Assembly: GCA_000965745.1 (NCBI GenBank)
Contig: CP009479.1
Location: forward strand, 2,144,001-2,208,000
Origin: an uncultured archaeon
Lineage (GTDB): Archaea > Thermoplasmatota > Thermoplasmata > Thermoplasmatales > Thermoplasmataceae
Reading direction: 5' to 3'
Length of the DNA: 64,000 bases
In this document: positions 1-64,000 of the stretch, in pieces
Layout: the number at the start of each line of letters is the position of its first letter
How positions within the stretch are numbered: position 1 is the stretch's first letter
Translations under genes and position numbers: made by a program
The notes under the pieces: model-generated
Seen by the model: only the letters and a program-made list of their open reading frames with translations
Database searches by the model: none
Told to the model about the DNA's origin: nothing

Positions 1-580
1 TCTTTCATGGTTAATTCTTATGCTTGTATTCTCTGTGGGTTCCCACATTGCCACAAAGGCCTGGATCAACAGGAAAAGGGATTTGAGGCTGCAGGAAGGG
101 ACCGCAGGTGAAAGAAGCAGTTCCAATGTGATCTATGCTGCAGTTATAGGCCTCGGAATATCTTCCCTGAATTTTGCGCATGTTGTTAACGCACCATATT
201 TTGAATTATTTGCAATATCATTCGCTGTTGTAAATGCGGATACCTTTGCCTCCGAAATTGGAGTACTTGACAAGAAAGTATACCTCATCACCAATCTTAA
301 GAGAGTGCAGCCAGGAGTGAATGGGGGAGTTTCAGTCCTTGGGCAGATTGCTGCCCTCGGTGGATCCTTCGTTATTGCAATAACATACGGGCTCCTATCC
401 TACCCGAATGTCAACATTTTGTCGCTTGTTCTGATTGGGGTAATGGGATTCGTTGGATGCCAGATAGACAGCTTACTTGGGGCGACCCTTGAAAACAGGG
501 ACAGACTCACGAAAGGTGAGGTGAACTTCATTTCCTCTTTTATGGCTGTGGCCCTGTCTGTTGCACTTTTCTCATTCTGA
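1..580 (+). CDS. DUF92 (TIGR00297/TMEM19-like) membrane protein, probably 5'-truncated by the window edge
   Basis: ADTFASEIG, PGVNGGVSVLG and DSLLGATLE motifs; multiple hydrophobic helices. Confidence 0.85.
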   Translation, partial: LSWLILMLVFSVGSHIATKAWINRKRDLRLQEGTAGERSSSNVIYAAVIGLGISSLNFAHVVNAPYFELFAISFAVVNADTFASEIGVLDKKVYLITNLKRVQPGVNGGVSVLGQIAALGGSFVIAITYGLLSYPNVNILSLVLIGVMGFVGCQIDSLLGATLENRDRLTKGEVNFISSFMAVALSVALFSF

Positions 581-809
581 GCCACCCCTGACAGCAAAAT
601 AATTATTCGTTTGCAACCAGAACAGCAGAAGATAGTTGACCGCGGCAGGATCCCTGCAGTTCTTTTTGCCCGATTCCCGTCTGCTTCTGCCCATCACCTG
701 TTGCCAATCTGTTCTCTTTGGGCTTATATATATGGATCAGGAGAAGCGGTTTGTGCTGCGATAAAAAAAGAGGGATATAAGAAAATATTTGTTGTAAGTT
801 AAAAATGGA

Positions 810-1283
810 TCAGGACGCTATGAGAGTAACGTTTGCCTGACCGTATTTGTATGTAAGCTGCGGTGCCTGGAGCACGATCTTCAGAATGTATGCATTATTG
901 CCCATTGCGTAATATACGCCCGGATTAACGGTCAGCTCCAGTGTGGCCTGCGAAGTTTGAGTCTGTTTAATTACTGAAGGAGTGGATATAACCTGCGAGA
1001 ACGATGAGATTATATCATATGTGAAATTTTGCCCAGTGGACTCGTTGTATACATTCACGACCGGTGGCAGGACCTTTATCTCAGGATTCTGATAGCTATA
1101 CGAATAATTAACAGTGACATTTATGGTCGTTGTAGTGTTGTTTATAGCTATTTCATTAGGTGATGCTGATATTTCCAGAACATGCTGAGGCTGTGCATGC
1201 GTGCTCGGAACGGTAAATGCAATAACTATGAGACCAATAATAAAGACTGCGGTGCCAATTGCAACTCCTGTATTGCGTGCCAT
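810..1283 (-). CDS. Hypothetical secreted/surface protein
   Basis: N-terminal signal/TM segment, Thr/Asn/Val-rich body with several N-X-S/T sequons; GAGG RBS upstream. Confidence 0.7.
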   Translation of the reverse strand: MARNTGVAIGTAVFIIGLIVIAFTVPSTHAQPQHVLEISASPNEIAINNTTTTINVTVNYSYSYQNPEIKVLPPVVNVYNESTGQNFTYDIISSFSQVISTPSVIKQTQTSQATLELTVNPGVYYAMGNNAYILKIVLQAPQLTYKYGQANVTLIAS

Positions 1284-1398
1284 ATTATCTGTTCCTCAAC
1301 TAGCCCTGTTATCGATAGATAAGATATTAAAATTTCTCTGTTCATGCAATATTCAGGGCTACACGGATTAATATTTTACGCTAAACTCACTATGGTGA

Positions 1399-1686
1399 TC
1401 ACAGCGTCGCTCTATTTTTGGATATGTGTTCCTTCAGTTCCTCGTGGAGTTTTCTTATTTGCCTGATGCTCCCGAGATAGGTTGCTATGCTGACGAGGAG
1501 AGTAACCTCTATACCAAAAAACTGTGGGAATGCTTCACCAGCCCAGAGAGCCAGGTTCATCCACCCGCCTACCAGGCCGGCCGTATGTGTTGCGATAAGG
1601 AGGTGCAGCAAGTGCATAGATCCGAGTAATAACCTCCCTACAATCGCAATTTGGCCCAATATTGTAGCTATAACGAACATAATCAT
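1399..1686 (-). CDS. Small hypothetical membrane protein
   Basis: 95-aa hydrophobic ORF with charged C-terminal tail, same strand as neighbours. Confidence 0.45.
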   Translation of the reverse strand: MIMFVIATILGQIAIVGRLLLGSMHLLHLLIATHTAGLVGGWMNLALWAGEAFPQFFGIEVTLLVSIATYLGSIRQIRKLHEELKEHISKNRATL

Positions 1687-1798
1687 TTCCAGACCCTCTT
1701 TCTATGCCTGTTGTTCTCCACAGAAAAATCATACATAAGTGAATTGGTACAGTTGAGAATAAAAAGTGAGGATTGGGAAAAGGTCCGTAAATATATTC

Positions 1799-2458
1799 TC
1801 AGGCGGAGCCAAACTGCCTGAGGAAGTTCTCCCTCTCTTCGAGAATTGATTCTCTCAGACCCCTCATCGATCTCCTTCTCAGAAGGTGATAACTGTAGTC
1901 CTGGTGATTGAGTATGTACTTCTTTGCCTCATCGAGAAGCTTGTCCTTTGGCAGCAAAACATCAACATTTGATCCTTCAGATGCGTCACAGAGGTCCAGT
2001 TTGTTTCTGAATTTCTGAACCGTTATTGAACCCCCAATTGAAAAATTGTACCCTCTATTGAAGCCGACCCTGTTCTCTTCGTGTGAAATGACCACATCAC
2101 CCAGCAATGCAAGTTCATAGCCGGCATCTATTGCGTCTCCTGAAAGAACTGAGAATACAGGCTTTTCCAGTGAATAAATTAAGGATATAAGGGAATTTGC
2201 AGATTCGAGTATGGCCTTTGCAGTCTCGAAGTCTGTTGAGTCCGCCTTGAGCCCAACTGAGAAATGCTCGTTCATGCCAGTTACTGCGATCGACTTCACC
2301 TTGTCATCTATGGAAGCAGTCCCAATTGCGGCGACCAGCTCGTTTATTGCATTCCAGTTGATCAGGCCATTGTCATCACTTCTCAGGACAATGAGGCCAA
2401 TCCCGCTGTCCTGCCAGAAAGTGATATCGTTGAACCCCTTCACCCTGACATTATTCAT
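1799..2458 (-). CDS. Enoyl-CoA hydratase/crotonase-fold protein (short, divergent)
   Basis: VTGxxEHFSVG and EKPVFSVLSGDAIDAGYELALLGD crotonase motifs; start overlaps cytochrome b stop. Confidence 0.75.
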   Translation of the reverse strand: MNNVRVKGFNDITFWQDSGIGLIVLRSDDNGLINWNAINELVAAIGTASIDDKVKSIAVTGMNEHFSVGLKADSTDFETAKAILESANSLISLIYSLEKPVFSVLSGDAIDAGYELALLGDVVISHEENRVGFNRGYNFSIGGSITVQKFRNKLDLCDASEGSNVDVLLPKDKLLDEAKKYILNHQDYSYHLLRRRSMRGLRESILEERENFLRQFGSA

Positions 2459-4127
2459 TGTATACTGCCATCCTGTACACTCTCAGGATAACTCCTCCAA
2501 TTATAAGAATCACGCCAAGCCCGATTCCAAAGGTTGCTTCGGCCACTATGTCAACCGGGTCAAGCCCCCAGATCGCATACATGATCCCCACTGCCACCAC
2601 TGCTAGAATCGCCGATATCACTATTGCGGAGTTTATGCTGAGTGGTACCGGGTTGGACTTCTTCTTTGAATTTGTGCTTTCGTATTTGCTCGTGGCCTGT
2701 GCGCTTTTCATTGTCCCCACTGCTGCAAATACTGTCACTCCTCCGGAGAAGAAAGTTGCTGCGAGGTTCAACCCGTTCGGAGTTGACAGGAAGGACGAGA
2801 AATTCTGCGTGAGAGAATACATCGTAAACATCAGAAGAAGCAGGAACAGTATTGAGGAACCTATCAGCTTGTTTGATGAGACTTCGAACTTTCCCTTCTT
2901 GTAAAGGCGCCCGATCAACAGCATCCCACCAACCACTACTATGAATGGCGGTATCAGGACCACGGCTGTCTCGTAAACCGGAATCTGGGTTCCGGGAGAA
3001 AGGGCTCCCCACAGAGAGAGTATTGCCATGTAGATTATTCCAAGTATCCCAAATGCCGTAATTATCGGCCTTCCAAGTGGGTGCAGGTCATTGTTGGAAT
3101 CTATGAACGGCAGTCCAAGGAAGTAGAGCAGAGGAATTACGGCAAATACCACTGTCGCGGCCAGGGCGGAAAATTCGCCGAAAGGCAGGAACATCTCAAA
3201 GTCCACTGCCTTGTAAACGAATAGAAGGAACCATGGCGGGTATGTTGGCACATAAGCAGCAAGTGGGCTTGATGGAGCCACCTGCGGATACGGGTCGAAA
3301 AGTGTAGGTACTGACGGCAGAGCGTCGATGATGGAAGTTATCAGGATAATAGCACCAAAGGTGAACAGGGCCAGCTGAATCATGAAGACCATGTTGTAGG
3401 GGTTCCACTGCTTGTAGCTGGGTTTCTCCTCATCTATTGCAGGCGCCTTGTAGTTGGACTCTTTGTGGGAAGGTGCCATGCTGTTTGTCTCTGCCAGGTA
3501 GAAATGAAGGCCGAAAAGTCCGCCTACTACTGCTGCAAGTATGACGTGCCATCCAAGCATCTTCTCAAATAGGCTTACAGTGGTTCCTCCGCCGAAGAAA
3601 ATGCTCGCGAGAGGATTTCCAATGACCGGCAGTGCGGCTGCGATCCCCCTTCCCACATCGGTTGCGTCAATGGCGAGAACATCGCCTGTCATCGAATAAC
3701 CGAAGTAGCCGACACCGATAGTGGTCGCCAGGAGAATAACCCCGAGGATCCACTGAATCTGCCTTGGCTTCTTGTATGAGCCGTAAAAGTAGTTACGGAA
3801 CATGTGGACGTACACGAGAACAATCATTGCGTATGCCCCGTACAGGTGAGTGGTGAGGAAAAGTGCACCGTACGGAATGTTTGTTAACATGAACTCCGTA
3901 GAAACGTAAGGGTTTCCAGCATTGTAGTACAGGAGCAGGATTAGCCCGGTGATAACCTGATAAAGAAACGCCATGGTTATCAGAGCGCCTGTCCAGTACC
4001 AGATTCCGCCTTTTTTCCTCATGTAGTCTGGTACCCTTCTGACTGGCAACTCATTTATCCTAAGCGGGTCATCTCCGAGCTCAGATTTTAATATGCTCGA
4101 TAATCCATATTTTTTCTTATCTGCCAT
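2451..4127 (-). CDS. Cytochrome b of an archaeal Rieske/cytochrome b complex (SoxC/SoxN-like)
   Basis: Two heme-ligand His pairs (HLYG..VHMFR; WHVI..LHFY), PPWF variant of PEWY, extra C-terminal TM helices. Confidence 0.92.
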   Translation of the reverse strand: MADKKKYGLSSILKSELGDDPLRINELPVRRVPDYMRKKGGIWYWTGALITMAFLYQVITGLILLLYYNAGNPYVSTEFMLTNIPYGALFLTTHLYGAYAMIVLVYVHMFRNYFYGSYKKPRQIQWILGVILLATTIGVGYFGYSMTGDVLAIDATDVGRGIAAALPVIGNPLASIFFGGGTTVSLFEKMLGWHVILAAVVGGLFGLHFYLAETNSMAPSHKESNYKAPAIDEEKPSYKQWNPYNMVFMIQLALFTFGAIILITSIIDALPSVPTLFDPYPQVAPSSPLAAYVPTYPPWFLLFVYKAVDFEMFLPFGEFSALAATVVFAVIPLLYFLGLPFIDSNNDLHPLGRPIITAFGILGIIYMAILSLWGALSPGTQIPVYETAVVLIPPFIVVVGGMLLIGRLYKKGKFEVSSNKLIGSSILFLLLLMFTMYSLTQNFSSFLSTPNGLNLAATFFSGGVTVFAAVGTMKSAQATSKYESTNSKKKSNPVPLSINSAIVISAILAVVAVGIMYAIWGLDPVDIVAEATFGIGLGVILIIGGVILRVYRMAVYNE

Positions 4128-4141
4128 TTAACTTTCCTCCT

Positions 4142-4894
4142 TTATACAGCCCCGAGATTGACCATCTGCGTCTTTGTTGTTCCGGCAGGAAATGGTGTCC
4201 CCCCGGAAAGATCGCCCACCTTTCCATAGATGGTTGGGCCGGTCATGCTGTTCACTGAAAGTGTATCTTCAGCCGAATTGTACTTCAAAATAACATTGGG
4301 GAGAGGTTTTGCAGTGGGCCCTGTGACTACACTGAAACCCTTGGCCGGATCATAAGTGCTCCCATGGCAGTTGCAGTGAACAAGCCCGCTTGTTGGTTTA
4401 TATGACTGGAGCAGCCCAGGGTGGCCTGGTATCGAGTTCCCCGGAGAGTAATAGTGTATAATTGGTGGCACACAACCGAGATGCTGGCAAATTGCGCTTG
4501 CAGAAACAATAGAATTACTTGGCCCTACTCCGCCGGGGGATTTGAAGGTGCTGCCGTTTGCCGGTATTGTGACATCCGAGGAAGATATTGATAGAGGAGC
4601 GTTCTTCTCATCCCCGAGGTTAATCAGAAAATTCGGGTCGTCTGTGAGCGGGTAGTAGTACAACCATATATTTGGTGAATTAACCGGCCAGTTTGATGCC
4701 TTAATTGGAGAACCGGATGAATCCACAAGAGTCATCTCTGGAAATTCAGTTAGTCCCTCAGAAGGCGTCACCACATTGCTAACAACGCCTTTAACAGCCC
4801 CTCCGGCTGCTGCGGCTATAGACATTACGGCCATAGCCTTCAAGAAATTTCTTTTGCCTTGATCGATCTTTTCATCATCAAGATCCATACCCAC
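4142..4894 (-). CDS. Rieske [2Fe-2S] protein (SoxL/SoxF-like)
   Basis: CQHLGC and CNCHGS boxes; Tat-like KRNFLK plus TM anchor. Confidence 0.93.
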   Translation of the reverse strand: MGMDLDDEKIDQGKRNFLKAMAVMSIAAAAGGAVKGVVSNVVTPSEGLTEFPEMTLVDSSGSPIKASNWPVNSPNIWLYYYPLTDDPNFLINLGDEKNAPLSISSSDVTIPANGSTFKSPGGVGPSNSIVSASAICQHLGCVPPIIHYYSPGNSIPGHPGLLQSYKPTSGLVHCNCHGSTYDPAKGFSVVTGPTAKPLPNVILKYNSAEDTLSVNSMTGPTIYGKVGDLSGGTPFPAGTTKTQMVNLGAV

Positions 4895-5056
4895 TGATCG
4901 TGTATTGTTAATAATATTTTTTTGTCCAAGTGGACTGTAAGCTTTGTATTAATTATTTCAGAGCACATTCGAATTCAATTACCCGGAGATGAAAACAAGG
5001 CCGGAATGATCGATAAATTTATGATATTACTGCCTATGAGGCAAAGTAGACTTTAA

Positions 5057-5129
5057 GGGCTCGTAGTCTAGTGGTTATGATACCGCCCTTACAAGGCGGT
5101 GGTCACCGGTTCAAATCCGGTCGGGCCCA
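5057..5129 (+). tRNA. tRNA-Val(TAC)
   Basis: Cloverleaf: acceptor GGGCTCG/CGGGCCC, anticodon arm CCGCC-CT-TAC-AA-GGCGG, T-loop TTCAAAT; CCA not encoded. Confidence 0.97.
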
Positions 5130-5777
5130 TTCACAATTACGTTTAGTTTTTTCTGAAATGCCCAGCTTATGCTTCCTACAGTATTTCTGCACCCATTCTC
5201 TTTCATCTTCATGTGATGGTGTATCCCCTTCCAGATATGAGATATTGATGTTCCAATCCACGCATGTAACTTCTTCGCCATGTCGCATTGTTGTGGGGAA
5301 CTTTGAATAATCAGGACCGTAAGGATCAGGCCTGAACGGTGCAATGCGATACCAGTCCAGTTTGCTATCCTTCTCATACATCTCTGGATTATGCTCTTTA
5401 TAATATTTTTCCCTGAGACTGCCAAGATACCATTTCAATGTTGAAGCAGATACACCCTTTTCACAGTTGAAATCATAATCACCTCTCAATTCATGGAAAT
5501 AATCCATAAGATTAGTCTTCCAATCATTATCCAATGGCTCTAAAGTGAATTCCTTTAGATCTTTGAAGTATTTGCCCATGAATTCCATTTCTACCAATCT
5601 ATCAGTTAGAACATCAAAGCCAGCGTAATCGATATCAGTAGGCCAATCATTCTTCTCGAATGGACCCTTGCGCAGTCTAACCTTATAGCCCAGTGGCCGA
5701 ATGATCCACTTTGCATCGCCGAAGGATTTCATGAATGAATAACCTGAAGAAGTAAATAAGGTTCCAGTGAGAATCAT
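5103..5777 (-). CDS. Hypothetical protein running antisense into tRNA-Val
   Basis: 224-aa ORF with natural composition; stop lies inside the tRNA. Confidence 0.6.
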   Translation of the reverse strand: MILTGTLFTSSGYSFMKSFGDAKWIIRPLGYKVRLRKGPFEKNDWPTDIDYAGFDVLTDRLVEMEFMGKYFKDLKEFTLEPLDNDWKTNLMDYFHELRGDYDFNCEKGVSASTLKWYLGSLREKYYKEHNPEMYEKDSKLDWYRIAPFRPDPYGPDYSKFPTTMRHGEEVTCVDWNINISYLEGDTPSHEDEREWVQKYCRKHKLGISEKTKRNCEWARPDLNR

Positions 5778-6333
5778 CGATTCATCATTGAAAGGCTGAT
5801 CGAAAAAGTTCAGTGTTATGAGAGATTTTATAGATTTGTTGAATAATCAGCATTATTAGAAAAGAGAATGTATGAAGGTTTTGCCCTTCATGTATATAGT
5901 CTCCTGATACCTTCATGCATGGAAGTGTCAAGAAATTTTTATCCAGAATCCTTTCAGCCTGCGATACCTGCACCTTTTCGTTGGAATAGCACTGAGATCG
6001 CATTAGTTTTGAAATTTTGAGATTGGTAATATGCACATGTAATATGGCAACTTGGTTTTGGAAGTAGTAAAAACAACAGAAACCGTTGGAAACCATTATT
6101 CGAACACTTTTGAAAACGCCTGGGTACGTTTCAATCGACTATAAGTCAAATGTGCGTTAGGACATTGAAATATAGCCCGTTAAAAGCCATTTGGCTCAAT
6201 GCTTTCAGATTGAATCGTTCTTTCAGAAAATGTGAATCTCCTAATTCCCATATGTGGAATCACCCGCATTTGACTTGATCCGTACGGTGCACACAAAACC
6301 CACCAACCAATCTTAATAAAAACTGGGCATATC

Positions 6334-6858
6334 TCAAGTTAGATCAATATGCTGTTTTAGGAACTCTTCAAATTCTCTAGTTCTGTTTTTCTTTCCCAGC
6401 CTGAATTTATAGCTTCTACCGAGTTCAAAACAAATCCAGTTCTTTTTTTTCGAAGACAGGACTTGCCAGCCAAACGAATAAGTGTTTGTGCTCAGCTCCA
6501 CATTTCTTATCATTTCGTAATTTCCCCTGAGTCTGATGCCACCAATACACTGGATAAAGTGGTCGTCGTAGAAATAGAAAGTTCCCTTGCGATGCCAGTC
6601 CAAGTAAAGACCGATACCTATGAAGATAAAAAGAACGAACATGGCTGCAAGTGCATCTTCAAAGTAAAACAGAATTGTTGAAGAAAAGCCTGCGTTTCCA
6701 AGAGGAATGTAAGCCTGCAGCATTATCCCTCCGGTTATGGATATGATTGAGATGAGGAAGAGGAATCCAACTGTCGAAAGTTTAATGCCGAGCATAAAGG
6801 CAGGCTTCTTTACACTGAACTCAGGCTTATACCTAATAAACGTCTTGGTAACAGGCAT
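6334..6858 (-). CDS. Hypothetical membrane protein (2 TM plus soluble, possibly PH-like, domain)
   Basis: Two hydrophobic helices then a beta-rich tail; TATA-like TATATACT upstream. Confidence 0.65.
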   Translation of the reverse strand: MPVTKTFIRYKPEFSVKKPAFMLGIKLSTVGFLFLISIISITGGIMLQAYIPLGNAGFSSTILFYFEDALAAMFVLFIFIGIGLYLDWHRKGTFYFYDDHFIQCIGGIRLRGNYEMIRNVELSTNTYSFGWQVLSSKKKNWICFELGRSYKFRLGKKNRTREFEEFLKQHIDLT

Positions 6859-7088
6859 AGATTAAATGAATTGCATAGTATATATAAGAATTGTTGCGGA
6901 ATTATTTTTGAGACATACACTTGCAAAAACCCAGATTAAAATAGCCTGAAGGATTGATCACATGCTCACCTGGCACATACCCATGTCTGCCATGTGATCT
7001 GAAAGGATTGCAGGGCCACCTTTTCATCTATCTATTTCAAGTCTTGGAATATATTTTACTGCCCGACACTGAGAATTCTTTATTGCAT

Positions 7089-7733
7089 CTAAAATTTGGA
7101 ACTAATTTTGAGAGCCAGCCTGAAAGACAGATACATAATAATTGGAAATGCAAAGTCCAAATCCAGTATACCAAAACCTCCAAAAACAGTAGGTTTTGTT
7201 AAGTAAGGTATACTTTCCACATCACTTACTACACCAACCAAGAATCCGAAGATATATGAGATTAGAGGACCAATTTTTCTAATGTCCATGGCAACCCATA
7301 GCCCTGCGAATCCTGGGACAACGATTAAGGCGGGAATATTTGGGCCTCCCCCATTTTTGTATATTGGCTTTAGCTGATTCCCACTTAGCATGGTGTATAA
7401 GGTGTCCAAAATAAGAACAACAATCAAAATTATGATGCTATATCGAAAAAATCTGTTCCCATTTGAGGTGTGAGTTGCTATTGCCTTTAAAGCGAAAACT
7501 ATGCTGATTGCCAAAGGAAAAAGGAATCCCAGAATATCTAAACTGACTTTAGAACCGAACAATAGAGGGGTGTTTAATTCAGACATTACACCCAAGAAAG
7601 AAGGGAAGAGTTCCTCAAACAACATTGTGACGAGCCCCAAAATTTTGTATGATAATAGGGAAAACATTGCAAATAATGCGATTCTCAATATGGTTACAAT
7701 GTTTTCATTCCAAACATTCTCGACTTTTCCCAT
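7089..7733 (-). CDS. Multi-pass membrane protein, DUF1614-like
   Basis: C-terminal GFLVGVVSD...FGGFGILDLDF resembles the DUF1614 GxLIGADL...IGGAGxFD pattern. Confidence 0.55.
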   Translation of the reverse strand: MGKVENVWNENIVTILRIALFAMFSLLSYKILGLVTMLFEELFPSFLGVMSELNTPLLFGSKVSLDILGFLFPLAISIVFALKAIATHTSNGNRFFRYSIIILIVVLILDTLYTMLSGNQLKPIYKNGGGPNIPALIVVPGFAGLWVAMDIRKIGPLISYIFGFLVGVVSDVESIPYLTKPTVFGGFGILDLDFAFPIIMYLSFRLALKISSKF

Positions 7734-7899
7734 AAGAACTACATGAAGTTATGTTGCCCAATCCTTATAGTTGATACTTATACTCACCAAAATAGTCCAC
7801 AATCGAAATGAAGTGTCTCAACTGGAATTTGGTCAAATCAGGATTTTTTCAATATTTGGAAGTTAATGGGCCCTGAGTTGTTACGTCATCGGATCCTCA

Positions 7900-8214
7900 T
7901 CAATCATCATATTCTCCGTCTTCAAGGATCCATTTGGCTCCTTTCGCTATATCTTTAAGCTTTCTCCAGGCAAGTTCTTCCTTCCTGATTGCAATCTTTT
8001 CTCGCTCGATATCCTCATTGGGCAGGTTACTTCTCTTTAAAGCCTTCTGTAAGAGATTGTTTTGTTTCTTAACGACCTTAAGGTATTCCATTATTCCTTC
8101 TGCGACATCCTTTTCATGCTTAATTTTGAGTCTCAAATCGAAGTACGCGATGAGTACCAATACAACTGAAACGGTTAAAGAAATAATTGAGAGTATAAGG
8201 CTAACTGAAGTCAT
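7900..8214 (-). CDS. Hypothetical single-TM coiled-coil protein
   Basis: N-terminal TM helix from ATG 8214 followed by a charged helical region. Confidence 0.6.
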   Translation of the reverse strand: MTSVSLILSIISLTVSVVLVLIAYFDLRLKIKHEKDVAEGIMEYLKVVKKQNNLLQKALKRSNLPNEDIEREKIAIRKEELAWRKLKDIAKGAKWILEDGEYDD

Positions 8215-8605
8215 ATAATTCTGTAACAAGCTGAGTGAAAATACTTTTGTTTGATTTGTTAAACCTCTGAGATCAACACAGACCCCAGAGAAAGCATTTT
8301 CAGGCATCATCCGTTCAAAAGGCATGGGCAACTATGCCCTGAACCTTGGAATGATGGGCTTAGACCAAATTATTGAAGTTGTGGATATTTATCAGAAGTG
8401 ACTGGCTTATTAGGCAAGTGTACCTTTCGGAGCATGTATTCTGTTGGATTTGGCAAAATTTTGTCAAAACTTGATCTGGCAGAATGGCTATTTTACTGTG
8501 TTTCAAACTGTACTAACCATATATAATTTAATATGGTTAAGCCATCTCTGGAGTGCCTGTAATGGCTGATTTGCCATTTTGTGTTTTGCCAGATTGATTG
8601 CAGAA

Positions 8606-9436
8606 TCAGAGAAATACTACTTCCAAATTGTAGTCTTCTAAAATTTCAACATTGGTTTTTTTCGCTATTTCATCTTCTTCCCCGAAATAGTTGGTTATGC
8701 AGTATGTTGGAATCTTCCTTCTGCTTCTCAATGGATATTCAAAGTATTCACTCATCATCAGGATCTGAAGTTCCTTCTTCACCCTTTTGCTGTGATTCTT
8801 TGCAACTTTCAGCCCATGTGCCTGCTTATCTGGGTAAAGGTATCCATTGAACTTGTTGTGTTCGCCTGAGATCCAGTTTCCATAGATGATAAGGAACTTC
8901 TCGTTTTCTGCCATGTCTGTGCCTGTCGAATTGTTGCCAAAATCAATCATCCTTAGATAATCCCACTTTGTGCTGTGCAATGCCTTCTGGATTCTCTTCC
9001 TGGTTGGCTCATCAAATCTTATGAGTTCTTGCATCAGCTCTTCTGGCTTCATACCTCTTACTGTTTTTATCCATTCTTCCAATGATTTGAAAGTGATGAG
9101 AAGGCCATGCTGGCTGTTGTATTTTGAAGTGATTTCAGCGATCTGTCTGTCAATCCTCAGGAATTCTTCAAATGTGTTCAGGTCCATGCTGTCCTTCTTG
9201 AACACATCATTAATGCGTGTGATATTGACAGGGGTCCAAGGCTCCTTAACATAAACTTTCCACTTGTCATCTGGATAATTGCAGTCTTCACTTTGGAATG
9301 TTGCATCTTGCCTTGTGCCATTTGTATGGTACTGTTTCAATTCCAGGTTCTGCCGTCCTGTTAAGAAGCATATAAAAGAGGACCTGAAGTTTACGCTGCA
9401 GAATGGGATTCTTTCGCATTCTGGCCATTGAAGCAA
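8606..9436 (-). pseudogene. Hypothetical protein, probably a 5'-truncated remnant
   Basis: About 230 natural-looking C-terminal residues but no convincing start; abuts the PolB fragment. Confidence 0.5.
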
Positions 9437-9441
9437 TGATT

Positions 9442-9866
9442 TTCTTTGCCTATGTATCTGATTCTGTTTGCAAATACACGTTTTCTTCGTGCTATGTTGT
9501 CAATGTAATCGAATTTGTTATCGTTATGCCTCACGTATGCTATTAACACTTCTTCAAGGGCTTTCCAGTATTCTTTAGAGGGCAAAGGCAATTCACTTGA
9601 GGATTTTCCAGAACGGTAATCAATGAATTCCTTGTACTGAATTCCGTTAATATCCCTTGAAAATGGTAATGATGGAATAGCATTATTTTTCTCAGACCCT
9701 ACAAGAATGGAATTGAAGGGCTTTATCTGTTTATTCAGGGGCTTATCGTGATTCATTTTCTTGAAGCGGTTTAGAATCGACGGTTTAGAACGGTGATTTG
9801 CGATACAGCTATTTTATCAGAATAATTTACAAATTTCTTGTTCAGGATGTCTTTTCAAATCTCCTT
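9442..9866 (-). pseudogene. C-terminal fragment of a casposon-type family B DNA polymerase
   Basis: Reconstructed KEI*KDILNKKFVNYSDKIAVSQIT/SKPSILNRFKKMN..QIKPFNSILVG..EYWKALEEVL..YVRHNDNKF..RIRYIGKE; in-frame TGA at 9855-9857, frameshift near 9790. Confidence 0.65.
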
Positions 9867-10184
9867 TCCTTCTGTCTCTTTGAGGTGGCCCAAGGGGGCT
9901 TTGTTATATCTCGGTTCTCGACCTGTTCTTCCTCTTTGCTTTGCTCACGTCAGGGCTGGCTGTGTATCTTACAGTGCTCTAACGTGCTCTTCCTTTGATT
10001 TTTTTCTCACTAAATTTATTCCGATAACCATGGGAATAAGACTTAAAAGTATGTATCTGATAAAGCGAATTTCCCATCTAAAGCTCCCTATCTGGTTCAT
10101 CTGCTCGAATATCCTCATCTGCTCTCCAACGATATTTCCCTGCATTTACAACTTATTAGCATAATAAAAGGATGGTCTCCACCA

Positions 10185-11000
10185 TCAAATCAGTAATTTC
10201 AATATGTGGGAAAGTAATATTGTGGGCTGGTCCTCCATTACAAGGTGACCCGATTCAGCAATTTGGACAAATTCTGAGTCCTTTATTGCATTATTCAATT
10301 TATGTCCCTTCTCTATGGGAATCCAGCTATCCTCCTCTCCCCATACAATCAATACAGTGGTCCGGATGGTAGTATATTCGTTCTCTATCTCATCTGTGTA
10401 TTTCTGACTGGACTGAGCAATTTGACGATAAAATGCAGGCTGACCTGTTGGACCAAGCCAAGGTTCTATAAGCCCGTTTAAGGTTTTCTCATCAACTGAT
10501 TTGTATTTGGCACCTAGGACATAAGTTGATATTAGCGCTTTGTGAATGTAGGGCGGGATATTTTTAAAGGCATTTTCGTAACTTTTCACATGTGTGAAAA
10601 AATCCGACCCCCATGGAGCAATTGCTACAGGGTCGATTAGAATGATCTTATCAAAAGACCTTCCGTCTAACAAGTGTGCCCGTAGAATAGTGGTTCCACC
10701 AAAGTCATGGCCTATGGCCACTGGGGCCTCCAGGCCCCAGTAGTCCAGGAGTTCGCAGAAAACCTTGTTCTGAACTCCGAGGGATACGTCACCAATCCTT
10801 TTTTCAGATGCTCCATATCCTAACAAATCATAATAATAAACCTTAAACCACTGGCTCAATGGAGGGATTAAGTGCCTCCAACTGAAAGAAGACCAGGGCG
10901 TACCATGAACAAGAACAATCGGAGAGCCGCCGCCCTTAATGTCGTAAGCTATTTCTCCAAATGATGATTGGAATCGCCTTTCAGGCCCTAATTGTTGCAT
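10185..11000 (-). CDS. Alpha/beta hydrolase (epoxide hydrolase/dehalogenase-like)
   Basis: HGTPWSS oxyanion motif, DLLGYGAS, GHDFGG nucleophile elbow, C-terminal SGH. Confidence 0.9.
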   Translation of the reverse strand: MQQLGPERRFQSSFGEIAYDIKGGGSPIVLVHGTPWSSFSWRHLIPPLSQWFKVYYYDLLGYGASEKRIGDVSLGVQNKVFCELLDYWGLEAPVAIGHDFGGTTILRAHLLDGRSFDKIILIDPVAIAPWGSDFFTHVKSYENAFKNIPPYIHKALISTYVLGAKYKSVDEKTLNGLIEPWLGPTGQPAFYRQIAQSSQKYTDEIENEYTTIRTTVLIVWGEEDSWIPIEKGHKLNNAIKDSEFVQIAESGHLVMEDQPTILLSHILKLLI

Positions 11001-11498
11001 TCAGTAGTTCACCCTTCTTTTCCGTTACCTTTCAACTTCTATTTACATATAACAATTGTGCCCGCATATGACGGCTATACGTTATCATTCATAGCCTTTG
11101 GAATTCCTTCCCTGACCCTTATCTATCGCACTCTGTTATCTACTGCCTTGATAACTATATTATCATGAATATAGTGAGTGGAGATATGCAAATGTGCTAA
11201 GGACACCATTGGAAATACATTTGACCTCTGTCATGCGGTCCATGAGGGAAATCTCCTTGGGAGTCCTTCCAGCTACGAATATCTGGTAGAAATTTGAGAC
11301 TAAATGTGATGTTCGACTCAGTGCTTTAATAGAGGCTTCTGTCCACGCGAGATTCTGAATTGCTGTAATGAACAAGTATAGAAAGATAGATTACAGGGTC
11401 AGGATAGCCTACGTACCTTCCGACAGTAGAAATGGAATAGCACGATGTCTTCAACTATGGAATAAGGTATTTTCTGAAAGAACCCTGAGAAAGACTTG

Positions 11499-11532
11499 CT
11501 TACAAGGTTCATTAAGTCCGGTCGGGCCCATT
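11499..11532 (+). repeat. Decayed duplicate of the tRNA-Val 3' half (attR/TSD-like)
   Basis: 11517-11532 identical to 5116-5131; 11499-11507 CTTACAAGG identical to the anticodon region 5088-5096. Confidence 0.85.
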
Positions 11533-11586
11533 TTTGCATGGCGCTTGTTTAGCAGTGCTGGTCGCACGTGCATAGAAACTGCTTTC

Positions 11587-12342
11587 TCATACCATTTGGC
11601 CTGCAAACACCTTGGTTTCATGTTCCATTCTGACCCATTTCCCTTTCTTGTTCTCCTTGAAAGCCTTATCGAATGCTTTTAGCAATTTCCCATACTTTGG
11701 ATTGCTGCTCGCCATAGCATAAGGCGCTGAGAAATACCTTCCCTTCAATGCTTCAAGATTCATTTCCTGCGGATTCGGTAGTGAGAATTTTCTTACTTCA
11801 TGGCCAAAGAAACCCACTATATCATCGTTTGACAGTCCAGTACTTCCGGAGGAATGGTATCCCTCGCTATATTTACGGCATATCTCCTCATAAGCTGCGT
11901 TAATTCCAGTGCTTTTGGCAACACGGTCGTTCCATACGAGAATCAAAACACCATTTTCAGTGAGTATCCGCTTAAATTCCTCCCTGGCAGCCTCTAGATC
12001 GAACCAGTGGAACGCCTGGCCAACAACTATGAATTCCACTGAGCTGTCAGGGAGCCCTGTATGTTCAGCACTTCCATCCATTAAGACAGCTTCCGGATAG
12101 CCAGACAGGTCCTTTTTTGCCGCCTCCCGCATCTCCCGGTTCGGCTCTATGCAGAATACTTTATTGCCATTTTCCAGAAACAGTCTTGCCAGCTTTCCCG
12201 TGCCGGATCCTATGTCGGCGATTGCTGATTCGTCACCCATATTGAACTCCAGCTTTATGACTGAGAGCAGATCTGCTGGGTAATCCGGTCTGTAAAGTGA
12301 GTAATTCGAGGATCGCCCGTCAAAACGGTTCTCATCTTTCAT
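11587..12342 (-). CDS. Class I SAM-dependent methyltransferase
   Basis: YRPDYP, ADIGSGTG, QAFHWFD motifs; likely start MKDENRF at 12342 rather than 12636. Confidence 0.9.
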   Translation of the reverse strand: MKDENRFDGRSSNYSLYRPDYPADLLSVIKLEFNMGDESAIADIGSGTGKLARLFLENGNKVFCIEPNREMREAAKKDLSGYPEAVLMDGSAEHTGLPDSSVEFIVVGQAFHWFDLEAAREEFKRILTENGVLILVWNDRVAKSTGINAAYEEICRKYSEGYHSSGSTGLSNDDIVGFFGHEVRKFSLPNPQEMNLEALKGRYFSAPYAMASSNPKYGKLLKAFDKAFKENKKGKWVRMEHETKVFAGQMV

Positions 12343-12924
12343 TGGCAGAAACATTCTGCACGCAGTAATATAGTTGTGGTTCAACCAGCATAACATGAGC
12401 TTACCGCAAGGAAACATTAGACGTTCAGTACCCCCACAAAACGATGCTTCACCACCTGATTCCTTATTTCTCCTGTCATGGAACACTGTGCCCGGTTCCC
12501 ATGAAGGTCGGGAATGCCAGAATACCCGAAGGAAAGCAGAGGTACATTCAATGATTTCAAACAAGCAATACAAAACAAACAGGATGGTGTGATAAGATGC
12601 CACGGTAAGATGCGTTTGCTGATGGCAAGGTTCCATACAAAATGAAGAGAAAAGTATTCACGAGAGCTTTCCGGACAGGATACAAAGTGCAGGCCTGCAC
12701 TGGGGGGATTAAGCATACCAGTGATGACGGGCCATGGAATTCTCGAGTAGTGCCGCAGTTGTTCTTGTACAGATATCGTATATCGGGTGTGAATACCCAC
12801 CAGCTCCACTGTGACTTAATACGATGATTGCAGGCAACTCCCTCCTTTTTGCCTAACATGAAACCGTGGCTGTGCTCTGACAGCTAAGATTAATATTGCA
12901 TTACCCATAGCCTTCCATCATATC

Positions 12925-13965
12925 ATGACGTTCGACTATGATGCTATAGTAATAGGAGCCGGAACGGGAGGTCTTTCTGCCGGCATATCACTGAAACGCG
13001 GAGGGTCAAAATACCTGATTCTTGACAAGAAGGAAGAGATTGGGGTTCCGGTAAGATCAACCGGGGCCGTATCAATAGAGTGGGTGAACAGGATTGGGAT
13101 GCCAACAGACAAAAGCATTGTCCGGTCTTTCATAAAAGGAATAGATTTCCGGACCGACAGGGGAAAGAAAATATCGCTGACATATGATCATCCGGTAGGG
13201 CTGGTCTATGATTTTACAACTTATGAAAAATTCCTTGCGGAAAAATTCGCAGGGGACCTGAATATTAACCTCAAGACAAGAGTCACTTCGATAGAAGGCA
13301 ATGTCGTGAGGACTGAGGATGGAGAGCTGACAGCCGAGAATATTATCATGGCAGCAGGTCCGCAGTCTTCATTTGGCGACAAGCTCAGCAGGGACAATGT
13401 CCTTGTTGCGTATGAAGAGGTTCGTGAATTGCCGGCAAGAGACGATTTCGAGATGATCCTCTGGTTTAGCGACAATGCCCCCGGAGGCTACTTCTGGGAT
13501 TTTGCTGATACAGACAGCACAAGGAAGATAGGGGTATGCTACTACCCATTGAGCCCGTCAAAGCCGAAGGATGTTCTCGCCAATTTCACAAAACAGTTTC
13601 CGGAGGTTGATGGAAAGGCAGTCAGCACAATTGCGCACCAGATACCCCTCGGGCCTCCGGCCTCAACGGTGGTGAAAGGCAACAGGCTCTTTGTGGGCGA
13701 CATGATTAACGCAGTACTCAACACGACAGCGGGCGGTCTTCAGGGAGCTTTCTGGAGTGGAATCGAGGCCGGAAAGGCGGCGGTCAGAAACGATCCTGCC
13801 CAATATCAGAATGTGTGGGACGAGAAGATCAGGCCCTGGCTTCTAAAGCATCATGAACTCCACAGGAGGATGCACAGGAAGGGTGCCAAGTCCATAGGCA
13901 GGCTCATGTCGATTGCAAGGGTAATGCCAAAATCCATGCAGAAAAAGGTTTTTGGCGGCCTTTGA
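12925..13965 (+). CDS. Geranylgeranyl reductase-family FAD oxidoreductase
   Basis: GAGTGG Rossmann motif, PGGYFWDF, FVGD...TAGG. Confidence 0.85.
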   Translation: MTFDYDAIVIGAGTGGLSAGISLKRGGSKYLILDKKEEIGVPVRSTGAVSIEWVNRIGMPTDKSIVRSFIKGIDFRTDRGKKISLTYDHPVGLVYDFTTYEKFLAEKFAGDLNINLKTRVTSIEGNVVRTEDGELTAENIIMAAGPQSSFGDKLSRDNVLVAYEEVRELPARDDFEMILWFSDNAPGGYFWDFADTDSTRKIGVCYYPLSPSKPKDVLANFTKQFPEVDGKAVSTIAHQIPLGPPASTVVKGNRLFVGDMINAVLNTTAGGLQGAFWSGIEAGKAAVRNDPAQYQNVWDEKIRPWLLKHHELHRRMHRKGAKSIGRLMSIARVMPKSMQKKVFGGL

Positions 13966-14004
13966 AGAATTAGAACGGGTAACGGGATCGGTGATCCACT
14001 TTCT

Positions 14005-15522
14005 TTATCCACCGGTATACTGCTCCACAACGTAGTATTTGTCACTGAACACTTCCTTGTACATGCCAGAGGGGAAATACCCTGATGAAGCTTGTGAAGC
14101 AAGAAATTCCTGCGTCACAACGATGTATTTTATGCCGTATTCATGGATGTAATTTGCTGAAGTTTGATTTGCAGGGTTCATCACGATATATGTCGCTGCG
14201 TTCCTGAGGTCTATCTGGCTGCCCCCTACCAGAAAATTACCATATACGATCACGGGAACGCCATCCACGGATGATATGTAGTTCCCTATGTTTGGAGCTA
14301 TCACGATCCCATTGCTGAGGTTCTTTTCACCCCATGCAAGCAGTTGGGCATCATACTGGTAATACCCGGACTTGTAGTGTGAAACGCTTCCTGCTGCAAT
14401 TCCTGCCTGGAATGGAACTGCGACGAGAACCACGCCCAGAAGAATGGCGATTGCCAATCGCGAAGCGGAATTCCTTCCCTTCCCGGTTGCTGCACGTTTC
14501 AAAACCGGCCCTGAAGTTGCACTGAAAAGCCTGAGGACGACAATAGTTCCCAGTATTATCGTATAATACATTATCCTGCCCCCAAGCGTTGTGGATTTGA
14601 ATATGAAAGGTATGAAGATGAGTGAGGCCACGAGAGCAATTATGAATGGGTCCCATTTCACCTTTGACAGCCTGATGTCGCTCTTGTAGAGTGTGTAAAA
14701 TGCAATCGCGATGACTGACAATGCGAAAGGGATGAACACCATGAGATACGACCCGGCTGTACTGAGCGGTATGTACGAGCCGTAGCCGCTAGATTCGGTA
14801 ACGAAAAATGCATCGTAAACAAACCTGATTCTTGGCAACCACCAGATCAGGCCAACAACCAGGGCCGAAAAGAATGGCATCAGTTCACGGAGTATCAGGT
14901 TGAGGTCCTTCCTGGTTGCGTCATAGATCAGGAGCACAAGGAACGCAAGCATGGAGAAGAACCAGGTAAGATCGTGGCTCAAGGCAAGCAGGACAGCAGC
15001 TATAGATGACCAAAGGATCCAGGTCCAGCCTGAAATGCTTCTCTTTGAGAGTGTGTAAAGAAGGGCTATGAAGAGAAATTCACCGAAGATGAACGGGTCC
15101 CCGCCCCAAGACAGACCATAGAGATCCGGCATGAAGAATACCGCAACTGCGCCGATAATCAAGTTCTTCAAGGCGCTTTTGTTGTTTCTAGCTGCATAAT
15201 ATATTATTGAAGCGGTCAGGGAACTTGCGGTTGCCGCCACTGCCAGAAGTTCAGCCATTACAAGGTGCGGGGCGAATGCCGGATGAAACAGGGCGTTGAG
15301 TGAGTTTACTATCAGAAACAAGAGAGGGGGGTATATGTAGGCAGTTCCAGGAAAGTAGAGCACATTTGCTGCAGGTATCCACCCTGCGATGTGTATCTCC
15401 CTCACAAATGTGGCAAACTGCCCAAGGTCTCCGCCCTGTATGAACGTAGGATAAAAAATGAGCAATCTTACTGACAGTGATGTTACGAATATTGCAAGAG
15501 TCTCAATTAGGGCCCTTCTCAT
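14005..15522 (-). CDS. Multi-pass membrane protein, GT-C glycosyltransferase-like
   Basis: GGD loop after TM1, YPPL motif, about 12 TM helices, C-terminal YGIKYIVV domain; overlaps the GT4 gene. Confidence 0.6.
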   Translation of the reverse strand: MRRALIETLAIFVTSLSVRLLIFYPTFIQGGDLGQFATFVREIHIAGWIPAANVLYFPGTAYIYPPLLFLIVNSLNALFHPAFAPHLVMAELLAVAATASSLTASIIYYAARNNKSALKNLIIGAVAVFFMPDLYGLSWGGDPFIFGEFLFIALLYTLSKRSISGWTWILWSSIAAVLLALSHDLTWFFSMLAFLVLLIYDATRKDLNLILRELMPFFSALVVGLIWWLPRIRFVYDAFFVTESSGYGSYIPLSTAGSYLMVFIPFALSVIAIAFYTLYKSDIRLSKVKWDPFIIALVASLIFIPFIFKSTTLGGRIMYYTIILGTIVVLRLFSATSGPVLKRAATGKGRNSASRLAIAILLGVVLVAVPFQAGIAAGSVSHYKSGYYQYDAQLLAWGEKNLSNGIVIAPNIGNYISSVDGVPVIVYGNFLVGGSQIDLRNAATYIVMNPANQTSANYIHEYGIKYIVVTQEFLASQASSGYFPSGMYKEVFSDKYYVVEQYTGG

Positions 15523-16633
15523 TATTTACCACACTGAGATAAAGATCGGAAAGTTTATCGGATATAGTATCCCAGTCATACTGCACAGAGAAGTCCCTTG
15601 CATTCCGGCTAAGAGTCTTCCATCTGTCTTCATCCTTGTACAGCTGCTTGATCTTGGAAATCATATCTTCAAAGTCCTGGGATACAATCCCGTTATAGCC
15701 GTCCCTGATAACTTCATTGATAGCAAGATTATAAGGACCGCTCAGGGCCATCACTGGAACTGATGCAGCCATTGCCTCCAGAGATGCTATAGAGAATCCT
15801 TCACGGTAGCTAGGCATTACAAAGAGCCATGAGTTTTTAATTTCCCTTACGAGTTCTTCGTGCCCAATGTGGCCGGTGATGCTTATGTTACCGTTGCCGT
15901 TTACCAGATTCCTCAGGTTTCTGATCTGGCTCCCGTCGCCTACAATTTTGAGATTGAGGTCCTTGTGCTTGTTTACATGCTTGATCAGGAGATCCAGCCT
16001 CTTGTGGGATTCAATCCTCCCGACATAAATGATCTGGCCCCATTCCTTGTTATTGTTGCAGAGGAATTCAGAAGTATTCACGCCGTTGTTGATTATTGAG
16101 ACGTTCTTTGAAGGCCCGTAGGTGTTTTTCAACAGGTTGGAAACAGTATCTGAAACAGCTATGTGGTTATGGATGAACCTGTACACAAGGCCCTCCCAGC
16201 TTGCCACTTTTCTCCAGAAGACGTTTCTTGAATAATAGTAATCCCTGAGTACCTCGTGCCATGTGAAAAATGTGTTCTTTTTCTTTTCTATGGCTTGAAT
16301 CCCGCTGAGAGCATGTACCAGGGGAAATTCGTCGAAATTATAAATGTCGTAATCACGGTATTCTTTCAGCCTTTTCCTGACTCCTGATGAGTATTTCAGT
16401 GCTCCCATGAGCCTCCTTGAGTCCACTTTGAAATACTGAGAAGGGTCGAGATTTGTAACAAACTCGACGTCCAGGCCTTTAATTTCCGGAGGGTCTGTGA
16501 AACCGTTTGTGAGGATCTTGATCTCGAAACCCTTGTTTGCAAGACGCCGGAAGGTTTCAAAAGACCTTGTCTCTGCACCTCCCTCATGCGGATGAAAGGA
16601 CTCGTTGGCCGAGATAATCCTTGGAAGGTCCAT
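15503..16633 (-). CDS. Glycosyltransferase family 4
   Basis: GGAE, YVGRI..HK, PSYREGFSIASLEAMA. Confidence 0.92.
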   Translation of the reverse strand: MDLPRIISANESFHPHEGGAETRSFETFRRLANKGFEIKILTNGFTDPPEIKGLDVEFVTNLDPSQYFKVDSRRLMGALKYSSGVRKRLKEYRDYDIYNFDEFPLVHALSGIQAIEKKKNTFFTWHEVLRDYYYSRNVFWRKVASWEGLVYRFIHNHIAVSDTVSNLLKNTYGPSKNVSIINNGVNTSEFLCNNNKEWGQIIYVGRIESHKRLDLLIKHVNKHKDLNLKIVGDGSQIRNLRNLVNGNGNISITGHIGHEELVREIKNSWLFVMPSYREGFSIASLEAMAASVPVMALSGPYNLAINEVIRDGYNGIVSQDFEDMISKIKQLYKDEDRWKTLSRNARDFSVQYDWDTISDKLSDLYLSVVNNEKGPN

Positions 16634-16983
16634 CTATATATGTCCTCCGATGTTCATCGTGATGACAAGTGATGCACCGTTTTGATTATAATTTTTGCCC
16701 GCGATCTGATAATCTGACATGTATTTCCATGGTGTGATACGTTCAGTCAATTCGTTTTCCTGTCTTGCGATGTCAGACATGCATGCTTCAGCGTTAATAC
16801 CAATCTCATATGAATAACTTTGTAGTACAGCCGACGCGATCACTTTAAGATTGCATCTTCGCTGACGCGGTTTGGACAAACGTTTGAGGGCTGAAAGCCA
16901 TGTCTGATCAACCCTTGTTGATATCCTGTGAGATCATGCCTGTTCAGCGCTTGCCAAAGATTATATAACTATTTTACACTGTC

Positions 16984-17502
16984 TTGCCGTTGGAAATTAA
17001 CAGGCCCAGTTGGGACCAGTACTTCATGAGGATGGCATTCCTGGCTGCATCGAGAACTAACTGCACCAGAAGAAAAGTAGGGGCCGTCATAGTAAAGGAC
17101 AAGAATGTGCTTGCAACTGGATACAACGGTCCACCGTCAAATTCCGCACATTGTGATTCTGCCGGCTGCCTCAGGAACATCATGGATGTGCCATCGGGAG
17201 AAAGGCATGAGCTATGCAGGGGACTGCACGCCGAACAGAATGCCATAATCCAGGCAGCCGTGCATGGTGTAAGCATAAAAGACTCTGTTATATATGTGAC
17301 AACACATCCATGCGTTGTTTGTGCCAAGATGCTTATTAATGCCCATATAAATGAAGTCATATATGCGGATGGCTACCCGGATGAGCTTTCCAAACTCATG
17401 CTTCTCGATAGCGATCTTAACTTGAGAAGATTTGAACTTCCTGAAGAGGAAGTGAGGATGATGATCGGTAACTTTTCCATGGCAGAGTCGGGTGAAGATT
17501 AA
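16984..17502 (+). CDS. dCMP deaminase (ComEB family)
   Basis: [16 protein letters not shown] and PCVVC zinc motifs. Confidence 0.92.
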
Positions 17503-17528
17503 AATATATACAGGAATAAGGGTAAGAA

Positions 17529-18200
17529 ATGAACGTGCCTCTGGCTGAATACGTTGTAAATCTAGTGATACAGGTAATGCACATGGCAGGTTACCCCGGA
17601 ATATTTTTCCTCATGCTGCTTGAGGGGATGCTCTTGCCAGTGCCGTCAGAGGTAGTCATGGCATTCGGCGGATTCCTTGCGTTTTCAGATGGCCTTCCAC
17701 CGGTTCTGGGAATTCCAGCTTACATCATTGTGCTCATCGCAGGAAGCCTCGGCAATCTCGTGGGAGCATACATCGCATACATGATTGGAGACTACGGCGG
17801 CATTCCGCTTATCAAGAAGTATGGAAAGTATGTTTTATTGAAGGAAGACACAGTAGACACTGTCCAGAAATGGTTTGAAAAATATGGTCCCATGTCAGTG
17901 TTCCTCACAAGGCTTGTCCCGGTATTCAGGACCTTTATATCAATACCTGCAGGGATAGCAAGAATGAACAGAAAGCTGTTTCTTGCATACACATTCATTG
18001 GTGCAGTCATCTGGGATTCATTCCTGGTTTATCTTGGGTGGAAGTTTGGTCAGAATTGGCAGGTGATAGTGGCTTCGTTTACAAAGTATACTGACGTGGC
18101 TCTTGCAGCACTTGGTCTGCTCTTCATATACTGGATTTACAGGGCCCTTTCGAGAAGAAAGGCCATTAAAGAAAAAAAAAATAGTCAGGCTGAAAAATAA
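17529..18200 (+). CDS. DedA family membrane protein
   Basis: PVPSEVV and RLVPVFRTFISIPAG motifs. Confidence 0.92.
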   Translation: MNVPLAEYVVNLVIQVMHMAGYPGIFFLMLLEGMLLPVPSEVVMAFGGFLAFSDGLPPVLGIPAYIIVLIAGSLGNLVGAYIAYMIGDYGGIPLIKKYGKYVLLKEDTVDTVQKWFEKYGPMSVFLTRLVPVFRTFISIPAGIARMNRKLFLAYTFIGAVIWDSFLVYLGWKFGQNWQVIVASFTKYTDVALAALGLLFIYWIYRALSRRKAIKEKKNSQAEK

Positions 18201-18310
18201 ACGATATTTCCATATTAATATATTACGAAGAGAAGATATAGTAACGATGTTTCAGCTTATTTGCGTTGGGAAAGTTATTAATCCATTCTTATAATTCCTT
18301 TTTTGAGATT

Positions 18311-20050
18311 ATGAGTGAGCAATCTATCAGTGATTTTACCAGGATAGAAACTGACGTACTTATTATTGGAGCTGGTGGAGCTGGCCTTAGGGCTGCGATA
18401 GAGGCTTCTGACAATGGTGCAAAGGTTGTTGTTCTTTCCAAATCACTACTTGGGAAAGCACATACTGTTATGGCAGAGGGCGGAGTGGCCGCATCTCTCG
18501 GAAACGTTGACTCAAAGGATAACTGGGGAATACATTTTGCAGATACCGTAGTTGAAGGTGTCCATCTTGGAGACTGGAGGCTTGCTGAAATCAATGCCAA
18601 GGAAGCTCCTGACCGTATCTACGAGCTTGAGAAGTACGGTGCAATGTTTGACCGGACACCTGATGGCAGGATTCTCCAGAGGGCGTTTGGTGCGCATACA
18701 TACAGAAGGCTGTGCCACGTGGGAGACAAGACCGGCCTGGAAATGATAAGAACACTTGAAGACCAGGTCCTGCACAGAGATATCAAGGTACACGACGAAA
18801 CTGTTGTAACCAAGATTTTCAAGAAAGATGGCAGGGCGGTAGGTGCGCTGGCTTTCGAGATGAGAACTGGAAAATTCATGGCGATCAAGAGCAAGGCGGT
18901 TATTCTGGCCACTGGAGGAGGGGGCAGACTATTCAAGGTTACCTCGAACTCCTGGGAGTCTACAGGAGACGGTTTTGCCCTGGCTTTCGATGCTGGTGCA
19001 ACACTAATGGACATGGAAATGGTCCAATTCCACCCGACCGGGATGGTCTACCCGCCAGGTGTGAGGGGCATGCTGGTAACAGAGGGAGTCAGGGGTGAGG
19101 GGGGAATTCTTCTAAACTCCAAGGGAGAAAGATTCATGAAAACCTACTCCCCCAACAAGATGGAACTTGATGCCAGAGATGTTGTAGCAAGATCAATTTA
19201 TAATGAGATACAGGAAGGAAGGGGGACTGAGCACGGCGGAGTGTACCTGCAGATTCACCACAAAGGCGCCAAGTTCATTCTTGACAAGCTGCCCGGTATG
19301 CACTCGCAGTTCCTGGAATTCGCTGGTGTTGACATTACGAAGGAGAACATGGAGGTTGCTCCCACAACCCATTACTACATGGGTGGAATAAAGATAGATC
19401 CGGAAGACAACCAGACAACGCTTCCCGGGCTGTTTGCCTGTGGCGAGGCGGCAACTGGGCTTCACGGTGCAAACAGGCTTGGCGGGAACTCGCTTATCGA
19501 CCTCCTCGTATTCGGAAGGAGGACGGGGCAGTCCGCGGCCAAATACACCAAAGATGCGCAACCGGCAGACGTGAGCGAGAATGACATAATTGAGGAAATA
19601 TCCAGAGTGACGGGTTTCCTGAACAAGCCGAGTGCAGTAAATCCATATGAATTGATCAATGAGCTGAGAGACACAATGTCCAAGTATGCAGGCATCAGGA
19701 GGACAGAAGAGAACCTGACGACTGCTCTTGACATACTGCTCAAGATAAAAGGGCGGTACAGTGAAATAGGTGTTGCCGGAAATGTCAGGTTCAATCCGGG
19801 GCTGATAGCCTGTTTTGAGCTTCACAGCCTTCTCACAACGGGTGAGCTCTTGCTGAGAGGTGCGATACAGAGGAAGGAAAGCAGGGGAGCCCATTTCAGA
19901 AGCGATTATCCAAAGATGAGTGAGGAGTTTAAGAGGAATATTACCTGGCACATGGAAGGCAATGAGGTCAAGAGCTCTTTCTCGACCATGCCTGAGCTTC
20001 CGCCTGAAATGGTGAAAATAGTTGGTCAAGTGGAGGGGCATACTCAATGA
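18311..20050 (+). CDS. sdhA: Succinate dehydrogenase/fumarate reductase flavoprotein
   Basis: GAGGAG, AHTVMAEGG covalent-FAD His, QFHPTG, HGANRLGGNSL, ESRGAH. Confidence 0.95.
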   Translation: MSEQSISDFTRIETDVLIIGAGGAGLRAAIEASDNGAKVVVLSKSLLGKAHTVMAEGGVAASLGNVDSKDNWGIHFADTVVEGVHLGDWRLAEINAKEAPDRIYELEKYGAMFDRTPDGRILQRAFGAHTYRRLCHVGDKTGLEMIRTLEDQVLHRDIKVHDETVVTKIFKKDGRAVGALAFEMRTGKFMAIKSKAVILATGGGGRLFKVTSNSWESTGDGFALAFDAGATLMDMEMVQFHPTGMVYPPGVRGMLVTEGVRGEGGILLNSKGERFMKTYSPNKMELDARDVVARSIYNEIQEGRGTEHGGVYLQIHHKGAKFILDKLPGMHSQFLEFAGVDITKENMEVAPTTHYYMGGIKIDPEDNQTTLPGLFACGEAATGLHGANRLGGNSLIDLLVFGRRTGQSAAKYTKDAQPADVSENDIIEEISRVTGFLNKPSAVNPYELINELRDTMSKYAGIRRTEENLTTALDILLKIKGRYSEIGVAGNVRFNPGLIACFELHSLLTTGELLLRGAIQRKESRGAHFRSDYPKMSEEFKRNITWHMEGNEVKSSFSTMPELPPEMVKIVGQVEGHTQ

Positions 20051-20787
20051 AAGAAGTGACGTTTATAGTCTATAGAAAAGACCCATCGGTCAGTGAAGAG
20101 GAGAAATTTGAAGAATACAAGGTTCCGGTGGAAGAAGGGATGGTCGTCCTCGATGGAATACATTACATTGAGAACAACATAGATCCAACTCTTGCGGTAA
20201 GGTGGAACTGCAAGGCTGCAAGATGCGGCTCCTGTTCTGCTGAGGTGAATGGTTTCCCAAGGCTGATGTGCAAGACAAGGGTTGAGGATATGGGAGACAG
20301 GATCAAGGTATCCCCCATGAAGGCTTACCCCGTTGTGAAAGACCTTGTCACCGACGTATCACAGAATTATGACATAGAGAGAAGGATTCCCGAGTTCAAG
20401 CCCAAGGAAGGGCTGCAGGAACCATGGAGAGTTGACGAGATGGATGTGAAGAGATCCATGGAGTTCAGGAGATGCATTGAGTGCTTCCTTTGCCAGAACA
20501 TCTGCCATGTGATCAGGGAGCATGAATCGAATTATGTCGGTCCAAGGCACATGGTTAAGATAGCATCCCTCGATATGCATCCACTTGATGACGTCGACAG
20601 GTCTGAATTCCTCCATGATGAGGGGGGAGCTGGATACTGCAACATAACCAAATGCTGCCAGGAAGTCTGCCCGGAACACATTCACATCACCGACAACGCC
20701 ATAATACCGATGAAGGAGAGAATAGTTGGCAGTTACTATGATCCGATAGAGAGGGCAATTAAGAAAATCAGGAGGAAAAAGAGGTAG
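20047..20787 (+). CDS. sdhB: Succinate dehydrogenase iron-sulfur subunit
   Basis: CKAARCGSC..C, CIECFLCQNIC, CNITKCCQEVCP; ATGA overlap with sdhA. Confidence 0.95.
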   Translation: MKEVTFIVYRKDPSVSEEEKFEEYKVPVEEGMVVLDGIHYIENNIDPTLAVRWNCKAARCGSCSAEVNGFPRLMCKTRVEDMGDRIKVSPMKAYPVVKDLVTDVSQNYDIERRIPEFKPKEGLQEPWRVDEMDVKRSMEFRRCIECFLCQNICHVIREHESNYVGPRHMVKIASLDMHPLDDVDRSEFLHDEGGAGYCNITKCCQEVCPEHIHITDNAIIPMKERIVGSYYDPIERAIKKIRRKKR

Positions 20788-20793
20788 GTAAAA

Positions 20794-21510
20794 ATGGTAG
20801 AGAAAACTAGCGGTTTTTTCAAGGTTATTCCAAGAGAGCTGTGGGAACCAAACTGGAGAGTGTGGTCATTCGTGCTTCTTCTTGTGGTTTCCGTGGGAAC
20901 GTTCATAGAATTCCCAGTCGCACCATTCAATGGGTACGTTGATCCCTTCTATTCTCCAACAGTGCTCGTGCTTCCATTCGTAGGGCTCTTCAGGCTGACA
21001 TGCTACGCTTACAGGAAAGACTATTACAGGCACGTGTTCAACCACCCGAGAAGTTGCATGACCCCTGCCAGAGCCGAGTCAAAGCACAAAGGATACAGCG
21101 GTGAGACCAACCTCTTTGGAATAAGCAACCTCCACAGATACTTCCTTTACATAGGAATCGCAATCCTTCCATTCTTCTACTACGACTTTGTGACATCAAT
21201 GTTCATAGGCGGGGCGTTCATGATCAGGCTTGGAAGCATTATCTTGCTTGTCAACGCAATACTTGTCTCACTCTGGACGTTCTCATGCCATGCATTCAGG
21301 CACCTGACCGGAGGAAACGTGGACTGCTACAGTTGCACTGCTGCCCCCAAGTTCAGGAAGGGATGGTTCAACAGGCAGTCACTCATGAATGAGCACCACG
21401 AGGCTTTTGCTTTCATCAGCCTTGCGTTTATTGTGGGAGTTGACCTTTACATGAGAGCACTGTCGGCAGGTTGGCCAATAGACTTCACATTCCTGAGCTT
21501 CCACCTCTAG
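20794..21510 (+). CDS. Sdh membrane anchor, mycobacterial Sdh1 (Rv0249c)-like
   Basis: FRLTCYAYRKDYYR, YSGET, NLHRYFLY and SCHAFRHLTGG motifs; directly follows sdhB. Confidence 0.8.
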   Translation: MVEKTSGFFKVIPRELWEPNWRVWSFVLLLVVSVGTFIEFPVAPFNGYVDPFYSPTVLVLPFVGLFRLTCYAYRKDYYRHVFNHPRSCMTPARAESKHKGYSGETNLFGISNLHRYFLYIGIAILPFFYYDFVTSMFIGGAFMIRLGSIILLVNAILVSLWTFSCHAFRHLTGGNVDCYSCTAAPKFRKGWFNRQSLMNEHHEAFAFISLAFIVGVDLYMRALSAGWPIDFTFLSFHL

Positions 21511-21720
21511 GTGATCAAAATGGAAGAAGAATATGAAAAGAAAAAATATCTCGGAACGGGTATAAGATACCCCCTGTTCTTCATCGGTGTCATGTTAATG
21601 GCCATAGGAGGAAACGCGTACAAATTCACGTCCTTCTCCCTGACCGGAATAGAAGCAATAGTCGGCATCGGGTTCGCAATTTTTGTGGCATCGATGCTTC
21701 CCGGCATGAAGAAGAAATAA
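21511..21720 (+). CDS. Small two-TM protein at the end of the sdh operon
   Basis: Abuts the anchor gene; GGTGA RBS precedes the in-frame ATG at 21520; T-rich terminator follows. Confidence 0.7.
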   Translation: MIKMEEEYEKKKYLGTGIRYPLFFIGVMLMAIGGNAYKFTSFSLTGIEAIVGIGFAIFVASMLPGMKKK

Positions 21721-21726
21721 TAACAC

Positions 21727-21761
21727 ACTTTTTCCCTTAAACCCCCTTTTTGCTGCTTTTT
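21727..21761 (+). terminator. Pyrimidine/T-tract terminator after the sdh operon
   Basis: Three oligo-T runs immediately after the stop codon. Confidence 0.5.
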
Positions 21762-21801
21762 GATTGACTGGCAAACCTTAAATATTATTTATTAATTATA
21801 G

Positions 21802-21824
21802 GTTGACAACTAATGGTTGTCAAC
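21802..21824. promoter_or_regulatory. Palindromic operator GTTGACAAC-N5-GTTGTCAAC before hsp20
   Basis: Perfect 9-bp inverted repeat between an AT-rich TATA region and the GAGGTG RBS. Confidence 0.8.
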
Positions 21825-21838
21825 AGAGGTGTAGATAT

Positions 21839-22378
21839 ATGGCAAGAAAAGACTTTGATGATTGGGATGAAGATTTCTTTGGAGACATGTTCAGTGAGTT
21901 CGGCTTTGACTTCAAAAAGATGAACGAGCGCATGAGGAAGATATGGGACAGGATGCTTCACGACCCTGATTTTGCCACACAGGAACCTTACGTTTACGGG
22001 TTCACATACAAGGTCGGGCCGGAAGGCAAGCCCTATTTCCAGGAGTTCGGGAACATGCCGGGAATGAGGAGAGAAAGGGCAAACATCCAGCAGAAAGACG
22101 TTAGAGAGCCAATAACAGACATTACAGAAGACAAGGACAAGTCGTACTTCACGTTCGAGCTTCCAGGAATATCAAAAGAGAACATAGACCTGAAAGTATC
22201 TTCCAGAAACGTAACCATCAGTGTAAAAGAGGGCACAAGGAAATACTACAAGAGCATCGATCTCGACTATGAGGTTAAGCCCGAATCTGCCAAGGCCAGG
22301 TTCGTGAACGGCATACTTGATGTTTCGCTGGAAAAAACAACGAAAGAAGGCTCCGGAAAAACCATAGACATCGAGTGA
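21839..22378 (+). CDS. hsp20: Small heat shock protein Hsp20
   Basis: PYVYGFTYKVGPEGKP..FGN, ELPG, ARFVNGILDV; ATG 21839 after GAGGTG. Confidence 0.93.
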   Translation: MARKDFDDWDEDFFGDMFSEFGFDFKKMNERMRKIWDRMLHDPDFATQEPYVYGFTYKVGPEGKPYFQEFGNMPGMRRERANIQQKDVREPITDITEDKDKSYFTFELPGISKENIDLKVSSRNVTISVKEGTRKYYKSIDLDYEVKPESAKARFVNGILDVSLEKTTKEGSGKTIDIE

Positions 22379-22393
22379 CGTGAAGAGCGGAAA

Positions 22394-22996
22394 ATGGTTA
22401 AAGACGACCTTGATCTGTTCCTTACAGCCCTTGAAAACAGTACAAGAAGGGAGATACTCAAGAGGCTCACCCTTGAGGAATCCTACGCCCTTGAAATAAG
22501 CAAGTGGATCGGTGTATCACAGCAGGCAATAAACAAACAACTTGATCTGCTTGAAAAGTCGAGGCTGATAAGTTCGGCCGGGTTGATGCCAAGCAACAGC
22601 GGCGCGCCAAGAAAGATCTACCGGCCAACCAATTTTTCCTCAATAATCATAGATTATTCTAGGAGTTTCTTCGAAGTAAAAAAATACGAACTCGACTTCG
22701 ATCTTGAAGAGAACCGGGAAAATGAATCAAGCACTGTGAAGGAGCTCATTGGGGAGCTTAAGGATGTCAACGAGAAACTCGATGATATCATGAAAAAAAG
22801 AACAGAGCTGCTTTCCAGGAAAGACTCAATAATCATGAACATCAACAGCAGGATTGCGAGGGAGGCGAGCGACAACCTCCTGAGGGCGATTATTTCGACA
22901 TTTCTTGAGACACTGGATGAGGAAGAAACGGCCGATAGGCTTTCCATGCCTCCCGAAGTTGTAAAAATCGTCGTCTCGGACTTCCTGAAGCTATAA
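22394..22996 (+). CDS. ArsR-type HTH regulator, Phr/HSR1 heat-shock repressor-like
   Basis: LENSTRREIL, GVSQQAINKQLDLLE, GAPRKIY and a coiled coil; 15 nt after hsp20. Confidence 0.8.
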   Translation: MVKDDLDLFLTALENSTRREILKRLTLEESYALEISKWIGVSQQAINKQLDLLEKSRLISSAGLMPSNSGAPRKIYRPTNFSSIIIDYSRSFFEVKKYELDFDLEENRENESSTVKELIGELKDVNEKLDDIMKKRTELLSRKDSIIMNINSRIAREASDNLLRAIISTFLETLDEEETADRLSMPPEVVKIVVSDFLKL

Positions 22997-23752
22997 TCTC
23001 TCCGCAAACTCATTCAGAAAAGTTTCCTCGGAGTCGTTCAGGGTCGAAGGTAACACCAGGGCGGCAGGATTTCCTTCCACACCACTTTTTTTAATTGACC
23101 CCATCGTGCCGAAAACCAGTCTCTGGCCCGGCTGAGAAACTGCTATTGCCACGCAAATATCCCTTTCAGGCTCAAGTATTCTGCCCTTTCTTCTCCTTTC
23201 GAGTTCCTCCAGGATTCTTACAGCCTCCTGCACAGGCATTGTCTTTCCGTCTTTCAGGTCAAGAAGAAGGAGTGTGTGTAGATCCATTGAGATATTCTTC
23301 TCTATCTTGTCATAGACACTTGTTGGAAAGAAGCTCCTGCTTACGAATGGTATCGAGACAGGGGGGCCAAAACGATAGTGCATCAATCCAAAAACGCCCG
23401 GAATTACGCTTATTATTGAAGAGTTTTCAAAAATTCGGACTTCGACGCCAGCCTTCATGGCGTCCAGGCGCAACTGGTTATGGGTGGTGGCGCTTAGAGG
23501 GTCTCCAGTAACTAGAAGGCAAACCTTTGTGTCCCTTGATTCGTCTATTATATCCTTTTCAGATTCAATGAAATCCCTGCCGGCTTCCAGGAGTTTCCTG
23601 CCCAGGGCGTTTCTGAGGTCAGCCATGGTTGAGCCCGGGGAGATGGAGGTGTAGGTTTCAAAATAGACTGAGTCGCAGGATTTCATCACTTCAAATGATT
23701 CAAGGGTAATGCTTTTCGTGCCCCTCAGGCCCAGGCCAATTATGTTTAGCAT
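22991..23752 (-). CDS. dph5: Diphthine synthase
   Basis: IGLGL, ETYTS, GDPLSATTH, HTLLLLD. Confidence 0.93.
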   Translation of the reverse strand: MLNIIGLGLRGTKSITLESFEVMKSCDSVYFETYTSISPGSTMADLRNALGRKLLEAGRDFIESEKDIIDESRDTKVCLLVTGDPLSATTHNQLRLDAMKAGVEVRIFENSSIISVIPGVFGLMHYRFGPPVSIPFVSRSFFPTSVYDKIEKNISMDLHTLLLLDLKDGKTMPVQEAVRILEELERRRKGRILEPERDICVAIAVSQPGQRLVFGTMGSIKKSGVEGNPAALVLPSTLNDSEETFLNEFAERL

Positions 23753-23754
23753 GC

Positions 23755-24969
23755 TCAGCGCGATATTTCCTCTTCTATCCTTACAAGCTCATTGAGCTTG
23801 GAAAGCCTCTCGCCACCGATGATTCCTGACTTTATGTATTTTGAGGAAAATGCCACAGCAAGGTGTGCAATGAAATCGTCTGTTGTCTCGCCGCTTCTGT
23901 GTGACACGACATTCTCCATGCCTGCGCGGGTAGCGAGGTCTACTGCCTCATACGTGGAGGTGAGTGTTCCGATCTGGTTGACTTTTATAAGTATGGCATT
24001 GGTTGATTTTTCCTCTATGCCGCGCTCAATTCTCTTGGTGTTTGTAGTGTATAGGTCATCGCCGACTATGAGGCACCTGTTCCCTACCGCCTTGGTTATC
24101 TCTGCGAACCCCTCGAAGGCATCTTCGTAAAGTGGGTCCTCCACAAGGGCAAACCCGTAATCGTTGACAAGTGATTTTACATAGTCTATCTGCTCGTCCT
24201 CCGATTTCTTTGAATTCCTGTATACGTACTTTCCCTTCTCATAAAAAGAGGTCGCTGCCAGGTCCATTCCAAGATCGATTTTGACCCCGGTTTCTCCAGA
24301 TACCTGTTCTGTCGCGTCCTTCAGTATATCTATGGCTTCTTCATCGGATATGCTCGCAGTCCAGGCACGCTCATCCCCAACGCCTATGCTGACGTTTGGA
24401 AACTTGGCGGACAGAACTTCACCTATCTTCCTGTGCACCAGTGAGTTCACGTGTATCGATTTCAAAAAGGTGTCGCCATGTGCGGCTACGTGGAATTCCT
24501 GAATAGTTGTTCCATTTGTCGAGTGCTTGCCTCCGCCGATCACGTTTCCGAGGGGCCATGGAATTCTATTGACAAAACTTCCTCCTACAACTGAATACAA
24601 CGGAATTCCCAGCTTGCATGCAGAGGCCTTAGCGTTAGCTATTGAGAGGGCAGTTGCCATATTTCCTCCCAGGAGGCCGAAGTTGTATGTGCCGTCAAGC
24701 TCAGTGAGAACACGGTCAAATCCCCTCTGATCCAGAGAATTTCTTCCGATTATTGATGATTTTACGCTTGAATTAAAGAACTCAATTGAGGAATCGATTC
24801 CCTTGTTTGAGAACGCAATCACCTCGGTCGCTCCAGTGCTGGCTCCTGATGGTGCAGAGCAGCGACCGAAGGCTCCATCCAGGTAGATATCTGCTTCTAT
24901 CGTATACCTGCCCCTTGAATCCAGAACTTTCCTGACGTTTACGTCCCTGATTTCGAACCCTTTAACCAT
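23755..24969 (-). CDS. eno: Enolase
   Basis: [31 protein letters not shown]. Confidence 0.95.
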
Positions 24970-25011
24970 AACGATACCTAAACCAAACTATTGATAAAAA
25001 ACCTTCCCGGC

Positions 25012-25545
25012 TCATTCGTGTTTCTCAAGTGTACCGGAGTAGCTGACACAGAATGCGTTATACCTTTCCTTGTAAGCTGTCCAGAGTTGGACGTACCTGT
25101 CGGTCACTTCAGCCACAACCTTTGCCGGAATGCCAACGGCAATCTTCCTGTCCGGTATTACGTCCTTATTCTTGACGACCGCCCCTTCACCAACAGCGGA
25201 CCACTCGCCCAGCTCCGCAAAATCTGAAACTACAGACCCCATTCCAATAACTGCCCAGTCCTTGATTTTCGCCGTATGGACAACTGCGTTATGCCCCATT
25301 GTGACATGACTGCCTATTCTGGTCGTCTCCCCGGGCCTGGAATGAACCACGCAGTTGTCTTCGATGGCGGTAAAGTCTCCAACCTCTATCTTTCCATAAT
25401 CCCCGCGCAGCACCGCACCGGGGCCAACCCATGTCCTCTTCCCTACTGTAACGTCGCCGATGACTGTCGCGTTGGGAAAAATATAAGCTTCCCCGTCAAT
25501 CTTCGGTTTTCTCCCTTCATATCCATAGGAAGTCATTGGTTCCAA
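25012..25545 (-). CDS. Gamma carbonic anhydrase-family protein
   Basis: Hexapeptide repeats, VLRGD, EDNCVVH, GHNAVVH. Confidence 0.9.
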   Translation of the reverse strand: MEPMTSYGYEGRKPKIDGEAYIFPNATVIGDVTVGKRTWVGPGAVLRGDYGKIEVGDFTAIEDNCVVHSRPGETTRIGSHVTMGHNAVVHTAKIKDWAVIGMGSVVSDFAELGEWSAVGEGAVVKNKDVIPDRKIAVGIPAKVVAEVTDRYVQLWTAYKERYNAFCVSYSGTLEKHE

Positions 25546-25567
25546 TCCCGTTTACGTATTAAAAACA

Positions 25568-26479
25568 TCATTCGCCCGCGATTACCTTCCTTTTTTCCCT
25601 GAACAGCTTCTCTATGTCGCCGTAGCCAAACCTGAACTCACTCATTGGAGTTTCTATGGCCTTCGATGAAACGATGATGCCCATGATTATGGAATCGCTG
25701 ATGCTCATTCCCTTCCACAGCCCCATGTACAGGCCTGACCTGAAAGAGTCACCTGCGCCTATTGTGTCGTACACTTTCTCTGCCGGAAGGATTGAAAAGT
25801 GATTGGAATCCCCATCCCGGAAAGCTGAAACCCCGCTCTGGCCACCGGTTATTATTATCGTTTCAATCTCCGACGTCAGTTCCTCATGGGACTTTCCTGT
25901 CAGCTCCTTAAGTTTTTGGTATTCCGCTTCGTTCCCAACAAACATGTCTGCACGGTCTATGAATTTTTGAGCAGTTTCCCTGCTGTACCTGTAGTGTATT
26001 TCCTGTCCCGGGTCAAATGTAACCTTGCTGCCCCCGAGCAGATCGAAAACTTTTGCGTATTCCTCCGGAGGGCCTGTTGAAAAATGTGCCCACTTGTAAT
26101 CAGAATCAGCTGAAAAATTTACTGCGGGAGACCATGAATCCATGGGGCCCTGGAATACGTATGCCACCTGGTCATTGCCGTCGGAAGATATATAGCAGAC
26201 CGGACCGTAGCTGTCTTTCAGCTGGTCGACGTGTTTCAGGTCGATGCCAATGGACGAGAGGTATTCAAGGTATTCAGCGTGGGTCTTCGGAGATACTGCT
26301 GAGTAAAGGTCAAAATCAAGCCCAAGTTTTCTTGAGACTATTGCAAAATTCCCGGCCGTGCCACCAAAATTCTCGGATACGTCTGTCACGTTGACCGACC
26401 CGACGCGCGGGAGTACTGGTACCCTTATCGATACATCAATGTTTATGTGACCAAAAAAAGCAAGGAAAGATGATGTCAT
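25568..26479 (-). CDS. PfkB-family carbohydrate/nucleoside kinase
   Basis: GGTAGN, FDPGQ, DTIGAGDSF. Confidence 0.9.
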   Translation of the reverse strand: MTSSFLAFFGHINIDVSIRVPVLPRVGSVNVTDVSENFGGTAGNFAIVSRKLGLDFDLYSAVSPKTHAEYLEYLSSIGIDLKHVDQLKDSYGPVCYISSDGNDQVAYVFQGPMDSWSPAVNFSADSDYKWAHFSTGPPEEYAKVFDLLGGSKVTFDPGQEIHYRYSRETAQKFIDRADMFVGNEAEYQKLKELTGKSHEELTSEIETIIITGGQSGVSAFRDGDSNHFSILPAEKVYDTIGAGDSFRSGLYMGLWKGMSISDSIIMGIIVSSKAIETPMSEFRFGYGDIEKLFREKRKVIAGE

Positions 26480-26495
26480 CTCTCCCTTGATCCAA

Positions 26496-27152
26496 CTATC
26501 GTATTTGGTTATTGAGGTCTCTCAGGACGTTTCTGATTGTTACTTCGGAAACTCCTGCGAATTTTGAGATCTCGCCCTGAGTTCTCAGTTCACCCCTCTT
26601 CTGGCAGGAGATATACAAGCTTGCAGCTGCAATGGCGGAGGGCTTGAATGTTTTTGATCTCTTCTTCAGAGATTCTGAAAATTCAGAGCACGTGTCCTTT
26701 GCCATCTGGACGGTTCCCTCACTGATCATCAGCTTCTTCCCTATGGATGCTATCACAGCGTTGTGGTCAGGCATGCTCCTCTTGTATTTTGGCTCCAGGT
26801 CAAGGATCTTCTTGTATGTCCTCATTACAAGAACCGGGTCCAGCTGGTCGGGGAACCTTTTGCTCTTTGACTTCCCATAGAACGAGTTTGGAGCAACATA
26901 GGTGTTCAGTTCCCTGGCGGCCGCAATTATGCACGCTGCTACGGTATACCTGAAATCCTTGCCCCTCATAAGATCCTTCTTGGTAACATTCTGGTAAACC
27001 TCAAGGCTCTTGATCTGAAGCTCCTTGGGAAGATTCAGAAATCTGTTGAGCTCGTCATAGTACTGCAGGAAAATCCTGTCAGATACATTCCTTCTCATTA
27101 TTGAAATTTTGAACTGGTTAAACCTTTTGGCAAATGATATTGAACTGTCCAT
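26496..27152 (-). CDS. TFB-like protein, two cyclin folds only (no zinc ribbon)
   Basis: LMRGK..TVAACI, KPSAIAAASLYISC, RTQGEISKFAGVSEVTIRN; GGGGTGA RBS. Confidence 0.85.
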   Translation of the reverse strand: MDSSISFAKRFNQFKISIMRRNVSDRIFLQYYDELNRFLNLPKELQIKSLEVYQNVTKKDLMRGKDFRYTVAACIIAAARELNTYVAPNSFYGKSKSKRFPDQLDPVLVMRTYKKILDLEPKYKRSMPDHNAVIASIGKKLMISEGTVQMAKDTCSEFSESLKKRSKTFKPSAIAAASLYISCQKRGELRTQGEISKFAGVSEVTIRNVLRDLNNQIR

Positions 27153-27157
27153 TCACT

Positions 27158-27550
27158 TCACCCCTTCACGATGTCCTTGTAGAAATTCTCTACATTCACA
27201 ATTTCCGTTTTTTCACTCCGGCCCATTATGTCTTTTATCTCAGACGCCACCAGATTTTCTTTTCCATAGAGCATTGAATAAAATACCTGCCCCCCTTCGT
27301 GATGCATTACAATCTTCTCAGGAAATGAAAATTTTTCAAAGAATTTCGTGCATATTGCCCTGAACATTACATAGGATTCTTCCCCAACGTAAGACAGAGA
27401 TTCCACTATAATCCCTCTTCCTCTTCTGGTTATTTCGTTCACTTGGAGATTATCCTTTGTGAAATAGTAACCTACCTCGCGGATGCTTCCTTTATGTGCT
27501 TTTTCGCGCTTCGTCTGAAGGTACCGTACATTTCTCATGGATAGTTTCAT
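27158..27550 (-). CDS. Hypothetical protein upstream of the TFB-like gene
   Basis: 130-aa ORF ending 5 nt before the TFB-like start; TTTTATAT promoter-like element upstream. Confidence 0.7.
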   Translation of the reverse strand: MKLSMRNVRYLQTKREKAHKGSIREVGYYFTKDNLQVNEITRRGRGIIVESLSYVGEESYVMFRAICTKFFEKFSFPEKIVMHHEGGQVFYSMLYGKENLVASEIKDIMGRSEKTEIVNVENFYKDIVKG

Positions 27551-27787
27551 TTCGACCCACTTCTAATACGTATTACTAAAGAAGGTATATAAAAGTTACG
27601 CCATTTTTTTCATCAAAATTATTAAATAGGGATGATGCTTTGTTTCAAATTGTACCTGTCTTTTAAATACTCGATATCAAAAATTCGACAAAAATGAACA
27701 AAACATTCACATTTCAAAAATATGAGAACCGGTAAAACCAGTTAAAATTGTCCAATTAAGTATTAGAATAATTGGACTCAGGTCAGA

Positions 27788-28219
27788 TTACAAAGTAAGT
27801 TCAAGCTCCACTTTGGCCATGTTGCCGAACACAATAGTGTCCTTGTCTGGACAGTCCACAGGGAGAGAGAGCGACTTGTTCTCCTTGAGAGATTTGAACG
27901 CGTCCAGAAACCTTCCAAGGTCGTTGCGGCTATCATGTATAATGAGGAAGTTCCTGGTGCCCGGCGTAACGCCGACTGCCCCATAAGCCTTAGGTATCTG
28001 AGAGTGCCCGGAAAGATATAGCATCAGTAGAGTTGCGTCATCCCTGACCTTTTTCCCCCTGTTCCGGTCCACATGTTCCATGGCAGCCCTGATTTGAACT
28101 TCAGAAAAGATCTTGTTTCTGTCCAACACGGCAAAAAAATTTTCAGCAGTCCGTAAAAAATCACGGACCTTGTTTGATTCCAGAGATATATTTGAACTGA
28201 GATATGTGAAATCAGGCAA
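27788..28219 (-). CDS. cgi121: KEOPS complex subunit Cgi121
   Basis: [19 protein letters not shown] resembles the LLYxxGxRQIxxA motif; overlaps the lonB stop. Confidence 0.75.
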
Positions 28220-30164
28220 CGTTTGTTCCTGCCCTTCCTTTCGGTGGGCCGAATTTTTTAGCGTTGAGGAATTCAGCTATTCTTCCGAAGAACCTCTGCC
28301 TCTCAGGTGAGGGGACGAGCGAGTTTTCGAGAACATCCTGGATGTTTGCTGCCGGAATTATTTCTATCTTCCCCATATGCTCCTGGTCAAGGACTATGTC
28401 CCCGAGGTTGGCTGCAGGCACTATTACTCTCTTCAGGCCGGAGTCTATGGCAGCTTCAATCTTTGCACTGACCCCTCCAACAGGAAGGACGTTTCCCCTT
28501 ACACTGAGGGAGCCTGTCATGGCAACCTCCTGGTCTACTGGTATGTCCTCCATTGCAGATATCACTGCAGTTGCGATGGAAATGCTTGCCGAATCTCCTT
28601 CCACACCTTCGTATGTGCCGACAAACTGTATGTGAATGTCGACGTCTGAGATGTCCTTGCCACTCATCTTCTTAAAGACAGCAGAGACGTTCTGGACCGC
28701 TTCCTTTGCAATATCGCCGAGCTTTCCCGTTGCGATTACAGTGCCGTTGCCCTTATGCTGCGCAGGGGTAACCTCAGCAACTATTGGCATCACGATTCCA
28801 GTATATTCTGCCATTCCAGAGCCGCCACCCATAACAGCCAGGCCGTTGATTGTCCCGATAGCCTCTCCTTCACTGAGGAAGGTCTTGTAGACTTTCTTGA
28901 TCTCTATAGCCTTGTCAGCTACCTGCTGCTCGAGAGGCTTACTCAGAGCCCTTGCCCTTATCACGTGTTTTGCATTCACTATGGATGCGTTCTCGGATAT
29001 TGCAATGTCACCAGCAACACGTATCAGACCACCAAGTTCCCTGAGCCTGAGGGTAAGCTTTCCTCTTCTTCCGGAGCGTTTCTGCGCTTCCTTGATTATC
29101 TCGATGACTGCAGATGTGTCAAAGTGTGGTATTTTTTTGTCCTTTGAGATTTCCTGGGCTATGAACTGAACCAGTTTTGTCCTGTTGTCATCGTTGTCAT
29201 TCATTGTGTTGTTGACATATACTTCGTAACCGTAGCCCCTTATCCTTGACCTCAGTGCCGGGTGTATACCCTGAACTGCGTCCAGATTCCCGGCAGCAAC
29301 AAGAACAAAGTCACATGGGACCGGTTCGGTCTGCACCATTGCACCAGCACTTCTCTCACTCTGACCCGATATCGGGAATTTCTTCTCCTGCATAGCAGTA
29401 AGGAGAGCCTGCTGGCTTTCTGGCCTCAACAGGTTCATTTCATCCACGAAAAGGACTCCCCTGTGGGCCTTGTGGATATTCCCCGCTTCTACCCTGTCGT
29501 GAGACGGAGTTTCCAGTCCCCCGGACTGAAAGGGATCGTGCCTGACGTCTCCGAGCAGTGCTCCGGAGTGTGCGCCTGTTGAATCCACGAAGGGCGGCTT
29601 GTCGCTGCCCGTGTGTGAAACGAGTAATTTCGGGATTAACGCCCGTTCGCTTCTCATTGCAGGATTAAAAGCCAGTGCCATGTAGATGAAAGCGGCTGCC
29701 ATAATTGCAAAGAATATGACTGTCCACTGCCCCAGGACCACGGCTGCGATAATTCCCAGGAATATTACCGAGAAAATTATGAACATTACCCCCCTGGACC
29801 TGTCTTTCTTTTCCCTTTCAGCCTTTATCTGGTACTGCCTGACTATCTCCTTGCCTTTTCCGGCAGGAAGCGTCTTGACCTTTGGTCTGTTGTTGTCCTC
29901 GGGATTAGGGAGGATCATAATGTCTTCCAGCTCTTCCTTTGGCAGAAAGTCCACCATTGATTGAGCCAGCATGGATTTCCCAGTTCCGGGATCTCCTATA
30001 AGTAGGACATGCCTCTTTTGCAGGGCAGCTTTTTTGACTACCTGCCCAGCTTCATCCTGTCCTATTACTTGATCGAAAAGAACCTTGGGTATTTGTACAT
30101 CCTTTGTGCTTTCTATGTTTAGCTTGGATACCCATTGTTCTACTTCTTCCATTTCTTCTTGCAC
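28212..30164 (-). CDS. lonB: ATP-dependent membrane protease LonB
   Basis: GDPGTGKS Walker A, TM insertion, GDSAS catalytic Ser, GGVSAK catalytic Lys. Confidence 0.96.
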
Positions 30165-30280
30165 GATACTTCATCTAAATTTAATAAATAAGCCTTTCCT
30201 ATTATTAGGGAGACAGAAAACGAAACGATTTTTCCCCGGTTTATAAAATCAAAATGGAAAAGTGGCTGTTGACTGTAAAA

Positions 30281-30628
30281 TTACCCTATTTCAACAGCGA
30301 AGACTTTCCTCTGGTTAAACATGTTCTTCAGGGCTTTTACGTCCTCAATATATTCCATGTTTACCTTGAAGTACTTGAACCCGTTCTTTGTCTGCTCGAC
30401 GTTGACAAGGCCAAGGCCGCATAGCGATTCCTCGCCGGTATACCTGACGCCTAGACCCTCAAGACAGCCTTTTACGTTTGAAGGATCGGACTTTATAGCT
30501 CTCGAAATCTCTGAAAGGTATGAACGGTACGGATAGATCGAAAGGAGGTAGAAGAGAACCTTTCTTCTGAGTTCGCTTCTGTTTAATGATCTTATGACGT
30601 TGCCGTCTGCCACTAGTTCCATATCCAT
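30281..30628 (-). CDS. EarA-family (COG3373) HTH transcriptional regulator
   Basis: SLNRSELRRKVLFYL..YP..SYLSEISR..SDPSNVKGCL.G.G.RY. Confidence 0.75.
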   Translation of the reverse strand: MDMELVADGNVIRSLNRSELRRKVLFYLLSIYPYRSYLSEISRAIKSDPSNVKGCLEGLGVRYTGEESLCGLGLVNVEQTKNGFKYFKVNMEYIEDVKALKNMFNQRKVFAVEIG

Positions 30629-30842
30629 AAATGGCTTAGGGTGTATTTAAAATTTTTTTTCATCACAATTATATGTCGTACGAAATACAGATAGTCATAC
30701 CGTAACACCTACATAAACGGCATTCGCCGATTGGATTTTTGTCTGACATTACGCCTGCCCAGCAACATTGTGGCCATCAGCATTAATGTAAGATCAGAGT
30801 TTCTGAGCATATAATATTTTATTCGATTAGATATCCCCTTTC

Positions 30843-31946
30843 GTGGCATTTGTTGCTGGAAAATCATTAAAACTCTCAATATTCGGAAGTTCGCATGGAG
30901 ATCTTGTAGGATGCAGCCTCGACGGGTTGCCCGCGGGCCTGAAGATAGATGAAGATAATATCAGGAAATGGCTCAGCAGGAGAAGGCCTTCGCAAAGTGA
31001 GTACACCACACAGAGGAAGGAAAAGGATGTTGCAGAGATTGTGTCGGGTATGACGGACGGCTACACGGACGGAGGCCCGGTCACCATCCTCATACGAAAC
31101 GAGGACAGGATATCAGCCCATTATGAAGAGATGAGATTCAAGCCCAGGCCAGGCCACGGGGACCTGACGCTTTTTTACAAATACGGCGAACACAGGAATT
31201 ACAAGGGTGGCGGTTTCCTCTCCGGAAGAATGACTGCCCCACTTGTTGCAGCTGGTGCAATAACAACCCAGCTGCTTGACAGATACGGCGTGACTGTGTC
31301 CTCCTACATAGAAAAAATTGGCGATGCAAGAACCTCAATGACAGAGAACGATGTCGGGCCGGATTTCGCTTATGAGTACAAGACGAGAATGCCGGATGCG
31401 GACTCCGATGCCATTGCTGACGGAATCCTCAAGGCACTGCTGAAAGATGGCGACAGCATAGGGGGAAGCATAAAGACCGTAGTGAGGAGCCCTCCCAGAG
31501 GTATTGGGGAGCCGTTTTATGATTCAGTGGAAAGCAGCCTCTCGAGGATGATGTTCTCAATTCCCGGGCTCAAGGGAATCGAGTTTGGTGCTGGGTTCAG
31601 GTTTTCGGGCCTGAAAGGTTCAGAAGCCAACGATGTATATTTCCTCGAGAACGGAGATGTGAAAACACGGAGCAACAACAATGGCGGGATACTTGGAGGC
31701 ATAACCAACGGAATGCCCATAGTATTCAGTGTTGTAATGAAGCCAACTTCTTCCATCAGGAAGGAGCAGTCAACAGTAAACTTGAAAACCTGGAAGGAGG
31801 ATGCCCTCAGGATAGTCGGAAGGCATGACCCCTGCATCGCAATAAGGGCCGTCCCCGTAGTACAGACGCTGACTTCTGTGGCAATAGCAGACCTGATGCT
31901 TCAAAACCAGAACATCCCGCGGGTCCTAGATGATGGAGAGGAATGA
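30843..31946 (+). CDS. aroC: Chorismate synthase
   Basis: RRRP, RPGHGD, SGRMTA, GRHDPC. Confidence 0.95.
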   Translation: MAFVAGKSLKLSIFGSSHGDLVGCSLDGLPAGLKIDEDNIRKWLSRRRPSQSEYTTQRKEKDVAEIVSGMTDGYTDGGPVTILIRNEDRISAHYEEMRFKPRPGHGDLTLFYKYGEHRNYKGGGFLSGRMTAPLVAAGAITTQLLDRYGVTVSSYIEKIGDARTSMTENDVGPDFAYEYKTRMPDADSDAIADGILKALLKDGDSIGGSIKTVVRSPPRGIGEPFYDSVESSLSRMMFSIPGLKGIEFGAGFRFSGLKGSEANDVYFLENGDVKTRSNNNGGILGGITNGMPIVFSVVMKPTSSIRKEQSTVNLKTWKEDALRIVGRHDPCIAIRAVPVVQTLTSVAIADLMLQNQNIPRVLDDGEE

Positions 31947-33713
31947 GTCGAATATGACTATGGAAGTGATTATTGACAGTGGGATGGCGAGCATCAGGGT
32001 ATATTTGGCAGTCTTGAGAGACGAGAAAACGAGTTCAATAAGGTCCTGAAAACTGTTTTCATCGCCCATTTTTACCTTTACAGTCTCAGTTGCCATGGCG
32101 ACCCGGACGTCCTCCACATCAGCCATTGCCTTCTCGACGGCAACCACAACCTGGTCGGTGAGCTCCTCAACGTCGCACCTTGCACCTAGCGGGTTCATGT
32201 CCAGCGACCCCGCGTTGACAACGTGATTGTCGGTTGTGTAGATCTCAAGGCCATCGACCATTGACCGTGTTTTTTCCCTTGCTCTTTCTATAACCTCGGT
32301 CGTAACATTGTTTGAATCTGTCAGCACAATCGCCTGGTTAGTGTCACCTGCATTCATCACGAGAGCCTGGATCCCCATTGTCGCAAGGCCCTCAATTTCC
32401 GGCGTAACCTTCCCATAGCCCATTCTTGCTGGAAAACGTGTCTGCATCCTTGAAAATTCCCTCTCGAATGCGGGTATGAAAGTCGAGCAGTCGTCAAGTT
32501 CCCTCACTCCTTCCGTGAAATGGTTCTGTGCATCTATCAGGGCGAAATCCTTCAGGCAGCTTCCCCGGACTGAATCTATAACCTTCAGTCCTTCAGAGAG
32601 TGAGACGTCGTCGAAGGGGGTCTTCTCCGGAATTAGGGCCCCGTACGCAAAGTCACCGATTTTCTGCATGCCGACCACGTACTTCCCCACAGTGATTTTC
32701 TTGAACTTTGACATTGTATCGGAATATTTCATGCCTTCCATGGCCTTCCTTATTCCTTCAGCAATGGAATCCACATCCTGGTCTCCCCTGCAGTTGTTGC
32801 TGTTTGTCGTGGTTGTGTGAAAAACCATGAGATCTGTGTCGAGTTCGGCAAGACTTGTTTTGAGCCTCTCAGGAAGGTCGCTTGACCCGATTCTTCCGAA
32901 GGGCCCGGGGTGAATGTAGGGGAATACTGCTGTAACCTTTCTCTTTCCGTTTGCCGATACAATGTCCATTACCTTCACGGGCACTTTCCTGCTGTGCCGG
33001 TATATCTTCTCAAAGAATCTCTGCCCTATCCTCTCGGAATTTACCACTGATTTGTAGTTCAGGAAAAATTTGATCATCTCGGTAGGGCTTTCGTTGAACT
33101 CCTCAATGAATTTTCTGGTGGACCTCTTCACGAAAATTGCTCCTGCCGTGATATAAACAAGCGATGAAAGCAGGAAAGGCACTATTGTTGCGGGGTCCCT
33201 GAACACCAGGTAAAGAGCTATTATTGCCGCATAGGTGTAATTGAGCGATGGGAAGATTGTCTTGGAACTGTTTTCCGAATAATATCCGTAAAGAATAATC
33301 ACTCTTACGAAAGATACCAGTGACAGTGAGATCATTATCAGGTACTCAGTTGTGGTGAAGTGAATAAGGTACACTATCCAGAAGAATATAGACCATATAA
33401 GGAGCGAGAGGAAGTTGAGGAACATTATTCTCCTGAATGGAAAGACGAATTTGGCTGCCTTGACGAATATCCAGTCAATGAGCAGTACCAGGAGAAATGA
33501 TCCTGCGATCCCCACTCCGACGAGGAAAACATCCTTCAGGAGAAAAAAATCTATCAGAAATATGGCTATTGTGGGTATTGCTAGATTCCGCCAGTGCGGT
33601 GACCTGTATATGAACCGTGAAAGCTCTGCGAACGTTCGTGATTTGTGGTTTGCTTCCATTAAAGTTGATGCCGTATCTTGCCCTGTATAATAGTCTTTGC
33701 CATAGGAATTCAC
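31926..33713 (-). CDS. DUF2070 family membrane protein
   Basis: N-terminal TM bundle, HPGPFG.IGSS.LP, DAQN, DSNN, TTDNH. Confidence 0.85.
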   Translation of the reverse strand: MNSYGKDYYTGQDTASTLMEANHKSRTFAELSRFIYRSPHWRNLAIPTIAIFLIDFFLLKDVFLVGVGIAGSFLLVLLIDWIFVKAAKFVFPFRRIMFLNFLSLLIWSIFFWIVYLIHFTTTEYLIMISLSLVSFVRVIILYGYYSENSSKTIFPSLNYTYAAIIALYLVFRDPATIVPFLLSSLVYITAGAIFVKRSTRKFIEEFNESPTEMIKFFLNYKSVVNSERIGQRFFEKIYRHSRKVPVKVMDIVSANGKRKVTAVFPYIHPGPFGRIGSSDLPERLKTSLAELDTDLMVFHTTTTNSNNCRGDQDVDSIAEGIRKAMEGMKYSDTMSKFKKITVGKYVVGMQKIGDFAYGALIPEKTPFDDVSLSEGLKVIDSVRGSCLKDFALIDAQNHFTEGVRELDDCSTFIPAFEREFSRMQTRFPARMGYGKVTPEIEGLATMGIQALVMNAGDTNQAIVLTDSNNVTTEVIERAREKTRSMVDGLEIYTTDNHVVNAGSLDMNPLGARCDVEELTDQVVVAVEKAMADVEDVRVAMATETVKVKMGDENSFQDLIELVFSSLKTAKYTLMLAIPLSIITSIVIFDSFLSII

Positions 33714-34822
33714 TTCATAAAGGACTGGTAAACTTCAAGCAGCTTTTCAGCGTGCTTCTTCGGGCTGAATTTTGTGCGTGCAAAGGCCGTTGCTTTTTCC
33801 GACAGTTCCCTGTACCTGCCTTCGTTCAAGAGGACAGCCTTCAGCGTTGCTGCGGTTTCTTCGATGTTGCTGAAATCTACGGGTACCATCCCGCATTCAC
33901 CGTCACAGTATGAAAGGAGGGGGAAATTCTCAGACACCAGCGCCGGCTTCCCCGTGGAAAGGGCTTCGAGGACCGCGAGGCCGAATGTATCAGACTCGGA
34001 CGGGTGTATGAAAATGCTTGACTCCTTGAGGGTGTTCAGCTTCCTGTCCTCACTTACATACCCGTTTAGTGACACTGTTTCGCTGAGCCCGAGAGAACCG
34101 ACCATCTTTTTTATTGCATGTTCCTCAGGGCCGATGCCCGAAATGGAAAACCTGACTTCGCTGTCATTCCTCATGTGGTCAGCAAGCTTGACTATCTTTT
34201 CAATACCCTTGTCCTTTGTCAGCCTTCCGATGTACTGGACGACTTTCCGGCCATTTCCGGGTTTGCCGTTGCTGAACTTTTCAGTGTCTACGAACAGTGT
34301 CAACTCCTCTACCCTGTGCATCCCGTTCTTCCGCATCGCATCAGCAGTGGAGGAGCTTGGGCAGAGTACAGCATCGCATCTTCTGTACAGGAAAAGGTTA
34401 TACCTCCATGAAATCCAGAAGAAAGTATCTTTCATGGGCATGTTTATTGATTCCTTCATCTTAGAGAAATCGGTGTGGAAAGTTGCTATTATAGGGATGT
34501 TTTTCGCCCTTGCGATCCTGTAGCCGAGTGTCCCCATGAAGAATGAGCTGTGTATGTTGACTACATCAAGTTTAGTCTTCAGCATCTTCCTGTACAGGTT
34601 GAAGGGAAAGACGCTCACGGGGACCCTGTATTGCATGTAGAGAAAGAGAGGTATCGTGTATGGCTTGAAAACATTCTTTTCAGTAGTGTCTCCGGCAAGA
34701 GTGAAAACAAAAACTTCGTGGCCCATGGCCTCCAGTTCTTTCTTTATATCCCTGAGGTAGTGCGAAACCCCGTCAGGAGTCGGATAATATGTCTCTGTGA
34801 AAAACCCTATGTTCATCTGCAT
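33710..34822 (-). CDS. Glycosyltransferase family 4
   Basis: TETYYPTPDGV, TFHT, YIGRL..DKG, DTFGLAVLEA. Confidence 0.92.
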   Translation of the reverse strand: MQMNIGFFTETYYPTPDGVSHYLRDIKKELEAMGHEVFVFTLAGDTTEKNVFKPYTIPLFLYMQYRVPVSVFPFNLYRKMLKTKLDVVNIHSSFFMGTLGYRIARAKNIPIIATFHTDFSKMKESINMPMKDTFFWISWRYNLFLYRRCDAVLCPSSSTADAMRKNGMHRVEELTLFVDTEKFSNGKPGNGRKVVQYIGRLTKDKGIEKIVKLADHMRNDSEVRFSISGIGPEEHAIKKMVGSLGLSETVSLNGYVSEDRKLNTLKESSIFIHPSESDTFGLAVLEALSTGKPALVSENFPLLSYCDGECGMVPVDFSNIEETAATLKAVLLNEGRYRELSEKATAFARTKFSPKKHAEKLLEVYQSFMK

Positions 34823-35895
34823 CAGCGTTTGACTGGAATCATCCTGTAGCGTCCGTATCCGTACAGCACCTTAATGAAAGCCGGTATCTTTATATCACGA
34901 GAATTGTCAATATCTACAAATAGATTTGCCATACTGCTGAGTTTTTCCTGGGACGATATGACCCATATGTTATTCCAGCCTATTTTTTCAACGATTCTTG
35001 AAGATATTTGCTTATTTCCTCTCCCCAGGAGAAAATTCTGGCCCCCGATTGGGGAGATGACCAGCACAGGCGGGTATTCTGATACGTACCTGTAGATTTC
35101 GCTTTCATCCGCATCTGACACTGCAATTTTTCCGTCAATCAGAATGTCGAACCCGAGTATGTTTGTAGCTCCTATATTTTCCGGAAGCACGCTCTTGCAG
35201 GTGGACCCCGGGCCTATTACATAGCAAATGCCCCCCCTCATTCTCTCCCCTATGTATTCTGATATGCCCGTAAAATCAACGTGTGAGTACTCGGCTTTTG
35301 ATTCCGACACCACCAGTGGGGTAACCGGGACAGTCATTTCGCCGAAGAGGGAGATGTCAAGCTCGCCTTTCCTGAATTTGTCCTCATCTATGTCCACGAC
35401 CTCACTCTTGGTGGTTTCCCATGTTCCCGATGAGGATAGTTGCTTTATGAGAGATACTGCAGACCTGACGCTTATTGAGAAGACTGAACTGTACATCTTC
35501 ATTCCCGCCGGAATGCCCACGACTGCAAGATCCTCCCTTACTGCCGCGAGGATATCCCTGGCTGTCCCGTCCCCTCCGACAAATGCCAGGATATCGGCAT
35601 CCGTTCCGTTAAGTTCCCTGACGAAAGCTGCGGTGTCCTCTGAAGTAGTTGGCTCAGAGGGGGCATATATGACCCTGTACGAAGTGATGCCTGCCTTGTC
35701 GAGGGCTTCTGATCCCATGATGCCTGATGGAACGTAGAATTCTATTTCCTCAGATTTTACCCCATCAAGGAATTTAAGCGCCCTTGAGACGGACTTTGAA
35801 TCCTCGTGTGATTTCAGGACCAGACCGTCGGATCCCTTCAAATTGGAGATTATCCCGTATCCTGCGAGCGGATTGATGAAAAACCCGAGCTTCAC
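34822..35895 (-). CDS. ATP-NAD kinase family protein (COG3199-like)
   Basis: NPLAG, LKGSDG, GGDGTARD, PAGMKMYS, GRGNKQIS. Confidence 0.85.
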   Translation of the reverse strand: MKLGFFINPLAGYGIISNLKGSDGLVLKSHEDSKSVSRALKFLDGVKSEEIEFYVPSGIMGSEALDKAGITSYRVIYAPSEPTTSEDTAAFVRELNGTDADILAFVGGDGTARDILAAVREDLAVVGIPAGMKMYSSVFSISVRSAVSLIKQLSSSGTWETTKSEVVDIDEDKFRKGELDISLFGEMTVPVTPLVVSESKAEYSHVDFTGISEYIGERMRGGICYVIGPGSTCKSVLPENIGATNILGFDILIDGKIAVSDADESEIYRYVSEYPPVLVISPIGGQNFLLGRGNKQISSRIVEKIGWNNIWVISSQEKLSSMANLFVDIDNSRDIKIPAFIKVLYGYGRYRMIPVKR

Positions 35896-37688
35896 GACAC
35901 TCCGGTGAATGCCCTGTTGTTGATTAACCTTTCAGGGGGTGCCTGCAGATTCTGCGCAAGTTTTGATCCCGCGGAAGAGCCGTTCTTCACAATGATGTGG
36001 GCTATCGCTGCGGAATAGTTGGCATCATAGGTGACCACCGTAATTGTGCCGTTACCCAATGTGGGCGTTATGGAGAGAACCATGCTCTTGCCGGCTTTTA
36101 CGGAGAGCGGGAATGCTGCCTCCTGGGACTGGCCCAGTGGAATTGTCAGGTTCGAGCCCGTGAGGCTGTACTTGATTCCCGGGTCTGAAAACGAAATTAC
36201 GTTCAGGTGCAGCGTTGAGAGGCCTGTATTGTACTCGGTAAAATTGTAGGTCTGGTTTTCGAATATGGTGGTCGAGAACGGGTTCTCATTGTTCACTGAG
36301 AGTATGCCCGAAAGGTCGATAAGCATGATCTTCACAGGATATGTCTTGCTGATCTCGCCCGAGTATGTGGTAATGGAGTAATCATACATGCCTGTCTTGT
36401 TTACATTATAGAACGGTATAGTCAGCATGTACGTGGCATTCTCCCCTTTGGCGATGGTTTTGCTCGGCCCCTGGACTTTAAGTGAGGTCGCCGGGCTTAT
36501 GGAGAAAGCAGGCACAATTGACGACTGTCCGCTGTTAACGAGGTGCACCATGAGCGTCACGTTCTCGTGGGTTCCGTTTACGATCACTGCGTCCGGATTT
36601 TCGATCTGCACAGTAAAATCGCTGTTGACAATGTGGTATGGAAACGGCACCATACCCAGGATCAGGATGGCGAATGCGATGACCGCTAGTGCTTTGCCCG
36701 GGGCCAGTACCTTTGATACGTTGTTGAGGGGCTCAGGTCCCTTCATGCCGAGAAGCACCACGAAAACTGCCAGCAGGACCCATGGCGGATATATGATGCC
36801 CAGGCCAATGATTGCGATAATGGAGGCATAGGAGAGGTAAACTGACCTGTTCCCGAATAGTGCCGTGGCAATCAGGCCGCCGTCCAGGTACCCGGCAGGG
36901 AAAGCGTTGAATGAGTTTACTACGATTCCAATCCAGCCTGCGAAGGCTATCGGGTCGAGAATGCCATGGGAGGGCATAACCCTGTTGAAGAGAAGCTGGA
37001 AAATCAGGGGGGAGCTTAGAAGCTCAACCGGGGAATTGATGTTAGGGCTCGTGGGCGGGTTGATGATTGAGTTGAAATTTCCTATAAATATTACAACAAT
37101 TGATGAAGCGAATCCCGCAATGAGCGATGCTGCCCCGGTTTCAATCATTGAGTGCCTGGTCTTGAAAGCCTGCCTGGGGGTGTTTATGAAACCCATGGTT
37201 CCCAGGCCCAGCGGATCCGGAACAAAGACGGGGAGGGAGTATTTCATTCCGTTCTTGGCCATAACAAAGAATTTCGTGAGCTCCCTTGAGAGGAAGATCA
37301 GAAATAGCGGGAGGGTGAAGTTGATCAGGGAGCTGAAGAGAACGTACGGCAACGAGTTCGAACCAGTGTATCCACGAACATAGGAGTACCCGACATATAC
37401 GACGCTTCCAAGTGATGCGACAAGAAGTATGACCCTCAACAGATAGTTCTGGTTCCTGGAGCCAATGCTCCTGATAACGGTTATCTGGTTCCTCTCGGAA
37501 GAGGACGTGAAACAGACAAAGTCTATGGTCGCGAGTTCATCTACAAGGTGGTTGAAATCATCTTCCAGGTAACTGTTCAGATCTTCGATTATAAATGTTA
37601 TAGAGTTTCCATCAGCAGAAACTTTCCTGTAGTCGTAATATTTGGCTACCGTCTTTTCGATCTGAGCTCTTTCCCTGTCAGAAATCAT
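35892..37688 (-). CDS. Site-2 protease (M50) homologue lacking HExxH, with C-terminal extracellular domains
   Basis: GTMG, AFAGWIG, NAFPAGYLDGG present; SRELTK at the HExxH position. Confidence 0.75.
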   Translation of the reverse strand: MISDRERAQIEKTVAKYYDYRKVSADGNSITFIIEDLNSYLEDDFNHLVDELATIDFVCFTSSSERNQITVIRSIGSRNQNYLLRVILLVASLGSVVYVGYSYVRGYTGSNSLPYVLFSSLINFTLPLFLIFLSRELTKFFVMAKNGMKYSLPVFVPDPLGLGTMGFINTPRQAFKTRHSMIETGAASLIAGFASSIVVIFIGNFNSIINPPTSPNINSPVELLSSPLIFQLLFNRVMPSHGILDPIAFAGWIGIVVNSFNAFPAGYLDGGLIATALFGNRSVYLSYASIIAIIGLGIIYPPWVLLAVFVVLLGMKGPEPLNNVSKVLAPGKALAVIAFAILILGMVPFPYHIVNSDFTVQIENPDAVIVNGTHENVTLMVHLVNSGQSSIVPAFSISPATSLKVQGPSKTIAKGENATYMLTIPFYNVNKTGMYDYSITTYSGEISKTYPVKIMLIDLSGILSVNNENPFSTTIFENQTYNFTEYNTGLSTLHLNVISFSDPGIKYSLTGSNLTIPLGQSQEAAFPLSVKAGKSMVLSITPTLGNGTITVVTYDANYSAAIAHIIVKNGSSAGSKLAQNLQAPPERLINNRAFTGVS

Positions 37689-37700
37689 TAGGAATCCGGG

Positions 37701-40388
37701 TTAGAGCTTATCAAAAACCTCCTTTATTAAGTTTTCATCCACAGTCTCATGTGAAACGGCTGTGGAGTAGCTTGGGGTTCCGCCGACTTCAGCAGTGCTC
37801 CCGAGGATCGAGGCCAACACTGTTCTGCCATCAACCTTTCCCTTGGATATTACCACATAACCGTATTCACTCCCTCCGGCATCATTGATGATGAGGAAAA
37901 GTTTGTACGGCTTGGAGAAAAGAGCCTTTGCAAGCAGTTTCATGCCCTCTTCTGTAAGATTTGACCTCATTACTGCAGCCCCGCCCCATGGGTACTCAAG
38001 AACTTCTGCCTGATCTATTGTCTTGTTGACATTCCTCTTGAGGAGCGCCTCTTTTTCCTTCTTCAGTTCAATGTTCTCCCTGACGATTGACTGCACCCTG
38101 CCGGGTATCTCGGAAATGTCTGTTGCAAGAGCAGACTGCAAAGCCCTCGCAGACGCATATATTCCCTGAACGTATTCAAGAGCAGCTTCGCCAGCTACAA
38201 AGGTGATCCGCTGTATCCCCTCCTGGACACTTTCAGTGTTGACTATCTTCAGGAACCCGAGTTCTGATGTATTGCTCAGGTGGGTTCCGCCGCAGCCTTC
38301 CACATCAACACCTTCGATCTCCACCAGCCTAAGCTTCGGTGAGAGGGGGACGCCTCCCTGAAAGACAGAGAAGCCATATTTCTCGATTGCCTTGTTCCAG
38401 TCGACGTTTTTTACACGTATGTTGCGCCCTTCCCTGATCAGCTCCAGGCATCTTCTCTCGATCTTCCTTATATCTTCATCACTGAGCTTCCGGTAGTGCG
38501 TTATGTCAATCCGGGATGTTTCAACCCCTTTCTGCACACCGAACTGCCAAACGTGCGGGCCGAGTATTTCCTTCATCACCCCGAGGATAAGGTGGGTTGC
38601 GGAATGGTGCGCCATGAGCCTGTGCCTGCGGAAAGTGTCGATATGCCCCATTATGCGGGAGCTCTTTGGTATGTCCCCTTCTATCCAGTGCACAATTGTA
38701 TCGCCGTACCTTTCAACCTTCTTGACCTGGATCTTCTTTCCCCTGTATACAAAATACCCCAGATCCGTAGGCTGGCCCCCACCTTCAGGGTAGAATGCAG
38801 TCTGGTTGAGTATAATGTACCCATTGCCTGAATCCATGACTATTGCGTTGAACTCTGAAATCCTGACATCGTCATAGTACAGTGGTCGGGTTTTTATGCT
38901 GGGGAACTGGAGTTCCCGCTTCTTCCCGGGCTCAACGTTATCGTGAAGGGAAATAACACGAGTATGGAAATCATCTGGCACCTCGATGACTTTGCCAGTC
39001 TTCTCCTTGACGATTGACGCGACAAAATCCGGGTGCAGGCCGTAAGAGTCGTAGAGTTTCAGCAGATCATCCGGCTTGATTTCTTTCTGCCTGCTCAATG
39101 ACCTTTCGACTATACCCCTCCCCTTTTCAAGGGTTTCCTGATATTTCTCTGCCTCTTCCTGAAGCATAAGGTGCACAAAATCTCTGGGATAATTCTTTAC
39201 TATGTTCCTGAGGCTTTCCCAGTGCATCTCTATGAGTTCCTCCATTGTGCCCCTGAAGTTAATCAGCTCAATGTGCCTGAGGGTTCTGCGTATCAGGAGC
39301 CTGGCCAGATATCCTGCCTTTACATTCGATGGTATAACATAATCTGAAAACAGAAGGAGGAGTGTCCTCGTGTGGTCTGCAACAACGAACGCAGACTTGA
39401 GTGTGTTGTATTCCTTCAGGAATTCCTCTTCCGTCATATTGTTGCCTATTCTTGCAACCTCCGGGAGAATCAGCCTTATAATTTCGTTTTCATGCAGATC
39501 CTCGTGCTCTGCAAAATTCTGGACAATTATCTCCAGAATCCTCCTGTCAATGAGGCTTGCATCGGAGTTTTCAAGAACATGATCAACTATGCCGGGATAT
39601 ATGGCCTCATACACTGTCGGTGTCCCCTGGGAAAGCCATGTGAGCCTTTCAAGCCCATACCCGGTATCAACAACCTTCAGTTCCATCGGAGAATATGTGA
39701 GACCATCGATCTCTGTGGTGCCTTCGGGATCTGCCACCATGTCCATGAATACAAGGGTTGCGACCTCCAGACCTTCTACAAGAACCTCAAGAGCATTTCC
39801 GCCATTCCCGCCCCCCGACCAGGGCTTTTCCTTGTAGGTTACCAGCTTGGGTTCAATCCCAAGCTTCTCCGTCAGGAATGAGTGGCAGTAGGAAACAGTC
39901 TCTTCCTTCCAGTATACTTGCTTTCTGTTGTTGAATGAATCGTGGCACATCATCTCGAAAGTTGTAAGGTGCCTGCCCGTCTTGCCCACATTGTCAACGT
40001 CGACCATCCTTATGCTCGGCTGGGACATAACGAGGGGGTTTGCCGGAGGAGGCACAACACCTGATGTCACGTGTGGCTGGAAATCATAGATTGAGGCGTT
40101 GACAAGGAGGACATCGTCCCTCCACCTTGGAACTACAGGGTAAGGGCTTATGAAGGTGTGCCCGTCCCTGAAGAAGCTGATGAACTCCTCCCGCATCTCG
40201 TCCAGAGTGTATTTCCTGCTCACTGGAGGGGTGTTAATGAAAGTATACCTGTCACATGGCGGGTCCCCACAGGTCTTCCTGCCCGGATCGCCAGTCCAGA
40301 AATAATGATGGCAATTGCTGCACTGTTTTCTAGTGAATCGGTTGTCCGAAAAGAATTTCAGTTCCAGTGGATTCTTCTGTTCAGTCAT
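37701..40388 (-). CDS. alaS: Alanine--tRNA ligase
   Basis: CGDPPC, YPVVPRWR, DTGYGLER, HSATH and CGGTH editing motifs. Confidence 0.97.
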   Translation of the reverse strand: MTEQKNPLELKFFSDNRFTRKQCSNCHHYFWTGDPGRKTCGDPPCDRYTFINTPPVSRKYTLDEMREEFISFFRDGHTFISPYPVVPRWRDDVLLVNASIYDFQPHVTSGVVPPPANPLVMSQPSIRMVDVDNVGKTGRHLTTFEMMCHDSFNNRKQVYWKEETVSYCHSFLTEKLGIEPKLVTYKEKPWSGGGNGGNALEVLVEGLEVATLVFMDMVADPEGTTEIDGLTYSPMELKVVDTGYGLERLTWLSQGTPTVYEAIYPGIVDHVLENSDASLIDRRILEIIVQNFAEHEDLHENEIIRLILPEVARIGNNMTEEEFLKEYNTLKSAFVVADHTRTLLLLFSDYVIPSNVKAGYLARLLIRRTLRHIELINFRGTMEELIEMHWESLRNIVKNYPRDFVHLMLQEEAEKYQETLEKGRGIVERSLSRQKEIKPDDLLKLYDSYGLHPDFVASIVKEKTGKVIEVPDDFHTRVISLHDNVEPGKKRELQFPSIKTRPLYYDDVRISEFNAIVMDSGNGYIILNQTAFYPEGGGQPTDLGYFVYRGKKIQVKKVERYGDTIVHWIEGDIPKSSRIMGHIDTFRRHRLMAHHSATHLILGVMKEILGPHVWQFGVQKGVETSRIDITHYRKLSDEDIRKIERRCLELIREGRNIRVKNVDWNKAIEKYGFSVFQGGVPLSPKLRLVEIEGVDVEGCGGTHLSNTSELGFLKIVNTESVQEGIQRITFVAGEAALEYVQGIYASARALQSALATDISEIPGRVQSIVRENIELKKEKEALLKRNVNKTIDQAEVLEYPWGGAAVMRSNLTEEGMKLLAKALFSKPYKLFLIINDAGGSEYGYVVISKGKVDGRTVLASILGSTAEVGGTPSYSTAVSHETVDENLIKEVFDKL

Positions 40389-40427
40389 GATGTACTCCTG
40401 CCTAGGTTATCGCGGCATATTGCCGAC

Positions 40428-41192
40428 TTAAGCCGGTTTACCGGCAACGATGACTGCCCTCTTTTTTATGAAGGAAGTATCATCCTCCATAAATCCTATC
40501 AGTTTCTTAAATTCTGGTGTCGCATATGTCAGGAATTCAAGGCACTCCTTTCCTTCTTCTGATTCCATTGGAACCGGATGCAGCCATTTCTCAAACCTTA
40601 TCCTGTCCTCATACCCGATTGCTTCCCTTATTTGGAATCCTGCAGTCTTGAGCAGTCGTTTCCAGGAGGTAAGGGTTTCGGCCCCAGCATGTGAAGGGTC
40701 CCTTATGGCCTCAAATTTATCATACCTGCGTTCCACATCGCCCTCCGGCGATACCATGTCTGATATCCCAAGTGTCCCGCCCGGCTTCAGCACCCTGAAA
40801 GCCTCCGCAAGGAACGCCGGCTTGTCTGAGAAATGATGGGGTGCCCTCCTGCTGGTAACAATGTCGAATTCACCGTCACTGTATGGAAGTTTTTCAACGT
40901 CCCCAACAACAAATTCTATGTTAGCTGTATTTTCGGATTCTGCGAGCTTTCTCGCCTGTAAAAGCATTTCCGAGGTCTTGTCGAGCGCAGCAACATGCTT
41001 TACTTTTTTTGCCAATGCAACAGCGGTGAACCCTGTTCCGGTGGCAAGGTCAAGTGCATTGAGAGAAGCGTTAACGTTTAGGAGGCTTATCAGGAGCTCA
41101 AGGTCGGACCCCTTTGCATGGGAATCGCTCTTAGCGTACTCTTCTGCGTATTTTCCAAAAAATTCCTTGACGTCCATATGCACGTATTCCAA
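40428..41192 (-). CDS. Class I SAM-dependent methyltransferase
   Basis: LDLATGTG, APHHF, RDPSH. Confidence 0.9.
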   Translation of the reverse strand: MEYVHMDVKEFFGKYAEEYAKSDSHAKGSDLELLISLLNVNASLNALDLATGTGFTAVALAKKVKHVAALDKTSEMLLQARKLAESENTANIEFVVGDVEKLPYSDGEFDIVTSRRAPHHFSDKPAFLAEAFRVLKPGGTLGISDMVSPEGDVERRYDKFEAIRDPSHAGAETLTSWKRLLKTAGFQIREAIGYEDRIRFEKWLHPVPMESEEGKECLEFLTYATPEFKKLIGFMEDDTSFIKKRAVIVAGKPA

Positions 41193-41231
41193 TGCAGAAT
41201 AAAATATCGTTTATGACCCTATGCCGGTCCC

Positions 41232-41885
41232 TTACCTTTCCAGATAAATGAAGTAATGGGCCTTGTGGAAGGGCTTCAGGTTGATAACTTCCTTGACCCT
41301 GAAGCCCTCGATTTCCTCGAGTGATCTGTTGAGTATCTGTTTTTCAGAAAGCCTTGATGATATTGCTCTCATTTTCAGAATGAGAATGGCGCTTGATGCA
41401 TTCGGGCAGCTTGCTGCGTTATTGTTGAATATCTGGACCTGGTTCCGCTGTGATATATCCTGGTATATCGTATCGATACGATCCAGAAAATGCACGTAAC
41501 GCTCAACAAAATTCGCATCTTCGAGGATTGGGAAAATGTTCCTCCTCCCCTCTGACAGCTTGATTAGCTTCACAAACGATTCGTACGAGGACTCCACAGC
41601 GAATATCCTGCCCTCATAGCACACATCGGAAATGTGGCTCACAGTTGTGCCTGTTGAAGCTCCCAGATAGAGGACATTGCTGTCGGCCCTGAAGCTGAAA
41701 TGCTCAAGGCCAAGGTTCAGGGCTGCTGAGAGCTTGCTTCTCTTAGGGTCCCAGTATCTGACGTATTTTCCCTTTTTCTTCGAAACCCGTTCACCATAAA
41801 CGCTTACCGGGTAATCGGATACTGTGTAGTAATTCCGGTTAAGATGCGAAAGCCTGCTTTCGCCGAGTTTGATTTCAGCCACCAC
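41232..41885 (-). CDS. flpA: Fibrillarin-like rRNA/tRNA 2'-O-methyltransferase
   Basis: VYGE, WDPKRSKL, LYLGASTGTTVSH, YQDISQ. Confidence 0.93.
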   Translation of the reverse strand: MVAEIKLGESRLSHLNRNYYTVSDYPVSVYGERVSKKKGKYVRYWDPKRSKLSAALNLGLEHFSFRADSNVLYLGASTGTTVSHISDVCYEGRIFAVESSYESFVKLIKLSEGRRNIFPILEDANFVERYVHFLDRIDTIYQDISQRNQVQIFNNNAASCPNASSAILILKMRAISSRLSEKQILNRSLEEIEGFRVKEVINLKPFHKAHYFIYLER

Positions 41886-42038
41886 TATAACGTAAGCCCG
41901 GGATGGTTAAAATAAGTTGCCGGAAGCCGGTGCTGATTCCGGCCAGACTCACGGGAGGTGTTATATGGCAAACTTTAACTGGTCATGGGGTGAGAGCCTA
42001 AATTATTAAAGCTCGATTCCATTTTCATCTGGATCAAA

Positions 42039-42494
42039 ATGGAATGTGAAATGTGTGGCAGGAAGACCACAAAGACCAACAGAGTCAGAATAGACCACGC
42101 AATTCTGAACGTGTGCGACACCTGCGCAAAGTTCGGTGAACCAGTCAACCCAATTCATGGATACGACAAGGTCCGTTACAATAAACCAGATGAGATTACT
42201 GTGACAATCCCTGAAAAGAAACCCTCCTACGTGAGGACTGGCCCAAGGCCGACGCCAAAGCCCAAACCGAAGAGGAAGCCTAACGTTGAGGAACTGGACA
42301 TAGTTCCTGAATATGCCGAACTGATTAAAGAGGCAAGGTCAAGGCATTCAATGACACAGGAGGATCTCGCAAAAAAGATTCTGGAGAGGAAGCACGTCCT
42401 CTCTAACATCGAGAGAGGTGAATTACTTCCGGACATAAAAACAGCCAGAAAGCTTGAAAAAGCCCTCGGCATAAAACTTGTTGAGAGCGCGTGA
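42039..42494 (+). CDS. mbf1: Archaeal multiprotein bridging factor aMBF1
   Basis: CEMCG..VCDTC zinc ribbon plus C-terminal HTH. Confidence 0.92.
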   Translation: MECEMCGRKTTKTNRVRIDHAILNVCDTCAKFGEPVNPIHGYDKVRYNKPDEITVTIPEKKPSYVRTGPRPTPKPKPKRKPNVEELDIVPEYAELIKEARSRHSMTQEDLAKKILERKHVLSNIERGELLPDIKTARKLEKALGIKLVESA

Positions 42495-42639
42495 ATGAGT
42501 GTCACGGTGAAGTGCTGTCTGACTGCCTTACTGGTTGATAACTCTTGCGTTCCCATGTATGCTTAACGAAATCTTGACTAATTCTCAACTAAAAAAAACT
42601 TAAATAACTTGGTTTTTTTAGTTATCTCAGGTAGACAAA

Positions 42640-42927
42640 TTGAAAATCGATGTAGGACAGAGATTTGATTTCGAAGTTGATCGAGAAGATATTGAGGAGA
42701 TAGAGGAAGGATCAATAATCGCCACATGGTACCACATGGGATCCCCTATTTATGTGGAGCTTATGGTCAACAAGAGCCTCGTGAAGGAAATCCGAAAGAT
42801 TTTCAAAGACAACCTTAGAAAAACAGCTCTGGTATCAATAACAAGAGTCTCAAAATCGAGATACGTCGTGGAGCCTACGGTCGTGCTTGTTAACAAACAG
42901 GGCAATGGCATAACAACAGTAAAATAA
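42640..42927 (+). CDS. Hypothetical protein
   Basis: 95-aa ORF, AGGT RBS before TTG, natural composition. Confidence 0.75.
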   Translation: MKIDVGQRFDFEVDREDIEEIEEGSIIATWYHMGSPIYVELMVNKSLVKEIRKIFKDNLRKTALVSITRVSKSRYVVEPTVVLVNKQGNGITTVK

Positions 42928-43038
42928 CCCCGATAGGAACCTATTTTTACATCATTTTAGGTCACGCCCTCACGTTTTATCGAACATCGAATAAGAAAAT
43001 GTTAAATACATGAATTTAGTACATTCATGTGGTCACCA

Positions 43039-43179
43039 ATGGCACGGAAGAAAGTCTTTGATTATGACCTTGATGACACAGCCAGTTTTGAAGAGCTCGA
43101 AAGAGATATTTTTGGAGAAGGTGATTTAGGTAAAAAAAGGAATTCAGGGGACAATTCTCGTCCTGTCTCTCGGAAATAA
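43039..43179 (+). CDS. Candidate 46-aa small protein
   Basis: MARKKVFDYDLDDTASFEELERDIFGEGDLG...; TTAAATA upstream; below the ORF-track cutoff. Confidence 0.4.
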   Translation: MARKKVFDYDLDDTASFEELERDIFGEGDLGKKRNSGDNSRPVSRK

Positions 43180-44442
43180 TGTTGCCTCGCGTATATTGGG
43201 CAGGCCGCACAGGATCATCACGAGCCTTTCCAGGCCGATTGCCCACCCCGCGTGAGGGGGCATCCCGTATTTAAATGCTTTAATGTAGAAATCAAATTCG
43301 CTTGGATTAAGGCCTTTATCCAAGAATCTTTTTTCTAATATTTCCGGATTGTGGACCCTCTGTGCTCCAGAGGTAATCTCGAGTTCATTAAACTGCAGGT
43401 CAAATGAATTTGTCAATGCCGGATCTTCAGGTTTGGGCATTGTGTAAAAGGGCCTCATTGAGGACGGCCAGTCGATTATGAAGTAGAAGCCATTGAACTT
43501 GTTCCCGATAACCTTAAGCTGTTCCGGTGAGAAATCATCGCCGAACTCAAGGTTCATTCCAGCGTCGTTGATCAACTTCCTGCATTCTTCGTATGTGATC
43601 CTGGGAAAGGGAGTTTTCACCCTGTCAACATGGATTCCGTGCTTCTCCATCTGATCAGAGTGTCTGGACAGCATTTCATCCACACCGTGCTTAATCGCAT
43701 TTTCAAGGAATGCCATTGCGTCGTTGTGGTCAGCGAAACTTACTTCTATGTCTATTGACGTGAATTCATTCAGGTGCCTGGTCGTGTTATGCTGCTCAGC
43801 CCTGAAGGCAGGTCCAACCTCGAATACGCGGTCCAGGCCGCATGACATAAGGATCTCCTTGTATAGCTGGGGTGACTGGTTAAGGTAAGCTTCCTTCTCG
43901 AAGTACTTCACGCTGAAAAGGTCTGCACCACCCTCTGTTGCTGCAGCCACTATCTTTGGCGTGTGGACTTCAATGAATTCCTGGCTGTTGAAAAATTTGC
44001 GTATCCCCCACAGCATTGTGCTCTCTATCTGGAAAATCAGTGCTTTCTCCGGTTTTCTGATATCAATGAACCTGTTGTTGAGCCTTGTATCGAAATCCGC
44101 TTCAACCGGATCATCAACGCCCAGAGGAAGCGGTGCCAGGGATTCATTAAGAATTTCTATTTTCTCAGCGACTATATCAACGCCGAGTTTTGAGGCTGAC
44201 TTCCTGTCCCATTTTCCCTTTACTGCTATGACGGATTCCCTGTTTAGGCCAACGATTTTCTCTTCATTGTCGAGTGTGCCTTTCCTTATTGTCACCTGGG
44301 CCATGCCCGACGTATCCCTGACTGTCAGGAATATAACATTCTTGAGTGATCTTGTGTCCTGTATCCAGACGGCAATGTTCACTTCCCCTTCAATGTCGTT
44401 GGCAATTATGTCGCTGATAAGGCTCCTCTGCATGGGTTCCAA
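43144..44442 (-). CDS. aspS: Aspartate--tRNA ligase (archaeal type)
   Basis: OB fold, YLNQSPQLYK, FRAE, ITSGAQR, GMPPHAGW..GLER. Confidence 0.96.
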   Translation of the reverse strand: MEPMQRSLISDIIANDIEGEVNIAVWIQDTRSLKNVIFLTVRDTSGMAQVTIRKGTLDNEEKIVGLNRESVIAVKGKWDRKSASKLGVDIVAEKIEILNESLAPLPLGVDDPVEADFDTRLNNRFIDIRKPEKALIFQIESTMLWGIRKFFNSQEFIEVHTPKIVAAATEGGADLFSVKYFEKEAYLNQSPQLYKEILMSCGLDRVFEVGPAFRAEQHNTTRHLNEFTSIDIEVSFADHNDAMAFLENAIKHGVDEMLSRHSDQMEKHGIHVDRVKTPFPRITYEECRKLINDAGMNLEFGDDFSPEQLKVIGNKFNGFYFIIDWPSSMRPFYTMPKPEDPALTNSFDLQFNELEITSGAQRVHNPEILEKRFLDKGLNPSEFDFYIKAFKYGMPPHAGWAIGLERLVMILCGLPNIREATLFPRDRTRIVP

Positions 44443-44529
44443 AGCTCATCCATCTTAATAAAAATACTCAGTAGCCCGCGAAAAAGAAATTAGTGTAAAA
44501 CTTAATAATATTGTTTATAATTAATAAAT

Positions 44530-45801
44530 GTGCCACGAAGGTTTGCGCTTTTGATTATTCTCGGGCTGATTTCAATTCTGCTCATTTCCGCTTTTCCGGC
44601 TCACGCACAGCAGAAGAGCGTAGTAGTGATACATCTCAACCAGGAGATTGACCCGGGGTCAGCAAACCTTATCGTTCAGACGCTGAATTCGGTGAGCAAG
44701 CAGGACACCCAGGCAGTTGTCATTGAAATGAACACACCCGGAGGGTTGCTTAGCAGCATGCTGCAGATGATAAACGCAATAAACCAGACAGAGGCTGCGG
44801 GGATTCCGGTGTACACATACATACCGACTGATGCGATGGGCGCATCGGCTGGGTCCTATGTCGCGATGTCCACCGACGTGATTGGCATGGGCAACGGTTC
44901 ATACATCGGCCCTTCAACGCCGATTGTTGTTGGAGGCAGTTCACTTCAGCAGAACCACACAGAAGCTGCAATGCAGGCACTCATGGTTAGCATGGCTGCC
45001 TCACATAACCGGAATACGACCGCAGCAGCCCTCATGGTCTCCAACAATGTTGCATATGATGCCAGAACTGCTGTGAACATCCATATAGCAGACAGGCTTT
45101 CAGACAACCTTTCCTCGTTCCTTGCCTCGGAGAATTTGTCATCGTACCACATAGGGAATGCATACCCTTCAGTTTATGACAGCTTCATCAGCTTCCTGAG
45201 CAATCCCTTTGTTGACGGCATATTCATACTCCTTGGGGCAATAGCCATAATGGCGGATTTCTACCATGGTTCAGTGGTGCTGTCAGTTGCGGGCATCGTT
45301 CTGATCGCCCTTGGATTTCTTGGGGCTGAAGTCATAAGCGCTTCAATAGTCGGGCTCGTACTGCTCATAGTTGGGGCAGCGCTGATACTGATTGAGATAA
45401 AAACAGGACACGGTGCGGCACTCATCTCAGGAGTGGTTGTGGGAATGATTGGAACCTTCCTCCTTGCAGCCCCGTATTCCTCAACAAATCCCGGGTATTC
45501 ACCTTCACCGTACGGCACGGGAGATTACGTTGCCGCCATAGCAATAATTATATTAGCCGTGATACTAGGATTGCTGTTCAAGCATCTGGTGGGTTCCTTG
45601 AAAAGAAAACGTTATACCGGGGCTGAGAGCCTCATAGATAAGACTGCAACAGTCAAGAAAGAGCTGTCCCCAACAGGTTGGATTTCAATTGAGGGTGTCA
45701 TGTGGAAAGCCGTAAGCACAGACGGTTCCACCATCCAGGAAGGAGATACCGTTGTGGTAACGGGGATCGATGGGCTCACCCTGAAAGTCAGGCGCGAGTG
45801 A
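44530..45801 (+). CDS. NfeD-family membrane serine protease (long form)
   Basis: Signal peptide, NTPGG, ASAG, TM bundle, C-terminal OB fold. Confidence 0.9.
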   Translation: MPRRFALLIILGLISILLISAFPAHAQQKSVVVIHLNQEIDPGSANLIVQTLNSVSKQDTQAVVIEMNTPGGLLSSMLQMINAINQTEAAGIPVYTYIPTDAMGASAGSYVAMSTDVIGMGNGSYIGPSTPIVVGGSSLQQNHTEAAMQALMVSMAASHNRNTTAAALMVSNNVAYDARTAVNIHIADRLSDNLSSFLASENLSSYHIGNAYPSVYDSFISFLSNPFVDGIFILLGAIAIMADFYHGSVVLSVAGIVLIALGFLGAEVISASIVGLVLLIVGAALILIEIKTGHGAALISGVVVGMIGTFLLAAPYSSTNPGYSPSPYGTGDYVAAIAIIILAVILGLLFKHLVGSLKRKRYTGAESLIDKTATVKKELSPTGWISIEGVMWKAVSTDGSTIQEGDTVVVTGIDGLTLKVRRE

Positions 45802-45851
45802 GAGGCTCCTCCTCCGGCTCATATTTATATGGTAGCAGAAAATTAACTTCG

Positions 45852-46817
45852 ATGACTCGGTTTATCCTCGGCTTCGACGTGGGCGGGACAAAGATATCGG
45901 CTGTCGTCGGGGATGAAGACGGACACATATTTTCACGTGTGAGAAAGCCGACAATCAGGCATCTCGGCAAGAAACGGCTGACACAGCAGCTTGAATCCAT
46001 GGGGAAAGAAGCGCTCCTGAAGGCTGAAGTCGAAAAACCGGACCTTGTGGGCATTATTTTTGCAGGGCTGGTTGACTCCGAAAAGGGAGCAGTGATATCA
46101 TCGCCGAACATTCTTGGGCTTAACAATTTTGCAATAGTGGAGCCAATGGAGGAGTTTTTTGATGCTCCTGCAACACTTGAAAACGACGCCACGGCAGCAA
46201 CGATTGCCGAAAGCCTCTTCGGATCAGGGAGAGGGATCGAGAATTTCGTTTACCTTACCCTCAGCACGGGGATAGGGGGCGGCGCCTTCATCAACGGGAA
46301 GCTTTACAAGGGGAGCCATGGGCTCGCCGGAGAGATGGGGCACATGGTCATAATGTCGAACGGGCCTACCTGCGGATGTGGAAGGAAAGGCTGCCTTGAA
46401 GCCATAGCAGGGGGCAAAGGAATAGCAAGGCGTGTGTCTGAGAATGTGAGTGCGGTGAGGGATTCTGAGACACTTTCGTCTCTGCGGCCTTACGAGATCG
46501 ATGCCTCGAAAGTCTTCCAGGCAAGGAGAAAAGGCGATATGTTTGCCCAGCTGATGATTGAGGAAACCATCTATTACCTTGCCGTGGGGATAGTCAACAT
46601 AATTTCAATACTGGACCCCGAAGTTGTGATAATTGGAGGGGGGATATCGAGAGCAGGAAAGGAGCTTTTCAGCCCGCTCAATGCTGCAATCAAGGAGGAG
46701 TTCAAGAGCATGAGGAGGCCGGTTAAAATTCTAAGGGGGCTCCAGGACGGCTCTGATCTGGCAGCAATTTCCGTGCCCCTCTACAAGGAGAAAGTAAGCG
46801 GGAATCCTGCAAGATAG
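45852..46817 (+). CDS. ROK family sugar kinase
   Basis: DVGGT, ENDA, TGIGGG, GEMGH, CGCGRKGCLE. Confidence 0.93.
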   Translation: MTRFILGFDVGGTKISAVVGDEDGHIFSRVRKPTIRHLGKKRLTQQLESMGKEALLKAEVEKPDLVGIIFAGLVDSEKGAVISSPNILGLNNFAIVEPMEEFFDAPATLENDATAATIAESLFGSGRGIENFVYLTLSTGIGGGAFINGKLYKGSHGLAGEMGHMVIMSNGPTCGCGRKGCLEAIAGGKGIARRVSENVSAVRDSETLSSLRPYEIDASKVFQARRKGDMFAQLMIEETIYYLAVGIVNIISILDPEVVIIGGGISRAGKELFSPLNAAIKEEFKSMRRPVKILRGLQDGSDLAAISVPLYKEKVSGNPAR

Positions 46818-46849
46818 AGAAGGTTCCTGAAGCGAGCTGGTTTCCCTTG

Positions 46850-48610
46850 TCATGAAGCGAGAACATTCTGTGTTTCATACAGCTTGAAGAAAAGCCCCCT
46901 GTGGGAAATAAGCTCGTTGAATTCGCCCTCCTCTGCTATCTTGCCATGGTCAAGCACCACTATCTTGTCCGCAAAGGAGATTGTAGAGAGCCGGTGTGCA
47001 ATTATTATGACGGTCCTGTTCTTCAGGAACCGTGCAAGCGCATCCTGTATTTTCCTTTCGGTGTAAAGGTCAAGCTGTGATGTGGCTTCATCCATTATTA
47101 TCAGTTTAGGGTCGCGTATTATTGCCCTGACTATTGAGATTGCCTGTTTCTGGCCTTCGGACAGCCCGTTCCCCCTCTCTCCAATCTCGGTGTCAAGGCC
47201 GTCGGGAAGATTGCTGAATATGTCGTCAAGCCCAAATCCCGTGAATATTTCCTTGATATGGTCATCCGTGCTTCCGGGGTTTGAGTACCTTACATTCCCG
47301 AGGATAGTGTCTTTGAAAAGCAGCGGCTCCTGAAGCACGACTGAAGTGATGTCCCTGTACTTTGCAGTCCTGATGTCCTCAAGATCAACACCGTCAAGGG
47401 ATATCCTTCCTGCCGAAGGGTGGAAGAACTTCAGTATCAGGTTTGCCAGAGTGGTTTTTCCCGCGCCGGTGTGGCCGACTACTGCGACTTTTTCACCCGC
47501 TCCTATAGAGAATGTCACGTTCTTCAGTGCATAGCTGTTCCCGAATTTCATGGAAACGTTATCGAAGGTGATTCCCTGGGCAATGCCTTCGGGTTCATGG
47601 GTGCCCTCGTCCCTTTCCTCCTCGTAGTCGATTATCTGGTACAGCCTTCCGAGGCCTATTGTAGCAGACTGGTATGAGTTGTAGAACTGTGAAAGCTGTA
47701 TTACGGGGTCGAAGAAACCCTGAACATAGGAGAGGAAAGAGACAAGAAGGCCGATCGTGATAACCCCCGAAATTGCCTGCCCTGCACCTATGTAAATTAC
47801 AAGTGCAATGCCCGATGCTTCGATTATCCGCACTATGCTTCCAAACATTGATGCCAGCTTCGAGGCTGAAAGGTTTGCATGCAGGTTAGCATCATTGAGG
47901 CCGGAGAACCTGCCTGTCATCCTTCCCTCCGTCGCAAACCCTTTTATAGCCCGTATTCCGCCAATGTCCTCCGCGACCGTTCCCGTCAGGCTTGCAATTG
48001 CCCTTCTGGTGTTGAGGTACCTCTGCCTGACCTTTCCCTGGATTGAGAATGAGAATATGAACAAAACGGGGATAACTGCTATTGCATACAGTGTGAGCGA
48101 CGGATCGAGTATCCCCATGATGGCTATGGATGCAACGACTGTTGTTATGCCGGACACGACCTGCGAGACCTGAAATGTGAGGAAATCGCTCAGTGCTTCC
48201 GCATCGTTTGTGAGCCTGCTTATGATCCTTCCAGTCTTTATCTCCGTGAAGAATGAGATCGGTACGGACTGGAGTTTACGGAATGCATTGTCCCTCAGTT
48301 CCTTGATGTACCATTGTGCAAGCACCATGACATCGCGCATCTGTATTTTCCTTGCTACATAATTGATGATGTAGAGAACGGCATAAATAAGGGCAAACAA
48401 GAGAAGCATTTCCGGGATTCCCGATGTGATTGCATTAACAGCCAGCCCCAGGACCAACGGTGCGGTCATGCCGACGGCGCTTATTGCCAGAACTGAAGCA
48501 ATTACCTTTGCAGATTCCCGCCTGTTTTTCAGCAGATCGGATAGCATCCGCTTCATCAGAGACATTGAGCCGTATTTTTCCCGTGCATCGTTAAGGTCCC
48601 ATTCAGTCAT
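46850..48610 (-). CDS. ABC exporter, fused permease/ATPase
   Basis: GHTGAGKT, LSEGQKQ, DEATS, IAHR. Confidence 0.92.
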   Translation of the reverse strand: MTEWDLNDAREKYGSMSLMKRMLSDLLKNRRESAKVIASVLAISAVGMTAPLVLGLAVNAITSGIPEMLLLFALIYAVLYIINYVARKIQMRDVMVLAQWYIKELRDNAFRKLQSVPISFFTEIKTGRIISRLTNDAEALSDFLTFQVSQVVSGITTVVASIAIMGILDPSLTLYAIAVIPVLFIFSFSIQGKVRQRYLNTRRAIASLTGTVAEDIGGIRAIKGFATEGRMTGRFSGLNDANLHANLSASKLASMFGSIVRIIEASGIALVIYIGAGQAISGVITIGLLVSFLSYVQGFFDPVIQLSQFYNSYQSATIGLGRLYQIIDYEEERDEGTHEPEGIAQGITFDNVSMKFGNSYALKNVTFSIGAGEKVAVVGHTGAGKTTLANLILKFFHPSAGRISLDGVDLEDIRTAKYRDITSVVLQEPLLFKDTILGNVRYSNPGSTDDHIKEIFTGFGLDDIFSNLPDGLDTEIGERGNGLSEGQKQAISIVRAIIRDPKLIIMDEATSQLDLYTERKIQDALARFLKNRTVIIIAHRLSTISFADKIVVLDHGKIAEEGEFNELISHRGLFFKLYETQNVLAS

Positions 48611-50351
48611 TGACTGCGGTCGCCCCCAGAAACATTTTTGAAAATGCGCCTTCACTCCCGGAAAGCTCATACAATGGCCCGGATTGAATGAGCTCGCCCC
48701 CTTCAATGACGAATATCCTGTCAGCAAGCTTCATGGTGGAAAGCCTGTGGGAAATAGTTATGGTTGTAAGCCCATCTACTGCGTCCTTGAGCGACTCTAT
48801 GATGTTTGATTCGGTTTCGGCATCGAGAGATGATGTTGCGTCGTCCAGAATCAGTACCCTTGGCCTGGAGGCTATTGCCCTCGCTATGGCCACCCTCTGC
48901 CTCTGGCCTCCGGAGAGGGTTATCCCCCTTTCGCCGACTTTCGTATCAAGACCGTATTCCTGGTCTTCGACAAAATCGTAAATTGAAGCAGTTTTCAGGG
49001 CACTCACCACATCATCGTCCGTTATTTCAGGATCACCTAGTGTGACATTCTCCCTTATTGACCCTGAAAATATCACAACATCCTGTGGCACAAGGGCAAC
49101 AAACTTCCGAAGGTAAGAGAGGTCGATCGTGGAAGTATCCGCACCTCCAACATACACCCTGCCTTCTGTCGGAAGATAGAACCTGGGAATCATGTCCACG
49201 AGGGACGACTTTCCGGATCCCGTTCTTCCAACAATTCCAACGGTCTCGCCTTCCCTTATCTCCATGGAGATGTTCCTGATCACCTGCTGCCTGCCTCTGA
49301 CCAGTGAAACGTTATGGTATGATATGCTGTTTTTTTCAGGCTTCTCATTGGAACTTCCGGTTGAGGCATAATCAGCCCTTGAGTCGTTTTCAACTCCTCC
49401 GATTCGCTCCACGCCTGATCTGGCGTTCTCAATAAAAGCCCCAATTCTTCCCAGAAAAGTGACAGGAAACAGCAGCATGGAGTATATGTTTATTGACGCC
49501 ACGAGATTTCCTATGTTCCAGGACGAGTTTATAACCTGGATTCCCGCCTCATAGATTATGAAAGCAGCGCCCAGGCTCACTATGAGGGAAAGAAGTGGGG
49601 TGTAGAAACCCCTGATGGAGGATATGCTCTCATAGTCTGAAAAGTACTTTCCAGTGATTCCAGTAAATTTGCTGTTCTCCCTTTTTTCAGCGTTAAAGCT
49701 CCTTATCACCCTGTGGGCAGTGAGATTCTCCTGAAGATGGTCTCCCATGAAACCGTATCTTTTCCTCAATGACCTCCAGAATGGTCTCTGGAGCTTCTGC
49801 TGATATGCGCTCACTAAGAGAAGGGTCGGTATGAGTGCAACGAATACCAGGAAGTAGTAAAAGCCAAGGCTGAAGAGTATTGCTCCGGCAACAACTATCA
49901 TGAATATCGTTGTAAGGAACTGCGACAATCCAACCGATACCAGCCTTCTTACGGCTTCAACGTCCATGGTCATCCTGGAAAGTAGATCTCCGGACCCGCT
50001 TGAGTCAAAGAATGTGAAGTTCTTGTTGAGCATTGATCTGTAAAGGTCGCTCCTGGCTTCCCTGGCAAGTGTGTGCGACAGGTACATTGAGCCATAGCTC
50101 ACTGCATACTGGACTACCGCTGCTACAGCAGATATTATAACGATAATAACAGAAATGTTCACAACACCGGCAACATTTCCACTTACCACCCGGTTAACCG
50201 AATCCCCTATGAGCACCGGTATCAGGATCCTGAACAGAATGGATAAGGACGAGAGCGGGATCACCAGCCACAGTGCTCTCTTGTGATTCCTGAGATAAGT
50301 CCACAGGAAAGAGAAAACAGGCTCAGTTCTACCAAAAACCCCACTTGCCAT
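48603..50351 (-). CDS. ABC exporter, fused permease/ATPase (heterodimer partner, degenerate Walker B)
   Basis: GRTGSGKS, LSGGQRQ, LDDATS; overlaps its partner gene. Confidence 0.92.
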   Translation of the reverse strand: MASGVFGRTEPVFSFLWTYLRNHKRALWLVIPLSSLSILFRILIPVLIGDSVNRVVSGNVAGVVNISVIIVIISAVAAVVQYAVSYGSMYLSHTLAREARSDLYRSMLNKNFTFFDSSGSGDLLSRMTMDVEAVRRLVSVGLSQFLTTIFMIVVAGAILFSLGFYYFLVFVALIPTLLLVSAYQQKLQRPFWRSLRKRYGFMGDHLQENLTAHRVIRSFNAEKRENSKFTGITGKYFSDYESISSIRGFYTPLLSLIVSLGAAFIIYEAGIQVINSSWNIGNLVASINIYSMLLFPVTFLGRIGAFIENARSGVERIGGVENDSRADYASTGSSNEKPEKNSISYHNVSLVRGRQQVIRNISMEIREGETVGIVGRTGSGKSSLVDMIPRFYLPTEGRVYVGGADTSTIDLSYLRKFVALVPQDVVIFSGSIRENVTLGDPEITDDDVVSALKTASIYDFVEDQEYGLDTKVGERGITLSGGQRQRVAIARAIASRPRVLILDDATSSLDAETESNIIESLKDAVDGLTTITISHRLSTMKLADRIFVIEGGELIQSGPLYELSGSEGAFSKMFLGATAVND

Positions 50352-50809
50352 GCAATGAATCCTTATCAAAACAAGTATATAGGGATTGTTGACGATAAAA
50401 ATATACAAACCTTGCCCGCTTGAGCATATATGTTGAAATCGTTGGAAATTAAATATCCCTCATGCTGCCATATAAAATAAACAGGGTTGGTCAGGAAGCG
50501 TCTGCCATCGTTTATTTCCTTATAGCGTGTGGAGAGAACTGGTTTTTGCAGAATTTATCGTATCGAGTACTTCGTCCTTTCCGGAAGAGCCCTCATTGCT
50601 TTGAGGACATCCCTATTCATTGTATGGAAATGCAGGTGGTGGATTTATTCCACCTCCATGAATAAGATACATTGTGCGCCTATTCAACCTGCTGTTCTTT
50701 TCAATATAATTCGAGTGCCTGAAAGGATAAGGCCGCTGTTATTTCAATAGAGCAGCGACTTACATTGAGGGATTAAATGTTATACCCTCCTTCAAATTTG
50801 TATATTGGA

Positions 50810-51391
50810 ATGCAGGACTGGAAAATCGAGTACTTCGACAGGAACTACGAGGATTATGATCAGTGGTATGACGAACACCCAAAGGAGTTCAGTGACCAGG
50901 TTGAGTTCATATCATCCATTCTCCCTCACGGAAGGGGCGTCGAGATCGGAGTTGGGACAGGAAGGTTCGCCTCAAAGCTGGGGGTTGAGGTAGGAATTGA
51001 CCTGTCTGAAAACATGGTAAAACTTGCCTCCGAAAGAGGAGTTCATGCAATTCTGGCAAACGCTGAGCATCTCCCCTTTGATGACAATGAGTTTGATTAT
51101 TCGCTCAATATGGTGACCATATGCTTTCTGTCGAATCCACTGAAGACACTGATAGAGGCAAAGAGAGTTTCAAGAATCGTTGTAACTGTGATACTTGACC
51201 GGGACTCGGAATATATTTCCAATATAATGAAAGAAAGGAGGGGTTTTTACAAGTTCGCAAAATTCTACACGAGAGACGAGCTTGTTGAACTGTACAAATC
51301 GGCCGGGATTTCCGTTATAAAGGTAAAGGAAAAAGTTCTAAGAACCATGGATGACATTGAGTACAAGCTAGTTGCAGTCACCGGCCAATAA
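50810..51391 (+). CDS. Class I SAM-dependent methyltransferase
   Basis: YDQWY, EIGVGTGRF, AEHLPF. Confidence 0.88.
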   Translation: MQDWKIEYFDRNYEDYDQWYDEHPKEFSDQVEFISSILPHGRGVEIGVGTGRFASKLGVEVGIDLSENMVKLASERGVHAILANAEHLPFDDNEFDYSLNMVTICFLSNPLKTLIEAKRVSRIVVTVILDRDSEYISNIMKERRGFYKFAKFYTRDELVELYKSAGISVIKVKEKVLRTMDDIEYKLVAVTGQ

Positions 51392-51405
51392 GCACAAAGT
51401 CCATT

Positions 51406-52350
51406 CTATTCGGTAAATTTCCGCATATAGAATTTAATGCCGTTGTACTCGACTTCGCTGATCAGCCCCTCTGAGATCATCCTTTCGATCAGCTCCCAGC
51501 TTTCACCGGACCTTTGCAGCAAATCCTCGACCCCTTCCCTCCTTATCGGGTGAACAGAAGCGACACCCGTGATATCCTCAACTATATCCCCTGTGTACGT
51601 GAAGAGATTGCCTTCATAGCCTGTTATGCACTCGGTTTTTTCCACAATGCTGCTCATCACCTGATAGGCCCGGTTTAATGAGAATTCGTCGGGAGGCTCC
51701 ACCCAGCTTTCTGCCGGAGGGCGCGTAGGTACAGACAGATAAGCGGTCTGGGGCTTCAGTTCGTTAATGTATTTTCCTGTTTCCCTTATTGCCTGAACGC
51801 CATCATTCAAGCCTGAAACCAGCATGGTTTCTGTGGTAAGAGTACCCGGGAATTCTTTACTAAATTTGATCTGCCCATCCATTATTGCTTCGAGCGACAG
51901 TTGCCTGGAAGGCCTGTTTATCTTTTTCCAAACTTTCGTGTCAACGGTGTCTACCTTCAGGGAAACCCAGTCTGCGAGCATGAGGTTCTCCCTTACCTCC
52001 TTCATCCATAGCAATGATGAGTTTGTAATCACTGCAATTTTTATTCCAGTCTCTTTCAACGATTCAATTTCTGTTCCGAGATTCTTGTCGAGAGTAGGTT
52101 CCCCGTCTGGAACAAAAGTGATGTAATCAACCCTGCCGCCTGACAGTTTGGTCTTCTTGACCCTGTTCTCCACAGCCCTGCTGATTTCATGAAGATCGAA
52201 AAATTCCCGCCTCACTATATCCTCCTCCGGGGTAATGCCAAGCTGGCAGTAAACGCAGGAATAGCTGCATACCTTTGGAGGTATGTTGTTTACTCCAAGG
52301 CTCATTCCAAGCCTCCTGGAAGGGACCGGGCCGTATGCTAGTGAATTCAT
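51406..52350 (-). CDS. Radical SAM protein (COG0731-like)
   Basis: YGPVPSRRLG, CSYSCVYC, GEPTL; alternative start 52395. Confidence 0.9.
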   Translation of the reverse strand: MNSLAYGPVPSRRLGMSLGVNNIPPKVCSYSCVYCQLGITPEEDIVRREFFDLHEISRAVENRVKKTKLSGGRVDYITFVPDGEPTLDKNLGTEIESLKETGIKIAVITNSSLLWMKEVRENLMLADWVSLKVDTVDTKVWKKINRPSRQLSLEAIMDGQIKFSKEFPGTLTTETMLVSGLNDGVQAIRETGKYINELKPQTAYLSVPTRPPAESWVEPPDEFSLNRAYQVMSSIVEKTECITGYEGNLFTYTGDIVEDITGVASVHPIRREGVEDLLQRSGESWELIERMISEGLISEVEYNGIKFYMRKFTE

Positions 52351-52604
52351 GGGTACCATCTGGTGATTTCTTGGTGCATGGTTATCCAAGCTCATACCGT
52401 ATAATAATTGAGCGGGTTATCTTTGAGTCCCTAATCATTCTGGCCTTTCAACGTCGTTTCCTGCATTTTCTCGCTTGAAGATGAGATCACTGCCTGAAAT
52501 CAAATAGACAGATATTTGGATGCCAAATAGATGTCCCTTCAGGCTGCTGTCCCATGATGGCGTGGATTGCCGCCTGGGCACACTGAAAAGTATTGGTTGG
52601 TTGA

Positions 52605-53567
52605 ATGAACAGAATAGGAATAACATTGGGAGACCCTTCCGGAATAGGGCCAGAAATCGTTGCAAAATCGGTACTTTCTGAAGATATGGATGGCTCCGGC
52701 CTGGTGCTGTTAGGGAACCGTGCAAATTTCATAAGTGTGGCAGAGGAGTTGAGCCTGCCACTTGAAAATATTGAAAGTGCCACCTTTGTGGACATTGAAG
52801 CTGGCAGGATTCCAGTAGGCAGAGTGTCCGGAGAATCCGGCAGGGTGGCCAGAGAGAGCATCGAAAAGGCCGTCCAACTGGCGCTTGATGGGAAGATAAA
52901 CGGGATCTGTACAGCACCGGTTAACAAAGAATCTATCCTAATGGCAGGCTCAAAATACAAAGATCATACCGATATGCTGGCTGGCCTGACCGGTTCAACG
53001 GATGTGGTCACCGTTTTTGAGGTTGAAGCCCTGAGGATAATATTCCTCAGCAAACACGTTTCATTAAGGCAGGCGTGCGATCTTGTCAATGAGGAGAATG
53101 TGTACCATTTCATAGAGCTTTCAAAACGCTCTCTGGATTATCTCGGCATATCGCGCAAGAAGATTGCTGTAGCAGCGTTAAATCCGCATGGAGGGGAAAA
53201 TGGCCTTTTTGGAAGAGAGGAGATCGATGAGATTATCCCGGCAATCAAGAGGGCGAAAGCGGAATTTGATGTGGAGGGACCCATTCCTGCGGATTCTGTT
53301 TTCCACCAGGCAGCGTCTGGAAGATATGACATTGTTCTGTCCATGTATCACGATCAGGGCCATATCGCTGCCAAAATGCTCAATTTCTCGAAAACTGTAA
53401 GCATGAATCTGGGGTTGCCGTTCCTGAGGACATCCGTCGATCACGGCACGGCCTTTGACATTGCCGGCAAAGGTATTGCAGACCACACCAGCATGAAAGA
53501 AGCGATCCTCAAGTGCATCAAATATTCTCCTGCATACAGGGAAAAATTGCAGAAAAACGGGAGTTGA
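52605..53567 (+). CDS. pdxA: PdxA-family dehydrogenase
   Basis: GDPSGIGPE, LNPH, MYHDQG, RTSVDHGTAFDIAG. Confidence 0.92.
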   Translation: MNRIGITLGDPSGIGPEIVAKSVLSEDMDGSGLVLLGNRANFISVAEELSLPLENIESATFVDIEAGRIPVGRVSGESGRVARESIEKAVQLALDGKINGICTAPVNKESILMAGSKYKDHTDMLAGLTGSTDVVTVFEVEALRIIFLSKHVSLRQACDLVNEENVYHFIELSKRSLDYLGISRKKIAVAALNPHGGENGLFGREEIDEIIPAIKRAKAEFDVEGPIPADSVFHQAASGRYDIVLSMYHDQGHIAAKMLNFSKTVSMNLGLPFLRTSVDHGTAFDIAGKGIADHTSMKEAILKCIKYSPAYREKLQKNGS

Positions 53568-53640
53568 AACCGGGGAGTTTGCGATATTGGATAGATTCTC
53601 CCATCAGGCAGGCAAAAGCAAAAAAATTGGTCGAGATGAC

Positions 53641-53976
53641 CTAATCCGGCAAATCGACTTCCACAAATCCACCTGATTCCCTAATTTCGTAGGTCTTCAG
53701 GCCAAGTTTCTCCATCGGGGCATTTTTTGCCACATAGGGCGGTTCTATCATTTTCCCGTTTTCCAGCTCGAAGACTGCATCGTGGCACCAGCATTTTACT
53801 GTCTTGTTTTCCTGAACCAAGGTTCCAAGTATGCATCTGGCGTGTGAACATACTCCATCCATTGCATACAGTTTTCCGTCAGAGTGCGCTATAAAAACTA
53901 CTTTGTCGCCCACCTGCACGGAGGTGTTTCCAGCTTTCTCAAGAGCCTTGAGGGTAATTGTTTTCTTCCAGGCCAT
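53641..53976 (-). CDS. Soluble Rieske-type ferredoxin, sulredoxin-like
   Basis: CSH..CWCH ligands; WKKTI..KALEKA and EPPYVA..AP.EKLGLKTY resemble Sulfolobales sulredoxin. Confidence 0.85.
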   Translation of the reverse strand: MAWKKTITLKALEKAGNTSVQVGDKVVFIAHSDGKLYAMDGVCSHARCILGTLVQENKTVKCWCHDAVFELENGKMIEPPYVAKNAPMEKLGLKTYEIRESGGFVEVDLPD

Positions 53977-54164
53977 ATAGCATCCAATTCTATCGATTCA
54001 AGTCATATATTAATCATTTATGATCTGTTTGGCTAACCGTGGGTATAGATTAATTTGTCCTGGATTCCCCCCGTATGATCTTGGAATCTGCTTTCCCTTG
54101 GCTAGTTAAAGGCAACTTTATTGCTGGATTCATGCATAACAGTGATCCTGTCCTGGATTCCCGT

Positions 54165-54479
54165 TTACTCCACAAGAAGGGTGTTTGAAATCACGTCCCT
54201 GATAACGACCGTATCTCCTTTTTCAGCGTAGTTTGAGCCGATCACTCTTGCCTTCCAAATCTGCGAGTCGAACTTCACCTCGATGTAACCCTGCTTTACG
54301 AGTGTAACGGTTGCACTCTTCCCGATCATGGCTTCCCTGCCGGTAAGGGGATTCAGGCCGAACGGGTACCAGACAAACAGCCTTTGGACCCATACACCCA
54401 ATGCAAAGCCGCCCACTATGGATAGTGAAATAAACAGGACAAGAACATATTCCGAGATAATCACGACTGCCACTTCCAT
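54165..54479 (-). CDS. Short NfeD-like protein (TM plus OB fold)
   Basis: TGREAMIGK..IWKA..GDTVVI. Confidence 0.8.
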   Translation of the reverse strand: MEVAVVIISEYVLVLFISLSIVGGFALGVWVQRLFVWYPFGLNPLTGREAMIGKSATVTLVKQGYIEVKFDSQIWKARVIGSNYAEKGDTVVIRDVISNTLLVE

Positions 54480-55038
54480 TCACCTTCAGGCATAGTTTGA
54501 ACATACGGGAAGATTAAAGGGTTATGCTTCCAGGGAAGGAGATAAGATTTTCACATGTTGAGGAGACAAGAAGCTCCTTTCTTCTCCTTGCCCTCCTTTC
54601 CCGTATAATGCCGATGATCAGTGTAGGTACGCCGGAAAACATCATCGTGTCACCTGATATACCATCCGACACGAACGTGGCAGTGAGTTGTTCCCATCTA
54701 TATCACTGTCCAGATTGTAAAGAGGAGTTTCCGAGTAAGAGAATCACCGTTCATTTCACAAGAAACAATCATATCCGTACTTTCAGGCTTATTTCCGGAT
54801 TGACAGTATATGGGGAATCGCCGAAGATTTTGGTCTGAAACCTTACCTGTGGAAAAAAAAGGATTATGCATGTTGGTATGAGTAATCGTACACATGTCCT
54901 AGTGGTTCGTGCAGACGAAGGATAAAGGCAGTACACTATAAAGGGATAGATTTTCCTTGGAAGGCATACAGATTCGGAATTTAGCGATCTATTGGGTTAA
55001 ATCAACGAGTCTGGAAGAGAAAGGTGCCGTTGTATTCC

Positions 55039-55353
55039 TCAAGAGGCACGCTTCTTGGTGGCCGCCCCAACTATCGTGAGGATAAGTCCAATAACTGCGA
55101 GAACGGCCGTTATCGCAAGGAATATTTCTGCGGTTGTCAATGCAGCATCAGGAGATTGCGAAGAATTCAACGACATTAGACCCAATGAGTTCAACAAGTG
55201 ATAGCCAAGATTGTTATTGATTGCAGCATATTCACCAAAAAAGAGACTAAAACCTGCCGAGTTTATAACAGAAAGTAGCGCCTCATACAAAGTATAGAAC
55301 TGATAGGCCAGAAATCCGCCAACTATCAGTAAAAACATTCCAACACCAAACAT
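55039..55353 (-). CDS. Hypothetical two-TM membrane protein
   Basis: GGGAGG RBS, two hydrophobic helices, basic tail. Confidence 0.65.
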   Translation of the reverse strand: MFGVGMFLLIVGGFLAYQFYTLYEALLSVINSAGFSLFFGEYAAINNNLGYHLLNSLGLMSLNSSQSPDAALTTAEIFLAITAVLAVIGLILTIVGAATKKRAS

Positions 55354-55459
55354 TCCTCCCCTAATATGATCTCCCCCGTTCTTATAATTAACACAAAGGT
55401 TCTGTATTTAAATGTTACTTAAAGAGATCAAATACGACAATTTTCATGTTCTATGAGAA

Positions 55460-55533
55460 AGCCGCCGACGGGATTCGATCCCGCGGCCTCGTGCTTACCA
55501 AGCACGCGCTCTACCAGGCTGAGCTACGGCGGC
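55460..55533 (-). tRNA. tRNA-Thr(GGT)
   Basis: Acceptor GCCGCCG/CGGCGGC, anticodon arm CGTGC-TT-GGT-AA-GCACG, T-loop ATCGAAT. Confidence 0.95.
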
Positions 55534-55655
55534 ATTATGCATGGGATAACCCTTCTCTATAAATAATTTCCACGCCTGATTAAGTTGGGCGCCCTTTTAC
55601 TCATTTTCTGATGACATACAAAATTCTATTAATCTTCAGCAACATAGGTGGATGG

Positions 55656-57761
55656 ATGCTTTCTCCCAACGAAATTGAAGTGGATACGGTCAGGGCCCTG
55701 TGGGAAGGGTTCTTTGACCAGTTCGAGTACAGGGACAGGATCAATAAGTTGAGTGAATTGTATCCTGATGAAAAGTCGCTCTACATCTCCTTCAGGGAGA
55801 TAACAGACTACAATAATGAGTTTTCAAGCAATCTGATAGAATATCCTGAGATTTACCTTTCGATCGGGGAATCCGTGATCAGAGAAGACATTTACCCTGC
55901 ACGAATCAATGACTCAAGAAGGGTTAACATAAGGCTTCTTGAAGTGCCAGAGCAGGATGTCCAGTATGAAATAAGGAACATACGGAGCCAGAATGTCGGG
56001 AAGCTCATAAGTGTCAGCGGGATTATAAGAAAGAACACGGAAGTTCTCCCCCGGCTTCAGATTGCAGCTTTTGTGTGCAGTGCATGTGGCGAGATCAACA
56101 ACGTACCACAGGACAGGGGCAGGCTTGACGAGCCCTCAAGGTGCCAGCATTGCGATACTGAGAAGCCCAAGACAAGGTTCAAGCTCGACACTTCTGAGTC
56201 CGAGTTTGTTGATGTCCAGAAGATAGAAATTCAGGAGAATCCTGAAACGCTTGACGGCGGAGCCCAACCCCAGAGGATAACTGTGATTCTTGAAGATGAT
56301 ATTACGGGGAGGATATTCCCGGGTGACAGGGTCACTATTTACGGAGTCCTCAAAGCTGAGCAGAAGAGGGCTGGAGCTGTGCCTCTCACCGAATTCAACA
56401 TTTATGTTTACTGCGTCAACTTCAAGAAGGACAGCAAGGAAGTCGAAAGCGTAAAGGTCACGCAGGAAGATGAAAAAACAATAATTGAGCTCTCCAAGCA
56501 ACCGGAGATAATTGAGAAATTAGCCCGTTCCATAGCGCCAACGATATATGGAATGGAAATGGTAAAAACAAGCCTTGTTCTGCAGATGTTCGGAGGGATC
56601 AGGAAAACAATGAAAGACGGGACTACCATGAGGGGAGACATACACATTCTCATGGTTGGTGACCCGGGAACAGCCAAATCTCAATTGCTCAAATATATGG
56701 CTGAAGTTTCACCCAGAGGTGTTTTCGCATTCGGAAGAGGTTCCAGCGCAGCAGGCCTGACCGCGGCTGCAGTCAGGGATGATTTTGGAGAAGGCAGGTG
56801 GACTCTTGAAGCAGGAGCCCTTGTCCTTGCAGATAATGGATTTGCCGCCATTGACGAACTGGACAAGATGGATGAGCGGGATACGGCAGCGATGCATGAG
56901 GCCATGGAACAGCAAACGGTAACAATTTCCAAGGCGGGAATTATGGCCACACTGAAATCCAGATGTTCGATACTAGGTGCAGCCAACCCCAAATTCGGGA
57001 GATATGACCAGAACAGGCCCATTGTAGACCAGATTGATTTTCCGCCCCCTTTAATCTCAAGGTTTGATGTTATATTCAAGATCATTGACCAGCCCAGCAG
57101 GGAAAAAGACGAAAAGCTTGCATTGCACATACTTGCTGCCCACAAAGTGGGTGAAATATACAAGAGCCTTGAGAGCAGCAAGATTGAGGATATCGAGGTC
57201 GAGGAGGAGAAGGGAATGGTCCCTCCCGTTGATAAGGAGACCCTGAGGAAATATGTCTCGTATGCAAGGTCAAAGGTATTTCCGAGGCTTTCAGAGGAAG
57301 CTATAGAGATCCTGAAGGACGAATACGTCAATACCAGAAACGCAGGTGGAGAGTCAATTCCAATTACTGCAAGGCAGCTCGAATCTACAATCAGGCTTGC
57401 AGAAGCAGCAGCCAAGGCAAGGCTTTCCCCCATTGTCACTCCGAAGGATGCATTGCTGGCCAAGGCTGTTGTTGATTTCTATCTGAAAGACGTCTCCATG
57501 AACAATGGCGTCGTTGATATCGACATACTCCTTACAGGCATGAGCTCCGGGCAGAGGAACGAAGTTGAAACCGTCCACGATATAATCAGGGACATGAAGA
57601 GGGAAAACAAGAGAGCCCCAACAGTCCAATCAGTTATTGAAACTGCGGTTAGCAGGGGCATATCCAAGGAGAGGGTCACCACAATCATAAACAATATGAA
57701 GAAGAATGGAATGATATACTCCCCCAACGACAGGACAGTTGACCTGGTAAGCCGTGATTAG
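55656..57761 (+). CDS. mcm: Replicative helicase MCM
   Basis: C4 zinc finger, GDPGTAKS, IDELDKM, SRFD arginine finger, ITARQLE; ATG 55656 after AGGTGG. Confidence 0.97.
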   Translation: MLSPNEIEVDTVRALWEGFFDQFEYRDRINKLSELYPDEKSLYISFREITDYNNEFSSNLIEYPEIYLSIGESVIREDIYPARINDSRRVNIRLLEVPEQDVQYEIRNIRSQNVGKLISVSGIIRKNTEVLPRLQIAAFVCSACGEINNVPQDRGRLDEPSRCQHCDTEKPKTRFKLDTSESEFVDVQKIEIQENPETLDGGAQPQRITVILEDDITGRIFPGDRVTIYGVLKAEQKRAGAVPLTEFNIYVYCVNFKKDSKEVESVKVTQEDEKTIIELSKQPEIIEKLARSIAPTIYGMEMVKTSLVLQMFGGIRKTMKDGTTMRGDIHILMVGDPGTAKSQLLKYMAEVSPRGVFAFGRGSSAAGLTAAAVRDDFGEGRWTLEAGALVLADNGFAAIDELDKMDERDTAAMHEAMEQQTVTISKAGIMATLKSRCSILGAANPKFGRYDQNRPIVDQIDFPPPLISRFDVIFKIIDQPSREKDEKLALHILAAHKVGEIYKSLESSKIEDIEVEEEKGMVPPVDKETLRKYVSYARSKVFPRLSEEAIEILKDEYVNTRNAGGESIPITARQLESTIRLAEAAAKARLSPIVTPKDALLAKAVVDFYLKDVSMNNGVVDIDILLTGMSSGQRNEVETVHDIIRDMKRENKRAPTVQSVIETAVSRGISKERVTTIINNMKKNGMIYSPNDRTVDLVSRD

Positions 57762-58070
57762 ATGACAGACAGAATAAACATGAACCTCATAAACACACAG
57801 GGAGAGACTCTTCTGGCAGCAGCCGATTCAAATCTTCTGGGAAGGGAGCTGAGGGAAGGGATACTTCATCTTAAAGTCATAAGGGAATTCTACGGAGACG
57901 TGATTGTATCCAGGGATACTTTCATATCATCTCTCAGGATGTGCACCATTGCAAACCTTGTTGGTGAGAAAGTAGTGAAGATAGCAATAATGGAAGGCTT
58001 TGTAGATGAGGAAAACATCATCTACATAGAAGGTGTTCCTCACGCACAGTTCGCCACTTTGCAGGAGTAG
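57762..58070 (+). CDS. DUF424 family protein
   Basis: LLAAADSNLLG, FYG, IANLVG, GVPHAQ. Confidence 0.88.
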   Translation: MTDRINMNLINTQGETLLAAADSNLLGRELREGILHLKVIREFYGDVIVSRDTFISSLRMCTIANLVGEKVVKIAIMEGFVDEENIIYIEGVPHAQFATLQE

Positions 58071-58093
58071 CAGCATTCCTTCCGGAGTGTGCC

Positions 58094-58771
58094 ATGGTTG
58101 AGAAAGAAGTTCATGTCAGGGGTGTTTTCGAGGCCATTCAGGACAAGTATGACCTTCTGGATTCCATCATAAGCTTTGGAATGGACCAGCCGTGGAGGAA
58201 AAAGGTACTCATGCTCATGGGGCTGCAGCCCGGCATGACTGTGCTTGATTCAGGTGCCGGCACCGGCAAGCTCACCAAAATGATTAGAAACAGCTGCGGC
58301 AACTGCAAGGTCATATCGCTTGACATAACCGAGAAGATGTTCCGCCCGTCGCTGCTGTCCGGTGTTGAGTTTGTAGTCGGGTCCGCGGAAGATATGCCAA
58401 TTGAGTCTTCATCCGTCGACAGGGCCGCCTCATGTTTCCTGACAAGGAACCTTTCAAGCGTTGACAGCTATCTCGATCAGCTGAACCGTGTTCTCAAGCC
58501 TGGCGGAATTTTCGTGAACCTTGACATATACCCTCCGGAAAACCCTGTTTTCAGCAGGCTTTTCGGCTTCTACTTCTACAGGATAGTCCCGAGGATCGGG
58601 GACAGGGCAACAAATTCAGATTCCTACAGCTATCTGGCCGATTCTGTCAGGAATTTCATCTCCCCGGAGCAGATGGGGGCAAAGATCAGGAATCACGGCT
58701 TCGAGCTGGTTGAGCAGAAGGTAATGGCCCTTGGGACGGTAGCAATACACGCCGGTAAGAAAGTACAGTAA
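58094..58771 (+). CDS. menG: UbiE/MenG-family quinone methyltransferase
   Basis: YDLLDSIISFGMDQPWR, LDSGAGTG, YSYLADSV..F. Confidence 0.8.
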   Translation: MVEKEVHVRGVFEAIQDKYDLLDSIISFGMDQPWRKKVLMLMGLQPGMTVLDSGAGTGKLTKMIRNSCGNCKVISLDITEKMFRPSLLSGVEFVVGSAEDMPIESSSVDRAASCFLTRNLSSVDSYLDQLNRVLKPGGIFVNLDIYPPENPVFSRLFGFYFYRIVPRIGDRATNSDSYSYLADSVRNFISPEQMGAKIRNHGFELVEQKVMALGTVAIHAGKKVQ

Positions 58772-58831
58772 AATAACTATACATAGATAATTAGCATTAA
58801 TGCTTAAATAATATACATATCTTCAGAGGTT

Positions 58832-60082
58832 ATGATCACCTCACAGGCTGAGGACGTAATTCCAGACTCGTGGTACAACATTGTTCCCGATCTTCCTGAA
58901 CAACTGGCTCCTCCAAGGGATAACACGGAGGATTTTTCCTCGATTGAGCTTCTGAACAGGATAATTCCCAAGGAGGTTCTCCGCCAGGAGTTCACGTTCA
59001 AGAAGTTCCAGAAGATTCCCGAGGAAGTCGCCGAGGCATACAGGCAGATAGGCAGGCCAACACCCCTTGTAAGGGCCAGAAACCTGGAGAAATTCCTTGG
59101 GTACAAGGGGAAGATTTTCTTCAAGTATGAGGGGGCAACAGTTACCGGTTCCCACAAGATCAACACGGCAATACCCCAGGCTTACTATGCGGCCCAGGAG
59201 GGCGTAAACGGCATTGTCACTGAAACCGGCGCGGGACAGTGGGGAACTGCCACTGCGCTGGCATCTTCCCTTTACGGCATGCCAAGCAAGGTTTTCATGG
59301 TGGGCATAAGCTACAGGCAGAAGCCACTGAGAAAGAAGATAATGGGAATATACGGTGCGCAGGTTTTTGCCAGCCCCTCCAGCGAAACGAAGTTCGGGAG
59401 GGAAATGCTGGGGAAGGACCCGGACCATCCCGGCTCTCTGGGCATAGCAATCAGCGAAGCCGTGGAATATGCGCTGGAGAATGATTACAGATACCTTCTG
59501 GGAAGCGTCATGAATTCAGTTCTGACCCACCAGAGCATTATAGGGCTCGAGACGAAAAAGCAGCTGGAGGTGCTTGGAGAATACCCGGATGCACTCATAG
59601 GCTGCGTTGGGGGAGGGAGCAATTTCGGCGGCTTTACCTACCCATTCATCCCTGACAGCAGGGAAATTGACATGATTGCCTCAACAGCTTCTGAAGTACC
59701 CAAATTCGGCAAGGGCGAGTTCAAGTATGATTTGCTCGACACCGCGGGAATCCTTCCTTCAATGAAGATGTATTCACTCGGCGCTGACTTCGTGCCTCCG
59801 CCAATTTATGCTGGCGGACTAAGGTACCATGCTGCGGCACCAAGCCTTTCACTTCTCATGCAGAAGGGCAAAATCAAGCATGACGAAGCCGATGAGCCAG
59901 CGGTGAAGGATGCTCTTAGGGTATTCTCGAAAACTCAGGGAATAGTGGCGGCCCCTGAGTCAGGACATGCCATAGCTTCTGCAATAAAATACGCGAAGGA
60001 GAGTTCGAATTCAGGAAAAACCATCGTCCTGAACGTGAGCGGCCATGGGCTCCTTGATCTCTCCATTTTCAAGGATGATTAA
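58832..60082 (+). CDS. trpB: Tryptophan synthase beta chain, TrpB2 type
   Basis: WYNIVPDLP, TGSHKINTA PLP Lys, ETGAGQWG, GGLRYH. Confidence 0.95.
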   Translation: MITSQAEDVIPDSWYNIVPDLPEQLAPPRDNTEDFSSIELLNRIIPKEVLRQEFTFKKFQKIPEEVAEAYRQIGRPTPLVRARNLEKFLGYKGKIFFKYEGATVTGSHKINTAIPQAYYAAQEGVNGIVTETGAGQWGTATALASSLYGMPSKVFMVGISYRQKPLRKKIMGIYGAQVFASPSSETKFGREMLGKDPDHPGSLGIAISEAVEYALENDYRYLLGSVMNSVLTHQSIIGLETKKQLEVLGEYPDALIGCVGGGSNFGGFTYPFIPDSREIDMIASTASEVPKFGKGEFKYDLLDTAGILPSMKMYSLGADFVPPPIYAGGLRYHAAAPSLSLLMQKGKIKHDEADEPAVKDALRVFSKTQGIVAAPESGHAIASAIKYAKESSNSGKTIVLNVSGHGLLDLSIFKDD

Positions 60083-60083
60083 G

Positions 60084-60824
60084 ATGAGGAAGAACCTGAT
60101 ACTCTACTTCACACTGGGATTTCCGGATCAGGGTACCCTGGAATCTTTCTCCAGAAGAATATCGCAGGATGAGGTGGATTACGTCGAGTTTGGTTTTCCA
60201 TCCGGAAACCCTGTGTACGACGGACCAAAGATAAGAGGTACTCATAAAACAGCCATGAGCAACTACAGGCCTGAGGACGGGGAGAAGCTCTTCAGGGACC
60301 TCCTTGGGAAAGGCATAAAGCTGTACTCCCTCACCTACTACAGGGACATTCGGGACGACGGTGGCAAATTCCTGTCATACCTCAAGCGGGAAGGGTTCAG
60401 CGGAATCATTGTCCCTGACCTTCTCGTGGACTACTCGGATTCAGCCTTTTCAGCCATAGGGAGGATCCATGAAGCAGGGCTCGATTTCATACCCTTCTTC
60501 AACCCGTCGACGCCTGACAGAATCATAAAGGAAATATCGTCAAAGACTGGTTCATGGATATACTATGGCCTTCAGCCCTCAACCGGTATAAATGTGCCAT
60601 TCGACACGGGAGAGGTTGCGGAAAGGATCAATGAACTTGTTCCCGGGAGGGAGATAAATTTCGGGTTCGGGATAAGAAACAACGACCAGGTGAGGGAACT
60701 GGTCAGCTACGGTGCAAGCGGTGTAGCCATTGGAACTGCCCTCATAGAAATGCTCTCTTCAGGGGATGAAGAGGCCTTTTACAGTTACCTGAAGGAGATG
60801 AGAGGTGTGCTTGATGGAAAGTGA
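60084..60824 (+). CDS. trpA: Tryptophan synthase alpha chain
   Basis: EFGFP..PVYDGP, GFGI, GVAIGT; alternative start 60075. Confidence 0.92.
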   Translation: MRKNLILYFTLGFPDQGTLESFSRRISQDEVDYVEFGFPSGNPVYDGPKIRGTHKTAMSNYRPEDGEKLFRDLLGKGIKLYSLTYYRDIRDDGGKFLSYLKREGFSGIIVPDLLVDYSDSAFSAIGRIHEAGLDFIPFFNPSTPDRIIKEISSKTGSWIYYGLQPSTGINVPFDTGEVAERINELVPGREINFGFGIRNNDQVRELVSYGASGVAIGTALIEMLSSGDEEAFYSYLKEMRGVLDGK

Positions 60825-61830
60825 TAGATACATACTGAAGCTGATCAACGGGGAATCGCTCAAAAGAAAGGATGCGGAGTCCCTTATGAACTGCCTTGTC
60901 TCTTCTGAAACGTCGGATATCAGGAGGGCGGCTTTCCTGACCGGGCTTCACTTCAAGGGAGCGACAACCGAAGAGATAATCGGTTTTTCTGAGTCCCTCA
61001 GAAGCCATTCGATCGCATCCAGGATCCCTGGGCTGACTGATATAGTCGGGACGGGCGGAGACGGAAAGAACACAATAAATGTCAGTACCGGAGCCTCCAT
61101 TGCTTCGTCTGCGCTTGGGATAAAGATAGCAAAGCATGGAAACGTGGGGATTACAAGCAGGCATGGAAGCGCGGATTTCATGAAATACATAGGGTACAAC
61201 TTTGAAAGGGGAGTAAGCGACCCGGAAGGTGCACTGAATCAGAACAGTTTCCTTTATGTGTTCGCACCAAGGTTCAACAACAGCTTCGCGAGTTTCGCGG
61301 ATGTGAGGAAGAAGATCGGCCACAGGACAATTTTCAACATCATGGGCCCGATCACGAACCCTTTTGATCCCGACAGACTTGTGATCGGGACTGCAGACGA
61401 GAAAACATCCGAATCCTATGCTCAAGTATTGAAAGTAAGAGGAAAGAGGGGATATGTGTTTCATTCAGCTGACGGACTGGACGAGATCTCCCCCTCTGCC
61501 GAAACAGCGGGGTTTCTTATAAGTGGAGGCGTCAGGAGTGTCACCATAGTCCCTGAAGACATAACAGGCAGGGGCATTGACCTGAAAAATGTCACAACGC
61601 AGGATCCTGAAGAATGCTTCACAAAGACGCTGAAAGGACTTCTCGGAAGGGACAGGGACGCCTCATCATTCATAGCGCTTAACGCAGCACCTGCCCTTGT
61701 CCTGAATGGGGTTGCCGGAAGCATTGAAGACGGTTATCAAGCGGCAATGAATGCCATCGGGGAAGGGACAGTGGAGAAGCAGATCAGAAAGCTTGCAGCC
61801 GGAGAGGCGGAACTGAATGAAGCTTCGTGA
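60814..61830 (+). CDS. trpD: Anthranilate phosphoribosyltransferase
   Basis: GTGGDG..TINVST, KHGN, GLDE. Confidence 0.95.
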   Translation: MESDRYILKLINGESLKRKDAESLMNCLVSSETSDIRRAAFLTGLHFKGATTEEIIGFSESLRSHSIASRIPGLTDIVGTGGDGKNTINVSTGASIASSALGIKIAKHGNVGITSRHGSADFMKYIGYNFERGVSDPEGALNQNSFLYVFAPRFNNSFASFADVRKKIGHRTIFNIMGPITNPFDPDRLVIGTADEKTSESYAQVLKVRGKRGYVFHSADGLDEISPSAETAGFLISGGVRSVTIVPEDITGRGIDLKNVTTQDPEECFTKTLKGLLGRDRDASSFIALNAAPALVLNGVAGSIEDGYQAAMNAIGEGTVEKQIRKLAAGEAELNEAS

Positions 61831-62422
61831 GGGCATGCTTGTAAAGGTCTGCGGTGTGGCAAACATCGATGATGCAGTTTTTGCAAGCCGCTTGGGGGCC
61901 GACATCATAGGCGTGGTTCTTGACCCTACAATTCCAAGGCATGGCGACACTGATCTGGTGACCGACATCCACAGGTCGGGAATCAGGGTTGCCGGTGTGT
62001 ACACGTCGCTGGAATCTGCACTTGGCAGAAATCTCGACGAGGATCTGATACAGCTTCATTTCCCCCATGACGGTGAAACTGTGGAGTATGTGAAGAATGA
62101 GACCGGCAAAGAAGTGATCTCGGTGATACAGTATTCTGAAACGAATGGGCTGTCAGACGAGGCGAGGGCCCGATATTCTGCCGGTGCGGACATAGTGCTT
62201 ATAGAGAACAGGAACGGAATGATAACGACGCTTGACCGGATAGCTGAGATCCAGAAGATCGTGCGCACTGGAATTTCAGGGAGGATCAGCCCGGGAAATG
62301 CACTGGAATTCGCAAGAATAAACCCCCTGATGATAGACCTGAGCAGTTCACTGGAACTCTATCCTGGAAAGAAGGACCCATCGCTGGTTTCGGAACTTTT
62401 CAGGAACCTGGAGGTCGCATAG
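61817..62422 (+). CDS. trpF: Phosphoribosylanthranilate isomerase
   Basis: VKVCG, QLH, DLSSSLE..PGKKD. Confidence 0.9.
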   Translation: MKLREGMLVKVCGVANIDDAVFASRLGADIIGVVLDPTIPRHGDTDLVTDIHRSGIRVAGVYTSLESALGRNLDEDLIQLHFPHDGETVEYVKNETGKEVISVIQYSETNGLSDEARARYSAGADIVLIENRNGMITTLDRIAEIQKIVRTGISGRISPGNALEFARINPLMIDLSSSLELYPGKKDPSLVSELFRNLEVA

Positions 62423-63601
62423 ATGCTATTCAGCGATATAGTGCAATATGCCCGGGAGTATTCCAACTTTGCATACATCTGCAAATTCGACAGGGACAGC
62501 AAGACAGAAGGCGAGGAGAGGCTCTACCTTTCCAACAGGGAACCCCTGTTAGCTGAAAACAGTGTCAGGGAATTCTTCAATGCTATTGGGGAATTGAGTT
62601 CGTCGGGCATTTCCGAAAATCAGGAAATACCGTTCTTCCTGGGATACGATTCGGTTCCGGAGTTCTACCCCGTTGGAAAGATAAAACAGTCCGGGTGGCC
62701 AAAGGCAGCTGCAATGGTCCCTGATAAGGTATTGAAGGGGAGATTTGACAGGGACCCTGATGCGGCGGTAAGGGGACGCGTAGAGAACTCTTTCTCAGAC
62801 CACGAAATGCAGGAGAAGATCAGGGAGCTCAGGGACAGGATAATATCAGGAGAGCTGCTCCAGGTTGTTCTTTCCAGGAGGTTCGACCTGAACGGGCTGG
62901 ATCCGTTTGCGCTGCTGCAGCACTTCATGGAGGGGGACAGGTCACTTTATGTATTCTACTACAAGCTTGGGGAATACGAGATCATTGGAAGTTCCCCGGA
63001 AAATATAGTATCAAGATCGGGAAGAGACCTTGAGGTCCATCCCATTGCAGGAACCATAAAAAGGGGGTCCGACGATGCGGAGGACATTGAGCTTGGAAGA
63101 AAACTTCTCCAGGACAGGAAGGAGCTGAGGGAACACAGGATGCTTGTCGACCTCGCCAGGAATGATCTCGGAATCGTTTCAGAGCCCGGAAGCGTGAAAG
63201 TCGTGAAATCCATGGAGATCCAGAGATTTGCCTCCGTGCAGCATATTGTCAGCACGGTCCATTCCACCCTGAAAGAAGGGCTCGGGAACTATGAGATCGC
63301 CAGGACACTCTTCCCCGCAGGAACGGTTAGCGGAGCCCCAAAAGTCAGGGCTATCGAGCTTATAGACAGGTATGAGGATGTGGCAAGAGGCCCATATGCA
63401 GGCGGTTTGGGAGTGATGTCACAGGATTCAATGGAAATGGCCCTCCTGATCAGGTCAGTATTCAGGAATGGGTCCGAGACCTACACTCAGGCTGGCGCAG
63501 GCCTCGTCATGGACTCAGATCCTGAAAAGGAAGTGAGGGAATTCTACTCAAAGGCTGCAACAGTAATGGGAGGTTTGAGAAGTGCGAGTATTGATCATTA
63601 A
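62423..63601 (+). CDS. trpE: Anthranilate synthase component I
   Basis: SSPE, PIAGT, EHRMLVDLARND, PAGTVSGAPK. Confidence 0.93.
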   Translation: MLFSDIVQYAREYSNFAYICKFDRDSKTEGEERLYLSNREPLLAENSVREFFNAIGELSSSGISENQEIPFFLGYDSVPEFYPVGKIKQSGWPKAAAMVPDKVLKGRFDRDPDAAVRGRVENSFSDHEMQEKIRELRDRIISGELLQVVLSRRFDLNGLDPFALLQHFMEGDRSLYVFYYKLGEYEIIGSSPENIVSRSGRDLEVHPIAGTIKRGSDDAEDIELGRKLLQDRKELREHRMLVDLARNDLGIVSEPGSVKVVKSMEIQRFASVQHIVSTVHSTLKEGLGNYEIARTLFPAGTVSGAPKVRAIELIDRYEDVARGPYAGGLGVMSQDSMEMALLIRSVFRNGSETYTQAGAGLVMDSDPEKEVREFYSKAATVMGGLRSASIDH

Positions 63602-64000
63602 CAATTATGACTCGTTTGTGTACAACATAGTGCAGGCAATCCAGAAAACAGGGGCGGAAGTGGATGTTGTAGAGAACGACAGGATTCGTGATATAGCTGA
63701 TCTTGACGGGTACTCTGCATCAATAATCTCCCCTGGGCCGGGAAATCCGGCTAATGAAAAGGACAGGGGAGAGATATTCAATTTCATCGACAGGTTCTCT
63801 GACAGGAAGATACTGGGCATATGCTTCGGCCACCAGGTCCTTGCATACTATCTCGGAAGCAGGATCAGGCAGTCAAGGTCAGTTATGCATGGTGAAGTGG
63901 ACAGCATCAGCCATTCAGGCGGAGCCCTCTACAGGAATGTGCCTCAGACCTTCAGGTCAACCAGGTACCATTCACTGGAGATAGAGGCCGGCGATGGAAT
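63582..64000 (+). CDS. trpG: Anthranilate synthase component II (partial, runs off the window)
   Basis: GTG start then LIINNYDSFVYN, SPGPG, LGICFGHQ, RYHSL; not in the ORF track. Confidence 0.92.
   Translation, partial: MRVLIINNYDSFVYNIVQAIQKTGAEVDVVENDRIRDIADLDGYSASIISPGPGNPANEKDRGEIFNFIDRFSDRKILGICFGHQVLAYYLGSRIRQSRSVMHGEVDSISHSGGALYRNVPQTFRSTRYHSLEIEAGDG

Follow-up and report, generated by a model that had tools for sequence, protein, structure and literature searches.

A decayed casposon-type DNA polymerase fragment in a tRNA-Val-associated island of an uncultured Thermoplasmata archaeon

Behind a tRNA-Val(TAC) gene of an uncultured Thermoplasmata archaeon lies an island of low GC content and 6.4 kb in length (5132-11532; coordinates are positions in the window, the 64,000-nt stretch of DNA that was analysed, unless marked as genome). 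It contains a block of orphan ORFs, a frameshifted orphan gene, a short remnant of a family B DNA polymerase (PolB) gene and a hydrolase gene, and is bounded by copies of a 16-nt direct repeat. These features are collected in Table 1 together with two related casposons, one in another genus and one in the genome to which the window belongs.

Table 1. Features of the island and of two related casposons
Feature	Coordinates	Strand or location	Description
tRNA-Val(TAC) gene	5057-5129	plus	Predicted with ARAGORN; integration hot spot
Left copy of the 16-nt direct repeat TCCGGTCGGGCCCATT	5116-5131	plus	Left island border; k-mer search and local alignment
Orphan ORFs of 224, 174, 214 and 143 aa	5132-8605	minus	About 38-40% GC
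Frameshifted orphan gene	8606-9428	minus	Abuts the fossil; ATG at 9428
ORF of 121 aa	9391-9756	minus	Open reading frame inside the distal PolB piece
PolB fossil, distal piece	9436-9789	minus	Residues 677-794; 91/118 identical (77%); without a stop codon
PolB fossil, proximal piece	9789-9911	minus	Residues 636-676; 26/41 identical (63%)
Alpha/beta-hydrolase gene, 271 aa	10185-11000	minus	Island cargo
Right att-like copy	11499-11532	plus	16-nt repeat at 11517-11532 and anticodon-loop 9-mer CTTACAAGG at 11499-11507, with an internal deletion
Intact casposon, ~11.8 kb	L025:376-12175	G018 (Thermoplasmata MAG LSA5.bin55, another genus)	Directly after tRNA-Val(TAC)
Second casposon, ~13.2 kb	Genome 2,216,927 to end and 1 to ~3,415 (L012:4918-14688 and L026:1-3415)	Genome of the window	After tRNA-Pro(GGG)

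The polymerase remnant was delimited by tblastn onto the window with the intact 883-aa protein of G018, which served as the reference for both pieces. Two adjacent matches in different frames were obtained, with a joint E-value of 2e-63, and together they span 9436-9911 on the minus strand, that is, about 0.5 kb or some 159 of 883 codons (18% of polB). A first-pass annotation of the window had proposed that the 121-aa ORF extends upstream over a frameshift and an in-frame TGA, and had placed the whole at 9442-9866. The location was right and the extent slightly short; the observation itself was correct in detail, since the two-frame tblastn pieces, a 1-nt deletion and a TGA at an invariant tryptophan all agree with it. 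Alignment of the fossil DNA with three relatives located the deletion in a T run at about 9789-9790, where GTTC is found instead of the GTTTC of intact genes. The TGA (9855-9857, minus strand) stands at the position of W654, which is tryptophan in 25 of 25 aligned homologues. A direct repeat had also been noted near 9790. The decamer CGGTTTAGAA does occur twice there, at 9768-9777 and 9782-9791, with the deletion at its edge, but it is largely native coding sequence and no duplication is involved.

The 121-aa ORF begins at an internal methionine and ends in a 13-aa tail that has no PolB homology. In a search of 60 related genomes, its residues 1-108 match the C-terminal part of far longer frames with 44-76% identity, including the 883-aa gene of G018 and a 904-aa gene of G041. 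Searches with the ORF in Pfam, PHROGs and NCBIfam gave nothing significant. We assign the fossil to the PolB family on the basis of its 77% identity to residues 677-794, and the earlier placement of the remnant in the C-terminal region of a PolB is borne out by its correspondence to residues 636-794 of 883. The fossil starts just past the KxY motif and has none of the catalytic motifs; it covers the last strand of the palm and the region that follows, which we take to be the thumb, up to residue 794. Sixteen of 17 family-invariant residues are retained in the distal piece, and five of the six invariant residues that were lost fall within the 41 codons upstream of the frameshift.

PolB homology stops abruptly at about 9436-9446. 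The adjoining gene is itself frameshifted near 9294-9301, so that the first-pass description of a break into "another gene remnant" is fair: a 279-aa homologue aligns through its residues 1-45 with 9428-9294 and, in another frame, through its residues 46-279 with 9301-8609. A search of 5.8 billion proteins gave just three homologues of this gene (244-330 aa, no Pfam match). A gene with weak resemblance to AAA/RuvB-like proteins lies near one of them (L111).

The intact 883-aa homologue is a family B DNA polymerase, as its motifs, a profile search of the PDB and an AF2 model indicate in common. The features considered were Exo I-III, motifs A (DxxSLYPS), B (KxxxNSxYG) and C (YxDTDS), KxY and the PolB fold. 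The consensus of 25 diverse homologues contains DxE, DFTSMYPT, KIIANATSYG, YCDTDS and KRY, and thus all the exonuclease and polymerase motifs, and a profile built from these homologues matched solely PolBs in the PDB, at about 1e-4; a PDB search with the single intact sequence was uninformative. The AF2 model (mean pLDDT 85, pTM 0.82) matched PolBs only in Foldseek comparisons, among them the phi29, pol alpha, RB69 and E. coli Pol II polymerases, with E-values of about 1e-13 to 1e-11 and a probability of 1.0. In this model, a disordered linker (794-806) is followed by a C-terminal four-helix domain (815-868), which the fossil lacks because it ends at residue 794. The 883- and 904-aa proteins have no match in Pfam or NCBIfam, and PHROGs gave weak matches to DNA polymerases at the N-terminal exonuclease part of these proteins. 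More than 2500 proteins belong to the family; most are recorded publicly as "hypothetical protein", and a few have a precomputed PF00136 or PF03175 assignment.

Casposons are self-replicating transposons driven by Cas1, which acts as their "casposase"; characteristic of all families are a Cas1 gene linked to polB, terminal inverted repeats and a duplication of 14-15 bp at the target site. The relatives of the fossil are casposon polymerases. The PolB family is encoded at 77 genome loci; Cas1 was counted at the 58 whose upstream flank reaches 5 kb or more, and polB is linked to it at 56 of these, with a spacing of 2-4 kb and HNH and HTH genes in between. At both intact loci, an HNH nuclease, an HTH protein and a small ORF are found upstream of polB, and a winged-helix protein and a 404-413-aa Cas1 (PF01867, E-values of 1e-57 and 1e-63) are encoded on the opposite strand. 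The HNH nuclease located between Cas1 and PolB matches Pfam at 3e-4 and PHROG at 4e-6, and the HTH genes of the relatives encode a 216-aa HTH protein (a weak match), homologues of which occur in most PolB loci, and a 209-aa HxlR-type winged-helix protein. The closest relatives whose context was examined (P0001, P0004 and P0005, 77-80% identical) all have Cas1, HNH and HTH neighbours; two of them, P0004 and P0005, are the closest metagenomic relatives, with 78-80% identity in the fragment and the same gene order with Cas1.

These loci occur in Thermoplasmata, Cuniculiplasmataceae, Oxyplasma, Micrarchaeota, Nitrosotalea, Nitrosopumilus, Methanolobus, Methanococcoides, Methanosarcina and some bacteria. 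The tRNA genes targeted are Val(TAC) in G018 and Pro(GGG) for the second copy in the genome studied here, and a tRNA-Ile(GAT) gene is found near the polB loci of Oxyplasma and Cuniculiplasmataceae. In the 1.68-Mb genome of Oxyplasma meridianum M1 (G009; L003, L013 and L045), there are six PolB fragments and a partial Cas1, one case being beside tRNA-Ile(GAT).

The first-pass annotation had likened the remnant to the polymerases of family 2 casposons, a likeness that the Cas1, HNH and HTH neighbours of its relatives uphold. Family 2 elements comprise Cas1, PolB, HNH and two HTH proteins, and their target duplication overlaps the 4-7 terminal nt of a tRNA gene (PMC4046053; PMC6563490). When compared through this published layout, the five-gene core of AciBoo-C1 of Aciduliprofundum boonei, NitNCS1-C1 of Nitrosotalea and the elements of Methanosarcinales is that of the fragment's intact relatives. 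These also resemble family 2 in having terminal inverted repeats and a 14-bp duplication over the last 4 nt of a tRNA gene (PMC4046053; PMC6563490), in carrying restriction or methylase cargo, and in their hosts, which include Nitrosotalea, Methanolobus, Methanococcoides and Methanosarcina; as to the tRNA targets, the Thermoplasmata clade is found at tRNA-Val, tRNA-Pro and tRNA-Ile. C-terminal HTH fusions of Cas1 and PolB define family 2. The Cas1 proteins of the intact relatives continue for about 100 residues past the Cas1 domain, but no HTH was detected by Pfam in the C-terminal tails of Cas1 or PolB, and these tails are mutually dissimilar by BLASTP. In contrast to a family 2 casposon, the window holds only 18% of a polB gene and no other part of such an element.

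An intact casposon encoding PolB and Cas1 was found in a related genus among the tRNA-Val(TAC) loci of relatives. The inverted ends of this element, in G018, begin with GGGGATATAGATAAGG and can be aligned for roughly 80-95 bp; its 14-bp target duplication is CCCATTAATTATTT, the first four bases of which are the last 4 nt of the tRNA. Its cargo consists of an Mrr endonuclease and an 897-aa Eco57I/MmeI-like restriction-methylase. The tRNA-Val gene of the window is 100% identical to that of G018 over 76 nt by blastn, and polB has the same orientation relative to it in both genomes, while the distance between the two is 4.3 kb in the window versus 2.0-2.5 kb in G018. The second casposon, about 9 kb past the end of the window, spans the contig origin. 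It has the same inverted ends as the G018 element (starting with GGGGATATAGATAAGG) and a 14-bp duplication, CCCATCATATTCAT; its Cas1, HNH, HTH and Mrr genes are intact, and an IS3-family insertion (orfA HTH_Tnp_1, orfB rve) interrupts its polB. The sole casposon-type Cas1 of the genome is that of this element (genome 2,223,652-2,224,914). The two casposons share 84% DNA identity and lie at different tRNAs, so closely related casposases can have different targets; the casposases themselves are 83% identical and the ends near-identical. A Cas1-less relative as the source of the remnant, which the first-pass annotation had offered as an option, is unlikely given Cas1 at 56 of the 58 loci and beside the closest relatives, and an intact element with both genes at tRNA-Val(TAC).

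The island as a whole is another matter. The 16-nt repeat TCCGGTCGGGCCCATT that bounds it lies with 14 nt inside the tRNA 3′ end and only 2 nt past the tRNA, and is therefore of the integrase att type and not a casposon duplication. A repeat of the tRNA 3′ end together with an anticodon-loop segment is typical of the att sites of tyrosine integrases. With the exception of the hydrolase, the island ORFs have no significant match in Pfam, PHROGs or NCBIfam, and no integrase is recognisable among them. The four orphan ORFs match no family, and none of the casposon loci examined has a counterpart of them; relatives of the 224-aa and 276-aa ORFs are lacking in 60 related genomes bar one weak match, and the protein atlas had nothing for the 224-aa ORF. 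As for the hydrolase, close relatives of the archaeon have only paralogues of about 30% identity elsewhere in the genome, and no orthologue. The first of the orphan ORFs, that of 224 aa (5103-5777, minus strand), runs from the island over the att core and into tRNA-Val, antisense to it. Its C-terminus is a junction artefact, since its last 20 or so codons come from the trailer and 3′ end of the tRNA. We considered this ORF as a split SSV-type integrase and rejected it, as there is no family match and circularisation would add only 37 codons.

Neither Cas1 (by tblastn) nor HNH and HTH genes were found in the island, and searches of the window gave no casposon inverted end (blastn-short and inverted-repeat search) and no casposon-type target duplication. 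When the whole island was compared by tblastx with about 90 casposon loci, the PolB piece alone was matched, and the other island segments are not repeated elsewhere in the genome. Thus, of the earlier proposal that the island is the relic of a self-synthesizing element, the casposon polB piece stands, but the claim for the island as a whole is weakened by the small casposon-derived share (about 0.5 of 6.4 kb), the integrase-type repeat and the lack of an inverted end. The island is a mosaic of integrase type. It resembles the integrase-type tRNA islands of other archaea in its distal repeat of the tRNA 3′ end, low GC content, orphan cargo and a content that differs among close relatives, and differs from them in having no recognisable integrase and a distal att copy with an internal deletion, for which reasons it is probably immobile.

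The tRNA-Val site is a hot spot whose content turns over rapidly. In a genome of the same genus (G002), about 1 kb separates tRNA-Val from a methyltransferase gene, versus 6.5 kb in the window, and synteny with this genome restarts at 11600, near the start of that gene. Another genome of the genus, that of a sister species (G001; L031:421-6108), has a type I restriction system (HsdM, HsdS and HsdR) at its tRNA-Val locus, where no casposon and no recognisable integrase were found. Directly behind the tRNA, about 31 nt are common to this locus and the window (5132-5162), possibly owing to related arms of the elements or to a trailer that both have.

The Nei-Gojobori method gives a dN/dS of 0.12-0.17 for the distal piece against intact copies and of 0.125 for the G018 gene against the second copy in the genome of the window. 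Since the ratio for the fragment is close to that for the latter pair, the death of the gene is fairly recent, and most of the divergence is older than the inactivation. The stretch was found in eight soil-metagenome DNA runs from two studies, with no RNA runs listed beside them. A metagenome contig with 99.5% identity over 2091 bp has the same TGA and the same frameshift; being so similar overall, it is mute on selection.

It is very likely, in our view, that 9436-9911 (minus strand) is a dead polB fragment of a family-2-type casposon that was once inserted at this tRNA-Val gene and decayed by deletions. In an intact element of this type, the Cas1 casposase inserts DNA flanked by inverted repeats just past a tRNA gene, with a 14-bp duplication, and the element's own PolB copies that DNA. 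Most likely, a casposon of the lineage of G018 and the second copy once occupied this tRNA-Val gene in the orientation seen in G018. Deletions would then have taken the N-terminal 635 codons, the HNH and HTH genes, Cas1 and both ends, leaving the fragment bordered on both sides by unrelated DNA, and the 1-nt deletion and a TGG-to-TGA change would represent the final inactivation. That the casposon decayed in place, as opposed to arriving as a fragment on another element, is something we infer, as is the order of events. The position of the fossil in the island requires at least three separate events. A simple history with the casposon first and an integrase element later misfits the location of the fragment inside the att-bounded segment. 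In the simplest consistent order, an integrase element would have integrated, leaving the distal att copy and the hydrolase; a casposon would next have inserted at the tRNA end; and deletions and at least one more insertion would have followed. Several points speak against the favoured reading: the other genes and the ends of the casposon are gone, the distance to the tRNA differs from that in G018, and the fragment lies within att bounds. The low dN/dS and the retained invariant residues would also fit a preserved 121-aa ORF.

We think it unlikely that the history was a hybrid one, in which a casposon-type PolB was carried by an integrase-mobilised element or a casposon inserted in the tRNA-like att site of such an element. 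If this were true, the competition of casposons and tyrosine-integrase elements for one and the same tRNA 3′ end would lead to exchanges of DNA between them.

There is a rather small chance that the fragment derives from an integrase-mobilised element (a plasmid, a provirus or a cryptic element) or was brought in by one, the polymerase being either the element's own Cas1-less casposon-type PolB or a casposon fragment that it had picked up prior to its integration at tRNA-Val. Family-2-like PolBs are in fact known from a thaumarchaeal ICE (NitEve-E6) and from an integrase element of Ignisphaera (PMC4046053; PMC6563490), and the repeat of the tRNA 3′ end and the decayed anticodon-loop 9-mer enclose the fragment as such an origin would predict. 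Nevertheless, the island has no recognisable integrase, its other genes are absent from every PolB locus, and Cas1 accompanies the family at 56 of 58 loci and all of the 77-80% identical relatives whose context was examined.

Less likely than the hybrid history, and indeed very improbable, is that the 121-aa ORF is alive, a part of the polymerase that was kept by exaptation and is made as a small protein: it is open, keeps all but one of the invariant residues, has a dN/dS of about 0.15 and is unchanged in metagenome contigs of two studies, but divergence before the gene broke explains the low ratio, the start is an internal methionine and the non-homologous tail a product of the junction, both neighbours are pseudogenes too, and we know of no activity for a polymerase fragment that is without the catalytic motifs and most of the palm.

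The fossil that very probably remains from a casposon inserted here is, then, nothing out of the ordinary: one more decayed copy from a class of elements already known. Fragmented or inactivated casposons with a broken polB are frequent; for example, NitNCS1-C1 has a split polB (PMC6563490), casposon-associated genes have been noted in "E-plasma" (PMC10354927), and the IS3-split second copy and the six fragments of O. meridianum are further cases. Casposon debris seems common in the archaeal family of O. meridianum. Compared with the broken casposons already described, decay in the window has gone further, to a lone 0.5-kb piece in foreign DNA.

By itself, the fossil is junk DNA, and its value lies in the relatives to which it led: a clade of family-2-type casposons in acidophilic Thermoplasmata, the polymerase of which is missed by Pfam and NCBIfam in the representatives searched. 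The locus also shows the speed at which a tRNA hot spot is overwritten. The G018 element, the second copy with its intact casposase and the fossil form a natural series from active to extinct, and the casposase pair, closely similar in sequence and ends and directed to different tRNAs, could be used for studies of site choice.

Follow-up and report, generated by a model that had tools for sequence, protein, structure and literature searches.

The stretch of DNA analysed here (the window; 64,000 nt of contig CP009479.1, assembly GCA_000965745.1, from a Thermoplasmataceae archaeon) contains on its forward strand, at positions 18311–21720, a compact operon. According to the list of open reading frames, its genes follow the order sdhA, sdhB, membrane anchor gene, and a small gene coding for a protein with two predicted transmembrane (TM) helices (Table 1). 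Consecutive genes overlap or are separated by 0–9 nt, the GC content of the operon is unremarkable, and a compositional anomaly is absent. Besides the ATG used for the coordinates, a TTG located upstream at 18266 is a possible start codon of sdhA. The small open reading frame is listed as 21511–21720 and might start with GTG at 21511; its close relatives begin at the position equivalent to the ATG at 21520. Searching sequencing runs with this stretch of DNA retrieved DNA runs of soil metagenomes only; no RNA run was among the matches.

Table 1. Genes and putative signals of the operon (positions refer to the window)
Feature	Position	Strand	Remarks
Possible archaeal promoter, 5' of sdhA	18272..18296	+	AT-rich, TATA-like; putative, read by eye
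sdhA, flavoprotein subunit, probable type F complex II	18311..20050	+	579 aa from ATG; PF00890 and PF02910
sdhB, iron-sulfur subunit, Sdh1 subfamily	20047..20787	+	246 aa; 4-nt overlap with sdhA
Membrane anchor (SdhC), probable type F, five predicted TM helices	20794..21510	+	238 aa; 6-nt gap after sdhB
Small 2-TM protein, candidate fourth subunit	21520..21720	+	66 aa counted from ATG
Possible archaeal terminator/operon end	21729..21761	+	three T5 runs past the stop codon of the small gene; putative, read by eye

Relationship of the subunits to mycobacterial Sdh1

Among the solved structures, SdhA, SdhB and the anchor are each closest to Sdh1 of M. smegmatis (7D6V/7D6X), which, according to Zhou et al. 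(2021; PMC8054011), comprises homologous SdhA and SdhB proteins and a single anchor with five TM helices. The original prediction of an Sdh1-like complex II, with an SdhB of the Sdh1 type, is supported in this respect. For SdhA, chain A of 7D6V is the top PDB relative (E = 2.6e-169), about 50 orders of magnitude ahead of the runner-up (9e-119). Its top NCBIfam model is NF005866, with a score of 740.5 bits that is under the curated cut-off of 819; the thiol:fumarate reductase TfrA is the second-ranked match. The motif HTVMAEGG in the translation of sdhA contains the histidine for covalent binding of FAD and, in the FAD pocket, a glutamate as in M. smegmatis Sdh1A (Glu-51). SdhB scored 338.7 bits with NF009052, the Sdh1-type model, and thus passes the curated cut-off of 256; its match to chain B of 7D6V has an E value of 9.4e-89, compared to 4.4e-27 for the next PDB chain. 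Cysteine motifs for all three iron-sulfur clusters are present in SdhB, including CIECFLCQ and CNITKCC, and its C-terminal tyrosine that aligns with the quinone-site residue Tyr-B236 of 7D6V_B is conserved.

All of the anchor and SdhB motifs quoted originally were found in the translations, those of the anchor being FRLTCYAYRKDYYR, YSGET, HRYF, SCHAFRHLTGG and CYSC. When the anchor was compared with the PDB by phmmer, chain C of 7D6V was the sole match (E = 1.7e-29); the same chain was the sole significant match in a Foldseek search of the PDB (E = 6.3e-10, TM-score 0.69) with the AF2 model of the anchor (pLDDT 85.6, pTM 0.82). Searches against Pfam (E up to 0.1) and NCBIfam assigned neither the anchor nor the small open reading frame to a family. 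Neither Sdh_cyt (PF01127) nor a CCG domain was found in them, and the same databases gave no classical SdhC/SdhD or CCG-type subunit within the operon, in line with the original view that such subunits do not follow sdhAB.

In M. smegmatis Sdh1, a Rieske-type [2Fe-2S] cluster is embedded in the membrane, and His-C155 and His-C240 were identified as its ligands by mutagenesis (PMC8054011). H114 (NLHRYF) of the window anchor aligns with His-C155 and H202 (NEHHE) with His-C240, so that both histidine ligands are common to the two proteins, as are the FRLTCY, HRYF and SCH..RH..GG motifs; C70, C88 and C165 correspond to C114, C132 and C206 of the mycobacterial protein. In an alignment of 72 family-wide sequences, each of the residues C70, C88, C165, H114, H166 and H202 is conserved to at least 90%. 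DSSP analysis of the AF2 model, combined with the positive-inside rule, predicts five TM helices with the N-terminus inside and the C-terminus outside, and places C70, H114, C165 and H202 at the cytoplasmic ends of TM2 to TM5.

The archaeal anchor is only about 30–40% identical to that of M. smegmatis Sdh1 and has a shorter N-terminus, and the gene order A-B-C-small differs from the mycobacterial order C-A-B. Moreover, Cys-209 of the mycobacterial SCHSC motif is replaced by phenylalanine, and a CxxC motif occupies the position of H..K in the M. smegmatis protein. In the clade of the window anchor, this CxxC is invariant and follows the GG turn, in a loop modelled by AF2 with a pLDDT of 83–92. 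The CYSC of the window protein had been regarded as an extra feature of this gene, but the idea of a clade-specific novelty was rejected, since CxxC at this position is the majority state of the family (43 of the 72 sequences). SCHSC-type sequences account for 9 of the 72, both motifs occur in one sequence, and 14 have neither.

A second complex II and the distribution of the anchor family

The original prediction called for a check for a second, canonical sdh operon, and such an operon is indeed present elsewhere in the genome. This classical heme-type sdhABCD operon (sdhA2B2C2D2) is the only one of the two that carries PF01127; its products are 37–39% (SdhA) and 30% (SdhB) identical to those of the window. 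Judging from its gene content, the genome thus carries two complex II enzymes, as do mycobacteria, which likewise have a heme-type enzyme in addition to Sdh1. Classical heme-b complex II (types A and C), represented by sdhA2B2C2D2 and by M. smegmatis Sdh2 (6LUM), catalyzes the same reaction with the same flavoprotein/iron-sulfur architecture, but differs in having two Sdh_cyt subunits with three TM helices each and heme. The Sulfolobus-type enzyme (type E, SdhE/SdhF) is archaeal, too, and heme-free, as is predicted for the window enzyme, with iron-sulfur centers in the anchor module; however, its anchors are amphipathic CCG-domain proteins, whereas the window anchor is an integral protein with five predicted TM helices and no CCG domain.

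The type F anchor family was detected in 48–49 of 151 sampled Thermoplasmatota, in DPANN lineages, in Marsarchaeota, in some Nitrososphaerota and in Hikarchaeum; the operon itself is present in all three congeners sampled and in 15 of the 24 sampled members of the taxonomic family. Its carriers also include a relative with a complete 2.0-Mb genome and Ca. Micrarchaeum A_DKE, which is grown in co-culture. Bacterial carriers of the anchor family belong to the Actinomycetota, Vampirovibrionales, Obscuribacterales, Chthonomonadaceae and Eisenbacteria. The patterns used for scanning contigs fit the archaeal subtype only, hence the scan yielded no bacterial loci. A second archaeal form, which is unstudied and known from genomes only, has the mycobacterial gene order C-A-B. 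It occurs in about one third of the sampled Thermoplasmatota; further carriers are Marine Group II (‘Thalassarchaeum’) and Hikarchaeum. It consists of the same three protein families, again with CxxC, but its anchor gene lies upstream of sdhA and codes for a longer protein (250–310 aa) with 35–47% identity to the window anchor. In a clustering of archaeal type F and canonical archaeal copies, the SdhA and SdhB proteins of both archaeal type F forms group together, apart from the canonical ones. At least seven near-complete relatives, a complete Micrarchaeum genome, and three further MAGs of unstated completeness yielded no anchor other than type F, so that their type F enzyme must be functional.

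Origin of the operon and role of the small gene

Phylogenetic analysis placed the window anchor in a clade that consists exclusively of archaea (support 100/100), namely Thermoplasmata, Parvarchaeota, Micrarchaeota, Marsarchaeota and a few Nitrososphaerota, and that is set off by the longest internal branch in the tree of the anchor family. This clade is not nested among bacteria, and the actinobacterial anchors group in a separate clade far from it; the proposal that the operon was acquired from bacteria, and its supposed affinity to mycobacteria in particular, are not supported. The characterised members of the anchor family are mycobacterial only, and the family is also found in several bacterial phyla, which would fit a recent acquisition from the actinobacterial Sdh1 lineage. 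Given the position of the archaeal clade in the tree, the differing gene order, the occurrence of the operon throughout the sampled congeners and in most sampled family members, and its inconspicuous composition, such a recent transfer is very improbable. A clean split of the anchor family into bacteria and archaea was not rejected (p-AU 0.21), and the gene set very probably belongs to an old archaeal lineage which apparently spread among archaea of acid habitats. About 80 loci, which cover five archaeal phyla, were compared; in most of them a homolog of the small gene lies immediately 3' of the anchor gene, and it stays with the anchor gene even at loci where sdhAB is located elsewhere or on the opposite strand. 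Overall identity of the small proteins amounts to 25–45%, yet a core of the form R-Y-P-L-F-F-x-G ... I-G-F-x-L-F-x-x-S is conserved. Since the small gene follows the anchor gene throughout the archaeal clade, its product, a predicted 2-TM hairpin, is probably a fourth, membrane-bound subunit; this subunit would be without structural precedent, because only three subunits are present in the structure of the mycobacterial enzyme. The small open reading frame might alternatively encode an unrelated co-transcribed membrane peptide or an assembly factor, or might not be translated. The three-subunit structure of M. smegmatis Sdh1 (PMC8054011) is compatible with this alternative, and so is a crude scan of the archaeal C-A-B operons, in which no adjacent small 2-TM open reading frame was seen. 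However, the persistent linkage to the anchor gene, the conserved core, the gap of 0–9 nt between both genes, and the presence of T-runs downstream of the small gene only argue against it, making it rather improbable. Searching the PDB with the small protein gave chance-level matches only, and the ESM Atlas yielded only sub-threshold leads.

Predicted electron transfer and physiological role

The analysis shows that the three subunits are homologous to those of Sdh1, that the ligand positions are conserved, that the modelled anchor has the Sdh1 fold, and in which genomic context the genes occur; the operon is a real, uncharacterised archaeal variant of a known enzyme class. Very probably its product is a respiratory complex II of type F (Sdh1-like), in an archaeal variant with the gene arrangement A-B-C plus small gene. 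For the archaeal enzyme, we infer the presence of the membrane cluster, the absence of heme and the catalytic direction from the sequences. SdhA would oxidize succinate at its covalently bound FAD and pass the electrons to the [2Fe-2S], [4Fe-4S] and [3Fe-4S] clusters of SdhB. [quoted passage not shown] The final acceptor would be a quinone in a site flanked by the start of TM3 on one side and by the SdhB C-terminus on the other.

With two complex II operons in one genome, the type F enzyme could act mainly as quinol:fumarate reductase in anaerobic respiration, leaving succinate oxidation to the classical operon. The rank of TfrA among the NCBIfam matches of SdhA would agree with such a role, as would the glutamate in HTVMAEGG, which is shared by E. 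coli FrdA and M. smegmatis Sdh1A and favors fumarate reduction in E. coli (PMC4145680). However, the classical SdhA2 of the same genome also has glutamate at this position, and since both SdhA copies carry it, the residue does not discriminate between them; the Glu/Gln position was therefore discarded as a marker of the catalytic direction. For M. smegmatis Sdh1, reduction of fumarate was not observed under the assay conditions used. Furthermore, only the type F anchor was detected in the near-complete relatives and the complete Micrarchaeum genome mentioned above, so type F must serve the tricarboxylic acid cycle in these organisms. A predominant function as fumarate reductase thus appears unlikely. 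The cofactor set of the anchor might also deviate from that of Sdh1, for example with a cluster for which the CxxC loop provides part of the ligands, or with C88, C178 and C181 making up an extra Zn or Fe site. The replacement of Cys-209 by phenylalanine, the CxxC following the GG turn, the confidently modelled loop, and the almost mutually exclusive occurrence of the SCHSC and CxxC types would be in accordance with this assumption. Yet the core site needs neither SCHSC nor CxxC, because 14 of the 72 family members lack both, and the six core cysteine and histidine residues are conserved throughout the family; a different cofactor set is possible, but on the unlikely side. A more far-reaching reading, which we advance only tentatively, is that the A-B-C-small clade constitutes a structurally distinct heme-free subtype with four subunits. 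In such an enzyme, the hairpin protein might join the anchor, and the invariant CxxC loop and C88 might form a second metal site or re-wire the membrane cluster. Many acidophilic Thermoplasmatales and DPANN symbionts might possess no other complex II and might have exchanged this one with each other by gene transfer, and the clade might possibly represent the deepest type F branch.

As originally stated, there is apparently no precedent in archaea: no biochemically characterised archaeal type F complex II was found in the searchable literature. One bacterial enzyme of this type has been solved, and type F is discussed chiefly as a tuberculosis drug target. The phylogenomic survey of complex II types by Karavaeva and Sousa (2023; BBA Bioenergetics 1864:148916) may already cover archaeal type F. 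The distribution described above suggests that complex II with an iron-sulfur anchor in place of heme is widespread among archaea, where it is often the sole complex II detected, even in ultrasmall DPANN organisms. A separate archaeal form with an additional conserved candidate subunit would offer a second, divergent test case for the replacement of heme by a membrane [2Fe-2S] cluster, and archaeal type F also bears on the evolutionary recruitment of complex II anchors. For the ‘plasma’ genomes from acid mines, a lack of SdhD and many SdhC annotations of low confidence had been reported (PMC3750248); the assignment to archaeal type F corrects this long-standing gap in the SdhC/SdhD annotation.

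Gene content and predicted cluster site

The genes sdhA and sdhB, the gene of a hydrophobic protein of 238 amino acids (the anchor) and a small ORF are packed on the forward strand, with a 4-nt overlap between sdhA and sdhB. Because of this arrangement, a TATA-like, AT-rich stretch upstream of sdhA and three T5 runs after the stop codon of the small ORF (both read from the sequence), the genes look like a single transcription unit. The start of the small ORF in the closest relatives is equivalent to the ATG at 21520, giving a protein of 66 aa. The GC content of the operon is similar to that of the remainder of the window, and the flanking genes have no evident tie to it. Since DNA runs of soil metagenomes from four studies (2016–2023) contain window 18200–21800 almost letter for letter, the host is taken to be a soil archaeon known via metagenomes, the soil presumably being acidic.

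Features of the window operon, its flanks and related loci (window positions unless a genome or locus is named)
Feature	Position	Strand	Remarks
VTT/DedA-family membrane protein	17529-18200	+	PF09335
sdhA	18311-20050	+	ORF
sdhB	20047-20787	+	ORF
Anchor	20794-21510	+	ORF, 238 aa
Small ORF	21511-21720	+	ORF
Hsp20-family gene	21803-22378	+	PF00011
Classical sdhA2-sdhB2-sdhC2-sdhD2, window genome	G000:C1:1324925-1328162 (L013:2925-6162)	-	PF01127 twice, NF004724, NF004616
Catalase-like gene, 494 aa	L013:6353-7837		directly upstream of classical operon
Tandem operons, relative G018 (L121)	G018:C41:153000-166000
Tandem operons, relative G031 (L120)	G031:C1:78500-90500

SdhA contains the FAD-binding and C-terminal SDH domains; its closest solved relative is chain A of Mycobacterium smegmatis (Msm) Sdh1 (7D6V; E 2.6e-169), followed by Msm Sdh2 (9e-119). 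SdhB scores 338.7 bits against the Rv0247c-type model NF009052 (curated cut-off, 256), and matches 7D6V_B with an E-value of 9.4e-89, the next PDB chain reaching 4.4e-27. Pfam and NCBIfam searches with the anchor found no family. The original prediction of an Sdh1-type membrane anchor was borne out by both sequence and fold: residues 51–237 align with 7D6V_C (E 1.7e-29), the only PDB relative, and this chain was also the sole significant Foldseek match (E 6.3e-10, TM 0.69; all others E >0.4) of a confident AlphaFold2 model with five TM helices (pLDDT 85.6, pTM 0.82), calculated from an alignment of 72 family sequences. All motifs listed in that prediction are present in the translations of the operon. 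The matches of the three proteins to Sdh1, together with the anchor model, identify the operon as coding for a predicted type F (Sdh1-like, heme-free) complex II.

[quoted passage not shown] By HMMER alignment, these histidines correspond to H114 (NLHRYF) and H202 (NEHHE) of the window anchor. Positions conserved in at least 90% of 72 sequences spanning the family include C70, C88, H114, C165, H166 and H202, equivalent to Msm C114, C132, H155, C206, H207 and H240; the predicted Cys ligands must be two among the invariant C70, C88 and C165. The model has C70, H114, C165 and H202 at the ends of helices TM2, TM3, TM4 and TM5, respectively. The positive-inside rule would place these ends on the cytoplasmic side, toward SdhB, and such a placement is consistent with the published geometry of Msm Sdh1. 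SdhB has a conserved Tyr at the quinone-site position of Msm Tyr-B236.

Whereas the Msm anchor contains SCHSC with a second Cys, C209, the window anchor has Phe at this position and a CxxC after the conserved GG turn. This CYSC had been regarded as an extra of the window gene, but CxxC without C209 is the majority state of the family-wide alignment (43/72); nine sequences, of actinobacterial type, have C209 without CxxC, 14 have neither and one has both. Given these counts, the core site is predicted to do without CxxC, which almost never occurs together with C209; this pattern would be compatible with an additional metal site or another ligand.

A second complex II and the physiological role

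A check for a second, canonical sdh operon, suggested earlier, was positive: the window genome (2.23 Mb, one contig, 99% complete) contains a classical operon about 0.84 Mb away, with SdhA2 and SdhB2 above the cut-offs of NF004724 and NF004616 and two small subunits passing Pfam Sdh_cyt. The organism is thus predicted to possess, like mycobacteria, two complex II enzymes, one of heme type and one heme-free. In 24 genomes sampled from its family, with the window genome left out of the counts, both anchor types were detected in six, type F alone in nine (seven of these being 93–98% complete) and the classical type alone in five. In two relatives, both operons, each with its own sdhA and sdhB, lie in tandem, head to tail within about 7 kb; the classical genes of G031 are ordered A2-C2-(D2)-B2. 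No Sdh_cyt anchor was found in the complete Micrarchaeum genome or in the Parvarchaeum, Marsarchaeota and Nitrososphaerales MAGs examined. Wherever it is the sole anchor type, type F must, judged from gene content, be the working TCA-cycle enzyme.

By homology, the window enzyme would act as a succinate:quinone oxidoreductase in which electrons do not cross the membrane, and hence would lack coupling to the proton motive force, as PMC8054011 reports for Msm Sdh1. That the type F enzyme acts as fumarate reductase in this organism with its two enzymes is the less likely, though still credible, reading. SdhA does have, like Msm Sdh1A, a Glu at the FAD-pocket position where this residue favours fumarate reduction in E. 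coli; however, the classical SdhA2 of the same genome shares it, so the residue is uninformative as an indicator of direction.

Archaeal variant, its small gene and its origin

Type F is an established class of complex II (PMC8054011; PMC10238741), and NCBI already lists some homologs from archaea as ‘succinate dehydrogenase’. Our literature search found no paper describing or characterising an archaeal type F enzyme. An acid-mine-drainage genomics paper noted that SdhD was missing and many SdhC annotations were of low confidence in related A-, E- and G-plasma genomes (PMC3750248). The window operon is therefore considered to represent a new archaeal variant, set apart by an archaea-only clade, the A-B-C-small gene order and a candidate fourth subunit.

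The solved mycobacterial Sdh1 has three subunits, whereas operons of the window clade have the additional small gene. In most of about 80 loci (tblastn and ORF extraction), a two-helix protein of 55–67 aa with the core R-Y-P-L-F-F-x-G ... I-G-F-x-L-F-x-x-S is encoded directly 3' of the anchor gene, in Thermoplasmata, Parvarchaeota, Micrarchaeota, Marsarchaeota and Nitrososphaerota. Of the operon genes, only the anchor gene is a constant neighbour of the small gene, even where sdhAB lies downstream or on the opposite strand, which argues for the small protein being a physical partner and so a fourth subunit. No adjacent small 2-TM ORF was seen in the scanned neighbourhoods of operons with the order C-A-B. 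The C-A-B type anchor (312 aa) of the high-GC Thermoplasmatota genome G117 (L097/L106) has an N-terminal extension and an additional C-terminal hydrophobic helix beyond the region homologous to the window anchor, which may substitute for the separate small subunit of the window clade.

The archaeal anchor subtype was detected in contigs of 184 species representatives, whose names, with few exceptions, mark them as MAGs of Thermoplasmata, Parvarchaeota/Nanoarchaeota, Micrarchaeota, Marsarchaeota or Nitrososphaerota; the one closest to the window is a Thermoplasmataceae MAG (96% identity). Of 151 genomes sampled evenly across the phylum, 49 have an Sdh1-type SdhB above cut-off and 48 an anchor homolog; none of 14 control genomes passed this test. 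Archaeal type F operons outside the window clade show the mycobacterial order C-A-B. Named members of the wider anchor family (699 clusters at 50% identity) are, among others, Mycobacteriales, Pseudonocardiales, Eisenbacteria, Vampirovibrionales, Obscuribacterales and Chthonomonadaceae and, from the archaea, Hikarchaeum and a Marine Group II archaeon.

The proposed acquisition of the operon from bacteria was not sustained: in anchor trees the window clade is monophyletic (support 100/100) on the longest internal branch, far from the actinobacterial clade, the other archaeal and bacterial lineages forming an unresolved bush. A constraint joining all labelled bacteria was not rejected (p-AU 0.21). 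SdhA and SdhB of both archaeal type F forms cluster together versus canonical archaeal copies, in a comparison covering archaeal copies, bacterial labels being confined to the anchor trees. Nothing in these analyses supports a recent bacterial origin. The position of Parvarchaeota as sister to the Thermoplasmata group inside the window clade, and the patchy occurrence of the anchor in two of 121 Nitrososphaeria (class-level sample around the Nitrososphaerales MAG G185, L056), point to exchange among co-habiting archaea of acid habitats, and it looks like genes were exchanged between DPANN symbionts and Thermoplasmatales hosts. DPANN with an A-B-C-small operon (L017–L091; anchor identity 55–62%) are Parvarchaeota, Micrarchaeota, including the complete Ca. 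Micrarchaeum A_DKE, and Mancarchaeum. Archaeal-type operons also occur in records titled ‘Methanothrix sp.’ and ‘bacterium isolate clean1828’ (L031, L081); as their anchors are 59–61% identical to that of the window, and 98% of the residues of the L031 anchor match Micrarchaeum-like sequences in order and context, these contigs are probably mis-binned or mislabelled.
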